Notes under the pieces: model-generated
Databases searched by the model: none
What the model saw: the letters and a program-made list of their open reading frames with translations, nothing else
Told to the model about the DNA's origin: nothing
From: Podarcis filfolensis
Lineage: Eukaryota
DNA: 64,000 nucleotides
Assembly (NCBI GenBank): GCA_964270895.1
Contig: OZ185435.1
Reading direction: 5' to 3' (one strand)
Program-made: the position numbers and the translations under genes
Part shown: one piece after another, positions 1-64,000 of the stretch
Position numbering within the stretch: the first letter of the stretch is position 1
How the letters are laid out: each line of letters starts with the position of its first letter

Positions 1-1983
1 TTACACAAAATTTGTGTTTCATTCCATTAATGTGTGTTCATTGTGCTGATTCCCACTGATTTTATGAGTCGCAACCTGCAGCTGACTTAGAATTGTTGTC
101 TCATATTTGGGGTTCTGGTAAAACCTGTATGCCACAAATACAAAAATCCCCACAGTGCTGGAGAAAGTAATTTCAGCCTCAATCCTCTACCTTCTACTTG
201 AGAGTAAACCTCATTGAGTTTAATAGGACTTACTTTTGAGTAGTGTGCATACGACTTCACTGTCATTTAGAAACAATACTGCTGTCTATTGTATTCAAAA
301 AAGAACACTGCAGCTCAGGAGAGTAAATTTCTTATTGCAGATTAAGGCAGATATATTGTTAATAGGTTATTTAATTTCTTCTCGCGTTTAAGCTAATACA
401 GTTCATTCCAGCTCTAAGATGTGACAGAATTTTATTGTAATATTTTACAAACCAGATCTTTTGTAAGAGGAAGAAATGTCATTGCTAAAGACATAGTTAA
501 AAGCTCATGGCTCAAATTGTCATTTTATTGTTCTTTTGTGTACAGATTGTATGCAGAAGTCCATCCTTCCATTCACCAGTGTTGAAAAAGGTGACACATA
601 AATGAAAGGACTTATAGCTGAGATTGGGTGCACGTTTGACAAGTCATAATGGAATTGTTTGCAAAGTTTTATTAAAATTCCTGCTTTCGTTTATCTTTGT
701 TAGCACAAGCCACAGAAAGCTGTGATATAGAATTCTTGTATAATTTAAACTAAATATAACCAAATTAGCCCAGGAAGCAAAAAAGAGAATAGCATATTTT
801 ATTCTAATGGAAAAAAATACTTTTGGAGATTATTATTATGCTTTATTACTTTGTGAATGTAATAACAATGGGTTTGGACTTGTTCCTTTTGAAAAAGCGG
901 AAACCAATATAAGAATCTGAAAGCAAGAGTTGTAATAATTCCACATTTTCATTTTGTTGTCACGTATCTGGTTATAGGCTTTCAAATACATTAGGATGCT
1001 TTCTTCCAAAAATCTTTTTCATGCAAAGCAAGAAACAAAAAACTTGATTTCGGCAACAGGCTTTGTTAATGTTGCTTGCTTTTATTTCACATTTAGTTAA
1101 GATATTTTTTATTGTGCTTTTCTATATATTAAAAGCTGCTCAAAGCAGCCTGTCATTAGCACAGTGGCATGCCCCAAAAGATTATTTTTGACAAGTGAAA
1201 AGGCACGATTGCAAGACTGCAGACAGTCTTGTCCTGCTGAAGCTACCCAGAACTCATCCCAATTGTTCCAAAGAGTTCCTCAAACCGAAGGAGTGATCTG
1301 GGGAACAGAGGTGAGCAGGAGCCAGGAAAGCCCTGTTCTCTGGATCTATCCCAGTGTAAAATATACTGAATAATGAAAACAAGATGGATAGCTAGTTGGT
1401 AACATCATTCAGCAAAATAATGATGAGTGATCTTGCCCTAGCAGGTCAATGTCACTGATGTTTTAAGGAAGAGGGGATGTCCATAATTTGATTACCCCAT
1501 AGGCATATGAATGCTGCATCAATGGATTGAGGGTTTGTGCGTGCGCACATGAAAGCCCTGCCCCAACATCTCAGTGCATGTTACTCTACCCACTCAGTCT
1601 CTGACTTTCCCTGTGTTCGTGAGTAGACTCCTCTGTGCAATTGGAGTCCTACACTTGATGTTCTCCTTGTGCTTCAACAAATGCAAGTAAAAGCCCTCTG
1701 CAGACCTTTTCCTTTCACCATGGAACAGAGCGAGTGATTTGTTTGATTAATTGATTAATCTAATTTACTGTATTTGCATGTTGCCTTTCCACAGTGAGCT
1801 TTGGCCAAAGTGGCTTGCTACGGATACCCATGAATTAATATAGAACATTACAGGAAGGAGGAGGCAGAGAAATCAGCTTGCAAAACATGTCCATAAATCC
1901 AAATAAGAGGAGTCCAACAATTCAACAAATATGGAATAAATTCAATACTGCAAAAGGTATAATCTAAACTTAAATACTTAAGT

Positions 1984-1992
1984 ACACACATA

Positions 1993-2049
<57 letters not shown>
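1984..2049. repeat. Compound microsatellite (CA)n(GA)n
   Basis: Directly visible dinucleotide runs. Confidence 0.97.
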
Positions 2050-2050
<1 letters not shown>

Positions 2051-2458
2051 ACAGTGCATGTCTGGAAAAATGCAAATAGGAAGTTGGGGTGGGGCTTGCA
2101 GACATGCCCCTGCTCCCACCCATCCACAATTCCAGCCCAAATATGTTTAGGTGAATGCCTGAAAACACCTCATGTCACATGGCAAGAGTATATATACAAT
2201 CTAGCTGGGGATGGAGAACTCAGTGTGCACTTCTGAAGCACAGTGAATCACAGCCCATTCCACAGGCCTCCACCGCACAGTGGGGAGAGAGAAGGGGAAG
2301 GTATAACTGAAGAAAGAGGCACAACTGCAGAGGCCTACAGTAACTGGCAAAAGCTTGAATCTTCAGTAAAATTATCGGCTTGCATTGCAGAACGCAGAAA
2401 TCATTTGCATTGGTGGAAACCAAAACGAACTGTGAACTAGCACCTGGCTGCCCCAAGA

Positions 2459-2536
2459 TTTATTATTTATTTATTTATTTCTATTTATTAAAGTTATATA
2501 CCGTCCTATACTCGGAGGTCTCAGGGCGGTTCACAG
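2459..2536 (-). mobile_element. L2-type 3' tail fragment
   Basis: (TTTA)n followed by ataccgtcct...ctcagggcggttcaca, the reverse of the squamate L2/MIR-type 3' terminus. Confidence 0.65.
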
Positions 2537-2940
2537 CTAAAGATGGAAGCTCGCAGTGCAGTGTGATCTCTTCTGCATTTCTTAAGGCTAAGCTAAGATA
2601 CACAGAACGTGCAGCCATTTTACAATGCATTTAAGTCAGACTGCTTCGATTTTGAATCAGTTAGGTATCACAGAATGCAAGGGCATATGATGAGCTTGAA
2701 TCTAAGTACTTAGACTATGGATGGTTTTAGACTTGCAGCCTGCTTTTAGTCCCGAGATAGATGAGTCAGATCTGCCAAATATTTGCTTAATTATATGTGT
2801 AATCTCATTTAAGTCAAGGATTCAATGAATAGGGAATGAAAATACAAGCATATTTAATAACCATGATTTCATCACTTTAAACTAGCCTTTGCCACTTACT
2901 TTTGCTAACCCAGTGTAGACTGTAGACCCACTTTCCCCCT

Positions 2941-3388
2941 CAGAGGAGGGCAACCAGAATGGTCAAAGGCCTGGAAACGATGCCTTATGAGGAACGGCTA
3001 AGGGAGCTGGGCATGTTTAGCCTGGAGAAGAGGAGGTTAAGGGGTGATATGATAGCCATGTTCAAATATATAAAAGGATGTCACATAGAGGAGGGAGAAA
3101 GGTTGTTTTCTGCTGCTCCAGAGAAGCGGACACAGAGCAATGGATCCAAACTACAAGAAAGAAGATTCCACCTAAACATTAGGAAGAACTTCCTGACAGT
3201 AAGAGCTGTTCGACAGTGGAATTTGCTGCCAAGGAGTGTGGTGGAGTCTCCTTCTTTGGAGGTCTTTAAGCAGAGGCTTGACAACCATATGTCAGGAGTG
3301 CTCTGATGGTGTTTCCTGCTTGGCAGGGGGTTGGACTCGATGGCCCTTGTGGTCTCTTCCAACTCTATGATTCTATGATTCTATGATT
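2941..3388 (+). mobile_element. CR1 LINE 3' end (5'-truncated)
   Basis: Encodes the CR1 ORF2 C-terminus ([23 protein letters not shown]...) and ends in an (ATTCTATG)n tail. Confidence 0.95.
2959..3306 (+). pseudogene. CR1 ORF2 C-terminal fragment (115 aa), not a host gene
   Basis: ORF track peptide carries typical CR1 motifs [14 protein letters not shown] and [19 protein letters not shown]. Confidence 0.9.
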
Positions 3389-3487
3389 CATGCTCAAATA
3401 GCTGTTCTGCACTTAAAATGCCCCCATCAGTTCAAAAATGCCTAACATCTGATCTCATCAACCCCATACACATCAACTTTAAGTCAG

Positions 3488-3724
3488 GTTACAAGAAAGG
3501 AGATTCCAACTAAACATCAGGAAGAACTTTCTTACAGTAAGAACTATTTGACAGTGGAACAGACCCCCCCTCAGAAGGTGGTGGACTTTCCTTCCTTGGA
3601 GGTTTTTAAGCAGAGGTTGGATGGCCATCTGGCATGGATGCTTTAGCTGAGATTACTGTGCTCCGGGGGGGGGGGGTGGAACTAGATGACCCTCAAGGTC
3701 CCTTCCAACTCTATGATTCTATGA
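3488..3724 (+). mobile_element. Second, older CR1 3' fragment
   Basis: Homologous to about 3150-3380 and ends in ctctatgattctatga. Confidence 0.9.
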
Positions 3725-3913
3725 ACCTACCTTCCCGTTCTTTTTACATTGAGAAGTTAAAAGGTATTAAGCTAATAGAAAATCAATTGAGTGGGTGCCA
3801 CTCATGAAGATAGTTTCATTAAAGTGTTTTTCTTTGCTGGAGTTGGAAGGCCTTCTCCCTGGAGAAAATTTATACAAATATAATCACATATCCTTGGGTG
3901 GATATGTGATTAT

Positions 3914-4283
3914 CCGCGGGTGGCGCTGTGGTCTAAACCACTGAGCCTAGGGCTTGCCGATCAGAAGGTCAGCAGTTTGAATCCCCATGATGGGGTGAGC
4001 TCCCGTTGTTCGGTCCCAGCTTCTGCCAACCTAGCAGTTCGAAAGCACGTCAAAGTGCAAGTAGATAAATAGGTACCACTCTGGTGGAAAGGTAACCGGC
4101 GTTTCCGTGCACTGAATCATAGAATCATCTGGTTCACCAGATGCAGCTTAGTCATGCTGGTCACATGATCCGGAAGCTGTCTGCGGACAAACAACGGCTT
4201 CCTTGGCCTATAGAGCGAGATGCCACAACCCAGAGTCGTCCATGACTGGACCTAATAGTCAGGAGTACCTTTACCTTTACCTT
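3914..4283 (+). mobile_element. Sauria SINE
   Basis: tRNA-like head (ggtggcgctgtggtctaaacc...gaatcccc), Sauria body and (ACCTTT)n tail; 10-bp TSD tatccttggg at 3889-3898 and 4284-4293. Confidence 0.93.
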
Positions 4284-4294
4284 TATCCTTGGGG

Positions 4295-4420
4295 CAGGTG
4301 TGGAGAACCTGGACCCTCCAGATGTTGATTGACTCCAAATCCCATCAGCCTCAACCAGCCTGGCTAATGGACAAGTATGATAGAAGTTATCATCCAAGAA
4401 CAACTGGAGGGTCACCAATT
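4295..4420. mobile_element. Short palindromic MITE-like repeat
   Basis: ccctccagatgttg...caactggaggg imperfect palindrome; related copies at about 14345, 46212, 57626 and 58775. Confidence 0.6.
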
Positions 4421-5381
4421 CCTCTCATGCCCTTTGGGATGCTGGGACTTGTAGTCACTGCCCCCTCACTAATGCAAATAGATGTGCCTCTAGAACACCC
4501 AACTCTGTCACTGCCGCCTCTCTCTTTTCCTGCCCCAGTTAAGTACCGCCATGCTTTCAATGAATGCACCCAACTCATTTCGTTTATTTGTGTGTGCATT
4601 TAAATGGAGATTAAAGATTAAGCTGCTTTCACAGGGGTACTCACATAACCCTAACATTTGATTTGTTTGGGTCTACATAAGCTTGTTTCAGAACCACTGA
4701 AACCAGTGGAGTTTATATTTTTCAGAAATGAAGACTACAATCCTGAACTCATTTACTAAGGCATGTCCAACTAAACATGATATGGCTTATTACTAAATAA
4801 GCATAAATTGGAGAACTCTTATTGATTCCAATCTTATCTGAAACCCAGAGATTGGGTAGCATCTGTGCAAACATAAGAAACACTACCACCACTCCCTCTC
4901 TGCATATATATATATGGAGCAGGGGAGGGAGGCAGCGAATGCTCTAAACTTATAGTAAATATACTGTTGTTTGTATTTAACCATATTGTCTAACAGCAGC
5001 AAAAAAAAAGCAAGCAAAATATACTCTGGACCTATTTGGAACAGCAATACTCTAAGTAGCATTCTCAGCTAGTAAGCACCAGGTGTTCCTCTTCATTTTG
5101 CTAAGCGAGATATGCTTAATTTTTCTTATATAAGTGCCAGGTATTTTACCCAAATTGTGACAAAAGAATAAACAGCCAGCGCATGTTAAAACATTCACTT
5201 CTGATTTATCATTTACAAAGACATTGTTTTGATAGAACCAATATGATAACTATATATAAATCAGGTGCTCTGCTCTGTACTACTTGGAGATAGGATAGCA
5301 GGCTGGTCCAAACTTGAAAAACTGAGACAGCACTGTAAGTGAATGGAGATACATTGGCTTAAATTCAAGCATTGTGGTTTC

Positions 5382-5625
5382 TAGGGTTGCCATATTTCAA
5401 GCAGTGAAAATCCAGACAGAAAAGCATTTTTTAGTTTTGCCCAAAGTTCTTGATTTATTTATTTTTACAAATTCACAACAGAATTTTTGAGCTACGTTTA
5501 AGGAAAATTGCCAAAAACAACACTGTCAACATGGGTTGCCATACGTCCAGATTTTCCCAGACATTTTTAGCGTTTTCCGCCAGGACACTATTTCCATATA
5601 CAGTATTCCAGATATGACAACTCTA
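5382..5625. mobile_element. Old DNA-transposon MITE
   Basis: Imperfect TIRs tagggttgccatat / atatgacaactcta, plus an internal TIR-like copy at about 5533; no clear TSD. Confidence 0.55.
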
Positions 5626-5874
5626 GAACTTCCTTGTACTTGGGCTTCTTGGATTTCTAGAACCGGTGCTTATACTTAGTTGGTATTGAAACGTCACCAA
5701 GCCAGCATATAATGTCACCAAGCTAGTAGCAACAGAGATATTTATAGGGTTTATCAGTCCAACATTTTGATGATGCAGCTGCCCAGGTAACCTCAGTGGC
5801 TAGAAATCCTTTTCACTAGCTGTGATAGGAATCACAGCTGCAGCTGTTTTACTGGGACAGCAGAACTTGGCCAC

Positions 5875-6723
5875 AGTCATTCATGCACTCTATGCAGGGC
5901 TTCCTTTGCATTTGATCTGGAAGCCACAGCTATTGCCAAATGCTGTAGCATGATCACTAACTGTCAGCATACAACTCCTCTGCTCAGAGATCTGCACAGG
6001 TTTCCCACTTGCTAGCAGGCCAAGTTCAAGGTGTTACTATATAAAGCCCTTAAAAGCTTGACATGAGCTTACTTGTGGGAATACCTTACTTCATATATGC
6101 CCACTCAACCACTTCAATCTGGGGATCTGGTGCTGTTACAGGTGCCACATAATATTTGTTCTACACTTATAAGAAATTGATCTTTTTGTGGGGTAGCACT
6201 TTGCAACTCCTTGCCTATTGATATTAGACAGGTGCCTCCACTGTATTCCTTTTGGTGTCTACTTAAAGCATTTTTTTGTTTAGGCAATCATGTAGAAGTT
6301 CCATGCATTGTATTTCTTTTTAGATACTGTTGATGTTAATGAACTTTTCAATAATTCCAAATACAGTGGTACCTCGGGCTACATATGCTTCAGGTTACAT
6401 ACACTTCAGGTTACAGACTCTGCTAACCCAGAAATAGTGCTTCAGGTTAAGAACTTTGCTTCAGGATAAGAACAGAAAGTATGCTCTGGCGGTGAGGCGG
6501 CAGCAGGAGGCCCCATTAGCTAAAGTGGTGCTTCAGGTTAAGAACAGTTTCAGGTTAAGAACGGACCTCCGGAACGAATTAAGTACTTAACCCGAGGTGC
6601 CACTGTACCTATTATTAACCATTTTTAATGAATAAATCTAGCCCATTTCATTCTTTTTGTAAACTGCTTAGAAGCTCTCTTACAAGCAAGCAGCATATCA
6701 ATGTTGTTAAATAAACAAATAAA
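5875..6723 (+). mobile_element. Degraded L2 LINE 3' part, interrupted by a MITE
   Basis: Decayed L2 ORF2-end sequence (ctcagagatctgcacaggtttccc...ggccaagttcaaggtg...aaagccct); L2 terminus tgtaaactgcttagaag...aaataaacaaataaa at about 6658-6723. Confidence 0.65.
6364..6605. mobile_element. Tc1/mariner(pogo)-type MITE, short class
   Basis: TIRs CAGTGGTACCTCGGG / CCCGAGGTGCCACTG with TA duplications on both sides. Confidence 0.92.
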
Positions 6724-8080
6724 GCTCCCATGCCCAATCACTGCCATCTTTAGGTAGGGCAGAGGAAGGCCCCTTTGTGAAACCTTGGAGAGCTTCTAAC
6801 AGTCAGTGTAGACAAATTCCCTGTGTTCCTAAAACAGGAAACAATATGTAAATAAAATATCAAAGCAGTGTGGTAACATGACATAGAATTCAAGTGATAG
6901 TCAAGGGCTCAAACCGTGAGGGTCGCTTGATGAAAACTGCAGAGGAGATAAATCTGTAACCTGAAAAAAAATGCTGGTCACTTAACCGGTTTCAAGAAAT
7001 CTTCATCAAGATTCAATTTCCATGCAAAAGTTCAGCAATCCATAGAACACAATTCAGAGGCTGAGGTATGCTTGAGGAAGTACAATAAAATCCTGCGGCT
7101 TCCCAGGGGGCAGAAATAAACCTTCAGAAGTTCACTAATAGGCACATTCTGTGGTTAAAAGCTTTTAAGTCCAAAGACACACAGTGCTGAGCTTCCTCCA
7201 GGGACAATCTTAATAAATTCACGTATTCATTTCGGTGGTAAGTTTTCAAGAGCCTTAAGATTCACAGCTCTCAGTTCCACTCCAGCTAACTCTTCCAGTG
7301 GCAAACATGGCATCTCCCTACTGATATCTTACTCTGGCCCATTGACCAGGCTATCCACTGGTCAGGTCAACCATGAATCCCGGATGCCAAGTGGGACAGT
7401 AACAAGAAGTGCATATATGAAAGTGTTTCCTGACAGTATCTGGCAGGGCAGAATAATATTAGTAGCAGAAAGCTGGACAATCTCATTTTTCCTAACACTC
7501 TGCACCCTATTTAGAATGGCTCCTGTTCATCATGCTTTGGTTTAGAAAAGTTTATCTCTTGATTCAGAAGAGACGTTAACAAGCCACCTCAGTTTCTGAA
7601 AAGCAGCTTGAGATCTCCTCCCCATTTTCTGTTATTCAGTACATACTTTTTATCATATTTATAAGCTTCTTCCTTGAGACGGCAGTACCAAGGGGAATCA
7701 TTGATCATTATGCTCATGTACTAGAGCTGAAACAATGTGCAAAAGGTTTATCTAAAGGTTGATATTTCCATTTAGGTTCCTGGAATAATTGAACTTCTAC
7801 TGCTGTGAGCCACAGAATGGACTGAATTAGAAACCTCACCCACCCACTGTTTCTGATGTGAAATACCTTGCTGTTCATGTAGACTATCTAAACTTCTTGG
7901 AGAATCATGCTGCTCTTTGTGTATGAAAATAACACTACATTGAAGATGTAGAGATAAAAAAAAAACCCCTATCATTGCTATAGGAACATAGAGAGTCATT
8001 CTTCACCCCATTTCATTGTTTTTATGCTGTCAATCTTTTCTTTCAGTGATGTTCATCCATAACTAAAAAAAGGAAAGGTA

Positions 8081-8322
8081 CAGTGGTACCTCGGGTTAAG
8101 TACTTAATTCGTTCCAGAGGTCCGTACTTATCCTGAAACTGTTCTTAACCTGAAGCACCGCTTTAGCTAATGGGGCCTCCTGCTGCCACCGTGCTGCCAG
8201 AGCACAATTTCTGTTCTCATCCTCAAGCAAAGTTCTTAACCTGAAGCACTATTTCTGGGTTAGCGGAGTCTGTAACCCGAAGCGTATGTAACCTGAAGCG
8301 TATGTAACCCGAGGTACCACTG
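8081..8322. mobile_element. Tc1/mariner-type MITE, short class (opposite orientation)
   Basis: Perfect TIRs CAGTGGTACCTCGGGTTA; TA TSD. Confidence 0.93.
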
Positions 8323-10164
8323 TACTCTTAACAATACGGTTTCATTGAAATGTGTCAAGTCTACTTGACTTATTTACACCAGTAACTGTATCATTAGGCT
8401 TGAATCTGGTCCAATGGATAGAGTAGTGTATTTGGAACCCTTGAAATTCTGATTCAATGATGGTATTATTCTGGTGTGGATTCAGGAGCCACCTTGGAGT
8501 ACAGTCAGCCCATTCCCCACTAAGGTCTATTAAGATGCTGTTCTGGACCTAAACCCCTACGCATGCTGCAATCAGAAATGAGTCTCAGAGTTGCATAAAA
8601 AGTAAATAATGCACCGAGAGAGAGCTTGCATCTATTTAAATATAGAATCTCTCTGACCCTGCAATATGGAGCTCACCACTGAATAATCAAATGATGATCC
8701 TGAAAGTGGTTTTGCACTGACCACTCCAGTCCCAGAGACGCAGGTGCCATTTGGCTCACTGATGACAACACCTGTCTGGAATTAAGCTCAGGTGTACTGA
8801 AGGAGTGCAGTGGTTGAAACACAGATACATGGGAGCAACTGCTTTTTAAGATGCAGAGAAAGTTGAGAAAGGGTGGAAGAAATCAGAAGGACCAGAGAGT
8901 GGAAGGTTGTGTGGGAGCAAAATGAATAGAAGTAAATACTGAAGAGGGAAAAGGGTAAGTACAGTTGGTTTGTGGGATGGAGTGGGGTGGGACAGGCTCT
9001 CCTCAATTTTCATCTATGATGTGTTGGAGCTTTTAGGATCACAAGCAACTCTAAACCTTGTCTTCTGGCATAAGAGGAGTTGATTGCACTTGGGACAGGG
9101 TCCTGTAGTGTTGTGGAGAACCCACACCCTGTATTTTAATAAGCTTATATAACTCTTCTGACAATGAACAAGTAACCGTGAAATCTTCCTGTTACACTTA
9201 CGTAGTATTCCATGCTGGTCACTTAACATATATGAATTATTTCCATTGTTCCTTCTCAATTCCTGTCTATAAAGGTGCCTCTAGAAGATCATGGGTGGGG
9301 GGTTTCCATGAAAACTCTTTCTTTCTTTCTCCTGCCCTAGACATGGTGCAAGTGATGGTGAAACCAAAGTTCACTAAGAACTACCAATTAGGTGTGGAAA
9401 GGAAAAGCCTCTTAATATTTCAAGATAGCATTATGTGCTCATATAACTGAGATGTTTCACTACTGGTTTACAAAAATATTAATAACAATGCACACTAATA
9501 AATCATCATAACATGAAGATGGCTTCTCTTCTCTTGCTGAAACATCTAATTCCTGATCTGAGCGTGAACTCTAAAAGTTTTTATATTGCAAATGAAAACC
9601 AGTCCAAAATGTGTCATTCATTTTTAAATACATAAATAAAGAAATGGCCTTTAAATAGCTTCAGTAAGAAAAAGTAACATAGAGCTGTGTCTGGAGAGAC
9701 AGAGAGAGGAAAAAAATCTATAAAATCTGCTTGCCCCTGATAGCATTTCTCATTGATTTTCATATAACATCTTTTTTCAGTATAAACAGTAACAGGACCT
9801 TGTGCCTATTTTATCATCCCAGATGTTTTAGCGATAGCTGACACTGGATCACAGTACTGCTGTGAGACAGCCACATATCCTGTGATTGTGATTGTCCAGG
9901 AAATTGAGGCCATTATCAAGGTCAAGAGTGGGTGAAAGACTGCTTCAGATCCTCATAAATTCAGGTAGTCCTGAAGAATGCTGAATCTTAAGTTTATCAC
10001 TGGTAGCTCTTGACAAAGGGCAATAAGCACCCGACAACACAGATGGCACGCACACTAAACTGTAACACACACACTGAGCAATCTGATGTTTGTTCACATA
10101 TTTTTACAGAGATGAACATTGTGCTTTGAGATGACCCACATCATATATAGACTTTTGCCATTGT

Positions 10165-10556
10165 TAAATTTATCCACTACCACCCTGCCCTATCTAGCAG
10201 CTCCTAGGGTGGGTTACAACAATTAAAAATTTTAAACAGTTAAAACAGATTACAGTCTCAGGAATAGCACCACCATCTTGAAAATAAACATCTCAGGAGT
10301 CAAAGGCTAGAGCAAAGAGGTGCATCTTCAGCATTTGCCAAAAGCTAAAGAGTGAAGAAGCCAGACGCACCTCTGTGGGAAGGGAATTCCACAACTTAGG
10401 GGCTTCCACAGTGAAAGCCCCCTCCTGAGCTGTCATTCCCTGTACTTCTGATGATGGTGGAACTAAGAAGAGAGCTCCCTCTGCCAATCTTAATACCTGA
10501 AAAAGTTTGAAGGAATGGAGGTGGTCTTTCAGATATTTGGGGTCTAAGTCATTAAA
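10165..10556 (-). mobile_element. L2 LINE 3' fragment
   Basis: Minus ORF 10293-10487 reads RAFTVEAPKLWNSLPTEVRLASSL...LKMHLF-like, the L2 ORF2 end. Confidence 0.8.
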
Positions 10557-12355
10557 ACACTAATGTGAGCTCCTTCTGTTCTGTGGAGTTTAGGCACAAA
10601 GCAGACTAAAATAATGTAGATTGGATTGAAGATGATTGTTTCTTATTGTTGATGGATAGATTTCTATATCCTTGACATGTCATAGTGGTTTCTTCAGGGC
10701 GGACATTAAAGTACCCTCAAAAAAGAGGAAATGCTTGATTGAAAAAAGAAGACACAGATTTGAATAAGATCTGCATCTGCTAATTTATAGAGATGCAAAT
10801 GTAAACATATTTAATTTAAAAAGAAATACAATACATGTATGAAACAGAATTGATGAAATTTGATCCCTTTCATTGGGATGGACGGAGTTAGATTTGTATG
10901 GAGAGATAATCTGTATATCATATAGTTCTGGAGTTCTATGTAGTTTGAGGACAAAGTTCCTGTTGGATTCAAATGCAATTGTGAACACTCAGCACTTCTG
11001 TGAATCAGACTCCCACTGTGTCAGGAAAGAAAATAATGAATGCCCAGGCCTAGCAATTCAGTCCAAGAACTCAGAGTGGCATAGCCAACAACCTAGTTTT
11101 CCAAGATGTCATTCACTTTCTTAATCTAAGGTGTTATCCTTGCTTTAACTGAAGTCCCCTTCCGATTCACTGCACAGTCAACCATTTTTTTACAGCAAAT
11201 CCTAGCCAACATCATTCTTTATTGAAGGAGCTTTCAATAAGCAATGCTTAACTTTACTGCTGAAAAAGGTAAATGCTGAGCACATGCATTATCTTAACAA
11301 TTTTCTATGTGGATCGATTAATTCCGGCACTTTCTATCTTCTTAGTACACAATCAATGTAAAATAACTTTGTGCCATTTGAATATGGACGCTGTTTCATT
11401 TCTATCAAAGCACATTTTAGGCCCCCTGAAAATAGAAAACAAAACAGAAGTGTAAAGAAAGTATGATACCATTTAAAAATTTAAACTAATGATACAGGAT
11501 ATGTGTGTGTGTGTTCCAATGAAGGTTAGCTGTAATAGTTATGGGGTTATTGCTCATGGCCCAGTGAATGTTAGGGTGCTATACAAATGTTGTAAGTAAA
11601 TAAAACTATTTTGGAGAGCATTTCCTTTCCTAGTGATTCTGAGAGCCTTCTGGGTGGCCCTGAGGTGTACTCTCTGAGATATCCTTATGTCTGCTCTCCT
11701 GTGAACCAAGGAAGCCCATTATAACCCGATTGTGAATATACGTGAAGACAAGCATTAACATTGATTATGTATTATGCGGTTACATGGATAATCGGAAAGC
11801 ACAATTTTATGCTCTAACTCCACCAGTGAAGCCACAGTCATGTAATAATATCACACCAGAAAAATTGTCTTCTTTCCTGATATGCTAGTAATTAAGGCAT
11901 TGGTTTCTGCTCTCTTCCTCCAGGACCCTAAACCTCAAAAGTTCTGATTCCCCGGGAAAATTAGAGTGGGTTCAAAGTGATCTCAAACATTTTTGCCTAA
12001 TCAAGCACCTCATTAAGCAACTTGAAACACTTTAGAACTGCCCTTGCATTAAATAAATTATAATAGAGAATCAGTAGTAAAGTTAGCACGATCAGGGAGA
12101 GGATCAAAGCTTTACTGTAAAGATTATTGGCCAAATGGCCCTGAATTGCAAATCCTCTCTAAATTAGGACCAGGTACAGCAACCCACACAATATAGTTCC
12201 ATACTGTTTTTCAACAAACGTCACAGAAGTTTGTGAGCAATTTCATAACACTTTGGGTGGTTTTGCATAGATATAGTAAAGGCTGGCAGCCCCAAATTTG
12301 ATTTGGTATTCTCCAATCTAGCAACTCTTTAATTATATTATTGTGTTGCTTTTTA

Positions 12356-12697
12356 AAGGTAAAGGGACCCCTGACCATTAGGTCCAGTCGTGGCCGACTC
12401 TGGGGTTGCGGCGCTTATCTCGCTTTATTGGCCGAGGGAGCTGGCGTACAGTCATATGGCCAGCATGACTAAGCCGCTTCTGGTGAACCAGAGCAGCGCA
12501 TGGAAACGCCGTTTACCTTCCCGCCGGAGCAGTACCTATTTATCTACTTGCACTTTGACGTGCTTTCGAACTGCTAGGTTGCCAGGAGCTGGGACCGAGC
12601 AACGGGAGCTCACCCTGTCGTGGGGACTTGAACCGCCAACCTTCTGATCGGCAAGTCCTAGGCTCTGTGGTTTAACCCACAGTGCCACCCGCATCCC
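12356..12697 (-). mobile_element. Sauria SINE
   Basis: Near-full body with tail aaaggtaaag; 13-bp TSD gtgttgcttttta at 12343-12355 and 12698-12710. Confidence 0.95.
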
Positions 12698-12910
12698 GTG
12701 TTGCTTTTTACCTTAAGCTAATTGGCATGTGTGGCTTATTTTTACGTGTTGTTGACGTATTGCCATCACGCCCATAAAGAAGTCTCAAGATGCAACATAT
12801 GTGGCAAAACAGGTTATATTTATCAAATAGAACAAATTTGAAGACCGGCAGAAACCCAATAGTCAGATTAGCCAAATAAAAGTAATCTGGGCAGGACAGT
12901 TGTCCAGTAA

Positions 12911-13157
12911 AGAAAGAAAGAAAGAGTTTGGATTTGATATCCCGCCTTTCACTCCCCTTCAGGAGTCTCAAAGCGGCTAACATTCTCCTTTCCCTTCCTC
13001 CCCCACAACAAACACTCTGTGAGGTGAGTGGGGCTGAGAGACTTCAAAGAAGCGTGACTAGCCCAAGGTCACCCAGCAGCTGCATGTGGAGGAGCGGAGA
13101 CGCGAACCCGGTTCCCCAGATTACGTGACTACCACTCTTAACCACTACACCACACTG
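12911..13157 (-). mobile_element. tRNA-head/CORE (MIR-like, Squam3-type) SINE
   Basis: Reverse of cagtgtggtgtagtggttaagag...gggttcgcgtctcc...gctgggtgaccttgggctagtcac; near-identical copies at 21757, 32190 and 45648. Confidence 0.9.
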
Positions 13158-13861
13158 ATGCTTCCCTTCTCTAGGATGTTTTTACAGCTAGAAACTGTGG
13201 CTGTGCAGCGAAGAGAGGAAGGGTGGCAAATTGGGAGGAAATTTTCCCTCAATGCTATGTGTACGTTGGATATGTGAACCTGACATGCACACCGTGGTTC
13301 TGCTGTTCAGTGTTCACCAAGGTGTGCATGCCAAGCCCAAAGAGAACCCTGGAAGAGCCCTCCTTCCACAAAAGCAGTGGAAGCAGCAGTGGCGGACCTA
13401 CATCTTTAGGGCCCTGAAGCTTGAACTGTTATGGGGGCCCCTTCACAACCAGCAGCAAGTTCTGGGTAACCACTGTTATCTTCTTCAATTGGGTTGTTCC
13501 ACGACAGTGAGGAATGGGAGGACTTCAGATCTGGTGAGTGCAAAGCTTCTCCTTACATTCTCCAAGTATGCTCCCTTTTTGCCATGATCACTGTTGGAGC
13601 ACAACAGTGGAATGGCAAGGGAAACAGATGTTTCTATTACCACATTGAGAACAGACTTCCCCTTTTTATGAGACAGAGAGTTCTCAAACCATTCTTGTAC
13701 AGGCCAGATGATAAAATTAGTTCAATAGTAATAGTTATCAGTCAGTCATAGATAATAACCATGGTTTATTAAACTGAGAACTAGCTTTGATTCTACACAC
13801 TCTGTCCTTGCCTCTGGCCTTGACACTTTAAGTTATGGTTCTTAAACCACAGTTTCCTATT

Positions 13862-14092
13862 CAGGGGTTCCAACTTGAATAAAATACTGAGGAGAGGCCC
13901 TACTTGATCAAACACAAAACCTAGTGCATGCACACCATTTGAAACCCAGATGGGTGAGTATAAATGAATTAATAATAATAATAATAATAATAATTTGAAT
14001 GGTAATGCCCATCAACCTTGGGGGTGCGACCCCCTCAAATATTTTTTTTGGGGGGGCAAAGGAACCTCTGCCTCTAGGGGTTGGCTGCTATG
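13862..14092. mobile_element. hAT-type MITE with internal (AAT)n
   Basis: 8-bp TSD ttcctatt at 13854-13861 and 14093-14100; degenerate TIRs. Confidence 0.75.
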
Positions 14093-14344
14093 TTCCTATT
14101 AACACCTGAACCAGGATTCAGCTCTGATTAAAAATCAGGATGTCAAACCAATATCAGATCTGAGTTTCAGATCCTGGTTTATAAACAGAGCTTATGGCAC
14201 AGCTTTCCAGTTCAGGTGTAATGAACTGGAAGTGTTGAACTAATGTGCAGGAGCAAAGGGAAGGTGAACCTGCAGGCATAATGCTTGTCTTGCCCATCTA
14301 ATGAAATTGAACTAGACCACCAGTATGCAGATCAGTTTCCCTTA

Positions 14345-14453
14345 GACTGTGGCCCTTCAGATATTTTGGACAGCTCCCATAACCCCTGACCATTGGCATG
14401 CTGTACACGGTTGTAGTTCAGAACATCTGGAGTGCGCCAGGTTGGGGGAAGGC
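14345..14453. mobile_element. Short palindromic MITE-like repeat
   Basis: tggcccttcagatattttgga...gaacatctggag; same family as 4295. Confidence 0.55.
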
Positions 14454-14811
14454 TGAGATAGACCATGGGAGTTAGCAAAGTGAAATGAAGAACACTAATT
14501 GGCTTCTGGCATGGAAGATGTCTGGAAAGGAAGGCCTCTGTTAAAAGTATTCAGCACTTTTAATGAAGAACAGATTTGGCAGTTTTAGTGATATTAAGCT
14601 GATTTACTATACAGGACAAATCTGAAATTTTTCCACTGGAGAAGTTATATGATGAATATGACAACCACAGTTTGTCAATTTTATTGAATGCATTTTGAGT
14701 GATGTTTGGTAATGAAAAGTCTTGAATGTAATAAGACCATCCAGATTCACCCCTACTGCTGCAGACCAACCTTTTGTTTTTCTGCTTGTATTTTGACTGT
14801 AATCCTCATGC

Positions 14812-14813
<2 letters not shown>

Positions 14814-14850
<37 letters not shown>
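14814..14850. repeat. (GT)n microsatellite
   Basis: Direct. Confidence 0.97.
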
Positions 14851-14855
<5 letters not shown>

Positions 14856-15260
14856 GTGGGCTTGTGTTCATCATCCAAGTTACCAGCCTTCATGTGGTTA
14901 TCCAAAAAACATAGAATTTATGGACATACCATCTCCCCATACAATCAGCAATTTTGCAAAAGACAAGAGTCCTTCACTGTGCATATATTTGTGTGCATAA
15001 CATTTGTTCAGATTTTCAGCTCAATATGTAGAAATTGCAGCTGGAATCAGAGACAGCCACAATTTATGCCCCCCTCAACACATTTAATATAGGTTGACGG
15101 CTGTTTGAACAAAGCTACTAGCTTCTCCATTTCCCCATATTTTTCAGAAAGAACTCTGGTCCTGTAGAGTCATGTGCCTCTGCCTTACGAAGATGTCTTC
15201 GGGGAATATCAATCAATAAAAATGCCTATTTTAAGATCTAAATATGATTTGGAATGTATA

Positions 15261-15586
15261 AAGGTAAAGGTGACCGACTCTGGGGTTGCGGCGCTCATCT
15301 CGCTTTATTGGCCGAGGGAGCCAGCGTACAGCTTCTGGGTCATGTGGCCAGCATGACTAAGCTGCTTCTAGCGAACCAGAGCAGCACATGGAAACGCCGT
15401 TTACCTTCCCACCAGATTGGTACCTATTTATCTACTTGCACTTTGATGTGCTTTCAAACTGCTAGGTTGGCAGGAGCAGGGACCAAGCAATGGGAGCTCA
15501 CCCCGTCGCGGGGATTCGAACCACCAACCTTCTGATCAGCAAGTCCTAGGCTCTTGTGGTTTAACCCACAGTGCCACCCACGTCTC
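15261..15586 (-). mobile_element. Sauria SINE with a small deletion near the tail
   Basis: Sauria body; 12-bp TSD ttggaatg(t/c)ata at 15249-15260 and 15587-15598. Confidence 0.93.
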
Positions 15587-16230
15587 TTGGAATGCATACC
15601 TAGAGGTAAAATAATACAAATAAATAAAATTTCTTCATTGAAACCTGCTTTTTTAAAAAAAATTAAAAGCCAACTAATTAATGAAGAAACAAAATGGAAC
15701 AGATTCAAGAAAGAGCACTTGCAAATGGGACCTAGGCCGGAAATAGACTAATCTAGCCTTCCTTACATTCTTTATTTTTCTGTTGCGTGCGCACACACAC
15801 ACACACACAACTCTTAAGGGGGGGAAATATCATTGAAAGATCAGGACATGACTAATGGATGCCTGGAAAAGAATAAGTGCAGTGTTTAGCCTGTGAGATT
15901 ATTTATTGACTAGACGTTTCTACCATAGTCTATTTTTGATTGACCTTTTGTGAAATAAAACGATTGCTTTAAGTCTGTCACTATGTTTATGAGGTTTTCG
16001 TCCCAATGATTAATGGCTAAGGAGGGCAAAAGAGCTGTTAAAGGTTTATACCATAAAAAATCTACTTAACTGTTCATTATATAAACTTATGTTGATATAT
16101 AAAATCTGCAAACTGTACTTTTTCCTTGGGCCCAATTCAAGAGACTTTTCTGGCAAAGCTGAAATTGGCCAAATGACACAAGAAAGCTCTTCATACAGTT
16201 GGTTTCCCATGTTGTATGCATGTCTTGCTA

Positions 16231-16445
16231 GATTGATATCCTGCCTTTCGACCAAGGACCTCAAGGAGGTGTGAATGGTTCTCCTCCTATCCATTTTTAT
16301 CCTCACAACCACCCTGTGAGGTAGGTTAGGCTGAAAGGCAGTGACTGCCCCAAAGTCAACCAGTGAGTTTTATGGAATTGTGACTGAGTGGGGATTTGAA
16401 CCCTGGTGTCTGAAGTGCTAGTTCAGTACTCTAACCACTGCACCA
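16231..16445 (-). mobile_element. Older MIR-like SINE
   Basis: cctcacaaccaccctgtgaggtagg...gggatttgaaccc...ctctaaccactgcacca. Confidence 0.8.
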
Positions 16446-16632
16446 TGTCAGGTATTCAATATATAAATCGGGACCAAATGTCTCTGGCTGTTGAGCTGCA
16501 TACAGGAATATTTTGGAGCCTGCTACTCCATGTTCCTGGAATCAGCTTGCACAGCATCCCTGCACACAATGGCACCATTACTCCCTAAGCATGTGTCATT
16601 GGCTTTTCTGTGACAAGGCAAATATGGTCAGG

Positions 16633-17112
16633 TGTCAGGGTTCAAGGAATCGGCTTCCTCCCCTTTGGCCATAAACGAGCAGATCAAATGAAAGGAATTC
16701 TGACCAATTAGTTTCATTAATAAACACAGTGAAGGACAAAAGAAAGCGTCAACCCAGAATGGCGGTGCTCCCAATTAAGGTTTACGCCCCTCCATCCCTA
16801 TTAATCTACGTCTTGTAATCTGAGTTTGTACCCTCTGCACTTTCTGTTCTGAGACTTTCTGAGCTCTTCTTGACCTTGGACTGGGCGGAGGAATGCTGTC
16901 CAGAGACTGTGAATCTGTTAACCCTCTCTCTTCCAATGTTTCTTCTCCTAGCTGTTCCCCATCCAGTATTTCCCAGCTTCGGCCTTCTGAACTATGCCCC
17001 ACTGCAAAACACTGTTCCAAATCTATGCCGTCCTCCTGCTCCTGGGAAGATTCAGGCTGGTGGCTCCCACCTTTCCTCCTCAGTGCAGCCCTCCTCAGCA
17101 CGGTCCCTGACA
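16633..17112 (-). mobile_element. Solo LTR (probably Gypsy/Ty3-type)
   Basis: TG...CA ends with 8-bp inverted termini TGTCAGGG/CCCTGACA; perfect 5-bp TSD tcagg at 16628-16632 and 17113-17117. Confidence 0.88.
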
Positions 17113-17544
17113 TCAGGTGAATGTTGCTGCCCCACTGCTGCATCATTAAGAAATGAGCTGATTCCACAGAAGTTGTATAGGAAGTTCTGAGACAAACCAA
17201 GGGAAAGAACTGCAGGTTCACCGTGCTTATAAGCCTCTTCAAATATATTTGAGGCTGAAGGAGCTCTTGATATGATAAATGCTGAGTTTAACAAAGTCTT
17301 TCTTCACCTGGAATGTAACATTTATCTCTTGTGGGCTTCCCATTGTGCCCTGGTTGGCCACAATGGGACCAGGATGCTGAAGCAGATGGGCTTCTTTCCT
17401 GGTAAGAGCAGAGCTCTTCTTACATTCTGTGAAACAGTGATAACCCAACCAAATTCAATGATCTGAAAACTGTGAGCACTAGACAGGTGTCTTGAAGATG
17501 CTGGAGAGAGAAAGGAAGGACATATGGAAGACAGGAAACCACCT

Positions 17545-17718
17545 TGAACTGAACCAGACCATAGCTTCATCTAGCTCAGCATTGTCTACACTGACTGACA
17601 GCAGCTTTCTAGGATTTCAGATGGGTCCTTTCCCAGCTGTAACTAAAGATGTCATCTGGAATTAAACCCGGAACCTTCTGCATGCGATGCAGATGCTCCC
17701 ACCTACAGCCCTTCCCCA
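17545..17718 (-). mobile_element. tRNA-derived SINE with CR1-like 3' part
   Basis: catctagctcagcattgtctacactgactgacagc...attaaacccggaaccttctgcatgc; relatives at about 6755, 20868 and 47670. Confidence 0.7.
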
Positions 17719-18429
17719 AATGGTTTTAGACTTCGTTAGAATATACAGTGTGTAAAATAGACCTGCTAGGTAGTTCACCAGCATGTAGAGCAGGTGGGGT
17801 GAGGGTGTTATATTTAAATGAGGACAGAGTACATTGGACAGGAATTGATATGATTATGCTTCAACTGATGACTCATAAATAATGACACCATCTAATGCTC
17901 ATGAAGCAAAAACTGATGACAGAAGTGGGAAGATGGCAATCAATACCACTGGGAAAACAGCCGAGGAAAGCAAGTGTGCTCTTGTAAGCAAAGGAGATGT
18001 GAAAGGGGTGGCAAACTAGAGAAGGCAGCTTATTTTAATGTATTTGTGGAAGAAAATGTCTTTGATAGCTGACTGGGGCAGAAATGAAAGGAACATGAAA
18101 GCGTTCGGAAACTTCGACAGTTAAGCAAACCAGTAAATTACACAGATCGATGCTGAGAAGAATCACCTGATTATATTAATAAATTAAATTACATAGTCAA
18201 GTGTGCTTTTTTAATGTTGATAACTAAACAACATGCAAAAGGGACAACAGTCATACACCGAGGAATGTTTTATGCAGAATATTTTATCTCATATGGTGGT
18301 GGGTGTTTTTATGGAGCAGTGAAGAGTCCCCCACATGTGCGTCCCTCCCCAACATTTTAGTTAGTTTTTGAAACCTAAGACTAACTCTTAACAAAATTAA
18401 ACGTATTCTCTCCCCACCCCTAAAAACAC

Positions 18430-19095
18430 TGAATTGGCTCCAGACATCCCATCTGCAGATGGAAAGGCTTGAGCTGTCCATGGAAGGCTTTTAATCCAGT
18501 GGCGAGATCCTGCAAGTTGGGGAGATCCTGCAAGGACTGCTGCTGCTGTTGCTGCCCAGGAAGACTGCCTGCTGAGGGCCTGGAGGACCCTGCCCTTGCC
18601 TCTTTCCACTTGGCTTGGGGTGGAGCATCACAGGCTTTGCAAGGACTGCAGCTGCTTTTAAACTGTTTAAATTTTTTTCTGTGTTGTTTTAAATGAGACC
18701 ATCTTGGCTGTGAGCCCTGGAAGACCTGCACCCTGCCTTGCTGGCCCTTTCCCATCTGGCCTGGAAGAGTGGAGTGCTGACTGACTCCAGCTACAAAAGC
18801 TGAAGCTGTTGAACAGATTCTTGGGCTGGAGTATTGTTTACAGGGAGTTGAGAGAGCTTGTTGCTGTTATTGATATTATTATTGTAACTTCAGTTTTAGA
18901 TCTTATGATTTACGTGGAAATTGTTTCCATTTGGTTGTGTGTTTTTTGATGTGTTTTCTTTATTTTTTATGACTTCTGTTGTGTTTGTAACTATGTAAAT
19001 CTTGTCATGTTGTAAGCCGCCTTGAGTATAGTTTCAACTATGGAAAGGCGGCAGACAAATAAAATTATGGTGATGATGATGATGATGATGATGAT
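18430..19095 (+). mobile_element. L2-like LINE 3' end with long 3' UTR and (GAT)n tail
   Basis: Decayed ORF end (aaggcttgagctgtccatggaaggctttt), terminus tgtaagccgccttgag...aaaggcggcagacaaataaaa, then (GAT)n. Confidence 0.55.
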
Positions 19096-20867
19096 ATCTC
19101 TTGCCCTTTCCCCAGCCCCCAGTGCTACCTTCTACACTGTCCTGGGGGTTCTGCATACATTTTCAAAGAAGACAATGCACTTATTCAATCATAAGGCAGA
19201 GGATGATGGAGCAAGTGAGTAGTTATCAAGTGATGTGCACATGCATCTCTGAATCATTTTTAATACCACTTTTTTGACTGCTGTCAAATATTCTGGAACT
19301 CTAGGGAGAACCTGGCAGGAAACATTCCTCTTGTTTCTTTCCCCTAAACAATTCTTCAATTAGAAGAAGGTTATTGTCCTTAATACGTTTCTGACTTCAC
19401 CCTGCATTATTATTTTATCCTCCATGCTACAATGTTATGTTCCCTGAACCTGACTCCCAGTGAGAAATATGTGACTGATTAACAATATCATCCTTGTTTC
19501 TTATCTTTCCGAAATTGGACATATTAGATTTTGAGCATGCAGGGGAATTGAGTTACAGATGTCCTCTGTAATGCTGGGAAGATTAATGTACAGTGCTGCA
19601 TCTCTGACTATGGGAGTTCCCAGTGGGCAGCAGGATGGGGAAGTTCGGATATTTTGTTATCTGGAGTCATGACATTATGTTCCATTTCCATGCGCTGTGC
19701 TGTGATGCAGAGTCAGTTACTCAAAGAGAACTTTTCTTGCAGGGGAGATGAAGTACCTGAAAGTAAAACTAATTTGCTGGCAATGAAGCAACTCAGAAAT
19801 ACTTTCTTAGGGAAGTTGTGTTTCTCAAAATTACATTGTAAGCCAGCGAGATGACAGAAACCAGAACACAGCAGGCAGATGTTAGCCTGTGCATGCCTCT
19901 GAGGTCTGCGCGTGCTTCTGAGAAAGCAGCCTGCTTTTGGTAATTGTTACACCTGCTGTTAATTTGCCATCGCTGCTCCCTTTTCAAATGCCGTGGTAAA
20001 TACAATTTGGCCCTGTGCTGTGCATTTGTACAGCTTCACTTCATAAGACCCTTTTTTTAAGGTGTGAGGGAGAGTTATTTTTTGGCTGGCAAAAGTTTGC
20101 ATTTTGCAATCATTCTTCGACGTGGAATGATACTTTCAACTTTTTATTTTTTTAATTCCTAGGGTTTTTCAAATGATGTTTACCTTTGTTCAAATAGCAT
20201 TAATAAGCAGATAAATTTTGATACATGTCTGTAATTTATCTCTTGGATGGGATAGACAAGATAAATATACAATGACACCTTTTCTGTTTACTTTGACTGT
20301 TTTGAGGAGAAAATGCTGTGGCTTGTCAGGGAGATTCAGAAGGTTAATTCTCTTTTATGCTTTTATTTGCATTATTTTATTCAGATTTGCATAAATACAT
20401 TTTATCCCATCTCCCATTTACATTTTTCATTTAAGTGTTTTCTAAAAGAGGAACAATCTGAAAGCAGCCTGTTGTGATCTGCCAGGTAAATTGGTCATTT
20501 TAAGTTTGTTCATGTTGTAGCTTTTTTGGGGTCTGAGGTAACTTTTATGGATGTCGCTTTGTGTTACTTTCATAATATAAACGTTGGTTTTGTGACGAAC
20601 CGATGAAGAAATACAAATAAATGAATCTACTGCTATAATGTGTTCACAATACAATGCCAACCAAGTGATTCCTGCAAAAGGACACTTTGGCCCTATATTT
20701 CCCCCATATTTTTCAAATGGGCAATGTTGCTTTATTTGCATGCCATTTCAGGACTCTAAAGCTTATTTAAGTTGTGGAAGCCAGTCTGTCATTAACTTGA
20801 GCTGCATCAACAGAATATACAGCCCAGGGGTAGAGCTATTGCTTTGAATGAAGAAGGTCACAAGCTT

Positions 20868-20999
20868 GGTCCATGACATCTCTAGGTAGGACTGGGAAAG
20901 GCTCCTGACTGAAACTCTGGACTGCTACTGCCAGTCAGTGCAGTAATACTGAGCTAGATGAACCAATTGTCTGACTTGGTATAAGGCAGCTTCCTATGT

Positions 21000-21000
<1 letters not shown>
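20868..21000 (+). mobile_element. 3' part of the tRNA/CR1-tail SINE
   Basis: ctgccagtcagtgcagtaatactgagctagatgaaccaa...ggtataaggcagcttcctatgt. Confidence 0.65.
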
Positions 21001-21050
<50 letters not shown>

Positions 21051-21452
21051 TTATTATTTGTACCCCGCCCATCTGGCTGGGTTTCCCCAGCCACTCTGGG
21101 CGGCTTCCACAGAGACCAAAAATACACTAAAATGTCACACATTAAAAACTTCCCTGAACAGGGCTGCCTTAAGATGTCTTCTGAATGTAAACAAGGTAGT
21201 TGTTTATCGCTTTGACATCTGATGGGAAGGCATTCCACAGGGCGGACGCCACTACCGAGAAGGCCCTCTGCCTGGTTCCCTGTAGCTTTGCTTCTCGCAA
21301 TGAGGGAACTGCCAGAAGGCCCTCAGAGCTGGACCTCAGCGTCCGGGCAGAACAATGGGGGTGGAGACGCTCCTTCAGGTATACTGGGCCGAGGCCGTTT
21401 AGGGCTTTAAAGGTCAACACCAACACTTTGAATTGTCCTCGGAAACGTACTG
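21001..21452 (-). mobile_element. Young L2 LINE 3' fragment with (AAT)n tail
   Basis: Minus ORF 21169-21426 VLTFKALNGLGPVYLKERL...RAFSVVASALWNAFP (L2 ORF2 end). Confidence 0.92.
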
Positions 21453-21756
21453 TTCCTAATGCTTGCTGGAAACATTATACAGTATACATTTGTATGAAAT
21501 CATGAAGCTTCTGCCTAACACATCTTCGCATATGCATTTGAACCACATGTGATTTTGTTAAATTTATTAATGTGCAGCATAATTCATTATGTCTTTTGTT
21601 GTAAGTGTGTTCTCTTAAATCCAGAAGGGAGCAAAGGACTTTCACTTTCAAAAACAAGATTGGAGGGGGCAAGTCTAGGAGGAGGAGGAGGTGTATTGTC
21701 TCTGCATCCATGACTTTGGAACCAAAATACAGCTATCCTTCGAAATTCACTCTTCT

Positions 21757-22031
21757 GAGAGCCAGTATGGTGTAGTGGTTAAGAGCGGTGGACTCGTAAT
21801 CTGGTGTACCGGGTTTGCGTCTCTGCTCCTCCACATGCAGCTGCTGGGTGACCTTGGGCCAGTCACATTTCTCTGAAGTCTCTCAGCCTCACTCACCTCA
21901 CAGAGTGTTTGTTGTGGGGGAGGAAGGGAAAAGAGAATGTTAGCCGCTTTGAGACTCCTTCGGGTAGTGGTAAAGCGGGATATCAAATCCAAACTCCTCT
22001 TCTTTTAAAAAAAAGAAAAGGGGAAAAAAAA
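21757..22031 (+). mobile_element. tRNA-head/CORE (Squam3-type) SINE
   Basis: Full body; 15-bp TSD gaaattcactcttct at 21742-21756 and 22032-22046. Confidence 0.92.
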
Positions 22032-23281
22032 GAAATTCACTCTTCTCTGAATTTTGTAATGCAAAACAAGGTGTGCAAGGATGCATATATTAGGGGAAAG
22101 TGTATGTAAAAATACATATATTGATGAGAAAAAAACAAGTTATATTATGGAAACGTACTTGCAAAACAGTGTATATTAGTCAAAGCTTCGTACAAAAAGG
22201 TACATTACGTGTTAAATTGCTGTTGAATTTTCATGAGTTTTTTTGTTTTGTTTCTTAGGTTGCAGATTGCTGTGAAAATGTGGAGAACTGAATTTAAAAC
22301 TGGAATAATGAGAAATGGAGAGGAGAAATTGACAGATTTTGCCAGCCCTGCTTCCAAATAAACTGACTTTGGAGTTTAGTGTTAGTTACTTTTTCAAACA
22401 GAAGAAAAGAAGAGACATAGGCACCCTGCTGCAATGTCAGAAAGCAACAAAACAGTTTTCTAGCGCAACCTAAGCATTTTGTTTTCCACCCGGGTTCCAA
22501 TGAGAAAAGAACTGGTTTTGAAATCTGTATCAGTTTGCTATTCCTGCACCTCTGAGTAGATAAAGTAGCCTTTCATGCTACTATATTTCTTCTTATCCGG
22601 CATTGATGTTGTGAGGTCTGAGAATACTGATTTATCTGTTGAAAAGTTTCCATTCAAAGCTGAAATTATACTCAAAGCAGATTAAAGACGAGATGGAAAG
22701 TTTTGGAAATGTGCACAGGGGAATTGTAGCATATGGAAATTTGTTAGCTCATTTCTAACTTGCATGTTTACAAGTTCTTCCTCATTTTAAGATACTACAT
22801 TAACGAAGAAAATGCATGCACAACTGTTCTCATATGTGAATATGAAGTTTCCTTTCAAGGGAGTTATGGATTTATGGAAGCACTGATGAATGAGTACTGA
22901 ATGACATATATGGGGTCAGGTTTTCAAAGATGGGGGTTCCTTAGGGATGCCTCAAAGGTTCAGGTTCATGATACATATTTTCAGTTTCAAAACTACTAAT
23001 GCAGCAGCATTCCCAACCAAACATTTAACAGCTCATTTATTTCTTCTGATCCTGTGCAGCATAAGAAGAAGCAAATTGTTCTCATCTCTGGGTGCAAACA
23101 CTTGCCTTGTTCCAAGACCAATGACACACAGTCTACATGCTGACCTAGGAATAAACTGGGTATAGCGCCTAACAACAGTAGAAGCTGTATATAATTTGTA
23201 GGAAGAAGTAAGAGGGCAGACAGACAGACAGAAGATTGTAATCATTGGAAAGAAATTAGATGGCTGGTAATGGGTTGAAAA

Positions 23282-23627
23282 GGGACGCGGGTGTGTTGTG
23301 GGTTAAACCACAGAGCCTAGGACTTACTGATCAGAAGGTCAGCAGTTCGAATCCCCGCAACGGGGTGAGCTCCTGTTGCTTGGTCCCTGCTCCTGCCAAC
23401 CTAATAGTTCGAAAGCACATCAAAGTGCAAGTAGATAAATAGATACCGCTCCGGCAGGAAGGTAAACGGCATTTCCGTGCGCTGCTCTGGTTCGCCAGAA
23501 GCGGCTTAGTCATGCTGGCCACATGTAGTCATGTTGGCTCCCTTGGCCAATAAAGCGAGATGAGCGCCGCAACCCCAGAGTCGGCCACGACTGGACCTAA
23601 TGGTCAGGGGTCCCTTTACCTTTACCT
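23282..23627 (+). mobile_element. Sauria SINE
   Basis: Full length; 14-bp TSD taatgg(g/c)ttgaaaa at 23268-23281 and 23628-23641. Confidence 0.95.
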
Positions 23628-23936
23628 TAATGGCTTGAAAAGTCAGAAATTGGTAACAGGTATGAAATCAAGAAAAATGAACAAGGAGAAGGTGGGGCTA
23701 GAAAAATGATCATGCGGAAGCACAGGACAGGAAGAGCAGTGTGTTGTTGGCAGGAAGGGACAGACAAAGAAAATGTGGAGGCTATTTTTGAAAGTCAGAA
23801 GAAGCAAAAGTTTTCCAGCTGCAGGTGTCCTTGTACCTGTTAAGAAATACATATACCTTTCCATGTGGTTAGTATGCTCACTGCAGCACCACGGCTAGAG
23901 CATCTTACAGATGCTCAATAGGATAAGATGAAAAGC

Positions 23937-23938
<2 letters not shown>

Positions 23939-23983
<45 letters not shown>

Positions 23984-24371
23984 TTATTATTTATACCCTG
24001 CCCATCTGGGCGGCTTCCAACAAAATATTAAATACAATAGTCCATCAAACATTAAAAGCTTCCCTAAAGAGGGCTGCCTTCAGATGTCTTCTAAAAGTCT
24101 GGTAGTTGTTTTTCTCTTTGACATCTGGTGGGAGGGTGTTCCACAGGTTGGGTGCCACTCCCGAGAAGGCTCTCTGCCTGGTTTGCTGTAACTTGGCTTC
24201 TCGCAGTGAGAGAACTGCCAGAAGGCCCTCAGACCTGGCCCTCAGTATCCGAGCAGAACAATGGGGGTGGATACGCTCCTTCAGGTATACTGGACCGAGG
24301 CCATTTAGGGCTTTAAAGGTCAGCACCAACGCTTTGAATTGTGCTCAGAAATGTACTGGGAGCCAATGTAC
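23939..24371 (-). mobile_element. Young L2 LINE 3' fragment with (AAT)n tail
   Basis: Minus ORF 24045-24329 homologous to 21169-21426. Confidence 0.92.
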
Positions 24372-26105
24372 ATAATGTACAGCCACATATATGTCGTAGG
24401 TCAACATTGCTTTTGTCAGGTGTGTTTCGGTACAGTTCCGTTATTTTTTGCTGCCATTTCATACTGCATTGACATCATAGCTGTAAAGTGCTGACTCACT
24501 AGGCTGGATGTGGAAGCACATGTCTGTTTTCAGATAGGGAAAAATGTTTACTAATATTGTTTCCCAATGGAGTGAACAGAAACCCTCCTTCTTAATTGAA
24601 GCAGCCAGGCATCTACAGTGAATAGGGAATGACATTCCAAAAGCAACAAATTTGTTTTTGTAGACTTGCAGTAATGCAACAGGAAAAGTTTCAGTTGGTT
24701 AAGATTTAAATAATCCATCAGAATATGGCTGGGGTACTGAGCATGATTTCATTACAGAATGTCACTTGGTTTTAATAGAGGACATGACACCCATTCCTTC
24801 TCCAAAGTTGCAGCCTCTGTGCATGGAAAAATACAATTAGTGGACAGCCTATGGAAATAGTACAGGGAGTACAAGAGGATTTTTTATATGAAATGGCCTG
24901 ATTTGAAATTTCTCAGGAAATAATTTTCTAACATTAAAAAAAAATATTGGAGGAGAATTGTAGTCATTCCAGGACTTTATCGCCTACATATCACACAATG
25001 GAAGCAGAACATTGGAACAATTGCTTTATCTGACAAACTAACTAAGAGAGTATACACTCTGAACGATTTAGTTGAAATATGGTAGTCCTTTATAAAATAT
25101 TCAGATGAACACCTTCATGGCTGCCATTCCCCAACTACACATATAGACATGGGGAAATTTGATGTGTTAGTCTATTCTGCAGGAAGGGAATTGGGAAACC
25201 CATTGTTTTGATAATGTTTATGTTCCTGTTTATAATTCTTCCCCTTGAAAATAAAAGTTTTAAAGAAGTCAGTTATATCTGGTAAAATGGTATCAGCGCT
25301 CACAGTGCAGAGAATTTGGGGAGGCTATTTTCGCTCACTGCATGACTCCCGTAATTTCACCCAGCCCTAAGCAGTCAAGCTAGGGAAATTCGATTGAGTA
25401 GGAGTAGCACAAAGTGCACACAGAGTTGACTTACTCGGTGCACTTCCTGCTCATGCACCTTATCAACATGCCAAAGAGGAAGGGAAGGAGCAGAGCTCTG
25501 TGGAGCTCTATGGGGATTCTTCTACATGCAGCTGTGGCGGCACCTACATAGGAAAAGATTGTATACAGAGGTTTTAACATCTCCAACACAAGCAGAGTAA
25601 CCAAAAGAGTACTCTGCATACAGTGGAGTTATTGAGAGCTGTGCTAGGAACGCAATAACAGCAACCCAATTTCTACTGTGTCGTATAATTAATTAACAGT
25701 TCTCATGGGCAAGCAGGCTCGCACATTAGAATTCAGGAGGCATTTCCAAAACCATCTTATTCAAACTGTGCTGTCTCTGAATGTCTTTGCTCAAAGGGGG
25801 AAAAAATAAATTAAAAAACCCCACTCTGCTTTTTTTTTTTTAAATCACTAACAGGTTCCTGCCTAGTCAGTGGCTGAAAAGTAACACAATTTATTCACAC
25901 TGTCTGAGTATCCTGCAGCAGCAGACCTTCTTAGAAAGAGTCCATTGTTTATTACTGCTCTTTCAGTATAACCCAGAATAAGAATAATAAAAGATTGGTC
26001 TTATTGCCTTTTTTGATGTAGCTTTGTACCAAATGTAAGGAGCATGTGTCTTCACCTCAAAGAGCCTAGCTTCTATGGAATAATTGTGATCTGGATGGAT
26101 AGAGT

Positions 26106-26209
26106 GGATGCCGGTGGCGCTGTGGTCTAAACCACTGAGCCTATTGGGCTTGCTGATTGGAAGGTCGGCAGTTTGAATCCATGCAATCGGGTGAGCTCTC
26201 GTTACTCTG
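26106..26209 (+). mobile_element. Sauria SINE 5' fragment
   Basis: ccggtggcgctgtggtctaaaccactgagcc...gagctctcgttactctg; ends abruptly at a MITE. Confidence 0.85.
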
Positions 26210-26210
26210 A

Positions 26211-26508
26211 CCCAAAATGGATTAATCCGTTCCAGACTTTTAAAAACAACCCCTAAAACAGCAATTTAACATGAAATTTTACTAACGATATCATTGAGCC
26301 ATAAAATGAAAGCAATGAACAATGTACTTCAGTCACACAATCAATCAATACGGAGGTATGGCACTCAAATCGTCAGCATAACACTCAAAACGGAGCATAT
26401 TCGGCTTCTGAAGAAAGTTCACAAACCAGAACACTTACTTTCAGGTTTGCGGTGTTTGGGTTCCAAGTTGTTTGAGTACCAAGGCATTTGAGAACCAAGG
26501 TACCACTG
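26211..26508. mobile_element. Tc1/mariner-type MITE, long class, left end missing
   Basis: Matches 38599-39089 internally; right TIR gagaaccaaggtaccactg followed by TA. Confidence 0.88.
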
Positions 26509-26600
26509 TACTAGGCCCAATGACCTGAACAATGAAACAAACTGACATACTTGTCCCAGTGCCATGCAAACACAGATATTTGGGATCTTCTATTCCTTTA

Positions 26601-26825
26601 CAGTGGTACCTCAAGTTACAAATGCCTCAGGTTACAAACTCCGCTAACCTAGAAGAGTTACCTTGAGTTGAGAACTTTGTCGCAGGATGAGAATGGAAAT
26701 CGTGTGCCGGTGGCGCAGTGGTAGCAAGAGGCACCATTAGGGAAAGCACGCCTCTAGTTAAGAACAGTTTCAGGTTAAGAACGGACCTCCGGAACAAATT
26801 AAGTTCGTAACTAGAGCTACCACTG
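26601..26825. mobile_element. Tc1/mariner-type MITE, short class
   Basis: TIRs cagtggtacctc / gagctaccactg; TA TSD. Confidence 0.9.
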
Positions 26826-27070
26826 TAATTGGTTCAATAGGTACCCTTACACATTCCATATATGCGCAAGCTGTGCATACTTAAAGCCCTTTCGTCTATA
26901 TCAGATTTCCTTGCGTGTGAGATGTATTCGAGGAGAACTCACCAGCAGCCCATGGAATTGATGGTTCAAGGAATATGCATGTGTAGTGCCTCTTAACCCT
27001 TCTTTTGGATTTTGTGTGTGTGTGTCCTTCAGCAAATGGGAGAGAAAGGCTGTGGCTTGCAAAATCCCAT

Positions 27071-27320
27071 CCCTGTGTTGATATTTATAAGCACAGGGTT
27101 AAGGTTAAGCTCTGCCCCTATTTTCAAAGGATTTTCTTATCACTCGAAGCTGGGAGCTGAGCTCCCATGGGACTGTGGGCTTACAGCTATATTGCTAATG
27201 GATAATGCCTTGAAGCACCATCTAGCTTTTCTCACCTTCATCCAGCTTTAGCATCCAAGTTTAAATCTGGAAATTGCCATCGTTGCTGTGGCCTGCCGGT
27301 GTGGACACTTTCTGGTAAGT
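27071..27320 (+). promoter_or_regulatory. Candidate promoter and first/internal exon ending in a GTAAGT donor
   Basis: TATA/MEF2-like ATATTTATAA (27081-27090), GGGTTA-AGGTTA direct repeat (27096-27107), GATA site (27137-27142), acceptor-like ttctcaccttcatccag ending at 27245, donor CTG|GTAAGT at 27314/27315. Motif inference only. Confidence 0.35.
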
Positions 27321-27881
27321 ATTTCAATATTTTGATAAAAGCAAGAAAACGTCTCTACAGAGGATTTCCCTGCACATGTATTAAGACTCCTACATTTACT
27401 GATAAAGCCACATTCTCACATTGTTACAGCACTGTCATACATGCATGCCCAATGCGCAGCCGAAAGAAATAAATGTACTCTCCGCAAGGCGATTAAAGAT
27501 CTTTGGCTTGCAGCGTACCAAAACTGCATATATAACTGCCGTATTGGCTTTTAACTCCACCCCCTCTCGCCTGTTTGTGACTGCATTTCTTAAGAGCACT
27601 GAATCACAACCAAAGGGAAAAAGGGAATTATTCATACACCTTCCAATCACTCATTTCCACACAAAACAAACAGGCTCCTGCAATTATAAAAGCTTTTCCG
27701 AAACCTAAATATCAGCAAAAATAATAATAATATGGAGAATAAAGTTTACTTCCCCGCTACGAATCTCCTAATCTCTGGCAAACCTATTAATAGTTTTTTT
27801 CTTCAATTTTCTTCTAAAGCAGTGCTCAAAGCAAGCGCCTTAATGAGGCAGTCATTCTAAACACGTACAGACAAAGAAGTG

Positions 27882-27895
27882 GTTTCCTTAGCAAC
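27882..27895 (+). promoter_or_regulatory. RFX X-box motif
   Basis: GTTTCCTTAGCAAC matches GTYNCC-N0-3-RGYAAC, within a TE-free, CpG-retaining block. Confidence 0.4.
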
Positions 27896-28195
27896 AAGAA
27901 CCATGCAAAAGCTCTGAGAGCTTTTTGGTCTCCATCGCCTGTTAGCCTGGGTTCACGAGCATAGGCTGTCAGCCTTTTCAAAGATTATGTCCCCTGGAGG
28001 AATAAAATAATTATTGTAAATGTTAACATATATATTAAGTTTGATAGATGTATGTTTTGATTAAAAAAAATTGAGGCACATGCGGGTGTTTCTCCTGCAT
28101 ATGAACTGAAAACAAAAGCTCATGTGATTCTAGCAGGTAAGACTTGCTAGAGTTGTTTCTGAGGGAGAGCCTGAGGAAAGCTTTATGGGGGGGGG

Positions 28196-28522
28196 GGGCT
28201 TGCCGATCAGAAGGTCAGCGGTTCGAATCCCCGCAACGGGATGAACTCCTGTTGCTCGGTCCCAGCTCCTGCCAACCTAGCAGTTCGAAAGCATGCCAAA
28301 AAGTTCAAGTAGATAAATAGGTATCGCTCCAGCAGGAAGGTAAACAGCGTTTCCACGTGCTGCTCTGGTTTCGGTGTTCTGTTGAGCCAGAAGTGGTTTA
28401 GTCAGGCTGGCCACATGACCTGGAAAAACTGTTTGCGGACAAATGCCAGCTCCCTCGGCCTGTAAAGTGAGATGAGTGCCGCAACTCCAGAGTCGTTTAC
28501 GACTGGACTTAACTGTCAGGGG

Positions 28523-28523
<1 letters not shown>
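28196..28523 (+). mobile_element. Sauria SINE, 5'-truncated, tail replaced by (TA)n
   Basis: Body starts at ggcttgccgatcagaagg after a G-run; (TA)n at 28524-28560. Confidence 0.9.
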
Positions 28524-28562
<39 letters not shown>

Positions 28563-28563
<1 letters not shown>

Positions 28564-28715
28564 AGTGCAGTATAGCATACCAAGAGTTGGCTTGGCTTGG
28601 GAAACCCTAGATTCAAATCCTGACTTAGCCATGACATTCACTGGGTGGCCAAGGGTCAGAAACTCTCTCACAGCTTAGCCTTCTTCACAGGATTGTTGTG
28701 AGGAGAAAAGTGAAC
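28563..28715 (+). mobile_element. Old MIR-like SINE
   Basis: tRNA-like head (agattcaaatcc) and cttcacaggattgttgtgagga core. Confidence 0.65.
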
Positions 28716-29855
28716 ACCACACATGACATTCTGAGCACAGGAATCTTAGGATTTTTTTCCCTTAAACGTAATAAGTCAAAACTGATGGTGTATGAATTCT
28801 ACATAGTCAGTACAATCATTTATTAACAAAGTAGTCATCGGTGAAATCTTTTCTCAGGTCATGAAACAGGGGTTTCCTAAAAACTCTCGGCACCCAAACA
28901 AATTTTAGCTTCCCAGATTCTGTGGGGAAAGCCATGACTGGTATGATATGGTACTGATTTCGATGTGTAATGCAGATGAAAGGGAAACTTTTGCTTCTCC
29001 AATAGTCATTTGCTTTTGAAAAGGTCAGATTTACAGGATATATGTTCTGCCTTTGGGGTGTATCTGAGTTTCCCTAACTTGGAGATTTCTGGCCACACTG
29101 ATTGCTCAATTCAGGACTCTGGAGCCAGGGTATTGGTCCATAGATCAATTACATACCTATTTTAGAAAGTTCAAGTCAATTTCAAGAACCAATGAGCATG
29201 CCCCAACAGTTAATACAGCAATGGCTTTTTGAGTTCCTAGTCTGAGCAATGAAGATCATTCATTCTCAGAATAGGTATGTCTGTTTGCAGTATTAGCCCC
29301 TTTTCACACATATTTGTGAGAGGAGTTTACCCAAAATAAAGGGGGAAAGGATTCCTGTTGCTTCCTCACTGAACATCATCTATCCTGTTGGCTGGCCACC
29401 ATCAGATATCTGGAAAAGAGCACAGAGCTCTCCACACATGGGTCTGGGTTCAACTAAGTATATGTGCTACTGGGAGCCAGTGTAATCAGTCTCACAAGCA
29501 CAACAGGGCTCCTTCCCTCTCCCCAATAAAATCACATTTGAGGGCTCTGGAACCCCTAGAACCGTGCTCAGGGTGAGAAGAGGGGAGACTGCTTCATCAG
29601 ACAAGCTGAAATGTTTACCCTGGCAGAATGATTGTCTTGGTGTGATGCTGAATACCACCCATAAACTTATCAATATATATAAACAACATTCATGATCCAG
29701 TCTCTCCCTTTTTCACCATTTCTAAAAAGTACTTATATTAACATGAGTTCCACCGGTACAAAAGCAGTGTCCAGAATTATTGAAATCTAATGCCTGGATT
29801 ATATGTCAGGCACCACAAAATGCATACTGTTGTAAGTTTGGGGTGGTAAACTGTA

Positions 29856-30306
29856 AGTGAGATACTTCTAATCCCTGGATCCAGCAAATGTTAAAATATA
29901 AGCCAGGCTAGCTTGTTTTGTTGAGGTGATCACCTAGGTGATGAGACACTAAGAGAAACAAAGGAAAGGTGCTCTGTGTAAGACGGTAAATGGGTGGCTC
30001 TGGTCATGTCCCAGGTTAGTTAGAAGGACAAAAGCCAGAGCTCAGAGTTTGCAGTGATGTGCCCTAGAGGGAAAAGCAGCAAGCCAGAGAGAGAGCCAGA
30101 GAGCAAAGCTTGATGTCTGTTTGAATCCTAGGCTGTGGCTATGGGAGAAACAAGACCCTTTTGGAGTGTTAATGCTATGAACCCCTCCATCGTAGGCTCA
30201 GGTTGTATATTTGTGTAAATAAACCATATATTATAAAAACACCACAGTCTCCGCTGTGCCTCATTCCCAAAGGAAACACAAATCCTGGAACCCCTGGAAT
30301 CTCACA
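29856..30306 (+). mobile_element. Probable solo LTR (different family)
   Basis: (a)gtgagat ... atctcaca termini; AATAAA at about 30217 followed by U5-like sequence; no clean TSD. Confidence 0.5.
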
Positions 30307-30511
30307 GCACTCAGTTTATATTTTAGCCCTTGTTGGATTTAGGGGTTTGAAGGATCTCACATGCAGCTTAACTCCCCAGACTCATAACAATATTGTACTA
30401 TTATATAGAGAGCACACAAATTTGTTTTTAAAAATAAAAATAGACCAAACATTATTTACTGTTGTTGCAACTGAGATGCACATTATCATGAAATTCATGC
30501 AGGCCTCCCAG

Positions 30512-30582
30512 TTTGAGACATTTGTGTTTCACATTTATTTTCCCCACTTTGAGACATTTGCATTTCACATTTATTTTCCTAC
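30512..30582. repeat. Two-copy ~36-bp tandem duplication
   Basis: tttgagacatttg(tg/ca)tttcacatttattttcc repeated twice. Confidence 0.9.
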
Positions 30583-31285
30583 TATATATCATGTCGAAAC
30601 AAGAATTGGAATAGAACAGAAAACTAATGGCTGTTGGGGTGAGGGAATGAAACTTTTGTTTAAAAACTAGTAAAAATTGCACTGTCCCACTTTTTTACCT
30701 TGGGGGCTGGGGGGGGGGAGGGAAATCCCACAGAAAAAAAGACGCTTCAGATTTGTCGAGCTGCTGTGTTTGCTTCTGACACAAAATGAATCAGGCCTCC
30801 TCTTGGATTATGTGGGTGGTATTTCCGCTCTTCCCTGGTGTGATAATTCACTGCCTGCAGCTGTGGCATGCAAACTCAAATATTTTCTGTTTCTGTTTGG
30901 TTTTCAAAAGAAAGGCACCCGACTTTGCTGCTGGTCTTTTGCAGAGACACTAAAGTTGAGTAATGTGAGACAGAGCAGTCATTAAAACGAAAGGGAAGAC
31001 TCTTGAACAATGCATATGCCAATGCAACAGCAACAGATTCCCCAGAAACCTCCAGCAGCTCCAGGTCTGAGGGTGCCTTCTCACCTAATGTTTGTACTGG
31101 AGTACAGCTGCTCAAGAGGGAGGGGGGGAAATCTAAAATAAAACTTTGAAAAATTACACCATAGTCCATCAGTTATACATATGGAGTCAAATTTCCTTTA
31201 AAACACACGCAAGTTGGGGAGGGGAGAGAATGATTCTTGGCTGTTCACCACTTTAATAAGGATCCTTGAGGAATTCGATCATTGT

Positions 31286-32070
31286 AAATGCTGATGACAC
31301 AACCTTGATGGCAGAAAGTGAGGAGGAATTAAAGAATCTTTTAATGAGGGTGAAAGAGGAGAGCGCAAAATATGGTCTGAAGCTCAACATCAAAAAAAAC
31401 GAAGATCATGGCCACTGGTCCCATCACCTCCTGGCAAATAGAAGGGGAAGAAATGGAGGCAGTGAGAGATTTACTTTCTTGGGCTCCATGATCACTGCAG
31501 ATGGTGACAGCAGTCACGAAATTAAAAGACGCCTGCTTCTTGGGAGAATAGCAATGACAAACCTAGACAGCATCTTAAAAAGCAGAGGCATCACCTTGCC
31601 GACAAAGGTCAGTATAGTTAAAGCTATGGTTTTCCCGGTAGTGATGTATGGAAGTGAGAGCTGGCCATCAAGAAGGCTGATCGCCAAAGAATTGATGCTT
31701 TTGAATTATGGTGCTGGAGGAGACTCTTAAGAGTCCCATGGACTGTAAGAAGATTAAACCTATCCATTCTTAAGGAAATCAGCCCTGAGTGCTTACTGGA
31801 GCAGATTCTGAAGCTGAGGCTCCAATACTTTGGCCACCTCATGAGAAGAGAAGACTCCCTGGAAAAGACCCTGATGCTGGGAAAGTTTGAGGGCACAAGG
31901 AGAAGGGGATGACAGAGGACGAGATGGTTGGACAGTGTTCTCGAAGCTACCAACATGAGTTTGACCAAACTGCAGGAGGCAGTGGAAGACAGGAGTGCCT
32001 GGCGTGCTCTGGTCCATGGGGTCACAAAGAGTCGGACGTGACTAAATGACTAAACAACAACTACAACTAC
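31286..32070 (+). mobile_element. Bov-B (RTE) LINE 3' fragment, frameshifted
   Basis: ADDTTLMAESEEELKNLLMRVKEESAKYGL RT motif; (CAA)n-type tail. Confidence 0.96.
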
Positions 32071-32164
32071 AGAGAGCCCCATATACCCTTTAGAAAAGGC
32101 AATAAAGGCAAAGAAAAAACCCATATCGGGAAGTCACTGATTCAGTACAGCTGGTGCAGCATTG

Positions 32165-32506
32165 TTCTGGTCCATGGGGTCATGAAGAGGAAGAAGAGGA
32201 GGAGGAGGAGGAGGAGGAGGAGGAGGAGGAGGAGGAGGAGTCTGGATTTGATATCCAGATTTATCACTACCTGAAGGAGTCTCAAAGCGGCTAGCATTCT
32301 CCTTTCCCTTCCTCCCCCACAACAAACACTCTGTGAGGTGAGTGGGGCTGAGAGACTTCAGAGAAGTGTGACTAGCCCAAGGTCACCCAGCAGCTGCATC
32401 TGGAGGAGCGGAGACGTGAACCCGGTTCACCAGATTACTAGTCTACTGCTCTTAACCACTACACCACACTGGCTCTCAACATGACTAAATGACTAAACAA
32501 CAACAA
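32165..32506 (+). mobile_element. Very short Bov-B 3' terminus split by a SINE
   Basis: tctggtccatggggtcatgaagag (32165-32189) ... aacatgactaaatgactaaacaacaacaa (32478-32506). Confidence 0.75.
32190..32477 (-). mobile_element. tRNA-head/CORE (Squam3-type) SINE with expanded (CTC)n tail
   Basis: Near-identical to 12911-13157; (GAG)n on the plus strand. Confidence 0.92.
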
Positions 32507-32736
32507 TGGCCCATCCAGCTAGATCTGCCAAGCAGGCTTGGCTCATTAGCATAATTAAATCCAAAGCATTACTGTGCTTGGCCAAGTTTCATCAAGCCTT
32601 GATTATTTTTTTTACTAAATCCATGAATTATGGGAAGAATCTGGCACCCAGGAATTTAGAGGGATCTGCTCCCCAAAACCTTAACACTATCCCCCTCTTA
32701 GACAAAATATATCTGACCACAGCTGTGTAATAACTG

Positions 32737-32769
32737 GAAGAAGAAGAAGAAGAAGAAGAAGAAGAAGAA

Positions 32770-32800
<31 letters not shown>
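32737..32800. repeat. (GAA)n microsatellite
   Basis: Direct. Confidence 0.97.
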
Positions 32801-32801
<1 letters not shown>

Positions 32802-32837
32802 CAAAAAAAATTCCACTCATATATTTAAGCTCATAAG

Positions 32838-33349
32838 TGTTTTGATAGGAATTTTAGGTCAAGATTTGCCAAAAAGCAAACAAAAACTTTTCATGTATGC
32901 TACAACTGTGGAACGGATGCTACTGGCACAAAGATGGAAAAGTGATAAAATACCAACCAAAGAAGAATGGCAAGAAAAACTTATGGAGTATGATGAAATG
33001 GCAAAACTAACAAAGACTTCGAAATAAGGACAAAAAATCCTTTATCAAAGATTGGGAACCATTTTCGGCCTTTATAAAGAATCAATGTAGAAAATTGGAC
33101 TCATTAGCAGGTTTTGAATAATCATTTACAATTAGCAAAAATTATATAATTTATAAGTTAAAATACAAAAATAGAGAAAAAGGAAATATGCAGGAAATGA
33201 TAGATAAACCAGAGAAGGAGGTTGAGGGAAGTCCGGGGGGGGGGGGATGGGGAAAATTTGGAATTGTGAATTATGTTATTTGTTATGATGTAATATTGGA
33301 AAAATGGAAAACTTAATAAAAATTGTTAAAAAAGAAAAGAAAAGAAAAA
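32838..33349 (+). mobile_element. L1 LINE 3' end
   Basis: ORF2-end peptide FMYATTVERMLLAQRWKSDKIPTKEEWQEKLMEY, G-rich 3' UTR, AATAAA and A-rich tail. Confidence 0.82.
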
Positions 33350-33987
33350 ATACAGCTCTCCTGTCAAAATACATAGCAGCAAAGTTAGTAAAGGCATATG
33401 ACCAAATCATCAAAGCACACAATGACACTTTTTAACACAACCCAACACAGTAACAGTCTTTGCCTTTCCAGCAATTTCCAGTTCATCAAGAATTCTTCAG
33501 GTATCCTGCTTCCTTCTTGGTGCAAACTCCTGCCAGATCTGTGTACCCTTCACAAATGATTGGCTGTGTATATAAATATTGATGTGGCTCCTGGATGAAC
33601 TAGGTGATACACACAAGTGCATTGCCCTAATTGCCATTTTAATAAAGGAATGTCCAAGGGATGCTTATAAAAAGAGAAGTGGCGGGGAGAAGGGGTTGTT
33701 TAATCCTTTTCCTTGCCACAATTTCAGTATTTCAAATCATTCACATGGAGCATTGCTCCTGCAGCATTCCAATCTTACAGAGGAAAAACAAGTTTCGTCC
33801 CTAATCAAAATAAAGTTCCTGGGGATGCGGGTGCTTTGGAGTGGGAGAACAGCAAGGGGGGTAAGGCTATGCATTTCCTTTCCCCCTCCACTTCTCTGCT
33901 CCCAATTCATCAAAAGCAGCCTTTCCTTTTTAAATAGGGTTGATAACATACTGTAATGCATTGGCATCTAAGGTCTACTTTATCTCT

Positions 33988-34823
33988 TTGTTGTTGTTTA
34001 GTCGTTTAGTCGTGTCCGACTCTTCGTGACCCCATGGACCAGAGCACGCCAGGCACTTCTGTCTTCCACTGCCTCCCGCAGTTTGTTCAGACTCATGTTT
34101 GTAGCTTCGAAGACACTATCCAACCATCTCGTCCTCTGTCGTCCCCTTCTCCTTGTGCCCTCCATCTTTCCCAGCATCAGGGTCTTTTCCAGGGAGTCTT
34201 CTCTTCTCATGAGGTGGCCAAAGTATTGGAGCCTCAGCTTCACGATCTGTCCTTCCAGTGAGCACTCAGGGCTGATTTCCTTCAGAATGGAGAGGTTTGA
34301 TCTTCTTGCAGTCCATGGGACTCTCAAGAGTCTCCTCCAGCACCATAATTCAAAAGCATCAATTATTCGGCGATCAGCCTTCTTTATGGTCCAGCTCTCA
34401 CTTCCATAAATCACTACTGGGAAAACCATAGCTTTAACTATACGGACCTTTGTTGGCAAGGTGATGTCTCTACTTTTTAAGATGCTGTCTAGGTTGGTCA
34501 TTGCTTTCCTCCCAAGAAGCAGGCGTCTCTTAATTTCGTGGCTGCTGTCACCATCTGCAGTGATCATGGAGCCCAAGAAAGTAAAATCTCTCACTGCCTC
34601 CATTTCTTCCCCTTCTATTTGCCAGGAGGTGATGGGACCAGTGGCCATGATCTTCGTTTTTTTGATGTTGAGCTTCAGACCATATTTTGCGCTCTCCTCT
34701 TTCACCCTCAATAAAAGGTTCTTTAATTCCTCCTCACTTTCTGCCATCAAGGTTGTGTCATCTGCATATCTGAGGTTGTTGATATTTCTTCCAGCAATCT
34801 TAATTCCGGCTAGGGATTCATCT
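33988..34823 (-). mobile_element. Bov-B (RTE) LINE 3' fragment
   Basis: Uninterrupted RT C-terminal frame and (CAA)n tail; probable short TSD/microhomology atctctt. Confidence 0.97.
33998..34750 (-). pseudogene. Bov-B reverse transcriptase C-terminal fragment (250 aa, open)
   Basis: MAESEEELKNLLLRVKEESAKYGLKLNIKKTK...YGSESWTIKK...RLQYFGHLMRR; preceded in frame by NNLRYADDTTL. Confidence 0.93.
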
Positions 34824-35099
34824 CTTAGAACAATGCTAATTCAGCCCTCAAAAACTGGTGGCATGGCAGCTTCACTCCTTACCCTTAGCTGTGCTAATGA
34901 TATATAGTTCTGTGAGCAGAGTGGTAATTGGGCAGGAGATGGACTTTTGGCTTTCTTCTCAAGTGAAAACCTCAGGGAAATGGAAGAATGCTGCAGGTCC
35001 ATGTGGTCCTCATCCCTCCCACATTCTTGGTCTGGGAAGTAGCAACTGCTAAGCCATCTTTCTGTCTTGCCTTATATTTGAAGAGCCCTAAACAGTTCT

Positions 35100-35459
35100 T
35101 GGGATGTGGGTGGCGCTGTGGGTTGAACCACAGAGCCTAGGGCTTGGCGATCAGAAGGTCGGTGGTTCGAATCCCCACGATAGGGTGAGCTCCCGTTGCT
35201 CGGTCCCTGCTCCTGCCAACCTAGCAATTCAAAAAAACATGTCAAAGTACAAGTAGATAAATAGGTACCACTCCGGTGGGGACGTAAACGACGTTTCCAT
35301 GCGCTGCTCTGGTTCGCCAGAAGTGGCTTAGTCATGCTGGCCACATGACCCGGAAGCTGTACGCCGGCTCCCTCAGCCAATAAAGCAAGATGAGTGCCAC
35401 AACCCCAGAGTCGTCCACGACTGGACCTAACGGTCAGGGGTCCCTTTTCCCTTTACTTT
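35100..35459 (+). mobile_element. Sauria SINE
   Basis: Full length; 11-bp TSD taaacagttct at 35089-35099 and 35460-35470. Confidence 0.95.
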
Positions 35460-35684
35460 TAAACAGTTCTCACTTCCGTTGACAGAGGTTCATTATGTCA
35501 GAGTTTTAGAAGTCCTCATGCTATTTAAAATAGGCTTCAAATACATTCAAGAGACTTTTTGGTGGATGAAACATTTGTTCCTGGGGTCAAAAGGATGCAC
35601 TACTTTCAAAAAGAACAACATGGCTACTTTGGGGCTGGATGATATATTGCAATGGCAAAGCCACAGTGAGAGATCAAAATGTAG

Positions 35685-35965
35685 CTATTCATTTGCTCAA
35701 TTTCTATTCCACCCTTACTGCCGAAGGAGCCCAGGTCAGCAAACGCACCAATAGCGATATCACTGATTTATTTTTGTTTATTTATTCAATTTATATATCA
35801 CACCCTTTCTGCCAAAGAAGCCCAGGGCAGCAAACCACAAGTGATAAAACAATAAAAACATCTTAAAATTAATCCAAACAAGATGCAGGTGGGGAAAGAT
35901 CTCAATTTAAAAGGCTTGTTGAAAGAGGAAGGTGTTTAGCAGCTGTCAAAAAGACAAGAGATGAC
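35685..35965 (-). mobile_element. Two adjacent L2-type 3' tails
   Basis: caccct...gcc(g/a)aag(g/a)agcccagg...cagcaaac occurs twice (about 35710 and 35800). Confidence 0.6.
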
Positions 35966-38112
35966 CTTAAAAACTTTTATCATTTAAAAATTATCATTAA
36001 AAACATTCTTAATAGAGCTTTAAAACAATTTAGATTCTGATGCTGGTGGCACAGTGTAGTGTTGCAGAGATTTCTTCAGCTGCCAGCTCTGCTACTCCAG
36101 GAGGTTGAACCCAGACCCTGATGTTTCAGCATCACTTTGAGCACCAATAACTTATTTATATACTGTCTGGTGGGCCACTGGGCACAATGATTCTTGCTTG
36201 AGATAAGCTATTCCAATGGCACTGCCTGCAGCTTTCACCCTGTAGTCACTATGGGACAAAGCTTGGCATGCCTCTCTGTTGTATAAAAGTCAAAGAAACA
36301 TGGGACACAACCTAGACATCTGAGATTTTTGTCAACCTTGTACATCCTGTACTGTTTATAGCTAGGGTGCGAAAGGTTTTGACTGCATGCTACACCAGCT
36401 GAGTGAGATGCACTGTGGTGTGGCTCCTTCGCACACCATGCCACCTGGATAACATGAGAAGGCCTGGATGATGTGGGAAGAGTCCACATCATGGCTCCTC
36501 CCCACATCAGTATTGTTCCTCCCAGAAGCTGGGACAACACTGTTATAATGCAGACTCCTTCAGCGTGGCCCAACGATTCTCATGCCTACCCTTGTGATAC
36601 AGCAAGGAGGCAAGATTCAGTGGCAACTGAACCACTGTATGAAAAGAAGGGAGCCAAGAATGTCAGTGAGCCACATTCTTCTGATTGCTCAAAGTTTTCT
36701 ACATTTGATCCTATAAACTGGTTCTTTAGCACAGCACCGCAGTGAATTGGGCACTTAATCAAGTTTGTAAATTCCGAAGATCATATCATTCTTGCATTTC
36801 TCAGTCACAATTTTACTTGGCTAAGGTGTCTCTTTTTTCTCCCATAGTTGAGGAATTCAGCAAAAATAAAAGTTGAGCAAAGTACTTCTTTGCTTCTTAT
36901 ACCAACATAAAGTTTATCTTTAAAAAGCCACCCTAGTCTAAACGTTTCATTTTCTTTCCCCCCACCATTTCTCTAAATTATTTTATTTCCCTAATGGCTT
37001 GTTGTATTGTTTGCCGATACAATGAAAGCACTATTAACACTTAAGCTAATTAAGATTTTCAGAAAAACCCCAGTAACGTCGTCCTCATTAGCCGATTTTA
37101 AAAAATCCTCAGCAGCATTCAGATGTATTAAGGAAAAATGAGGATTGCTTTTAAATTTCAAGAAATGAATGTGAGTCTTCATATTCTGGTACATTAACAG
37201 TTTGTTCCAGTACATTGATATTTTATGTGGAAACCCTACTCAGCAATTAATATGCCCGAGACAAATTGAAAAACCCATAATCCATCCTTCTCTGTTGGAA
37301 TGTAAGAGTATATTATTATTGAGAAGCTACAGGATATCGGAGCCATTTTTTAAACTTGAATGCTCATTACCTTAAATCTGCATACAAAACAGTTTTGCAT
37401 TCAGACTAGGTGATCACATAACTGCATATATCATGTTTCAAATGAAACTGCGCAAAATTATAAAAAGGCATAAGCAACAATAACAAAACACTGCTGCAGG
37501 CTTCTTTTCTAAAGCAAGGTTTATACGAGGTACTGGGGTTTAGTAAGAATTAGAGACAAAGCATTAATAGAGTACTTTCGTGCTGGATATAGAAAGACAG
37601 TTGCCAGTTTGTTTACTTGATTGCCTGTCAGAGGTCATTTGTGCTAAAATTCTGATGTAAAAAAAACGCAGTTTCGTACTTGGAAGGATGTTGTTTCTCA
37701 AACCAATCAAATGCATTGTTGATAATTAGGAGCCCTCCTAGGAATTTTGGCAAAATGGCTTCAAATGGCATGAAAACGAAAACATTTGCTCACTCCAGAG
37801 GTAACCCTTAATTAACAATTTTTATATCACTGCCAGGGATATGTGGCAAGGGATATTTTTTGTCTGCAGTTTCCATGTCTTATCTATTTCTCTTTTTTAC
37901 TTAGGAATTTTTAACATATGAATTTAGGTGCTTCTTCTGAATCTGGATATTAGGGAAATCTGGATTTTAGTTTTACTTGAAAAAACCTCAAGTTTCTCAA
38001 AAGTTCTACCCAGATTTGAAATATTTTACCTATGTATGACAATAAAAGGTTAAAGTTGCAATCAAGACCCATTTCTGTTCTAGCTAAGGTTTCCAATAAA
38101 TCTGAAATATAA

Positions 38113-38445
38113 ATCCTCACCATACATTTAAAACACTCTTCCACTAGTTTAACAGTTGTGGAGAATTCTGGGAACTGTAGTTTTTCAAGGGTCTGGGAAT
38201 TGTAGTTCTGTGAGGTCAGCATCCTTAACAAATTACAGTTCCCAGGATTCTTTGGGGGAAGCCATGGCCATTAAAGTAAGGTCACCAGATTTTTTTCAAT
38301 GAATCCAGGGACACTTTTTGACTTCAATTGATTTTGTATGGGGCCTGATTTGTCAATCCAGGGACTGTCTCCGGGAAACGGGGATGTCTGGTAACCTTAC
38401 ATTAAAGCAGTATAAGAGTGCTTTGAATGTATGGTGTGGATGTCA
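38113..38445. mobile_element. Palindromic MITE hosting a younger MITE
   Basis: Ends caccatacatttaaaacactc / gagtgctttgaatgtatggtg. Confidence 0.65.
38277..38399. mobile_element. hAT-type MITE
   Basis: TIRs taaggtcaccaga / tctggtaacctta; perfect 8-bp TSD cattaaag at 38269-38276 and 38400-38407. Confidence 0.85.
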
Positions 38446-38598
38446 CATGACTAGTGCTTTTTAAAAAAACAATCCACTATATAACATCCCACTTTCATTG
38501 ATAAAGGAAACCTCACAATGACTAATTTCTAGGTGAGCACTCTGTTCTGCAACAGAATAACCAAATGTTACTATTTGCTTCCACATTTCACTTAGGTA

Positions 38599-39089
38599 CA
38601 GTGGTACCTTGGTTCTCAAACTTAATCCGTTCCAGGCGTCAGTTCCAAAACCAAGGTGCACTTTCTCATAAAAAGTAACGCAAAATGGATTAATCCGTTC
38701 CAGACTTTTAAAAACAACCCCTCAAACAGCAATTTAACATGAATTTTACTATCTAACGAGACCATTGTTCCATAAAATGAAAGCAATAAACAATGTACTG
38801 CACTCACACAATCAATCAATCAGTAGCTGAACTGGGTTCCACACAGTCACAAAAACAAAACAAAAAACCTGCAAAAACAAGAACACAAAATAAATAGCAA
38901 AAACAGACAGACCTCAGCGTAACATTCAAAACGGTAGTGTGGCACTCAAATTGGAAGAATAACACTCAAAACGGAGCATGTTTGGCTTCTGAAGAAAGTT
39001 TGCAAACCAGAACACTTACTTCTGGGTTTGCAGTGTTTGGGTTCCAAGTTGTTTGGGTACCAAGGCGTTTGAGAACCAAGGTACCACTG
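38599..39089. mobile_element. Tc1/mariner-type MITE, long class
   Basis: TIRs CAGTGGTACCTTGGTTCTCAAAC; TA TSD. Confidence 0.93.
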
Positions 39090-40333
39090 TACAAGTATTT
39101 AGATTCTTCATGACTAGTATATTGGCTTTTGGTGCTGTTGTTGCAAAACAGAAGGAACAAGAGGCTCCCACTGCTGCTATTTCATTGCTGCATGATTGGG
39201 AAAAGGCCACATCAACTAAACAATCTTCATCAGTCCATGGCATAAATAGAAAATAATAATAATTGCAATATAATGAGTGTAGAGATTTAATGTTGAACTC
39301 ATTAGAGCAGAGAAGCTCCATTTGTTCAAATAATGTGGGATGGTTTTATAGTACATAATGCAAATAAAACCGTGGGAATCTTGATGTATAACAAGACCTC
39401 ACAGAGGCTTACATGGGGGACACCTTCACAGACTATTCCCTCCCCCTGCAAGACTATTATACCTGTGCTGTTCTTGGCTGTGTAGGATTCCAATAATGGT
39501 TTCATAACCCTTATGAACTTCATAAATCAAAGTTGCATCTAGGTAAAGCCTTTTTCAGGTGCTTAGTTTTAAGCACATAAATAGTTAAATACCTGTTTCA
39601 TGCATAATAAATACCTATTTCGTTCAATAATAAATTAGCAGCACTGACAGTTAACTATATCTATAAATCTTGCCAAGATTGCTGCCCTGAAAGTTTTTTC
39701 CCCTGTTCTAGAATTTACCATTTTTAGTTTGTTTGCTTTTTTACACTTTAGATCTGTCTTGCCGAGCAGCTGATAATTGCAGCCTTTATAGATGAAAATA
39801 TTAACCTATTAAACTTAGTGATGGATTAACCATTATGCCTCGTACTCTGCAGAGCAGCCCTGGCCCATTTGGGGTACCTGCTGTGATCTAATTACATTGG
39901 ATTTCCCAATGCAAACTTTTGCTCATCTTGCTGGCTGCCTAGAACTTCATCCCTGCTCTTTATGAATAACAATGGGAGCTGCTTATTTCCCTAGAAACAG
40001 AAGTGTCATGCAGGGTGGTGTTTTGTCTTTCAGATGTAGTACTACAATCCAAAGCACATATGCAGAGGTATCTGCACGCAGCCGACCTCAGCCTGTACTT
40101 TCTGTCCTTAAGATCTTTTGTAGCTCAGAAAGTAATCATTTCTCTGGACAGATTATGAACCTAGCAAAATGAGCACTTAACTTGCCCACTGGTCATGTTG
40201 TTAGTTTAGTTTTTTTGTGATGTTGTATATTTAGGTATTGAAACGGTATTTGGTTTGCATGTTTATGGCACTATCTGGCACTTCAAGGAATCGAAGAATA
40301 GATGTGCTTCAAATTCACATATTGTTTCAGGCA

Positions 40334-40692
40334 GAGCCAGTGTGGTGCAGTGGTTAGAGTAGGGGTCAGCAAACTTTTTCAGCAGGGGGCTGGTCCACTG
40401 TCCCTCAGACTTTGTGGGGGGCTGGACTATATTTTGGGGGGAATGAACAAATTCCTATGCCCCACAAATAACCCAGAGATACATTTTAAATAAAAGTACA
40501 CATTCTACTCATGTAAAAACAAGCTGATTTTTGGACCATCCACGGGCTGGATTTAGAAGGCGATTGGGCTGGATCCGCTCCCCGGGCCTTAGTTTGCCTA
40601 CCCATAGGTTAAGTATTGAACTAAGAACTGGGAGACCAGGGTTCAAAACCCTACTTGCATATGAAGTTGACTGAGTAGCCTTGAACCAGTCA
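40334..40692 (+). mobile_element. MIR-like SINE head split by a hAT MITE
   Basis: gagccagtgtggtgcagtggttagag | insert | gttaagtattgaac...gggttcaaaaccc. Confidence 0.7.
40360..40606. mobile_element. hAT-type MITE
   Basis: TIRs taggggtcagcaaact / agtttgcctacccata; degenerate TSD ggttagag/ggttaagt; homologous to 59818-60071. Confidence 0.85.
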
Positions 40693-40794
40693 ACTTCGCC
40701 CCCATCCCATCTAGCAAGTGCCTAGTTTTCATTTAAGGATTTTGTTATGGGCAGGCAACATGCTACATCTTTTGCCACAATTGCCATAATTCTA

Positions 40795-40943
40795 TTTTTT
40801 TTTATATAATATTTTTATTTTTTCCATATAAACACAACACAACAAACATAAACATACAAAGACAAAAACAGAACAAAAAACATGTATCATTTCATATCCT
40901 AATTTCATATACCTTTCTTCCCCGACTTCCTCATGCCTCCCCT
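40795..40943 (-). mobile_element. Severely 5'-truncated L1-type 3' UTR insertion
   Basis: Poly(T) tail on the plus strand; perfect 17-bp TSD caattgccataattcta at 40778-40794 and 40944-40960. Confidence 0.82.
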
Positions 40944-40989
40944 CAATTGCCATAATTCTAAATGGATTCCATGATGTCACAAGCAGAGC

Positions 40990-41410
40990 ACCTAAACAGG
41001 CCAGGGGAAGGGGAAGGGAGTAAACCTCAAGGACCACCTCTGGCCATATGAACCCACCTGGACCCTGTGATCATCATCTGAGGCCCTTCTTCATGACCCA
41101 AAGTGGTAACAGAAGAACAGGCCTTTTCTGCAGTGGCTCCCCACTTGCAGAATTTTCTTCTCAAGGAGGCTTGCCTAGTGCCATCATTATATATCTCTAG
41201 GCACCCGGTGAAAACATTCCTCTTCTCCCAGGTTTTTGCCTGATTAAATAATAATCTATGTTTTTTTAAACTGGGGAAGTATTGTTTTTCTTTGCTACAA
41301 TGTTATGTACTTTTGTGTTTTTATATTATAAACTGCCCTATTATCCTCAGATGAAGGCCAGTATAGAAATGTTGTTGTTGATGATGATGGTGGTGGTGAT
41401 GATGATGATG
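40990..41410 (+). mobile_element. Degraded L2 3' fragment
   Basis: ggccttttctgcagtggctcccc...gtgaaaacattcctc; trinucleotide tail. Confidence 0.7.
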
Positions 41411-41856
41411 CACTTATAGCTCAGCAGCTACAATGATGGTAGTGAGCCAAAGGTGGTCATCACAACCTTGTCAGCAGTGTGCTGTTCGGTGATGGAAATA
41501 TGAATGTCTCTGTACCATATGTTATTTTTGTAGACCTCTTCTCCATAAAGCATACCTCCTGTCAAGTCAAGGTTGTCTCCTCCAGATTAAGCAAGCTGTC
41601 ATTGGTTCCTGAATGTACATTGAAATGATTCTTACATATTATCCATCACCCCTTTCAGCTTTATCTGAGGATTCCTTTCTGAATTCATAAGCTTGGTCTC
41701 AATGCTAAAAATGGTTAATGAGATTCTTAAATGGTTAATTCCTGTTCCTAGTACCTGCCTCCCATGTTTAAGCCGTGTTTTAACGTGATTACATTTCAAA
41801 AAATCAGAATAATCTATAAATAATTCCTCACCCACTATGGCATGTGATATCCTCTA

Positions 41857-42491
41857 CAGTGGTACCTTGATTCTCAAATGCCTTGGTTCCCAAATGCCAA
41901 AAACCCAGAAGTAAGAGTTCTGGTTTGCGAATGTGTTTCGGAAGCCGACCATCTGATGCAGTTGTCGGCTATTGTTTCCAGAGCACCTGCCCGAATCAGA
42001 AGCTGTGCCTTGGTTTTTAAACATTTCAGAAGTCAAACAGACTTCCGGAATGGATTAAGTTTGGTGCTTTTGTTTTCGATGCTTTTTCAGTTAATTTGTT
42101 TTTGTGAAAGTGTGGAACCCAGTTCACCTACTGATTGATTGATTGATTGATTGTGTGACTGCAAAAATGGATAAAAGTCCTCCATTTGAACAATGACTAT
42201 CATCGGTGCAGGTACGAAAACAAATTAATTTTAATTTTATCATCTTCAATACTGTCTTATTTATTTTATAGTACAGTACATTGATTATTGCTTTCATTTT
42301 ATGGATCAATAGTCTCATTAGATAGTGAAATTCATGTTAAATTGCTGTCTTAGGGGTTGTTTTTAAAAGTCTGGAACAGATTAATCCGTTTTGAATTACT
42401 TTCTATGGGAAAGCGTGCCTTGGTTTTGGAACGCTTTGGGTTTGGAACGGACTTCTGGAACGGATTAAGTTTGAGAACCAAGGTACCACTG
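41857..42491. mobile_element. Tc1/mariner-type MITE, long class (opposite orientation)
   Basis: TIRs cagtggtaccttg / caaggtaccactg; TA TSD. Confidence 0.92.
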
Positions 42492-42779
42492 TACTTCAAA
42501 GCTTTCTCTTCTCTTAATATGGAAGTAGTAGTTTTACCTAAACAACTAGTTACTGCCTTGGTAGAGCAGGTGAAGACAAATTTGCTGACAGCCTTTATTT
42601 GAACTGCATACTAAACACTTTTCTATAGGGCCAATTCCCACTTTACTTTTGGAAAGATACATATGTACTTCATACATACGTCTGCATGGACCGTTGTTTT
42701 TTTTTACTCTGATACTTGTGCTTGATTATAAAAGTTAGTGTGTATCATCCATGGCTTCCTGGTAAGCAGATAAGATCCT

Positions 42780-42925
42780 TCTGGATCAGATTAATGGCCC
42801 ATTTAGCTCAGCATCCTATTCCCACAGTGCCCAATCAGGGCATGAGCACAACAGCACTCTGTCCACTTGGGTCTCGAGAGAACACTCCTGCTCCTAGGCA
42901 TCATAACTAGCAGCAGTAGATACTC
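42780..42925 (-). mobile_element. CR1-like 3' fragment
   Basis: tggcccatttagctcagcatcctattcccacagtg...; degraded. Confidence 0.5.
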
Positions 42926-42985
42926 TTACCATTGTTAAGGTTTAATTATTCTTACTGATATACTGATGCTATGTTTTACTTACCA

Positions 42986-43256
42986 ATAGGGAACCAGGCA
43001 GAGGGCCTTCTCGGTAGTGGTGCCTGCCCTGTGGAAAGCCCTCCCATCAGATGTCAAGGAAATAAACAACTATCTGACTTTTAGAAGACATCTGAAGGCA
43101 GCCCCATTTAGGGAAGTTTTTAATGTTTGATATTTTATTGTATTTTTTATATTCTGTTGGGAGCTGCCCAGAGTGGCTGGGGAAACCCATCCAGATGGGT
43201 GAGGAATGAATGAATGAATGAATAAAAAAATAAAAAAATAAAAAATAAAAAAAATT
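42986..43256 (+). mobile_element. Young L2 3' fragment
   Basis: Reverse complement of about 21050-21280; (GAAT)n/(A)n tail. Confidence 0.9.
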
Positions 43257-44949
43257 CATTAAACCTTTGCTTCCATTAGGGAAGGGGGACAATTTCGTTC
43301 CCACTGCAATTTGAAGTGAACGTCCTTGGTTTCTGTAGTCTGTGCTTGGAATGGAACACAGATCTATGGTTATTTCAAGATCTACACATCCTTCCTCAAC
43401 AAGTTTCAATCACATACATTTTGAGAAATAGTGGCATGAGGGGGCCTTTCCCAAAAAATATTTTCTTTTCTCTTTTTTAACTGTTTAAAGCTGCTATTTC
43501 AAATTGTAGCCCCTGCCATTTAGTGTAAAAACACTACTGAAAACACTCCAGGAATTAGCAACACATAATGAAGTGCCTTCACTTCCTGGGTAATTGTAAA
43601 GAACAGAATGAAAAGATGGCTGCTCCCATTTACTGATGGGGGCAACTATCTTTTTATTCCATATAATGTCCTTGATACCCTTTGCCTTTCATATCTACCC
43701 ATTATTTGTATTAATGTTTGGGGGCAGGGACAAATAAAGGATAGTTTTAAATAAATTACTGATCCAGATTTGCAGGCTGATGCAATTTGAGTTGCAAGGT
43801 ATATGCTGCCTATGATGCAACAAAAAGGAAAGATAGTAAACCCATCAAAAACAAGTCACATTATTTTTAGAAAAACAAATCATGTTTCTGGACTGGTCAG
43901 GCTGTTGCCAAGAGAAGAATTTGAGGTGATACTAGAAGATGCAGAGGTATTATGCTTCCCTTACGTTCCTGTGGATTTGCTGGTGAAGCTTCTGAACATT
44001 GCAGTGGATTCACTGTGGAGGTGTAGAAAGCAAGCTCTCATGAAATTACATTATTCAAAAGGTGTGAGATTGTATATTAGGTTAGGCCAATGCCAGAAGT
44101 AGAAGAAAGCAGAAACATTTATATTGTCTGGACTTCTGTGACTAATCCGTTAGTTTTTAGTATAAACAACTTTCAGAAAAGATATTTTCACAAGATGCAG
44201 GAACAGCTTTTTCAATATACATTTTAGATTTTGTCCATGGAAGGGGCTGTTGTTAAGGAATGCAGTTAATGGGTTAATTCTCCACAAATCAGCAGAGATG
44301 ATTCATTCCCCACAATGCAGCTGCAGCCATCTTGTGACTCTCTTATTTATGGTATTGGGCAGATTTGACTTGTAACTTTGTGTATTAAAGGACTCAGAGT
44401 TACAGTGTGTTGTGTAGGAGAACGCTGCATTGCTGGGCCCAGTTCAAAGTACTGGGCTAGTGATGTCACTGGTAACAGGAGTTACAGAAACTCTGGAGGA
44501 TCACAAAACAAAACCGATGAAAATTATTCTACATTTAGTGGAATATGATTGAAATGGTTAGTTCCCAAGTGCAAGTTCTTCAGCACATCTGTTAAGTGTA
44601 TTTGGTGCTTGTTATTTCACAGACCTTGACCTTGACAAGTTGTTGGCTTTGAAGGATTGACCAAGGTCAAGGAAAGTGAATTCCTATGATACAGAAGAAC
44701 TGTAGAAAGGTACTTGTACAAATGTGTACAAAGCCTTTGACACCAGAAGAAACAGTAGAAGTAGAAAAGAAAGCATACAGCAGACTTGTAAGGAGTTTTC
44801 AAGAATCTGGAAAACAATAGACTAATTAAAGTTAAAACCATTTAAAACCAAGTGCGTCTGCACTGGATTTTGCTGCATTGGATGCTTTGTATATGTTACA
44901 GTACACGGAATAGCACTGTATTAATAAGAAGAAGGGGGAAAGCAGGATA

Positions 44950-45165
44950 CAGTGGTATCTTGGGTTGCAAACACCTCGGGTTACAAACACTTCGGGTTAC
45001 AGACTCCGCTAACCTGGAAGTAGTACCTCGGGTTACGAACTCTACCTCAGGATTGTGAACAGAAATTGCACCCCATTAGCTAAAGTGGTACCTCAGGTTA
45101 AGAACGGTTTCAGGTTAAGAATGGACCTCCAGAACGAATTAAGTTCATAACCAGAGGAACCACTG
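44950..45165. mobile_element. Tc1/mariner-type MITE, short class
   Basis: Degenerate TIRs cagtggtatct / gaggaaccactg; TA TSD. Confidence 0.88.
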
Positions 45166-45647
45166 TAGTTGAAAATCCCGCTCAAGAATTATGTGCAAGT
45201 AACTCATCGTCTCCAGGTAACAAGGAGTCTGCTTTGGGTCCTCTACACAGGTGTGGGATGAAGGAGCATGCCCAAACTTTGCAGGCACATAACCACCACC
45301 TCAAGAGTAGTGATACCACTCAGATGAAACATTGTCTCTAGTGGAGAGTAGGTGTTCCAAGGAGGCAGGGAGTGGAACAGAGTGAAAACCTTCTCTCTCA
45401 GGTCCGCTCTGGGCCATAAACAGAAGGTTTTGGCATTGCCATCACTGACTTCCCTGCCCATCTTCTGAGTATTGTTCTCATTGCTGTGGTCAGAGGTTAG
45501 CTAATGCCTGATGGGGCTGGGAATGTTTGACTAGGCCCAGCGTGGTAGGGTTATTGTCTTCCTCACAGCAAATATTTTTTTTAAAAATGTTTGTTGGTAT
45601 TACCTGTGGTAGAATTTGTCACACAGACAGGTGCCAACAATCTCATT

Positions 45648-45901
45648 GAAGAAGAAGAAGAAGAAGAGTTTGGATTTGATATCCCAGCTTTCACTCCCCT
45701 TCAGGAGTCTCAAAGCGGCTAACATTCTCCTTTCCCTTCCTCCCCCACAACAAATACTCTGTGAGGTGAGTGGGGCTGAGAGACTTCAAAGAAGTGTGAC
45801 TGGCCCAAGGTCACCCAGCAGCTGCATGTGGAGGAGCAGAGACGCGAACCCGGTTCCCCAGATTACGAGACTACCACTCTTAACCACTACACCACACTGG
45901 C
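45648..45901 (-). mobile_element. tRNA-head/CORE (Squam3-type) SINE
   Basis: Near-identical to 12911-13157; (CTT)n tail. Confidence 0.92.
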
Positions 45902-46211
45902 ACTGACATTGGGTTGGAGCCGCATTTGGAGTAAGCAGGAAGTGGGCAGTCTGCTTCCCCCTAGGCGATCCCTCTCAAGGGTCTTAGGGTGCTGCCTTAA
46001 GGCTTCAGCTCCAGCTGGGGAGGCTGGCTCAGTTACGCCCCCCATTGTTTAAAGGTGCTTGTTTTACACTGTGGCAGCTTGGAATGGTAGCATTGGCTAG
46101 CTATTGGGTTGCCTGGATCATAGGAACAGGGGTATGAACAGGGGAATGCCTTATACAGAATAAAACCAAGGGTCCATCTAACTAAATATTATTTACAAGA
46201 GTTTGCTTCAA

Positions 46212-46338
46212 CGCTGGGTCTCCAAACATTGTTGAACTGTTTCTTTCATCAATCTCAACCAGTTTAGCCAGCACTCAGGAATAATGGGAATTGTTGTAGT
46301 CCAACAATATCTAGTTACCCAAGGTTGAAGAATGCTGG
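46212..46338. mobile_element. Short palindromic MITE-like repeat
   Basis: aaacattgttgaac...gtagtccaacaatatct; degraded member of the 4295 family. Confidence 0.45.
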
Positions 46339-47271
46339 TCTACACGGATGGGCAGCAACTCTCCAGGGTTTCAGTAAGACCTTTGCTCTATCCCTCGCCA
46401 GCCATGGTGAGCCATAGCCAACAAAGTTGTGGCCATTTTAAACCCACCTCCGACTGTGAGTATTAATTGCTCCCTCTTGCCACACTGTACTGCATATGAG
46501 TGCTAAGAGCCGAATTTCTTGACTTCAAATGAGCTATTTCTGAGAAACTCAGTTAATCATAACTCAAAACAAGCATTCTAGGACCATTAAAGGAATAACA
46601 GGAATAACCAACCAAACTTTAGATTAAAAAAAGAATGCTTTCTAACAGAAATCCAGGCTCTGGACTCAAAAAATGAATCAAGAAATGGATTCCTCCTTCC
46701 AACATTACACTTCAGTATAAAATGACAAATGCTAAAGAAAGAAAACAACTTTCTTGCTAGACCTTTAGCTTTGCCTAAAATACCAGAGCTCCTGAGTGCC
46801 TTTGTTTTAAAAAAAATGATTGCAAGAATTTTTTTTTTTTAGCTTGGGCAAAATAATATATTTTTCATAATCTTGGAGCTGAAAAAGATTGAACTGCTTT
46901 CAAAGATTTTTATACATATACATCATTCTGGTGAAGTCTTGAGGTATGGAAAATTTCATCTCCAACAGACTGAAAAATTGATGTAAATTGAAGCATCTAA
47001 GGACAGAGTTTTACAATGGAAGGTGAGTGAAAATCTTGATGGTATGTAGCTTAATCTTCTGTCTTAATATTATCTCCTTAAACTTAATCTTGAACATAAC
47101 ACTAATGCACTGCACTTCAGTAGATCTGTCTTCATTATCGTCATTTTCTTGAAGCAGCACAAACTTTAACATTTTTTGAGATGTGAAGTTTGTTTCTGAG
47201 TTTGATTTGGTTTAGATTTCATAATGTTTTGTGGGATTTTGGAAGGAAATGATATCCACACATTATTTTAA

Positions 47272-47525
47272 GTTACAGATAGGTAGCCGTGTTGGTCTGC
47301 CATAGTCAAAACAAAAAAAATCTTATCACAGCTATCTGCCAATCACCCATTCCCACCACCCTTCTGAGTAATACCCCTCCCCACCTTCTCACTATATAGA
47401 AGGATCTGGCAACTTCTGTTTCAGTGTATCTGAAGAAGTGTGCATGCACACGAAAGCTCATACCAAGAACTAACTTAGTTGGTCTTTAAGGTGCTACTGG
47501 AAGGAAATTTTTTTTTTTTGTTTTG
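47272..47525 (+). mobile_element. Penelope-like element remnant (pseudo-LTR plus inverted terminal piece)
   Basis: 47272-47330 is the inverse of the element 3' end (...tttgttttgac, also present in sense at 47515-47527); body ends ctttaaggtgctactggaagg; 12-bp TSD acattattttaa at 47260-47271 and 47526-47537. Confidence 0.85.
47426..47463 (+). ncRNA. Minimal hammerhead ribozyme motif
   Basis: GTAT-CTGAAGA-A-GTGTGCATGCACAC-GAA-AGCT-C-ATAC: stem I, core, stem II, GAAA, palindromic stem III and cleavage triplet. Confidence 0.7.
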
Positions 47526-47669
47526 ACATTATTTTAACTATTTTGTTCAATCTCCACAAAAAAGGTCTCAAAGCAACTTGAAGCAGTACAATTAATACAA
47601 ATGCAATTCAAAACAAATACAACATTTAAAATCAACAATACACTAAAAGTGATTATCCAGAATAGGAAC

Positions 47670-47818
47670 ATTGGAAGTTGGTCCAGTTGGCCTATCTACA
47701 CTGACTGACAGCAGCCCTCCATGTTTTCAGAAAGGGAATATCTCCCTACTACCTGGAAACACCAAGCATTGAAAGTGGGGCCTTTGTGCATACAAGGCAG
47801 ATCCTCTACCACTGAACA
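47670..47818 (-). mobile_element. tRNA-derived SINE with CR1-like tail
   Basis: Homologous to 17545-17718. Confidence 0.65.
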
Positions 47819-48155
47819 ATAACTAATAAACAAAATGTATTTCCCCACACAACACAAATATGACAAATATCCTACCTGCAATAGCTGCAAGATCCACAAA
47901 AATATTGCACTTAAATTATTGGTGCAATAAAAATGTATTCACCTGGCACTTAACTTATGTCACTGTTGGCACCAGGTGAGCATACTTGAGAATATCAAAC
48001 AAATAGCAAGTAGCAACCGAAAAGCTTGTTCTCCTATTGTCACTTTTCCTAGACAGAACATACAGGGAAGATACTCTGATGATTATCTTACTATCTGGGC
48101 TAATTTGTATAGGGGATTGTGGTTGTCCATGAGGTTTTGGACGAAGCCACATTTT

Positions 48156-48162
48156 ACACACA

Positions 48163-48204
<42 letters not shown>
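48156..48204. repeat. Compound microsatellite (CA)n(GA)n
   Basis: Direct. Confidence 0.97.
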
Positions 48205-50959
48205 CTTCCAATGGAATCAAGATCTTTTGGTTTCTGTTCACTTGGAGCTCCATTGTGATTTGATAGCCTCTGCTAATCAAAGTTCCCGCTATGCTTTGCC
48301 CCTTCACTCCAAAATTCATTGCAACATAAAATCATAGAATTGTAGAGTAGTAATCACAATCTTGGAACTATGGTTTGTTTCAGTGCTCACAATTAAATTG
48401 TAATTCCCATCATACGCCTTCTCCCACTGCAAGATCTTGGGCAGTTATGCTTGGCTTGCTTCAGTGCTGTCCATCAAATTACTTCCAATTACTGTCATGG
48501 TGTACCCTTTCTTCAGCCCTCTACCTCTTGGTAGATGTGGTGAAGTGAGTGGTGGTACCCCACCATGCCACTGTATACTGAGACATCCATTGAGCAAGAT
48601 AATTTAGGAAAAGAAAATGTACTTAGCACGTTTAATTTACATATTTGCAAAGAGTATGTCACAGATTTTAAAAATTCTGAGTTATCTGTTTGGCTTTTGA
48701 TATTAATCAGGAAAATGTCCTCCTTATTAAAGATGTGCGTGTGGTTTTTTGATTCCGGACCGACCATGGCTCTTCTGCTGCTAAAAGCAGCAAGGGGTGG
48801 GGAAATGGATTTCCCCTTTGTTTTAATTGGTTTTAGTCCAGCTGGATTCTTTGCAAACCTGAAGAAGAAATGCCAGGGGAGTAGCTCAGGGGCACAGGGG
48901 GCTCGATACGACCGTGAAGAGGAGGTCAAATGTGCAAAGGTGTTGAAGTGAAAGAAACTCATTTCTTTCTTTTTTTTTCTCTCTCTGCTGGATAGAGCAA
49001 AAGCATCAGTATTTTGTAAGTACTGGAACAATAAGACAGGAGGGGGAAAATAGTTCTTACTGGGATCTTTGCCCTCTTCAGACATTTGTTTAAATGTTTG
49101 CTGGCTGAAAGTGAGCAGCAGGAGAGATGCACACACAATCCCAACTACCAACACCCCCACGTGTGCCGGCTCGACTTTTGATCTTTGTGTGCTGAGTGAG
49201 AAAGTCTGACATTCATTCAACTGAGCGAGGTTAGAAACCTCCACAGAAGAGGGGACTCTACCTTATCAGGGTTCCTGATTGCAGGAAGACTTCTAACTGC
49301 ATTCAGCTGAACGTGATTTAAAATCTATTTGGACTTTTATGCTCAACGCATAAAGGTTGGAAGTGGGACTGACCTCCTCATCCCAATATGCACCTCATCC
49401 CAATTTTAAGATCTCATCTGTTTACCTAAATGCTTGAATACTTGTAACCTGGGATTTCAGCCCATCTGGAATTTCCTTTATCTGGTAGAACTGGGTGTGT
49501 ACAAACTGTTTTACCAGAAAATGATTGATGTCATTGTTGATTTCAGGTTACTGACAAGGCCCACCTATGTAATCTTGTTAGACTACTGAAATATGCATAG
49601 GTGCTGAAAGATATAGCCCCATAGAGTTTCCAGGCCGATGCTTTCTACACAGAGAAACAAAGGGCTATTGTACAGCAAACCTTTAGCATTCAATCTGAAA
49701 TTTCACATAAAGTTATGGAACAATGAGAGTGCTCTAACCCCGTTTAATAAAAGCTGACATCACTGGCGAACGATGGGTGGTGGTATTGCTTTGGTTTCCT
49801 TAAGAAGCAACATTTAAATATGATTTTATCCTTGCACACAGTTTCTTGAAACACAGCAAGGCAAATTCAATCACATCAATGTAGATGGTTATTCCAGCAA
49901 TGGAAAATTTGGCCCTGTCAGCGGCAAGCATCTTAAATTGATGAAAGCTCAATATCTGGCATGCTCAGCTTTCCATTGTCAAGTTTTTATACATACAAGA
50001 TGCATCGAGTGACTCAGATAACGTTAATAAATTACACAATGGCATAACTGCGCACACATGCATTGAAAAACCAAATGAAAAAGATGTGTCACACAGCAGC
50101 TTAGCAATTAATGTTATAGCACAAAACAAAACATCTTCACATATACTTTGACAGCACAGGTTTTAATAAAGGAAATTAAATGTTTATGTTCTTGCTACCA
50201 TCAACAGAGCCTTTCAGAAGCAGAAAGGGCAATAACACTGTAAATAGTGAGTTTATCCAGAGCACTGTAGTCTGCAGATGCTTCTTGTATAAATCTATTC
50301 TTTCTAGGTGAATGTTATGGGTTTTATGCCTTTTGGACTGAATAATTTGTTTTCCTTCAAAATAAATTTACAATGCATGATCCTCCCCATTCCCAAATTC
50401 TACAGTGTCTGGAGTAGGCTAAAAAAGAAAACAAAAGAGGGAAAGGGGGGGAATACAAAACTGAACAGTATCTAAATTGCTATGTGTAAGAGCCCAGAGA
50501 TGATTCTGCAGAAGAATTTTTAGCAAACATCAAAAGTAAGCAATCTCTCTGTTTTTAGGCATAGGCCACAATCTGCCCCCTTGGCACTCTTACATTCATA
50601 GAGTGAAGTAGAAAGCTGGAAACTAATTTTTTTCTTTTCCAAGAAAAAAAAAATGCTTGTGTAAAGAGCAACAGAATGAGAGAGAGACCGAAAAAGAGAG
50701 ACAGAGCGATAGGCTATACAGAATTAGGTTTTCAGGCATGCATGAGAGAGAATTAAAGACAAAAGGAGGAATGATGAGAATAAAAGTGAATTATGACATT
50801 GAGCTGCATGTATCTTTGCCGCAAACTTTTTTATAAAATGGCAAAAAACCCTAAAGAACTTAGAAGACTGTCATCATGTGGAGGGGACTGATGGGGGAGA
50901 GAGATTGCTTAAATAATTGCTGGTTACGTGCTTCACTGTCCTGGTCAGGGAATAGAGAG

Positions 50960-51190
50960 GAAAGCGATGGCCTCCAGCTTGGAGGGCTTTAAAAGAGGAT
51001 TGGACAAATTCATAGAAAACAAGTCCATAATGGTTAGGTTCTACCTCCACTGCTGGAAGCAGTATGATTCTGCATATCAGTTGCTGGGAATCTTAGGTGA
51101 GCAGAGCATTGTTTTACTCAGTTGATTCTTGTGCCTGGGCACTGTGAGAACAGGCTTCTTGATTAGATGGCCTTGTCCTGACCCAGCAGT
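50960..51190 (+). mobile_element. Old CR1 3' fragment
   Basis: ASSLEGFKRGLDKFIENKSI (CR1 ORF2 end) followed by CR1 3' UTR. Confidence 0.75.
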
Positions 51191-51467
51191 ATGGCTCCAT
51201 ATCGACTCACAATTGCCATCCTTCTTTACTTGAAGCTGAGGGAATCATCTCTGTGGCAGTCTGGGTGCTGCTAAAGCGTGAGAGGTCTGTTAGCAGTCCA
51301 TTTAAAAGCTATTCACTTGGGGTCGGGTTTTAAACTGGTTTTAGGAATGATAGGTAAGAAGGAAGAAAGAGAGGATAGGACTTCTGCCTCCCACCCTGTC
51401 AAAGAGGGGGTAGCTGCTTGAATAAGTGTGGGAGGGGGCTGGCTTCCACAGTTTGGTAGTGGGCATA

Positions 51468-51691
51468 CAGTGGTACCTCGGGTTAAGTATTTAATTCGTT
51501 CCGGAAACTGTTCTTAACCTGAAGCAACACTTTAGCTAATGGGGCCTCCTGCTGCTGCCATGCCACCAGAGCACGATTTCTGTTCTCAACCTGAAGCAAA
51601 GTTCTTAACCCGAGGTAATATTTCTGGGTTAGCAGAGTCTGTAACCTGAAGCATATGTAATCTGAAGTGTATGTAAACCAAGGTACCACTG
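51468..51691. mobile_element. Tc1/mariner-type MITE, short class
   Basis: TIRs cagtggtacctcgg / ccaaggtaccactg; TA TSD. Confidence 0.92.
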
Positions 51692-53822
51692 TATCAAAGA
51701 TGGAGAAGTGATTATTTGTGAGATGGGATGCAACAGGAAATGGTATTACGTGCTATTAGAATATTTTATTTTATTTTCATCTGATCTGAGCCCTAGCTTG
51801 TCCTGGGTTTCAGAGGAAAAGCTGTAAAGTGAGAAGCATCATGCTCAGTCTTGTCTAATAGGATCCATCTTTTCACTTCTTTTAGCAGGAATTTTATTGT
51901 TTGGAGTCTTTTACCAGAAATTTGATCTCGTTTCTCCTTTTGTAAAAATTCAGTATCTAAGTCACAGAATGAGAAGCATCCAGTTTTTGCTTACAGAAGA
52001 AGGCAGTATCTTTGACAATATCTTTCATTCTTTATTACATGCAAGGTTTACTAAACATGATTTTAAAAAGAAAAAGGAAAAAAAGATATACAACAAAGTG
52101 TGCTTATATCACATATAAAGGAATGCATACATGATTTTGATGCCTTCTTTCTTAGTGACACTGAGAGGTGGGTATGCAGAAGATCATTATGTATTCTTCA
52201 CCATCGGTCAGTTGCTTAGTTACCAGTGAAATAGAGTACTACTAATAAAAGTATGCAGGAATGCTGGTAACATCTGAGCAGGACATCGGCCGTAGAAACT
52301 GTAGCAGCTAAGACATTTATAAACGTTGCCAAAAGGCAACTGACTTTAAAAAACAAAAATGGAAAGAGGAAAAAAGCTTGCAAAGCATTAACTTTCTTCC
52401 ATCAGTAATGTGATGTCTAGATCATCATCAACACCATTAGTTAAATGGTACTGATTCTGATGATCAGTCGTCAAATGATCCGGTGATAAATTCAGTATTC
52501 TGAGAGCATGGAGTAGCTATTCCCAGCAAGATAATATGCCGCAGTTTTATTTTAAGTACAGTTGTTGTTCAAATGGTGGCTATAGTAATTTTCTATTTGT
52601 ATAGCTCTGGTACATTTCCAAGTGCTTAATTGCTTTTAAGGATCTAGAGTTAAGAGGTACAGTTATTATACCAGTGGTGAGAGTGAAAAACAACCACCCC
52701 AGGATCAGTGAAAGTAGCATTGTCTCCAGTGAGTGCTAATTGCTCAAATTCTTGCATTCAGTTCGCATCTTGAGCCAAAGATCACAAATGAAAAAGCATC
52801 TCTTTCTTTGAAATAAAGACCGCTTGGGTGATACACTGAAGCCCATTCTGTTCTTAGCATCCTTCCGGGTAGGTGGTCTCCTTTCTTTTGTTAAGTCTGC
52901 ATCACAACTCAGATATCTGTCTGAATCTGGCAATGGCATGTCTTTTATGTATCAAGGCTGTTTCTTTTGGCAAGGAAACACTATCTGGCTGTTCTTCTGC
53001 CTTCAGATCAGGCTGTGCACATAGTGTATCAAATGTATTCTCCGCTTCTGTAGCAAAGGTCCAAAACTAGTTTGCGGTTTTTCAAAAAGGACTGCTGCGG
53101 TGCCATTCTTGAAACTCCTGTGTTTGTACAGTGAAAATATGCATTTATTTAAAACATTTTGATACTGCCCACATTCCAGGACTGTGTCGAGCATAAAAGA
53201 AATACAGATGCATACACAAGAACACATCAGATAAAACTTTAAAACAGATGAAGGCTGCAGTGCAAACCCCATTTGTCTGTTTTAAAAAACCCTTTGAAAT
53301 AAATAGGACATACTTCTGAGTAGGCATGGCTAAGATTGCACTGTCTAACTTGCACAGTTAAATCAAATAAATCCATGAAAATGTCCAGGTTAATGCAATG
53401 TTTATTTTGCTTCATGCCTAAACATTAGCGGGGTTGCTATTGTTGAGAAAGCTTTCTCCTTTGTTGATTATATTTGTGCATCTGGTGAAAGAGGTATATG
53501 GAGAAGATCCTGGGAAGATCTTAAAGAATGGGCAAGTTGATAGGATGAGGTATTTCTTTATTTATCTGGGTCCCAAGCTTTTGTGGGATTTAAAGACATA
53601 CATCTGAAGGCCTTAAGATCTTCAGAGGCCCTTCACCGGAGTTGTCCACCAAATGAAATTCAATGGGTGTTTATTAGACAGGAGACTCCTCAGTGGTAGT
53701 GGTACATTACCAGTTATGGAATGCCCTCAACACAGAGGTTCATCTGGCATGTTTGTTGTAGTCTTCTTGACCTTACAACATCCTAGTGATCTAAATAACA
53801 TTTGATATTTCTAGAGTATTAA

Positions 53823-53952
53823 GCTCCTTCATGGATCACTGCCTTGTCATGGTGAATGGGCTTGAATAACTCAGAAAAGCTATGAGCTATGCTGTGCAGG
53901 GCCACCCAAGATGGACAGGTCATAGTGGAGAGTTTTGACTAAACATGATCCA
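53823..53952 (+). ncRNA. Putative HDV-like self-cleaving ribozyme (degenerate copy)
   Basis: P1, P1.1, P2, P3 and P4 pairings, U-N-N-U-C-(G>A)-U L3 loop and C-U-A-A J4/2 all appear in HDV order; see findings. Confidence 0.6.
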
Positions 53953-54390
53953 CCTGGAGCAGGAATTGGCAAGCCACTCCAGTATCCCTGCCAAAAAAAC
54001 TCCATGGACAAAGACAACAGGCATATAAAAGTTATGATGCTGGAAGATGAGCCCCTCAGGTTGGAAGGCGTCCAACATGCTACTGAGGAAGAGCAGAGGA
54101 CAAGTGCAAGTAGATTAGGAAAGCCGAAAGGTCGCTCAGTTGCAGATATGCCTGGAAGCGAAAGGAAAGTCCAATGCTGTAAAGAAAAATATTGCATAGC
54201 AACCTGGAATGTAAGAACCATGAACCTTGGTAAGCTGGATGTCGTCAAAAATGAGATGGCAAGAATAAATATAGACATCCTGGGCATCAGTGAACTAAAA
54301 TGGACAGGAATGGCCGAATTCAGTTCGGATGACCATCATATCTACTACTGTGGGCAAGAATCCCATGAAAGAAACGAGTGGCCCTCATAG
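53935..54390 (+). pseudogene. Bov-B ORF N-terminus including APE endonuclease motifs (151 aa, truncated)
   Basis: TWNVRTM and DILGISELKW motifs of the APE family. Confidence 0.88.
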
Positions 54391-54592
54391 TCAACAAAAG
54401 AGTGGCGAAAGCTGTACTGGTGTGCAATCTCAAAAATGATAGAATGATCTCGATACAAATCCAAGGCAAACCTTTTAACATCACAGTAATCCAAGTTTAT
54501 GCACCAACATAAACTACCTGAACATGGCTACCTACCTGAATCTTATATTTTTATGTTTTCTAAGTTTTATATATAACTTACTTCAAGAGATA

Positions 54593-54942
54593 AAGGTAAA
54601 GGGACCCCTGACCATTAGGTCCAGTCATGACTGACTCTGGGGTTGCGGTGCTCATCTTGCTTTATTGGCCGAGGGAGCTGGCCTACAGCTTCTGGGTCAT
54701 GTGGCCAGCATGACTAAGCCGCTTCTGGTGGTCCAGAGCAGCGCACAGAAATGCCGTTTACCTTCCCACCGGAGTGGTACCTATTTATCTACTTGCACTT
54801 TGACGTGCTTTCGAACTGCTAGGTTGGCAGGAGCAGGGACCGAGCAATGGGAGCTCACCCCATCGTGGGGATTTGAACCGCCGACCTTCTGATCAGCAAA
54901 TCCTAGGCTCTGTGATTTAACCCACAGCGCCACCTGCGTCCC
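54593..54942 (-). mobile_element. Sauria SINE
   Basis: Full length; 14-bp TSD tacttcaagagata at 54579-54592 and 54943-54956. Confidence 0.95.
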
Positions 54943-56078
54943 TACTTCAAGAGATAGCCACCCATAAAACTTCCATTATTGGGTGTCTTGTGAATTCAGT
55001 AAGCAAGGAGGGAAAGAAGGAAGAAAAGAACCAGCAGCTTAAATTGGGCCCAGAAGCAAACAGCTGATTAAACTCTTTTACAATTGGAAGGAATGCAGTG
55101 GGTGCATTGGGCCATGCCAGTCAAAGTAATGGAAGTTGTGTTTTGGAAGCTGTATCTGAAATAATGGTAGATGCATTATCAGAAACTGATCAAAGTTTCT
55201 AAACTGCATTCAGTACATTCATAGCCATTCCTTATGGAAGCATGCCACCTAGGGATCATACTTCTGCTAGCACAGGGCTGGGGGACATGCCCCACTCTCT
55301 CTTCACTTTTCTAGGATTGCGCTTGCTGAAGCAGAGTGCCCAAAGTAAAAATGGATGGTGGCAGCCAGGAAGCTGTTGATCAGCCAGTTCGAACCTGTCA
55401 GATTTTACAGCATTTTCAGAGTCCTTGGAGCCAGCAACTTCTTACTGCTTGGTTACTCTCAGCACTATAGGGATCATTATTTATTTTATTATTACAGGTG
55501 GCAAATAGATACTGGCTCCTAGGATTATACAGTTGTCTTTCCCTCAAGCCTTATTTGTGCATTCTGCTAATGTGCAAAAAAGGGAGAGAGCCTACTTGTG
55601 AGCAGGGAGAATGGGGACAAATGCACTTCACTCTGCCCCTTCCATTAGCCACAAACTTATGGAAGCAATGGCTCATTGCTGTTATTGTGTTTTATGGCAA
55701 ACTGCTTTAAGTTTTGGGTTTTACTAAGAGGTATTAAAATATTTTTAAAAAATTTTTTGAGGCTACCCATGCAATACAGACTTCTGCATAATCAGGATTT
55801 TAAATCATATGGGAATCTTCCACAAGAAGAGGGGTGCTATGCTGTTGCAGCACCATGGAGAGTTCCTAGTGCCTAAATTGCTTTGACAAGGGTTGTAAGT
55901 AAGGACTTTTGAGACTCTGTCTCCAGTCCACTTCTCCATCTCCTTATGAAGAACTCTGGAGGGTCTTTTAAAAGGCCAGCCCCTTAACCTAGAGGCATAC
56001 TTCTCTGTGCTCCTGAATAGTGCACCCTCTGTGATATTGGACTGCTAAAGTACTATAGAAGTCACTTGGACCCTGTAG

Positions 56079-56395
56079 GTAAAGGTAAAGGACCCCTAGA
56101 TGGTTAAGTCCAGTCAAAGGCAACTATGTGGTGCAGTGCTCATCTCATTTCAGGCCAAGGGAGCTGGTGTTTGTCCACAGACAGCTTTCTGGGTCATGTG
56201 GCCAGCATAGCTAATCTGCTTCTGGTGCAACGGAACACCGTGACAGAAGCCAGAGCGCACAGAAACACTGTATACCTTCCCACCACAGTGGTATCTGTTT
56301 ATCTACTTGCATTGCTATGCTCTTGAACCGCTAGGTTGGCAGAAGCTGGGACAGAGCAATGGGAGCTCATCCCGTTGCACAGATTTGAACTGCTA
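56079..56395 (-). mobile_element. Sauria SINE, older/different subfamily, 5'-truncated
   Basis: Tail ggtaaaggtaaagg; extra central segment ggaacaccgtgacagaagccagagc. Confidence 0.85.
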
Positions 56396-57625
56396 AACCC
56401 AATGTGGGTGGTGACAGGAGGTGGAGCTTAGCACACTCTTCTGCTTGCATGTAGATTGACATACAGTTAAGAGCCCAAGATCCAGCGTGTTACTGGATGA
56501 TGTTATCCATGATAATTTTTATTTTGCAGACATAGCCATAAATATGAAGAAACCTACAGAAGTATGTTTTTGGAACTAATCAAGCACCCAGATATTAATT
56601 GTTATGTGTTTGAATTCATCAGCATACCCTTAAAATCTGTGGACTAACTTGAAAGGAATGTATAAAGAATGTTATACTTTATTTTTTACTGTTTCTCCGT
56701 TTCTTTCCTTTTTTTAAGTCCCAAGGACACATTAGCCTATTTAGTCACAGCACTAAGCTAGGAGCTAATACTTAAGTAGATTATCTCCCATGACTCTTTC
56801 AGTGCTTCACAGAATTGCTCTTTTCTGTGTAATACTCTATAGGTAGCCACTATTTTCCCATGGATTTAATACTTTAAATGTGGCTATCATAAAATGTTAT
56901 TTTGGAGGGTGGGTGACAGTCTGAGTAAGATACCTCTGAAATGAATAAATAGCAAACACCATTATATTTGTTTGGACTGGGTGTGGCAATGAGTCCTGAA
57001 AGGCAAATGAGTCAGGCAGCTTTGTAATACCCATGTGTGTGGGTGGGTGTAATTTGAGCCAATGCATCAGTTTAATGAAAATGGCAGAAATCAAAGGCAA
57101 AACAGGGGCAAATACCAAGGTAAAGACACAAAATTAGAAGTAGTGACACTGTAGATGACAGTTGGAAAAACAGTTCTGTGAACTGAAGCCACAGAACTGT
57201 GATAAGTTGCTTTGTTGTGAAATCTTTCACTTATGCAATTATTTGTGAAACAGGCCTAATAAGTACATTTGTTTCATTCACTCTTCTTTGGATGCAGCCT
57301 CCTGTAAGAGGATTTATCTGCAGTAAAGAGCATACATTCCAAGAAAGAATCTCAAGCAAGTTCACAATTTGAAGATTAGAAATCACCAGTCATGTGGACA
57401 GCATGTGTCAATCTTGCAGGATATCCTTTAAATTTCCAAGTATCTCGGTCCCAACAGCTCCTAGCTGTTAAGTAGACTGTTACAAGGTAGTGTTGATACT
57501 TTACTGCCTAACATAAGTAGCCAAACCCATTGTGGAGACATAGTCTAGTTTACTCCACCGTACCAGTTTCTGCATCTCCCAGGTTCAGACTTGCCTTCCC
57601 CATCTGCATAATACTGCCTCTAGAG

Positions 57626-57750
57626 CAGGAGTAGGGAACCTACAGTCCCCAAGATGCTGTTGGACTCTAACTACCATCAATGTCAACCAAAATTGTCAAT
57701 GGCAGCCATGATGTGATTTGCAGTCCAGCAATATTTGCAGGGCTACCTCT
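57626..57750. mobile_element. Short palindromic MITE-like repeat
   Basis: caggagtagggaacct...gatgctgttggactc...gcagtccagcaatatt. Confidence 0.5.
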
Positions 57751-58774
57751 GGCTTTTCTTTAGCCTCCTTTCTTCCTTCTGTAACTCCCTCAGAGATTTA
57801 TAAACCACACTTCATCACCTGCACCTTGTTTGAATTGATTTCTGGTTGTTCTACTCACAAGTAAGCAGCTGGTGTTGAAGCTCCTGCAATCTCTATTTCT
57901 GCAAAAACAAAGTTTCCACAGCGGTCCTGATGTTAATGTCAGTGCTGAAAATTGTGGTAGAACTGTGAAGCAACAGCTCATAGACACAACTCCATTGCTC
58001 TTAATTCTAAAGAATATTTTGCTGACAAGTTGGGGAAAGCTTGATCTCCCATGAAAGGTGTCGTGTAACCCACCAGATTTGAGAACTGTTTCCTAAATAG
58101 CTACCTGGGTGAACTGGATGGGCCATCTAAATTTCCTACGTCAAATTGGGAGTTTAATTTAAAATGCTTCCAAATGTGACTGTTATTACTGCACATTATA
58201 CAACCAGGTCTGCTTTGCACAGAACACAGCTGAATTAATGTGACATTGAATTTCTTTACTTCTGGGAATATAACACCTGTCAGTGCTGTAGTTTACAAAG
58301 TTCTGAAATTATCTGCCTCGCTTATCAATTTTGTGGAATTCACATTTTAGTAATCTTCATGACATCTTGCTGTGGTTTCTGCCTGAAAGGATTTGTGTTC
58401 TAGCCATTATCAGGAAAGGACTTTTCATACACAACTGGGATATTTACAAAATATTTTATTCTCCCCAGCCACTTTTCTTTTCTTTCCAGGTGTAATACCT
58501 CATTAGCAAACCTTTCCTGCACTAGCTGAGCCCTTATTTTTATTAATCATACATGTACGCTTCAAGTGAGGTGATTCTGGCCAATTTCAGAAACATACAG
58601 GATGCTGAGATATGTCGGAATAAATATAAATCGTGCAATATGTGTTATTTTCTACCACTGGAGATAAGAATTCTCATGATGTACTTGCTGTACTGTTACT
58701 TCTCTTCACATTGCAAAACCTGAATATTTTAGAATACCTTAGACAGCTCTGAAGATCCACCAGCCAGTTCCCCA

Positions 58775-58908
58775 GCATGGATAAATGCCCTACCTCAGGA
58801 CAAACGTTGGACTCCAACTCCCATCAGCCCCAGCCAACATGTCCAGTGATCAGGGTTGATGAGAATTGGAATTCAGAAATAGCTGAGGGCCACAGATTCC
58901 TCATCTCT
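58775..58908. mobile_element. Short palindromic MITE-like repeat
   Basis: gttggactccaactcccatcagcc...gagggccacagattcc. Confidence 0.55.
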
Positions 58909-58952
58909 ACCCTGTCTAGCATTCTGGCAATATCATATTGAAGCCAACCAAG

Positions 58953-59427
58953 TGTCAGGATGCTGTCAGTGGCTCCCAGCTGGTTGCCCAGGAAAGTTTA
59001 AAGACAAGGAAAAATTTCTTACCATCCTTTTTTATTTCAGTCTTTATAGAGAGAGGCTATAGAACCTAGCCTCTTGGATAATGGCATCCCAAATGAATTT
59101 CCACCCCATCTCTCCCACTTTCTCATTCTTCATTCACATCATCTCCTCTATGGGTCCTGCTACGTGCCCTCTGTCTTTCAGCTCTCTGCTGTCCTACTTT
59201 TAAGGCTCACAGGGTTCTGGGAGGTGGACAGTCTGGAATGCTTTCTAAAGACAACGTGTCAGCTGGGTGTTGTTCTGGCTCTCCCATGATTTCCCATCTG
59301 CCTCTGAGCTGCGACCTCCCTCAAACCCCCCTGTTGTAAATCTATACTGTCTTCCTCTTCCTCCTCCCTGGAAGGATCAGGATGGGGAGGCAGTCTCCAC
59401 CATTTCTCCTCTCCCCAGCCCCTGACA
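58953..59427 (-). mobile_element. Solo LTR related to 16633-17112
   Basis: TGTCAGG/CCTGACA termini; TSD ccaag/ccaat; on the minus strand TATA-like ctataaa and AATAAA near the 3' end. Confidence 0.85.
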
Positions 59428-59446
59428 CCAATACATGAGTGCTATA

Positions 59447-59688
59447 CAGTGGTACCTCGGGTTACATACGCTTCAGGTTACATACGCTTCAGGTTACAGA
59501 CTCTGCTAACCCAGAAATAGTGCTTCAGGTTAAGAACTTTGCTTCAGGATGAGAACAGAAATCGGGCTCCGGCGGCGTGGCAGCAGCAGAAGGCTCCATT
59601 AGCTAAAGTGGTGTTTCAGGTTAAGAACAGTTTCAGGTTAAGAATAGACCTCCGGAACGAATTAAGTACTTAACCCGAGGTACCACTG
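59447..59688. mobile_element. Tc1/mariner-type MITE, short class
   Basis: Perfect TIRs CAGTGGTACCTCGGGTTA; TA TSD. Confidence 0.94.
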
Positions 59689-59817
59689 TAATGCTTAAAC
59701 ATGATAGGCAGTTTTCCAGAACTGGAAAGTATATAAAAAGAATAATGAATGCAACCAGAAACTGCTGGAAGGGTAAGGACACTTTGGAATGGGTTCAAAC
59801 ATGGGAAAACCTTGGGG

Positions 59818-60071
59818 TAGGGGGTCAGCAAACTTTTTCAGCAGGGGGCTGGTCCACTGTCCGTCAGACCTTGCGGGGAGCCAGACTATATTCGGGGGGG
59901 GGGGGGAATGAACGAATTCCTATGCCCCACAAATAACCCAGAGATGCATTTTGAATAAAAAGACACATTCTACTCATGGAAAAACAAGCTGATTCCTGGA
60001 CCATCTGTGGGCTGGATTTAGAAGGCGATTGGGCCAGATCTGGCCCCTGGGCCTTAGTTTGCCTACCCATG
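59818..60071. mobile_element. hAT-type MITE
   Basis: TIRs as in 40360-40606; 8-bp TSD cctt(g/a)ggg at 59810-59817 and 60072-60079. Confidence 0.88.
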
Positions 60072-61224
60072 CCTTAGGGTGAATTTGGAGATGGAACCTT
60101 GAAGGACCAGAAGCCTACGAGCGAAATATGCTTCTATCTGTGGGATAGTCTCTTGCCATATCTTACATCTTTCATAGCATTAGAAGTACTTGCACTTGAT
60201 TAAAAGACATGAGAGTTTTATGGAGCTTGCAAGGAGTCTCTAAATTTCTCAGATCTCTATACGTATATCATATACCTTCTTCCATCTTATAGAAGAGCAC
60301 AGAGATGGATATATTTCCCTGCTGCTCTCCTACTCACCAGATTTGTGATGAGTGAGAGGCTATCATGTAGAATACATTGTTTTCATGAAGAGGAAATATC
60401 ACATAGTTAAAGTATCTATCAAGGAAAACCAACCTGTTATATAGTCTGTTTAACATACTGCTTACACTGCACCCATTGCAACCGCCCTCTTTTAGCAGAG
60501 GGGTGCTGTGCATCCAATCAGGCCATTATGATTTCAATGTAACTCTAAACAAAATACATAGGAATCTAAATGAATGTCTACCTGCCAACCAATCACCTTT
60601 TAATGTCTGTACAGGACTTTGTCTTTTGATATTAAGAAAAATACCATTAATATATACTGCTGTGCTCAGGCTAGGACCAATAATGCCCTATTTTGTTCAT
60701 TACTGAAATGCCTATTCTGTTTTATGCCCAATTGATATGCAGAACAAGTCACTTGTCCAGTCTTGTAAAGGATATACATTATCAGAAAGCAACACCTGCA
60801 GGACAAAAGACAGGTTAATTTTGCTGCTATGAAGCAAAGGAGATCATTATAAAGTCTGCAGTAACCAAACTCTGTGAAATAGCTGCATTAGTCATTAACT
60901 TTTCGGCACTAAAATTCATATCAAACTCAATTAACTACTACATATCTTTTAATGACATTTTTTCCAGATTTGGCTGTTGTTTACTAATATGATTTCCCAT
61001 CATAGCTATCTGTTTCATTGCTTCCTTTGGTGTTAATATTCAAGGGCTGATTTTCTTCAAAGAAAGTGGAGCAGTGAAAATCACATTTGCTAAATGTTGT
61101 CCTTGAATTATGTTCCTGAAATGTATGCATTAAAATTTTTGCTCTTTTGAAAGTCAAATACTGTAAGAGCATACAGTTAGTTGTTGAGGGAAATTTGGTC
61201 TGCAGCAGAATTAACAGAGATAAA

Positions 61225-61640
61225 GTATTATTTTTATTTTATTTAACCAAATATATAAACTGCTTGAGTATTTTATATATATGACAAATAAAATATAATA
61301 ATATAAAAGAAAATATTAAAAATATAAATATCAATAAAAACAAGTATTTTTAAAAATATTTTTTAAAAGATTAAAATCAATGGTAGTGAAAAAGAACAGA
61401 AACACATGTAACTCATATATGCCTTTGTGAGGTTGCCTGAACAAAAATGCTTTAAGCAGGTGCTGGAATGAGTACAGCAAAGTTGTCTGCCCACTGTCAA
61501 CAGCCAGGAAATATTTACCGGTATATGTGGTTCAACAGAGAATGTATATAAATGCACTGCCTGTTTGACATGTGCTGTCTTCAAGTGATATGAGAGAGTG
61601 TGCAAAACTGGACAATGCCAGTTGGGTAGTATGGACACTG
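61225..61640 (-). mobile_element. Degraded L2 3' fragment
   Basis: T-rich tail, aaactgcttgag terminus motif, and gcctgaacaaaaatgctttaagcaggtgc (reverse of the ORF end). Confidence 0.55.
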
Positions 61641-61957
61641 GTCAGTCAGTGTGGGCATTCTCCACTAGAGGACTCTACATACGTATGCCTGGGCAATGTC
61701 TGATACGTATGTGATACTTCTATGCATACATGTGACGTTTCTATGTACATTAACCAGACAACAATGAACAAAGCATCTCTGACCATTTCACATTCTCCAG
61801 TAGGTTGCGTGAAAGTGGCCTTTCTTTCTTTTTTCACTGCTTGTGAGTGGCAAAATGCCTATGTGCATGAGTTTTCAAAATGTTGTTGGAGAGGAGAAAT
61901 TCTCCATCACTTTTCCCAACCCCAGAACATTCTCTTCAGGATAAATGTTTGACTCAT

Positions 61958-62410
61958 TAGGGTGGGATTCAACTTAGCGCTAAGGAGATCATTCCATCAA
62001 TGCATTTCCACTTGTCTGATGCAACAATTTGCCCTCCCTGCCCACAATGTGCTGTTCTGGGGGCAATGGTAGAGGAAGAGGAGTGGGGGGGGGGAGCGCA
62101 TCGCCCCCGGCAGCACAATCCTGGTGGGGTGCCATCACAGCTGCCCCCCTGCCCACGCTGGGAGCCACGCCCCCTCAGGTGGTGTGCCACACCCCTGTGG
62201 GCGGCGCACCATGCCCCCAGGACGCGCACCAGCCGCGCCCCTGCCTGATCTCTACCCCCTGGTGCCAGAGCATGAAGCTCCGCCATTGTCTGGGGGTTCT
62301 CTTGACTCTCCATAGCAGATTTGGGGGAGGCACAGGGGGGTTGGAGGGAGGCCCCATTGCACTAGTGGGAGTCCTTGCACTAGTTTCTGCTGGTGGAAGG
62401 GGTTCAATGA
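61958..62410. mobile_element. Old MITE-like repeat hosting a hAT MITE
   Basis: gggtgggattcaact start; the sequence rejoins across the insertion at the tctggggg duplication. Confidence 0.5.
62064..62288. mobile_element. GC-rich hAT-type MITE
   Basis: TIRs caatggtagag / ctccgccattg; perfect 8-bp TSD tctggggg at 62056-62063 and 62289-62296. Confidence 0.85.
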
Positions 62411-64000
62411 GGTGCATCCAAAGCTGTCTGTGCAGAAGCAGATCACACTTCAGATTGCACAACAGAACTTCACCTTCCTCTCCTTTCCCATGTAGCCCTC
62501 TGCACAACCTCAAAGTCTTGTGGTGCAAATCTTGTTGGATTCCTCCATCTATTGTTCTGTTATAGTGATGGATGAAGGAAGTAGTGAACTGGGAGGAGGA
62601 GGAGAGGACTGGAAGGAGAAGCCAATCCCATTCCTTCTTCAGTGAAATTGAAATAATAGTTAATAATCTCAAAAGGGGATCCACAGTTGCATTCAAAAAT
62701 GGTGGTGAAATTGGAGGGTGGGAAGCATTTTACTGAAAATTATCCAGTGTTTCACTAAAATTCTCCAGCAGTACAGGAGAGACTTGAAAAAGTGAGGAGG
62801 GATTATATATTTTTAAAATGTCAGAAAAATGCTTTTCTGGGAAATCTTTGGTCAGCTCTGTGTTCTAGCATCTATTGATCATTATTTGTATTGATCAAAC
62901 AATGTGCTGAAACCCCTGTTGTGCTGTCAGTCTGAACATGTTCTTCCTGTGAGTGCACAATCATTGGCATTTATAAAGGTTCACTAGTCATTTTACATGA
63001 ATTCAACCATATGTTTGACCTGAGGTTTCTCCCTTCCTTTGTTTCTGGGCTATTCCTTTTCTTATGAGTCACCTCTCTCTTACCTCTGCCCAGACTTCAT
63101 TACAGAGAAAGTCAAATCCTTGAATGCCACCAAATGGCTATCACTAGAAAACTACTTACATGGCTAATTAGCATAGAAGTCTCATAGAAGTGACAGCTGG
63201 ATTAGGAGATCAGATTACCCATCGCCTGCAGCAAACTGTCTCCATCTTTAATCTCCCCTCATGTCCACTTAGAGTGAAAGCTGTTCTTGCCAAATGACAA
63301 GAACCCTGGGTAGATTCAGGTAATGATCCCAATTAACCCTGACTTGCTAACATGCCCCAGTTGCTGCTCCGATTTCTACATAGCCTTGCGTCTTGGTTGA
63401 CACTGTTTGTAACTTTTCAGATTGTGTTAAAGGATATAATGCGGCTTAGGCTGTACAACTTCAGGCTGCTCTGGGCTTATGACCTCAGGGAGGAGGGGAA
63501 GAAAGGCAGGAGCGCTCATTTATGACTGCACAGTAGAGCTAGCTTTGAAAGCACCTGGGATATTATTGCTCCATAAACGGGAAGCAGCCAGAAGTGATAG
63601 ACTCAGCATCCACAATATTTGACACAGATTGGATTCAGCTCCCTCAGCCAATAAAGGCCAAACTTGTCTAGTAGGCTGTTATTCTACATGCAAAGCGAAA
63701 GCAGCAAAAGAGGGCCTTTGAGCTATATTGCAAAGAAAAGAGCTTCACAAAATATCTGGGACACCAAAGGAAAACTGAGATTGTAGCTGGGAGAGGAACT
63801 TCTCTAGAATACTTTTGCACCCACCATAAACCTATCTTTATTTCCCTTCTATGTCATTGTAGCAATCATATTTCAACATCATGTGGGTGTTAGATCCAGA
63901 GCATTTATTTTGAAGGTCATCATATGCAGCTTGGGCTGGAAGCTTCAGTTTTTCAGTACCAAGTGATTTAGTGGGGAAATGGTTGTGCAATCTTTCACTG

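What the first reader, a model, noticed from the sequence alone, without database searches (positions are those of the whole stretch)
16633..17112. Protein-coding frame inside a solo LTR, conserved at the amino-acid level with a second divergent LTR
On the minus strand, reading from LTR nt 2 with one frameshift near codon 18, this LTR gives VRDRAEEGCTEEERWEPP/QPESSQEQEDGIDLEQCFAVGHSSEGRSWE...DSQSLDSIPPPSPRSRRAQKVSEQKVQR...RKP*, about 110 codons, with the stop at 16775. The LTR at 58953-59427 gives VRGWGEEKWWRLPPHPDPSREEEEEDSIDLQQG/FEGGRSSEADGKSWE/...DTLSLESIPDCPPPRTL*ALKVGQQRAER. Shared residues often use different codons: IDL ttg/tta, SSE agt-gaa/agc-gag, SWE agc/tca (a serine codon switch), SL.SIP ctg/tta and cct/cca, PR cca-agg/ccc-aga, KV gtc/gta. 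That pattern indicates past purifying selection on protein. There is no ATG at the LTR start and the frame stops well before the LTR 3' end (before the TATA-like and AATAAA signals seen in the second LTR). Inference: it is an acidic-then-basic C-terminal extension of an internal ORF (pol/integrase or an accessory ORF) that reads through the PPT into U3, analogous in layout to HIV nef or MMTV sag.
Basis: partly seen in the sequence, partly recalled or inferred. Interest (0 to 1): 0.75.

Follow-up and report, generated by a model that had tools for sequence, protein, structure and literature searches.

The report
Integrase tail encoded inside an LTR
This dead terminal repeat of a reptile jumping gene still holds broken code for about 110 amino acids that, in fuller relatives, form the tail of the element's integrase, a tail that likely helped tether the enzyme to host chromatin proteins.

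Summary
16633-17112 is a solo LTR of a high-copy Ty3/Gypsy chromovirus family (Tf1/sushi type). The frame starting at LTR nt 2 was under purifying selection: pN/pS is 0.33 against the second LTR's family, versus 0.81-0.89 in four control frames. It is not a nef/sag-like separate gene but the C-terminus of pol. In relatives that keep internal sequence, integrase and chromodomain run through the polypurine tract into this frame (in phase at 9 of 15 junctions of this lineage, 18 of 22 in a sister clade). The frame fills most of U3. Three corrections: the window copy has two frame breaks, so 16775 is not the family stop; the serine-codon switch is an artefact of a deletion; the TATA box is not conserved. 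Plant CRM chromoviruses show a similar layout. The predicted tail is disordered with two helices, and its partner is unknown. In passing, the sister clade has lost the chromodomain's aromatic cage and carries tandem helix-acidic-FxGF motifs matching the published description of LEDGF/HRP2-binding motifs. Binding was not tested.

The parts
16633..17112 (-). Solo LTR of chromovirus family F1 (480 nt, 8-bp terminal inverted repeat)
   Evidence: 1497 first-look candidates in G000, the best 40 scored at 82-100% identity
17113..17117 (.). 5-bp target-site duplication, 5' copy
   Evidence: 0 mismatches
16628..16632 (.). 5-bp target-site duplication, 3' copy
17058..17111 (-). Remnant of the pol tail, first ~18 codons (LTR nt-2 frame), ending at a frame-breaking deletion in the proline-codon C tract
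16812..17057 (-). Remnant of the pol tail, middle part: acidic stretch, predicted short helix, Gly/Ser/acidic linker, W-E-I-L motif, SPR motif and start of the predicted basic helix; ends at a second deletion
   Evidence: 53% identical over 83 aa to the LTR part of L124, which is in one frame with a Pfam chromodomain
16801..16803 (-). Position of the family's stop codon (out of frame in this copy)
   Evidence: Same downstream context as the stops of unbroken F1 copies
16766..16776 (-). Inferred start of R (self-primer site), by position relative to family F2 only; not verified for F1
   Evidence: F2-type L102 has an 11/11 PBS complement at LTR nt 340; a search for an F1 PBS found 0 LTR-linked hits of 11
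16716..16721 (-). Mutated polyadenylation signal (family has ATTAAA)
58953..59427 (-). Solo LTR of related family F2, with a broken copy of the homologous frame (indels near 59331 and 59296)
   Evidence: 2586 first-look candidates

Best explanation
The stretch is a dead solo LTR of a Ty3/Gypsy chromovirus, and its 5' ~330 nt are the broken coding sequence of a ~110-residue tail that related elements translate in one frame with integrase and its chromodomain, a tail predicted to be mostly disordered and likely used to tether the integrase to host chromatin proteins. SHOWN: pol does not stop at the polypurine tract; the purine run reads as Gly-Gly-Asp and LTR nt 2 continues as Val-Arg. Only the 3' LTR is translated this way, and reverse transcription copies U3 to both ends (established retroelement biology), so every solo LTR keeps the frame without a start codon. 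SHOWN for F2 and the sister clade: the frame fills about 90-100% of U3, so U3 is both promoter region and coding sequence. SHOWN: selection acted on the protein while the families diverged; the window copy is now broken twice. PREDICTED: disorder, with a short helix (residues 37-42) and a long basic helix (84-107). INFERRED (about 40%): short motifs in the acidic part bind a host chromatin or transcription factor and the basic helix binds DNA or nucleosomes or carries a nuclear import signal, supplementing an H3K9me-type chromodomain.
For: Window lineage, junction phase: in phase at 10 of 18 loci with a determinable phase, 9 of 15 after collapsing duplicates (binomial P 0.03). L124 has integrase end, chromodomain (PF00385, E 5e-8) and an F1-like tail in one frame, with stops but no frameshift. 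Sister clade: in phase at 18 of 22 junctions. L145 has a stop-free 1044-codon RT-RNaseH-integrase-SH3-chromodomain ORF ending 109 codons inside the LTR, and L153 (LTR pair 99.3% identical) a stop-free 325-codon stretch ending 100 codons inside. UniRef Podarcis muralis pol proteins P0004-P0006 cross the same junction. Selection, F1 vs F2: pN/pS 0.33 against 0.81-0.89 in four frames that each got their own protein-guided alignment (0.54 in the antisense frame that shares third positions); a DNA-only alignment gives net differences 0.27/0.28/0.45 by codon position. L145 vs L151-L153, LTR part: 0.46-0.51 against 0.80-0.99 in shifted frames. Structure model: mean pLDDT 69, pTM 0.28. Precedent for a targeting domain encoded in the 3' LTR: plant CRM group A (PMC3059260, passages).
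Against: No F1 copy with internal sequence attached was found, so read-through for F1 itself is inferred from relatives. Six of 15 old junctions are out of phase, five by the same shift, including both junction copies of F3 (L123, L141), the family closest to F1; their G-runs differ in length. F1 vs F3 net omega is 0.50 with a 95% interval of 0.24-1.10, and the DNA-only alignment shows no third-position excess over second (0.06/0.10/0.10). Within-family dS also exceeds dN, so mutation bias or subfamily structure inflates the signal somewhat. The tail has no match in Pfam, PDB sequences or the ESM Atlas and no detectable homology to the sister clade's tail (hhalign probability 0.06%). No partner was tested.
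Confidence: 0.75

Rival explanations
1. The frame is the pol tail but has no specific partner. It is a charged disordered appendage, kept only stop-free and soluble (perhaps with a nuclear import signal), and part of the apparent constraint comes from promoter DNA in U3.
For: Constraint is weaker than on SH3-chromodomain (0.46-0.51 vs 0.25). Tails of different clades are not homologous. A third chromovirus family in this genome ends pol at or just past the PPT (6 of 30 loci). No TATA box is conserved, so promoter elements probably overlap the frame.
Against: DNA-level constraint would not single out third codon positions. Specific hydrophobic residues (E-W-W-x-P, L-x-Q-x-F, S-W-E, L-x-S-I) are shared between F1 and F2 although synonymous sites are saturated.
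Confidence: 0.35
2. Read-through had already been lost in the masters that amplified F1 and F3, so these solo LTRs carry a fossil of an older ancestor's tail.
For: Both F3 junction copies are out of phase by the same shift in the PPT G-run. The F1-F3 omega interval reaches 1.10. No F1 internal sequence was found.
Against: The two G-runs differ in length, as expected from independent slippage. The F1-like L124 and L144 are in phase. The nt-2 frame is still the lowest-omega frame between F1 and F3 (0.50; P(omega>=1) 0.045).
Confidence: 0.2
3. A separate accessory gene in U3, like nef or sag, made from its own start codon or a spliced RNA.
For: Position in U3 only.
Against: No ATG at the LTR start. 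The frame is continuous with integrase in stop-free elements. The PPT follows the chromodomain by about 40-46 codons, with no room for an extra gene. Protease trimming of the tail from integrase cannot be excluded.
Confidence: 0.05
4. Chance open frame in purine-rich, low-complexity LTR DNA.
For: Antisense frames are also long in some copies, and the window's two LTRs barely align as DNA.
Against: Frame-specific pN/pS, junction phase and continuity with pol.
Confidence: 0.02

Closest known systems
Tf1/sushi group chromoviruses (Ty3/Gypsy, Metaviridae); described in passages of bioRxiv 10.1101/2022.12.06.519325
   Same: RT-RNaseH-integrase-SH3_Tf2-1-chromodomain order, 5-bp TSD, and a self-priming PBS complementary to an 11-nt site in the LTR.
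   Different: pol continues about 80-115 codons into the 3' LTR in both long-tail clades examined. No report of this for vertebrate members turned up, but Butler et al. 2001 (seen only as a reference entry) and Repbase entries could not be read.
Plant CRM group A centromeric chromoviruses (CR motif); PMC3059260 and PMC3605345, passages
   Same: The polyprotein extends into the 3' LTR, and the LTR encodes a non-chromodomain integrase tail held to be a targeting domain.
   Different: In CRM the CR motif replaces the chromodomain and lies beyond the PPT. Here a chromodomain is kept upstream of the PPT and the tail is added to it. Sequence similarity to the CR motif was not tested.
TND-interacting motifs (TIMs) of LEDGF/HRP2 partners; PMC9987994, passages
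   Same: Sister-clade tails have a helix ending in Phe, an acidic Ser/Thr/Gly linker of about 8-10 residues and FxGF, usually twice. The window lineage has a predicted short helix ending in Phe and a 10-13-residue Gly/Ser/acidic linker.
   Different: The window lineage has W-E-I-L/M in place of FxGF (FxGF in 0 of 22 sequences). The review calls FxGF essential for the known LEDGF/HRP2 partners. No binding was tested.
HIV nef and MMTV sag (features recalled, from no call)
   Same: Coding sequence overlaps U3.
   Different: Those are separate retroviral genes with their own start codons and spliced RNAs; this is the end of pol in an env-less retrotransposon.

Membership tests
Solo LTR | TG...CA ends, short terminal inverted repeat, TSD on both sides, many dispersed copies with unrelated flanks | tested here: met
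   perfect 5-bp TSD; none of 64 F1/F2 copies shared an LTR-adjacent flank except one pair inserted in the same other repeat
Ty3/Gypsy chromovirus | Chromodomain at the integrase C-terminus, upstream of the PPT | tested here: met
   PF00385 over the cut-off in L124 and L112 (read with X at stops), under it in L130; shown for relatives of the window LTRs, not for F1 itself
Ty3/Gypsy chromovirus | Domain order RT-RNaseH-integrase and no env | tested here: met
   L145 Pfam order; L151-L153 are about 5.5 kb with gag and pol only. Sister clade; in the window lineage gag and RT fragments lie upstream in L139
Tf1/sushi group | Self-priming PBS complementary to the 5' end of R | tested here: met
   11/11 complement in L145, L150-L153 and F2-type L102. 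F1-like L139 did not match (3 mismatches) and no F1 PBS was found
Tf1/sushi group | RT/integrase phylogenetic placement with reference elements | not tested
CRM group A | Polyprotein extends into the 3' LTR | tested here: met
CRM group A | CR motif in place of the chromodomain | tested here: not met
   A chromodomain is present before the PPT
CRM group A | Centromeric localisation | not testable with these tools
   No centromere annotation; F1 and F2 hits are spread over many contigs
nef/sag-type LTR accessory gene | Own start codon, separate from pol (definition recalled) | tested here: not met
   No ATG at the LTR start; continuous with integrase
TIM, window lineage tail | Short helix with hydrophobic anchors plus 8-16-residue acidic linker | tested here: inconclusive
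   Predicted helix 37-42 at pLDDT about 70 and a linker of the right length, but only moderately acidic in F1
TIM, window lineage tail | FxGF (needed for LEDGF/HRP2) | tested here: not met
   0 of 22 aligned sequences
TIM, sister clade tail | Helix-like segment, acidic linker and FxGF | tested here: met
   13 of 13 tails chosen for being stop-free have FxGF, with 9 different residues at x, against 1075 of 26000 shuffles; 6 of 13 match the full pattern twice (pattern written after seeing the data; helix not modelled)
TIM, either clade | Binds a TND domain | not testable with these tools
   The host LEDGF-type domain is split over exons and no whole-domain sequence could be obtained

The most novel reading that the evidence does not exclude
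These lizard chromoviruses steer integration with host-motif mimics in a long integrase tail. The sister clade lost the H3K9me aromatic cage (first and third aromatic absent in 22 of 22 loci) and gained tandem helix-acidic-FxGF motifs that bind LEDGF/HRP2, reaching by motif mimicry the same tether that lentiviral integrases use. The window's lineage kept the cage and encodes, inside its LTR, a variant helix-linker-W-E-I-L unit for another TND protein. The probability given is for the sister-clade binding; the extension to the window's own tail is about 0.2.
Probability: 0.45. Interest if true: 0.8.

Novelty: new variant of a known kind. Interest (0 to 1): 0.5.

Why it matters
It explains why thousands of solo LTRs in this genome look protein-coding and shows a vertebrate retrotransposon whose U3 is almost wholly dual-use, a layout found in the searched literature only for plant chromoviruses. 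Gene predictors can mistake such LTRs for genes. The more important lead lies in the sister clade. If its FxGF motifs bind LEDGF/HRP2, a retrotransposon has switched from a heterochromatin reader to the tether that HIV uses, and two lineages in one genome would predict opposite insertion preferences, which is directly testable.

Tried and rejected
Protein searches with an unbroken F1 tail found no longer fusion protein (0 of 891 candidates; weak evidence) and three short unnamed fragments. Pfam, PDB sequences and the ESM Atlas gave nothing for the tail. The sister FxGF region had no PDB sequence hit and one uninformative Atlas hit at 0.75. Homology between the window and sister tails was rejected. 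No 5' LTR was found as a full repeat for window-lineage elements in 27 stretches; two LTR 3'-end remnants turned up upstream of gag. A guessed F1 PBS pattern gave 11 hits, none LTR-linked. Jukes-Cantor dS for F1 vs F2 was saturated, so raw pN/pS was used. Copies used for pN/pS were chosen for an unbroken frame: 5 F1 (L055 dropped for a late frameshift), 12 F2 and 8 F3. My script's patterns for cage positions 2 and 3 failed on most window-lineage loci; those residues were read from the translations. The representative-protein search accepted no jobs, so there is no wide cross-taxon survey and no complex prediction. The model was not sent to a fold search (pTM 0.28). Read data were not examined. 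Recalled resemblances considered and not adopted: an autophagy LIR motif (W-x-x-L; F2 has Met), the Ty5 targeting hexapeptide (not kept in F2) and the EB1 SxIP motif (spacing wrong). Earlier findings of the scan: three look-ups returned nothing on this family.

Full report
1. Observation. On the minus strand 17112-16633 is a 480-nt element with TGTCAGGG/CCCTGACA ends and a perfect 5-bp TSD; 59427-58953 is a 475-nt element with the same kind of ends and a TSD with one mismatch. Each belongs to a high-copy family: F1 gave 1497 and F2 2586 first-look candidates, of which 40 each were scored. A third family, F3, is about 70% identical to F1. All 64 F1/F2 copies examined were solo. Polyadenylation hexamers fix the minus strand as sense (ATTAAA in 24 of 31 F1 and 28 of 30 F3 copies, AATAAA in 25 of 31 F2 copies), and no TATA box is conserved. 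The nt-2 frame is open for at least 95 codons in 5 of 27 F1, 12 of 30 F2 and 10 of 27 F3 copies with both ends; frame 1 never, frame 3 in 3, 0 and 1.

2. Corrections. The window copy has two frame-breaking deletions, near 17058 and 16812. Its stop at 16775 is therefore not the family stop, which corresponds to 16803-16801. The serine-codon switch is an artefact: F2 copies use AGT/AGC at that serine (10 of 12, none TCN), and a 13-nt deletion in LTR2 creates a chance SWE in another frame. The other codon differences checked (D-L, S-S-E, K-V) are real family differences.

3. Selection, measured on natural copies only (5 F1, 12 F2, 8 F3, chosen for an unbroken frame). With every frame given its own protein-guided alignment, F1 vs F2 pN/pS is 0.33 in the nt-2 frame, 0.81-0.89 in four control frames and 0.54 in the antisense frame that shares third positions. 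A DNA-only alignment gives net differences of 0.27, 0.28 and 0.45 at codon positions 1-3, and 0.39 after the ORF. F1 vs F3 is weaker: net omega 0.50, interval 0.24-1.10, with no third-position excess over second in the DNA-only alignment. Within-family dS also exceeds dN, so some of the signal reflects mutation bias or subfamilies. In young sister elements the LTR part has pN/pS 0.46-0.51, against 0.25 for SH3-chromodomain and 0.80-0.99 for shifted frames.

4. What feeds the frame. A PPT-plus-LTR pattern search and two searches with internal 3' ends found LTRs of this lineage preceded by an integrase end and a chromodomain. In L124 integrase end, chromodomain (PF00385, E 5e-8) and an LTR tail 53% identical to the window peptide (E 1e-22) lie in one frame, with stops but no frameshift. 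The chromodomain's last motif is in phase with LTR nt 2 at 10 of 18 loci, 9 of 15 after collapsing duplicates (P 0.03). Five of the six exceptions share one shift, including both F3 copies. No F1 copy with internal sequence was found. A younger sister clade settles the architecture. L145 has a stop-free 1044-codon ORF with RT, RNase H, integrase, SH3_Tf2-1 and chromodomain that ends 109 codons inside the LTR; L153 (LTR pair 99.3%) is stop-free for 325 codons across the junction; L151 and L152 are in phase with stops; L150 is frameshifted. Of 30 top SH3_Tf2-1 loci, 22 gave a junction of this clade and 18 are in phase; one had no junction match, one was truncated, and six belong to a family whose pol ends at the PPT. 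Podarcis muralis UniRef proteins P0004-P0006 cross the same junction.

5. Class and geometry. An 11-nt PBS perfectly complementary to a site in the LTR was found in L145, L150-L153 and the F2-type L102. This is the self-priming signature of the Tf1/sushi chromoviruses (bioRxiv 10.1101/2022.12.06.519325, passages). Taking that site as the start of R, the F2 frame (stop at nt 314-317, site at nt 340) fills over 90% of U3, and the sister frame runs 22 nt into R. The F1 R start is inferred by position only (negative).

6. Mechanism. Shown: read-through in relatives, past selection, present decay. Established biology: only the 3' U3 is in the genomic RNA and it is copied to both LTRs, which explains a start-less frame in solo LTRs. 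Predicted: a disordered chain with helices at 37-42 and 84-107 (mean pLDDT 69, pTM 0.28), net charge -19 in the first 70% and +4 to +5 in the last 30%. Inferred, about 40%: a tether. Integrase tails are where related elements carry targeting modules, such as the CR motif that CRM group A elements encode in the 3' LTR (PMC3059260, passages; PMC3605345, passages) and the Ty3 chromodomain region that contacts TFIIIB (10.1101/2021.07.27.453949, passages). The window lineage mostly keeps the three cage aromatics that PMC3059260 ascribes to type I chromodomains (read). The main rival is a generic charged tail without a specific partner.

7. The lead in the sister clade. Between chromodomain and PPT it carries helix-like, acidic-linker, FxGF units, usually two. 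FxGF is present in 13 of 13 stop-free tails with nine different residues at x, against 4% of shuffles (the fuller pattern was written after seeing the data). The first and third cage aromatics are absent in 22 of 22 loci. The review PMC9987994 (passages) defines TIMs as a helix, an 8-16-residue acidic linker and an optional FxGF that is essential for LEDGF/HRP2 partners; a search of its main text for 'transpos' gave 0 occurrences. The genome has two LEDGF-domain genes. The window tail has a similar helix-plus-linker layout but W-E-I-L/M in place of FxGF (0 of 22) and no profile homology to the sister tail. Binding could not be tested because the host domain is split over exons.

8. Novelty. 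ORF extension into the 3' LTR is published for plant chromoviruses. Searches (listings seen) found no vertebrate report, and searches found no retrotransposon FxGF/TIM report. The library lacks most subscription papers, Butler et al. 2001 was seen only as a reference entry, Repbase was unavailable and no supplements were read. PMC10570030 was read as passages and added nothing. Verdict: a new variant of a known kind. The window copy is an ordinary dead solo LTR; the architecture is real, and the most testable surprise is the sister clade's motif.

Noticed in passing
L145:4243-4461 (-), L151-L153, L215-L239, P0004-P0007: Sister chromovirus clade: usually two helix-acidic linker-FxGF units between chromodomain and PPT, fitting the published TIM description; first and third cage aromatics absent in 22 of 22 loci.
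   Followed up: partly
L145, L150-L153, L215-L238, P0007: The sister tail ends in a conserved C-W-K/R/G motif about 10-15 codons before the stop. In L150-L153 the stop lies exactly 22 nt past the self-primer site in two different families, so the ORF covers all of U3 and enters R.
   Followed up: partly
L210-L214, L218: A third chromovirus family whose pol ends at or just past the PPT, with an intact aromatic cage: a no-tail comparison group.
   Followed up: no
L046 (G000:C13:34886245-34887678): An F1 LTR is inserted inside an F2 LTR in opposite orientation, so F1 was active after that F2 copy inserted.
   Followed up: no
L069, L098, L099: F2-type LTRs preceded by a short duplicate of the LTR start joined through a PPT-like run, without internal sequence.
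   Followed up: no
G000 contig C19: A large share of the best integrase SH3 hits and of near-intact elements lie on this 43-Mb contig, as might be expected of a non-recombining chromosome (inference).
   Followed up: no
window 31288-34767: Long inverted repeat formed by two opposite-facing 3' fragments of a LINE reverse transcriptase, RTE/BovB-like by recall.
   Followed up: no
L103:5513-8200: An 896-codon copia-type gag-pol fragment lies upstream of a related LTR; unrelated to this family.
   Followed up: no
L207-L209: Two LEDGF-domain genes in G000, the candidate host partners.
   Followed up: partly

Follow-up and report, generated by a model that had tools for sequence, protein, structure and literature searches.

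A LINE fragment and the fold at its start

The window, by which we mean the whole stretch of 64,000 nucleotides from Podarcis filfolensis that was analyzed, contains a region that shares homology with loci from Varanus and from a snake, starting at 53824-53828 and extending to about 54508. The open reading frame at 53935-54390 has 7986 homologues, one of which (P0007, 77% identical) matches the Pfam family Exo_endo_phos, the AP-endonuclease family. Since a close homologue of the reading frame is of the endonuclease type, and since the homology ends near 54508 and is followed by a SINE-like repeat, the locus is read as the decayed 5' fragment of a LINE (Table 1). We take the element to be BovB/RTE from recognition of its sequence, the name not being drawn from a repeat library. 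No other copy of its 5' end is present within the 64-kb window. The SINE-like repeat that lies directly after the fragment is unrelated to the LINE, measures approximately 350-390 bp and occurs in at least eight copies in the window, with 75-90% identity between copies.

Table 1 Features of the LINE fragment and its surroundings, and positions in 53824-53952 where the majority letter of the family differs from the window.
Feature	Position	Strand	Remarks
Decayed LINE 5' fragment, presumably BovB/RTE-type	53824-54510	+	5' UTR and start of the AP-endonuclease domain; by homology
P1 5' strand	53824-53830	+	CTCCTTC here, CCCCTTC in most copies; family terminus
P2 5' strand	53832-53840	+	TGGATCACT, which is TGGATCAC (53832-53839) plus T53840
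P3 and L3	53841-53853	+	GCC (53841-53843) and GGT (53851-53853), loop TTGTCAT (53844-53850); family GCC/TTGCCGT/GGC
P1 3' strand	53854-53860	+	GAATGGG here, GAAGGGG in the family; C53861 follows as P1.1 partner of G53846
P4 domain, long and rod-like	53862-53938	+	AACTC (53868-53872) with GAGTT (53930-53934); CTATGA (53880-53885) with TCATAG (53920-53925)
J4/2	53939-53944	+	Candidate catalytic C53939, then N-A-A
P2 3' side as first listed	53943-53952	+	ACATGATCCA
P2 3' strand	53945-53952	+	ATGATCCA here, GTGATCCA in the family
SINE-like repeat	54588-54973	+	Directly after the LINE fragment
Other SINE-like copies	12354-12697, 15271-15587		In the window
Other SINE-like copies	3915-4282, 23252-23627, 28200-28523, 35101-35453	-	In the window
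Diverged SINE-like copy	56077-56394		In the window
Majority letter C	53825		Inferred from loose-end letters; P1 U.G becomes C-G
Majority T>C	53847		67-92% of depth; neutral (L3)
Majority A>G	53849		68-98% of depth; G25 restored
Majority T>C	53853		77-92% of depth; P3 G.U becomes G-C
Majority T>G	53857		96-100% of depth; P1 mismatch repaired
Majority A>G	53876		92-100% of depth; neutral (unpaired in P4)
Majority T>C	53893		87-100% of depth; P4 U.G becomes C-G
Majority T>C	53940		92-99% of depth; neutral (J4/2)
Majority A>G	53945		84-100% of depth; P2 mismatch repaired

A preliminary description of this DNA had proposed an HDV-like ribozyme fold at the extreme 5' end of the element. All the strands that it listed are present where it had placed them, and the elements, read from the letters, follow one another in the HDV order that it had claimed (P1-P2-P3-L3-P3'-P1'-P1.1'-P4-J4/2-P2'). 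P1 of the window copy forms six of its seven pairs, with one C.U mismatch and one G.U pair, P2 (TGGATCAC at 53832-53839 paired with ATGATCCA at 53945-53952) has one C.A mismatch, and A53849 occupies the position of G25, which is a G in most copies of the family. P1.1 consists of one pair only, G53846-C53861, beside a U.U, and this pair is G-C in eight of nine copies and G.U in the remaining one. Between C53939 and P2' there are five nucleotides, a spacing that is canonical only if U53840 pairs with A53943. The pair at the putative cleavage site is C53824-G53860 in all eight copies that reach the 5' end, and not a G.U wobble with G at +1; G53823 in the window could lengthen P1 at the cost of P1.1. 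The window copy has A in place of G25, its P1, P2 and P3 are defective, and the element breaks off near 54510. It is a dead fragment, and the suspicion in the preliminary description that this copy is inactive was well founded.

The terminus of the family and its majority letters

Several kinds of data show that a very abundant repeat family indeed has its 5' end at 53824, as had been claimed for this element. The homology of independent copies starts at 53824 after unrelated flanks in two Varanus loci, one snake locus and four other loci or locus groups. The start C(C/T)CC(C/T/G)TTCATGG was found after unrelated flanks in seven distinct natural copies, namely the window, the snake Ahaetulla prasina, two copies from Varanus komodoensis, the locus L118 and two groups of ENA contigs. 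When contigs of two related lizards were placed on 53650-54400 at 80% likeness, the summed depth, which is a depth of contigs and not a copy number, was approximately 99 in the flank up to 53805 and 0.65-1.8 million from 53832 onwards. Loose ends, where the upstream letters are unrelated, accumulate at 53824 (21 and 23 contigs) and at 53826 (43 and 37 contigs), and the last two loose letters at 53826 are CC. Peptides called on the opposite strand at other loci agree with this, since 92 of them read ..KAVIHEG and then diverge into 55 different tails, and in 82 of the 92 the next codon starts with G, implying a C at 53824. RNA-labelled runs include contigs that extend across the terminus, and the ends of an RNA cannot be read from a contig. 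When metagenome and viral contigs were scanned with 16-mers, 128 loci matched, and of these all but L118 were discarded as chance matches.

Inverted arrangements are frequent at the 5' ends of the family. Bases 10-22 of the snake copy are repeated in reverse complement upstream of it (L134:24832-24856), which gives a 13-bp hairpin, the two Varanus copies face each other (L002:9789-10959), and in one lizard contig 53826 and 54045 are joined with opposite orientation of the strands.

The family majority letters were applied to the 130-nt stretch only. Nine of them differ from the window in 53824-53952 (Table 1), and six of these improve a pair or the core, three are neutral and none is disruptive. 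The preliminary description had attributed three of the defects of the window copy to CpG decay and had predicted the corresponding repairs (53849 A>G, 53853 T>C and 53945 A>G); all three repaired letters are the majority letters of the family, and G25 and the pairings of P1, P2 and P3, on whose presence in the family it had made its proposal depend, are restored together. In the natural copies the CG of L3 reads CG, CA or TG, as is typical of a CpG that has decayed. The resulting family P1, CCCCUUC/GAAGGGG, has seven Watson-Crick pairs and its 3' strand comes directly after P3'. P3 is GCC/GGC (3 bp) and closes the loop UUGCCGU, which carries the conserved U and G of L3 (the snake copy has UUGUCGU). 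P2 of the family, UGGAUCAC/GUGAUCCA, has 8 bp, and J4/2 begins with C-C-A-A.

The summed contig depth also differs within the element. The first 200-270 nt or so (53832-54090) are two to four times deeper than the part with the open reading frame (54092-54400), loose ends accumulate after 54012-54031, and one contig continues at 54024 into what we take to be the BovB 3' tail. Together, the extra depth, the loose ends and the contig joined at 54024 point to a very abundant short derivative, internally deleted, that keeps exactly this 5' end. LINEs are usually truncated at the 5' end, so that a depth bias towards this end is the reverse of the common pattern. Derivatives of LINEs that are bipartite and internally deleted, such as Bov-A, have been described (PMC5786205), and the lizard short form resembles them in being short and high-copy and in keeping the exact 5' end of the LINE. 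Unlike Bov-A, it is known only from contig tables.

Conservation of the fold and its rarity in random sequence

Two forms of BovB have to be distinguished in the following: type S, which has the core and is the form found in the window and in the snake, and type R, which has not. C53939, A53941 and G53846 do not vary among the nine natural copies compared, and the A-A of C-N-A-A is present in eight of the nine. When the pseudoknotted model was laid over these nine copies, which are about 85% identical, 92.5% of the cells were paired, compared with approximately 37% when the partners were slid. At 53869/53933 in P4 most copies have A-U, whereas the snake has G.U and Varanus has G-C, and such a compensatory series of A-U, G.U and G-C is seen in two P4 pairs. 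The P2 pair 53836/53948 is U-A in the squamate copies, U.G in the group of locus L135 and C-G in type R. The formal covariation that the preliminary description had looked to for support was not significant, since the observed score was reached by 95 of 500 shuffles of the nine copies. The failure of the score to rise above the shuffles is explained by the copies being 85% alike and each individually decayed.

Coding on either strand could in principle contribute to such conservation. On the plus strand, type S has TGA stops in the frame that is open in the type R proteins, so that the stretch is untranslated in type S, and plus-strand coding was therefore rejected as the cause of conservation in this form. 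On the minus strand a frame is open across the 5' UTR (53824-54287) and has been called as protein in thousands of records. This antisense frame runs straight into unrelated flanks and is therefore not a bounded gene. It has also been built into host gene models (P0107, P0126, P0127 and P0155), among them 'craniofacial development protein 2', a phosphotriesterase-related isoform in Ahaetulla prasina, and doublecortin-domain and lunapark models in Varanus.

Type R was seen in many contigs and in 27 peptides, and we take it to be ruminant BovB. Comparison of L004:9915-10100 and L005:9860-10035 with the snake copy L134:24700-24856(-) showed that type R is shorter by 18 nt, which correspond to GTGGTGAAGGGGCTTGCG in the snake copy and whose loss removes G25, P3', P1' and the P1.1 partner. 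P2 and P4 are kept, and upstream the sequence continues into a different and longer 5' region. The deletion amounts to six codons and is in frame on the antisense strand, and the change that makes the P2 pair C-G also turns a plus-strand TGA into TGG and thereby opens an upstream frame. The preliminary description had made its claim for Bov-B in general, and this was too broad: the type S lineage carries the fold and type R has its core deleted, so that the statement that BovB uses a ribozyme is tenable only for the type S lineage. Since P2 and P4 are kept in type R despite the deletion of the core, these two helices may serve another purpose, and their retention is the strongest argument for a different role of part of the structure.

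To what extent such a fold is found by chance depends on how it is described. A loose first descriptor was discarded as evidence, because it found 3374 sites in 10 Mb of random sequence (approximately one per 3 kb) and many in the window. The compact descriptor requires that J1/2 has at most 3 nt, that L3 has 7-8 nt and reads U...CG, that P3' abuts P1', that P1.1 has one Watson-Crick pair, that C-N-A precedes P2' and that P2 ends next to P3. At its middle level (at most one P1 mismatch and a P2 of at least 6 bp) it found 52 sites in 40 Mb of random sequence, and at its strict level (perfect P1 and a P2 of at least 8 bp) it found 1 site in 40 Mb; these figures serve as a guide and not as a P-value, the descriptor having been designed with the candidate already in view and without calibration on known ribozymes. 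The majority letters of the family pass the strict descriptor with the cut placed at 53824, and so does a natural copy, that of the snake (L134:24700-24831(-)), with the cut at the first base of the element or one base upstream. Neither the strict nor the middle level found a site on either strand of the 64-kb window, where the copy of the element is failed by A53849, which stands in place of G25. The fold is thus beyond chance for the majority letters of the family, and not for the window copy.

The search with the HDV and CPEB3 models of Rfam that the preliminary description had proposed gave no match: at the gathering score, and also with E up to 10, the window and the snake copy matched no HDV-clan, CPEB3, drz, twister, hammerhead or other ribozyme family. 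Folding energies of the ribozyme-like stretch as a whole are unremarkable, with MFE z-scores of +0.23 (window copy) and -1.0 (snake copy), and are uninformative because the fold is pseudoknotted. P2 is present in both the MFE and the centroid structure of the snake copy. RNAalifold on the nine natural copies recovered both of the P4 helices in Table 1 together with inner stems in a 77-nt rod, and the single-sequence z-scores of P4 lie between -0.6 and -2.2.

Candidate self-cleavage and its alternatives

We consider the 5' end of the family very probably to be a real, selected RNA fold of the HDV type, located at the exact terminus. As to its function, the reading that we favor as the probable one is that the 5' end of type S BovB is a candidate HDV-like ribozyme, which would be new for a vertebrate RTE/BovB LINE; self-cleavage is what the arrangement of the letters suggests. 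Under this reading a copy would be transcribed from an upstream host promoter, the RNA would cut itself between 53823 and 53824, immediately 5' of C53824, and the released RNA would begin at the first base of the element, after which the folded ribozyme may aid stability or translation.

The CPEB3 ribozyme has a compact core with a J1/2 of 1 nt, a 7-nt L3 reading U-U-N-N-C-G-U, a weak one-pair P1.1 and C-N-A-A before P2', and it is intronic and single-copy, with a G1.U wobble and a short P4. The core of the BovB fold, with a J1/2 of 1 nt, an L3 of 7 nt, a single G-C pair as P1.1, a C-rich P1 5' strand and a long P4 rod, is like that of CPEB3 and of L1TcRz, the HDV-like ribozyme of L1Tc. The intronic single-copy setting, the G1.U wobble and the short P4 of CPEB3 are absent from it, and the Rfam model of CPEB3 is unmatched.

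HDV-like ribozymes are responsible for 5'-end processing in R2, Baggins, RTE and L1Tc elements (PMC3774820, PMC6765202, PMC5786205, PMC3185411), and they are predicted at the 5' ends of RTE families (PMC6765202; PMC5786205 citing Ruminski 2011). Those of R2 and of insect RTE/Baggins elements act on non-LTR elements that are promoter-less (PMC5786205, PMC6765202, PMC3774820). They share with the BovB fold the position at a non-LTR 5' end, a variable P4, a P1 of 6-7 bp abutting P3' and the conserved G of L3 (PMC3774820). In these ribozymes P1 has 6-7 bp counted from the cleavage site and its 3' strand comes directly after P3', and the G in L3 is needed in the R2 ribozyme of Nasonia (PMC3774820). 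They were found by a descriptor that was later called too restrictive (PMC4035085).

The closest analogue is L1TcRz, since it is able to cleave although its +1 nucleotide is a C, the 5' strand of its P1 is rich in C and its P1.1 has a single pair (PMC3185411, PMC4035085), and its authors judged the original HDV descriptors too restrictive in exactly these features (PMC4035085). Like the BovB fold, it occupies the very 5' end both of an APE-type LINE and of the internally deleted derivatives of that LINE. The two share the C-rich 5' strand of P1, and in L1TcRz the C at +1 pairs to a G, as is seen from a reverse-primer sequence and a reverse-transcription stop at G+37. Its P1.1 is a single pair as here, taken to be G-C, and in two L1Tc clones a G at -1 can extend P1 at the cost of P1.1, in the way described above for G53823. 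L1TcRz differs in belonging to the ingi/L1Tc clade and to another host, and in measuring 77 nt with a short P4, compared with approximately 129 nt and a P4 rod of 77 nt here. L1TcRz has been shown to cleave in vitro, whereas the BovB fold is known from sequence alone. Because of these L1TcRz-type departures from the canon, searches based on descriptors or on Rfam would miss the BovB fold. The literature searched, which did not include Ruminski 2011, yielded no published description of an HDV-like fold in BovB, lizard or Anolis.

A structured 5' UTR may also have a role of another kind. It could be an RNA or DNA element that acts as an internal promoter or start-site determinant, as a protein binding site or in translation, in which case the likeness to HDV would be coincidental and the RNA would not cleave itself. 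Type R, in which the core is deleted while the P4 rod and P2 are kept, the latter with a C-G pair that is compensatory, agrees with such a role, a fixed transcription start equally predicts a sharp 5' end, and the empty Rfam result fits as well. The canonical G1.U37 wobble is missing, and the G.U wobble at the cleavage site has been termed essential, with G1 invariant, in a review (PMC8495972). Moreover, the 77 nt that form L1TcRz are reported to be capable of promoter function as well (PMC3383444). A promoter role is nevertheless compatible with a ribozyme, as L1Tc itself exemplifies, and coincidence has to account for a perfect 7-bp P1 abutting P3', a 7-nt L3 reading U...CG, a P1.1 pair, C-N-A-A and an 8-bp P2, all placed at the first base of the element, a combination met once in 40 Mb of random sequence. 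We therefore think it rather unlikely that the stretch has such a role alone and does not cleave.

That the stretch has no function at the RNA level, its pairings persisting through young relatedness of the copies or through selection on the antisense open frame, appears improbable to us. The high identity of the copies, the lack of significant covariation, and a minus-strand frame that is open over the whole stretch and called as protein so often are all compatible with it. Against this, the stretch has been kept between lizard, Varanus, snake and further hosts, the non-autonomous short form keeps exactly this 5' end, P2 and P4 show compensatory series, and the antisense frame does not end where the element does but runs into unrelated flanks. 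A ribozyme of another class was also considered, such as a variant of twister, since twister variants are present at the 5' ends of some RTE elements, for example Perere-3 (PMC8501958; PMC7761336). Perere-3 copies start with AA at the cut (PMC8501958), whereas the lizard family starts with CCCC, and with E up to 10 Rfam gave no match to twister, hammerhead or any other ribozyme family, so that this class was rejected as very improbable.

BovB is a textbook example of a LINE that has been horizontally transferred between distant animals. If the self-cleaving 5' end that we favor is true, a newly arrived copy would make a correct full-length RNA from any host transcript without a promoter, and this would also account for the retention of exactly this 5' end in the very abundant short derivative. 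If confirmed, the L1Tc-type variant of HDV with C at +1 would extend to vertebrates, which would suggest that current descriptors and Rfam models under-count the family. The role of the 5' UTR is also of practical interest, since tools for gene insertion are at present being engineered from RTE-clade elements that carry their own UTRs (PMC13708176).

Type S copies are found in contigs that share other repeats with type R contigs, and the two types therefore probably coexist in one host. Tentatively, one might go further and imagine that BovB entered genomes and spread in them as a promoter-less LINE trimming its own 5' end by an L1Tc-type HDV-like ribozyme, with C at +1 and a one-pair P1.1, that standard descriptors and Rfam have missed, and that the type R lineage later lost 18 nt of the core and acquired a longer 5' region, which would amount to a change from ribozyme-dependent to promoter-dependent expression. 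We regard this scenario as possible, though speculative. A protein assigned to a bacterium, P0254 (NCBI WP_377319332.1, Phaeospirillum tilakii, 'hypothetical protein, partial'), falls in a 90%-identity cluster of type R 5' peptides and most likely represents animal DNA contaminating the bacterial assembly.
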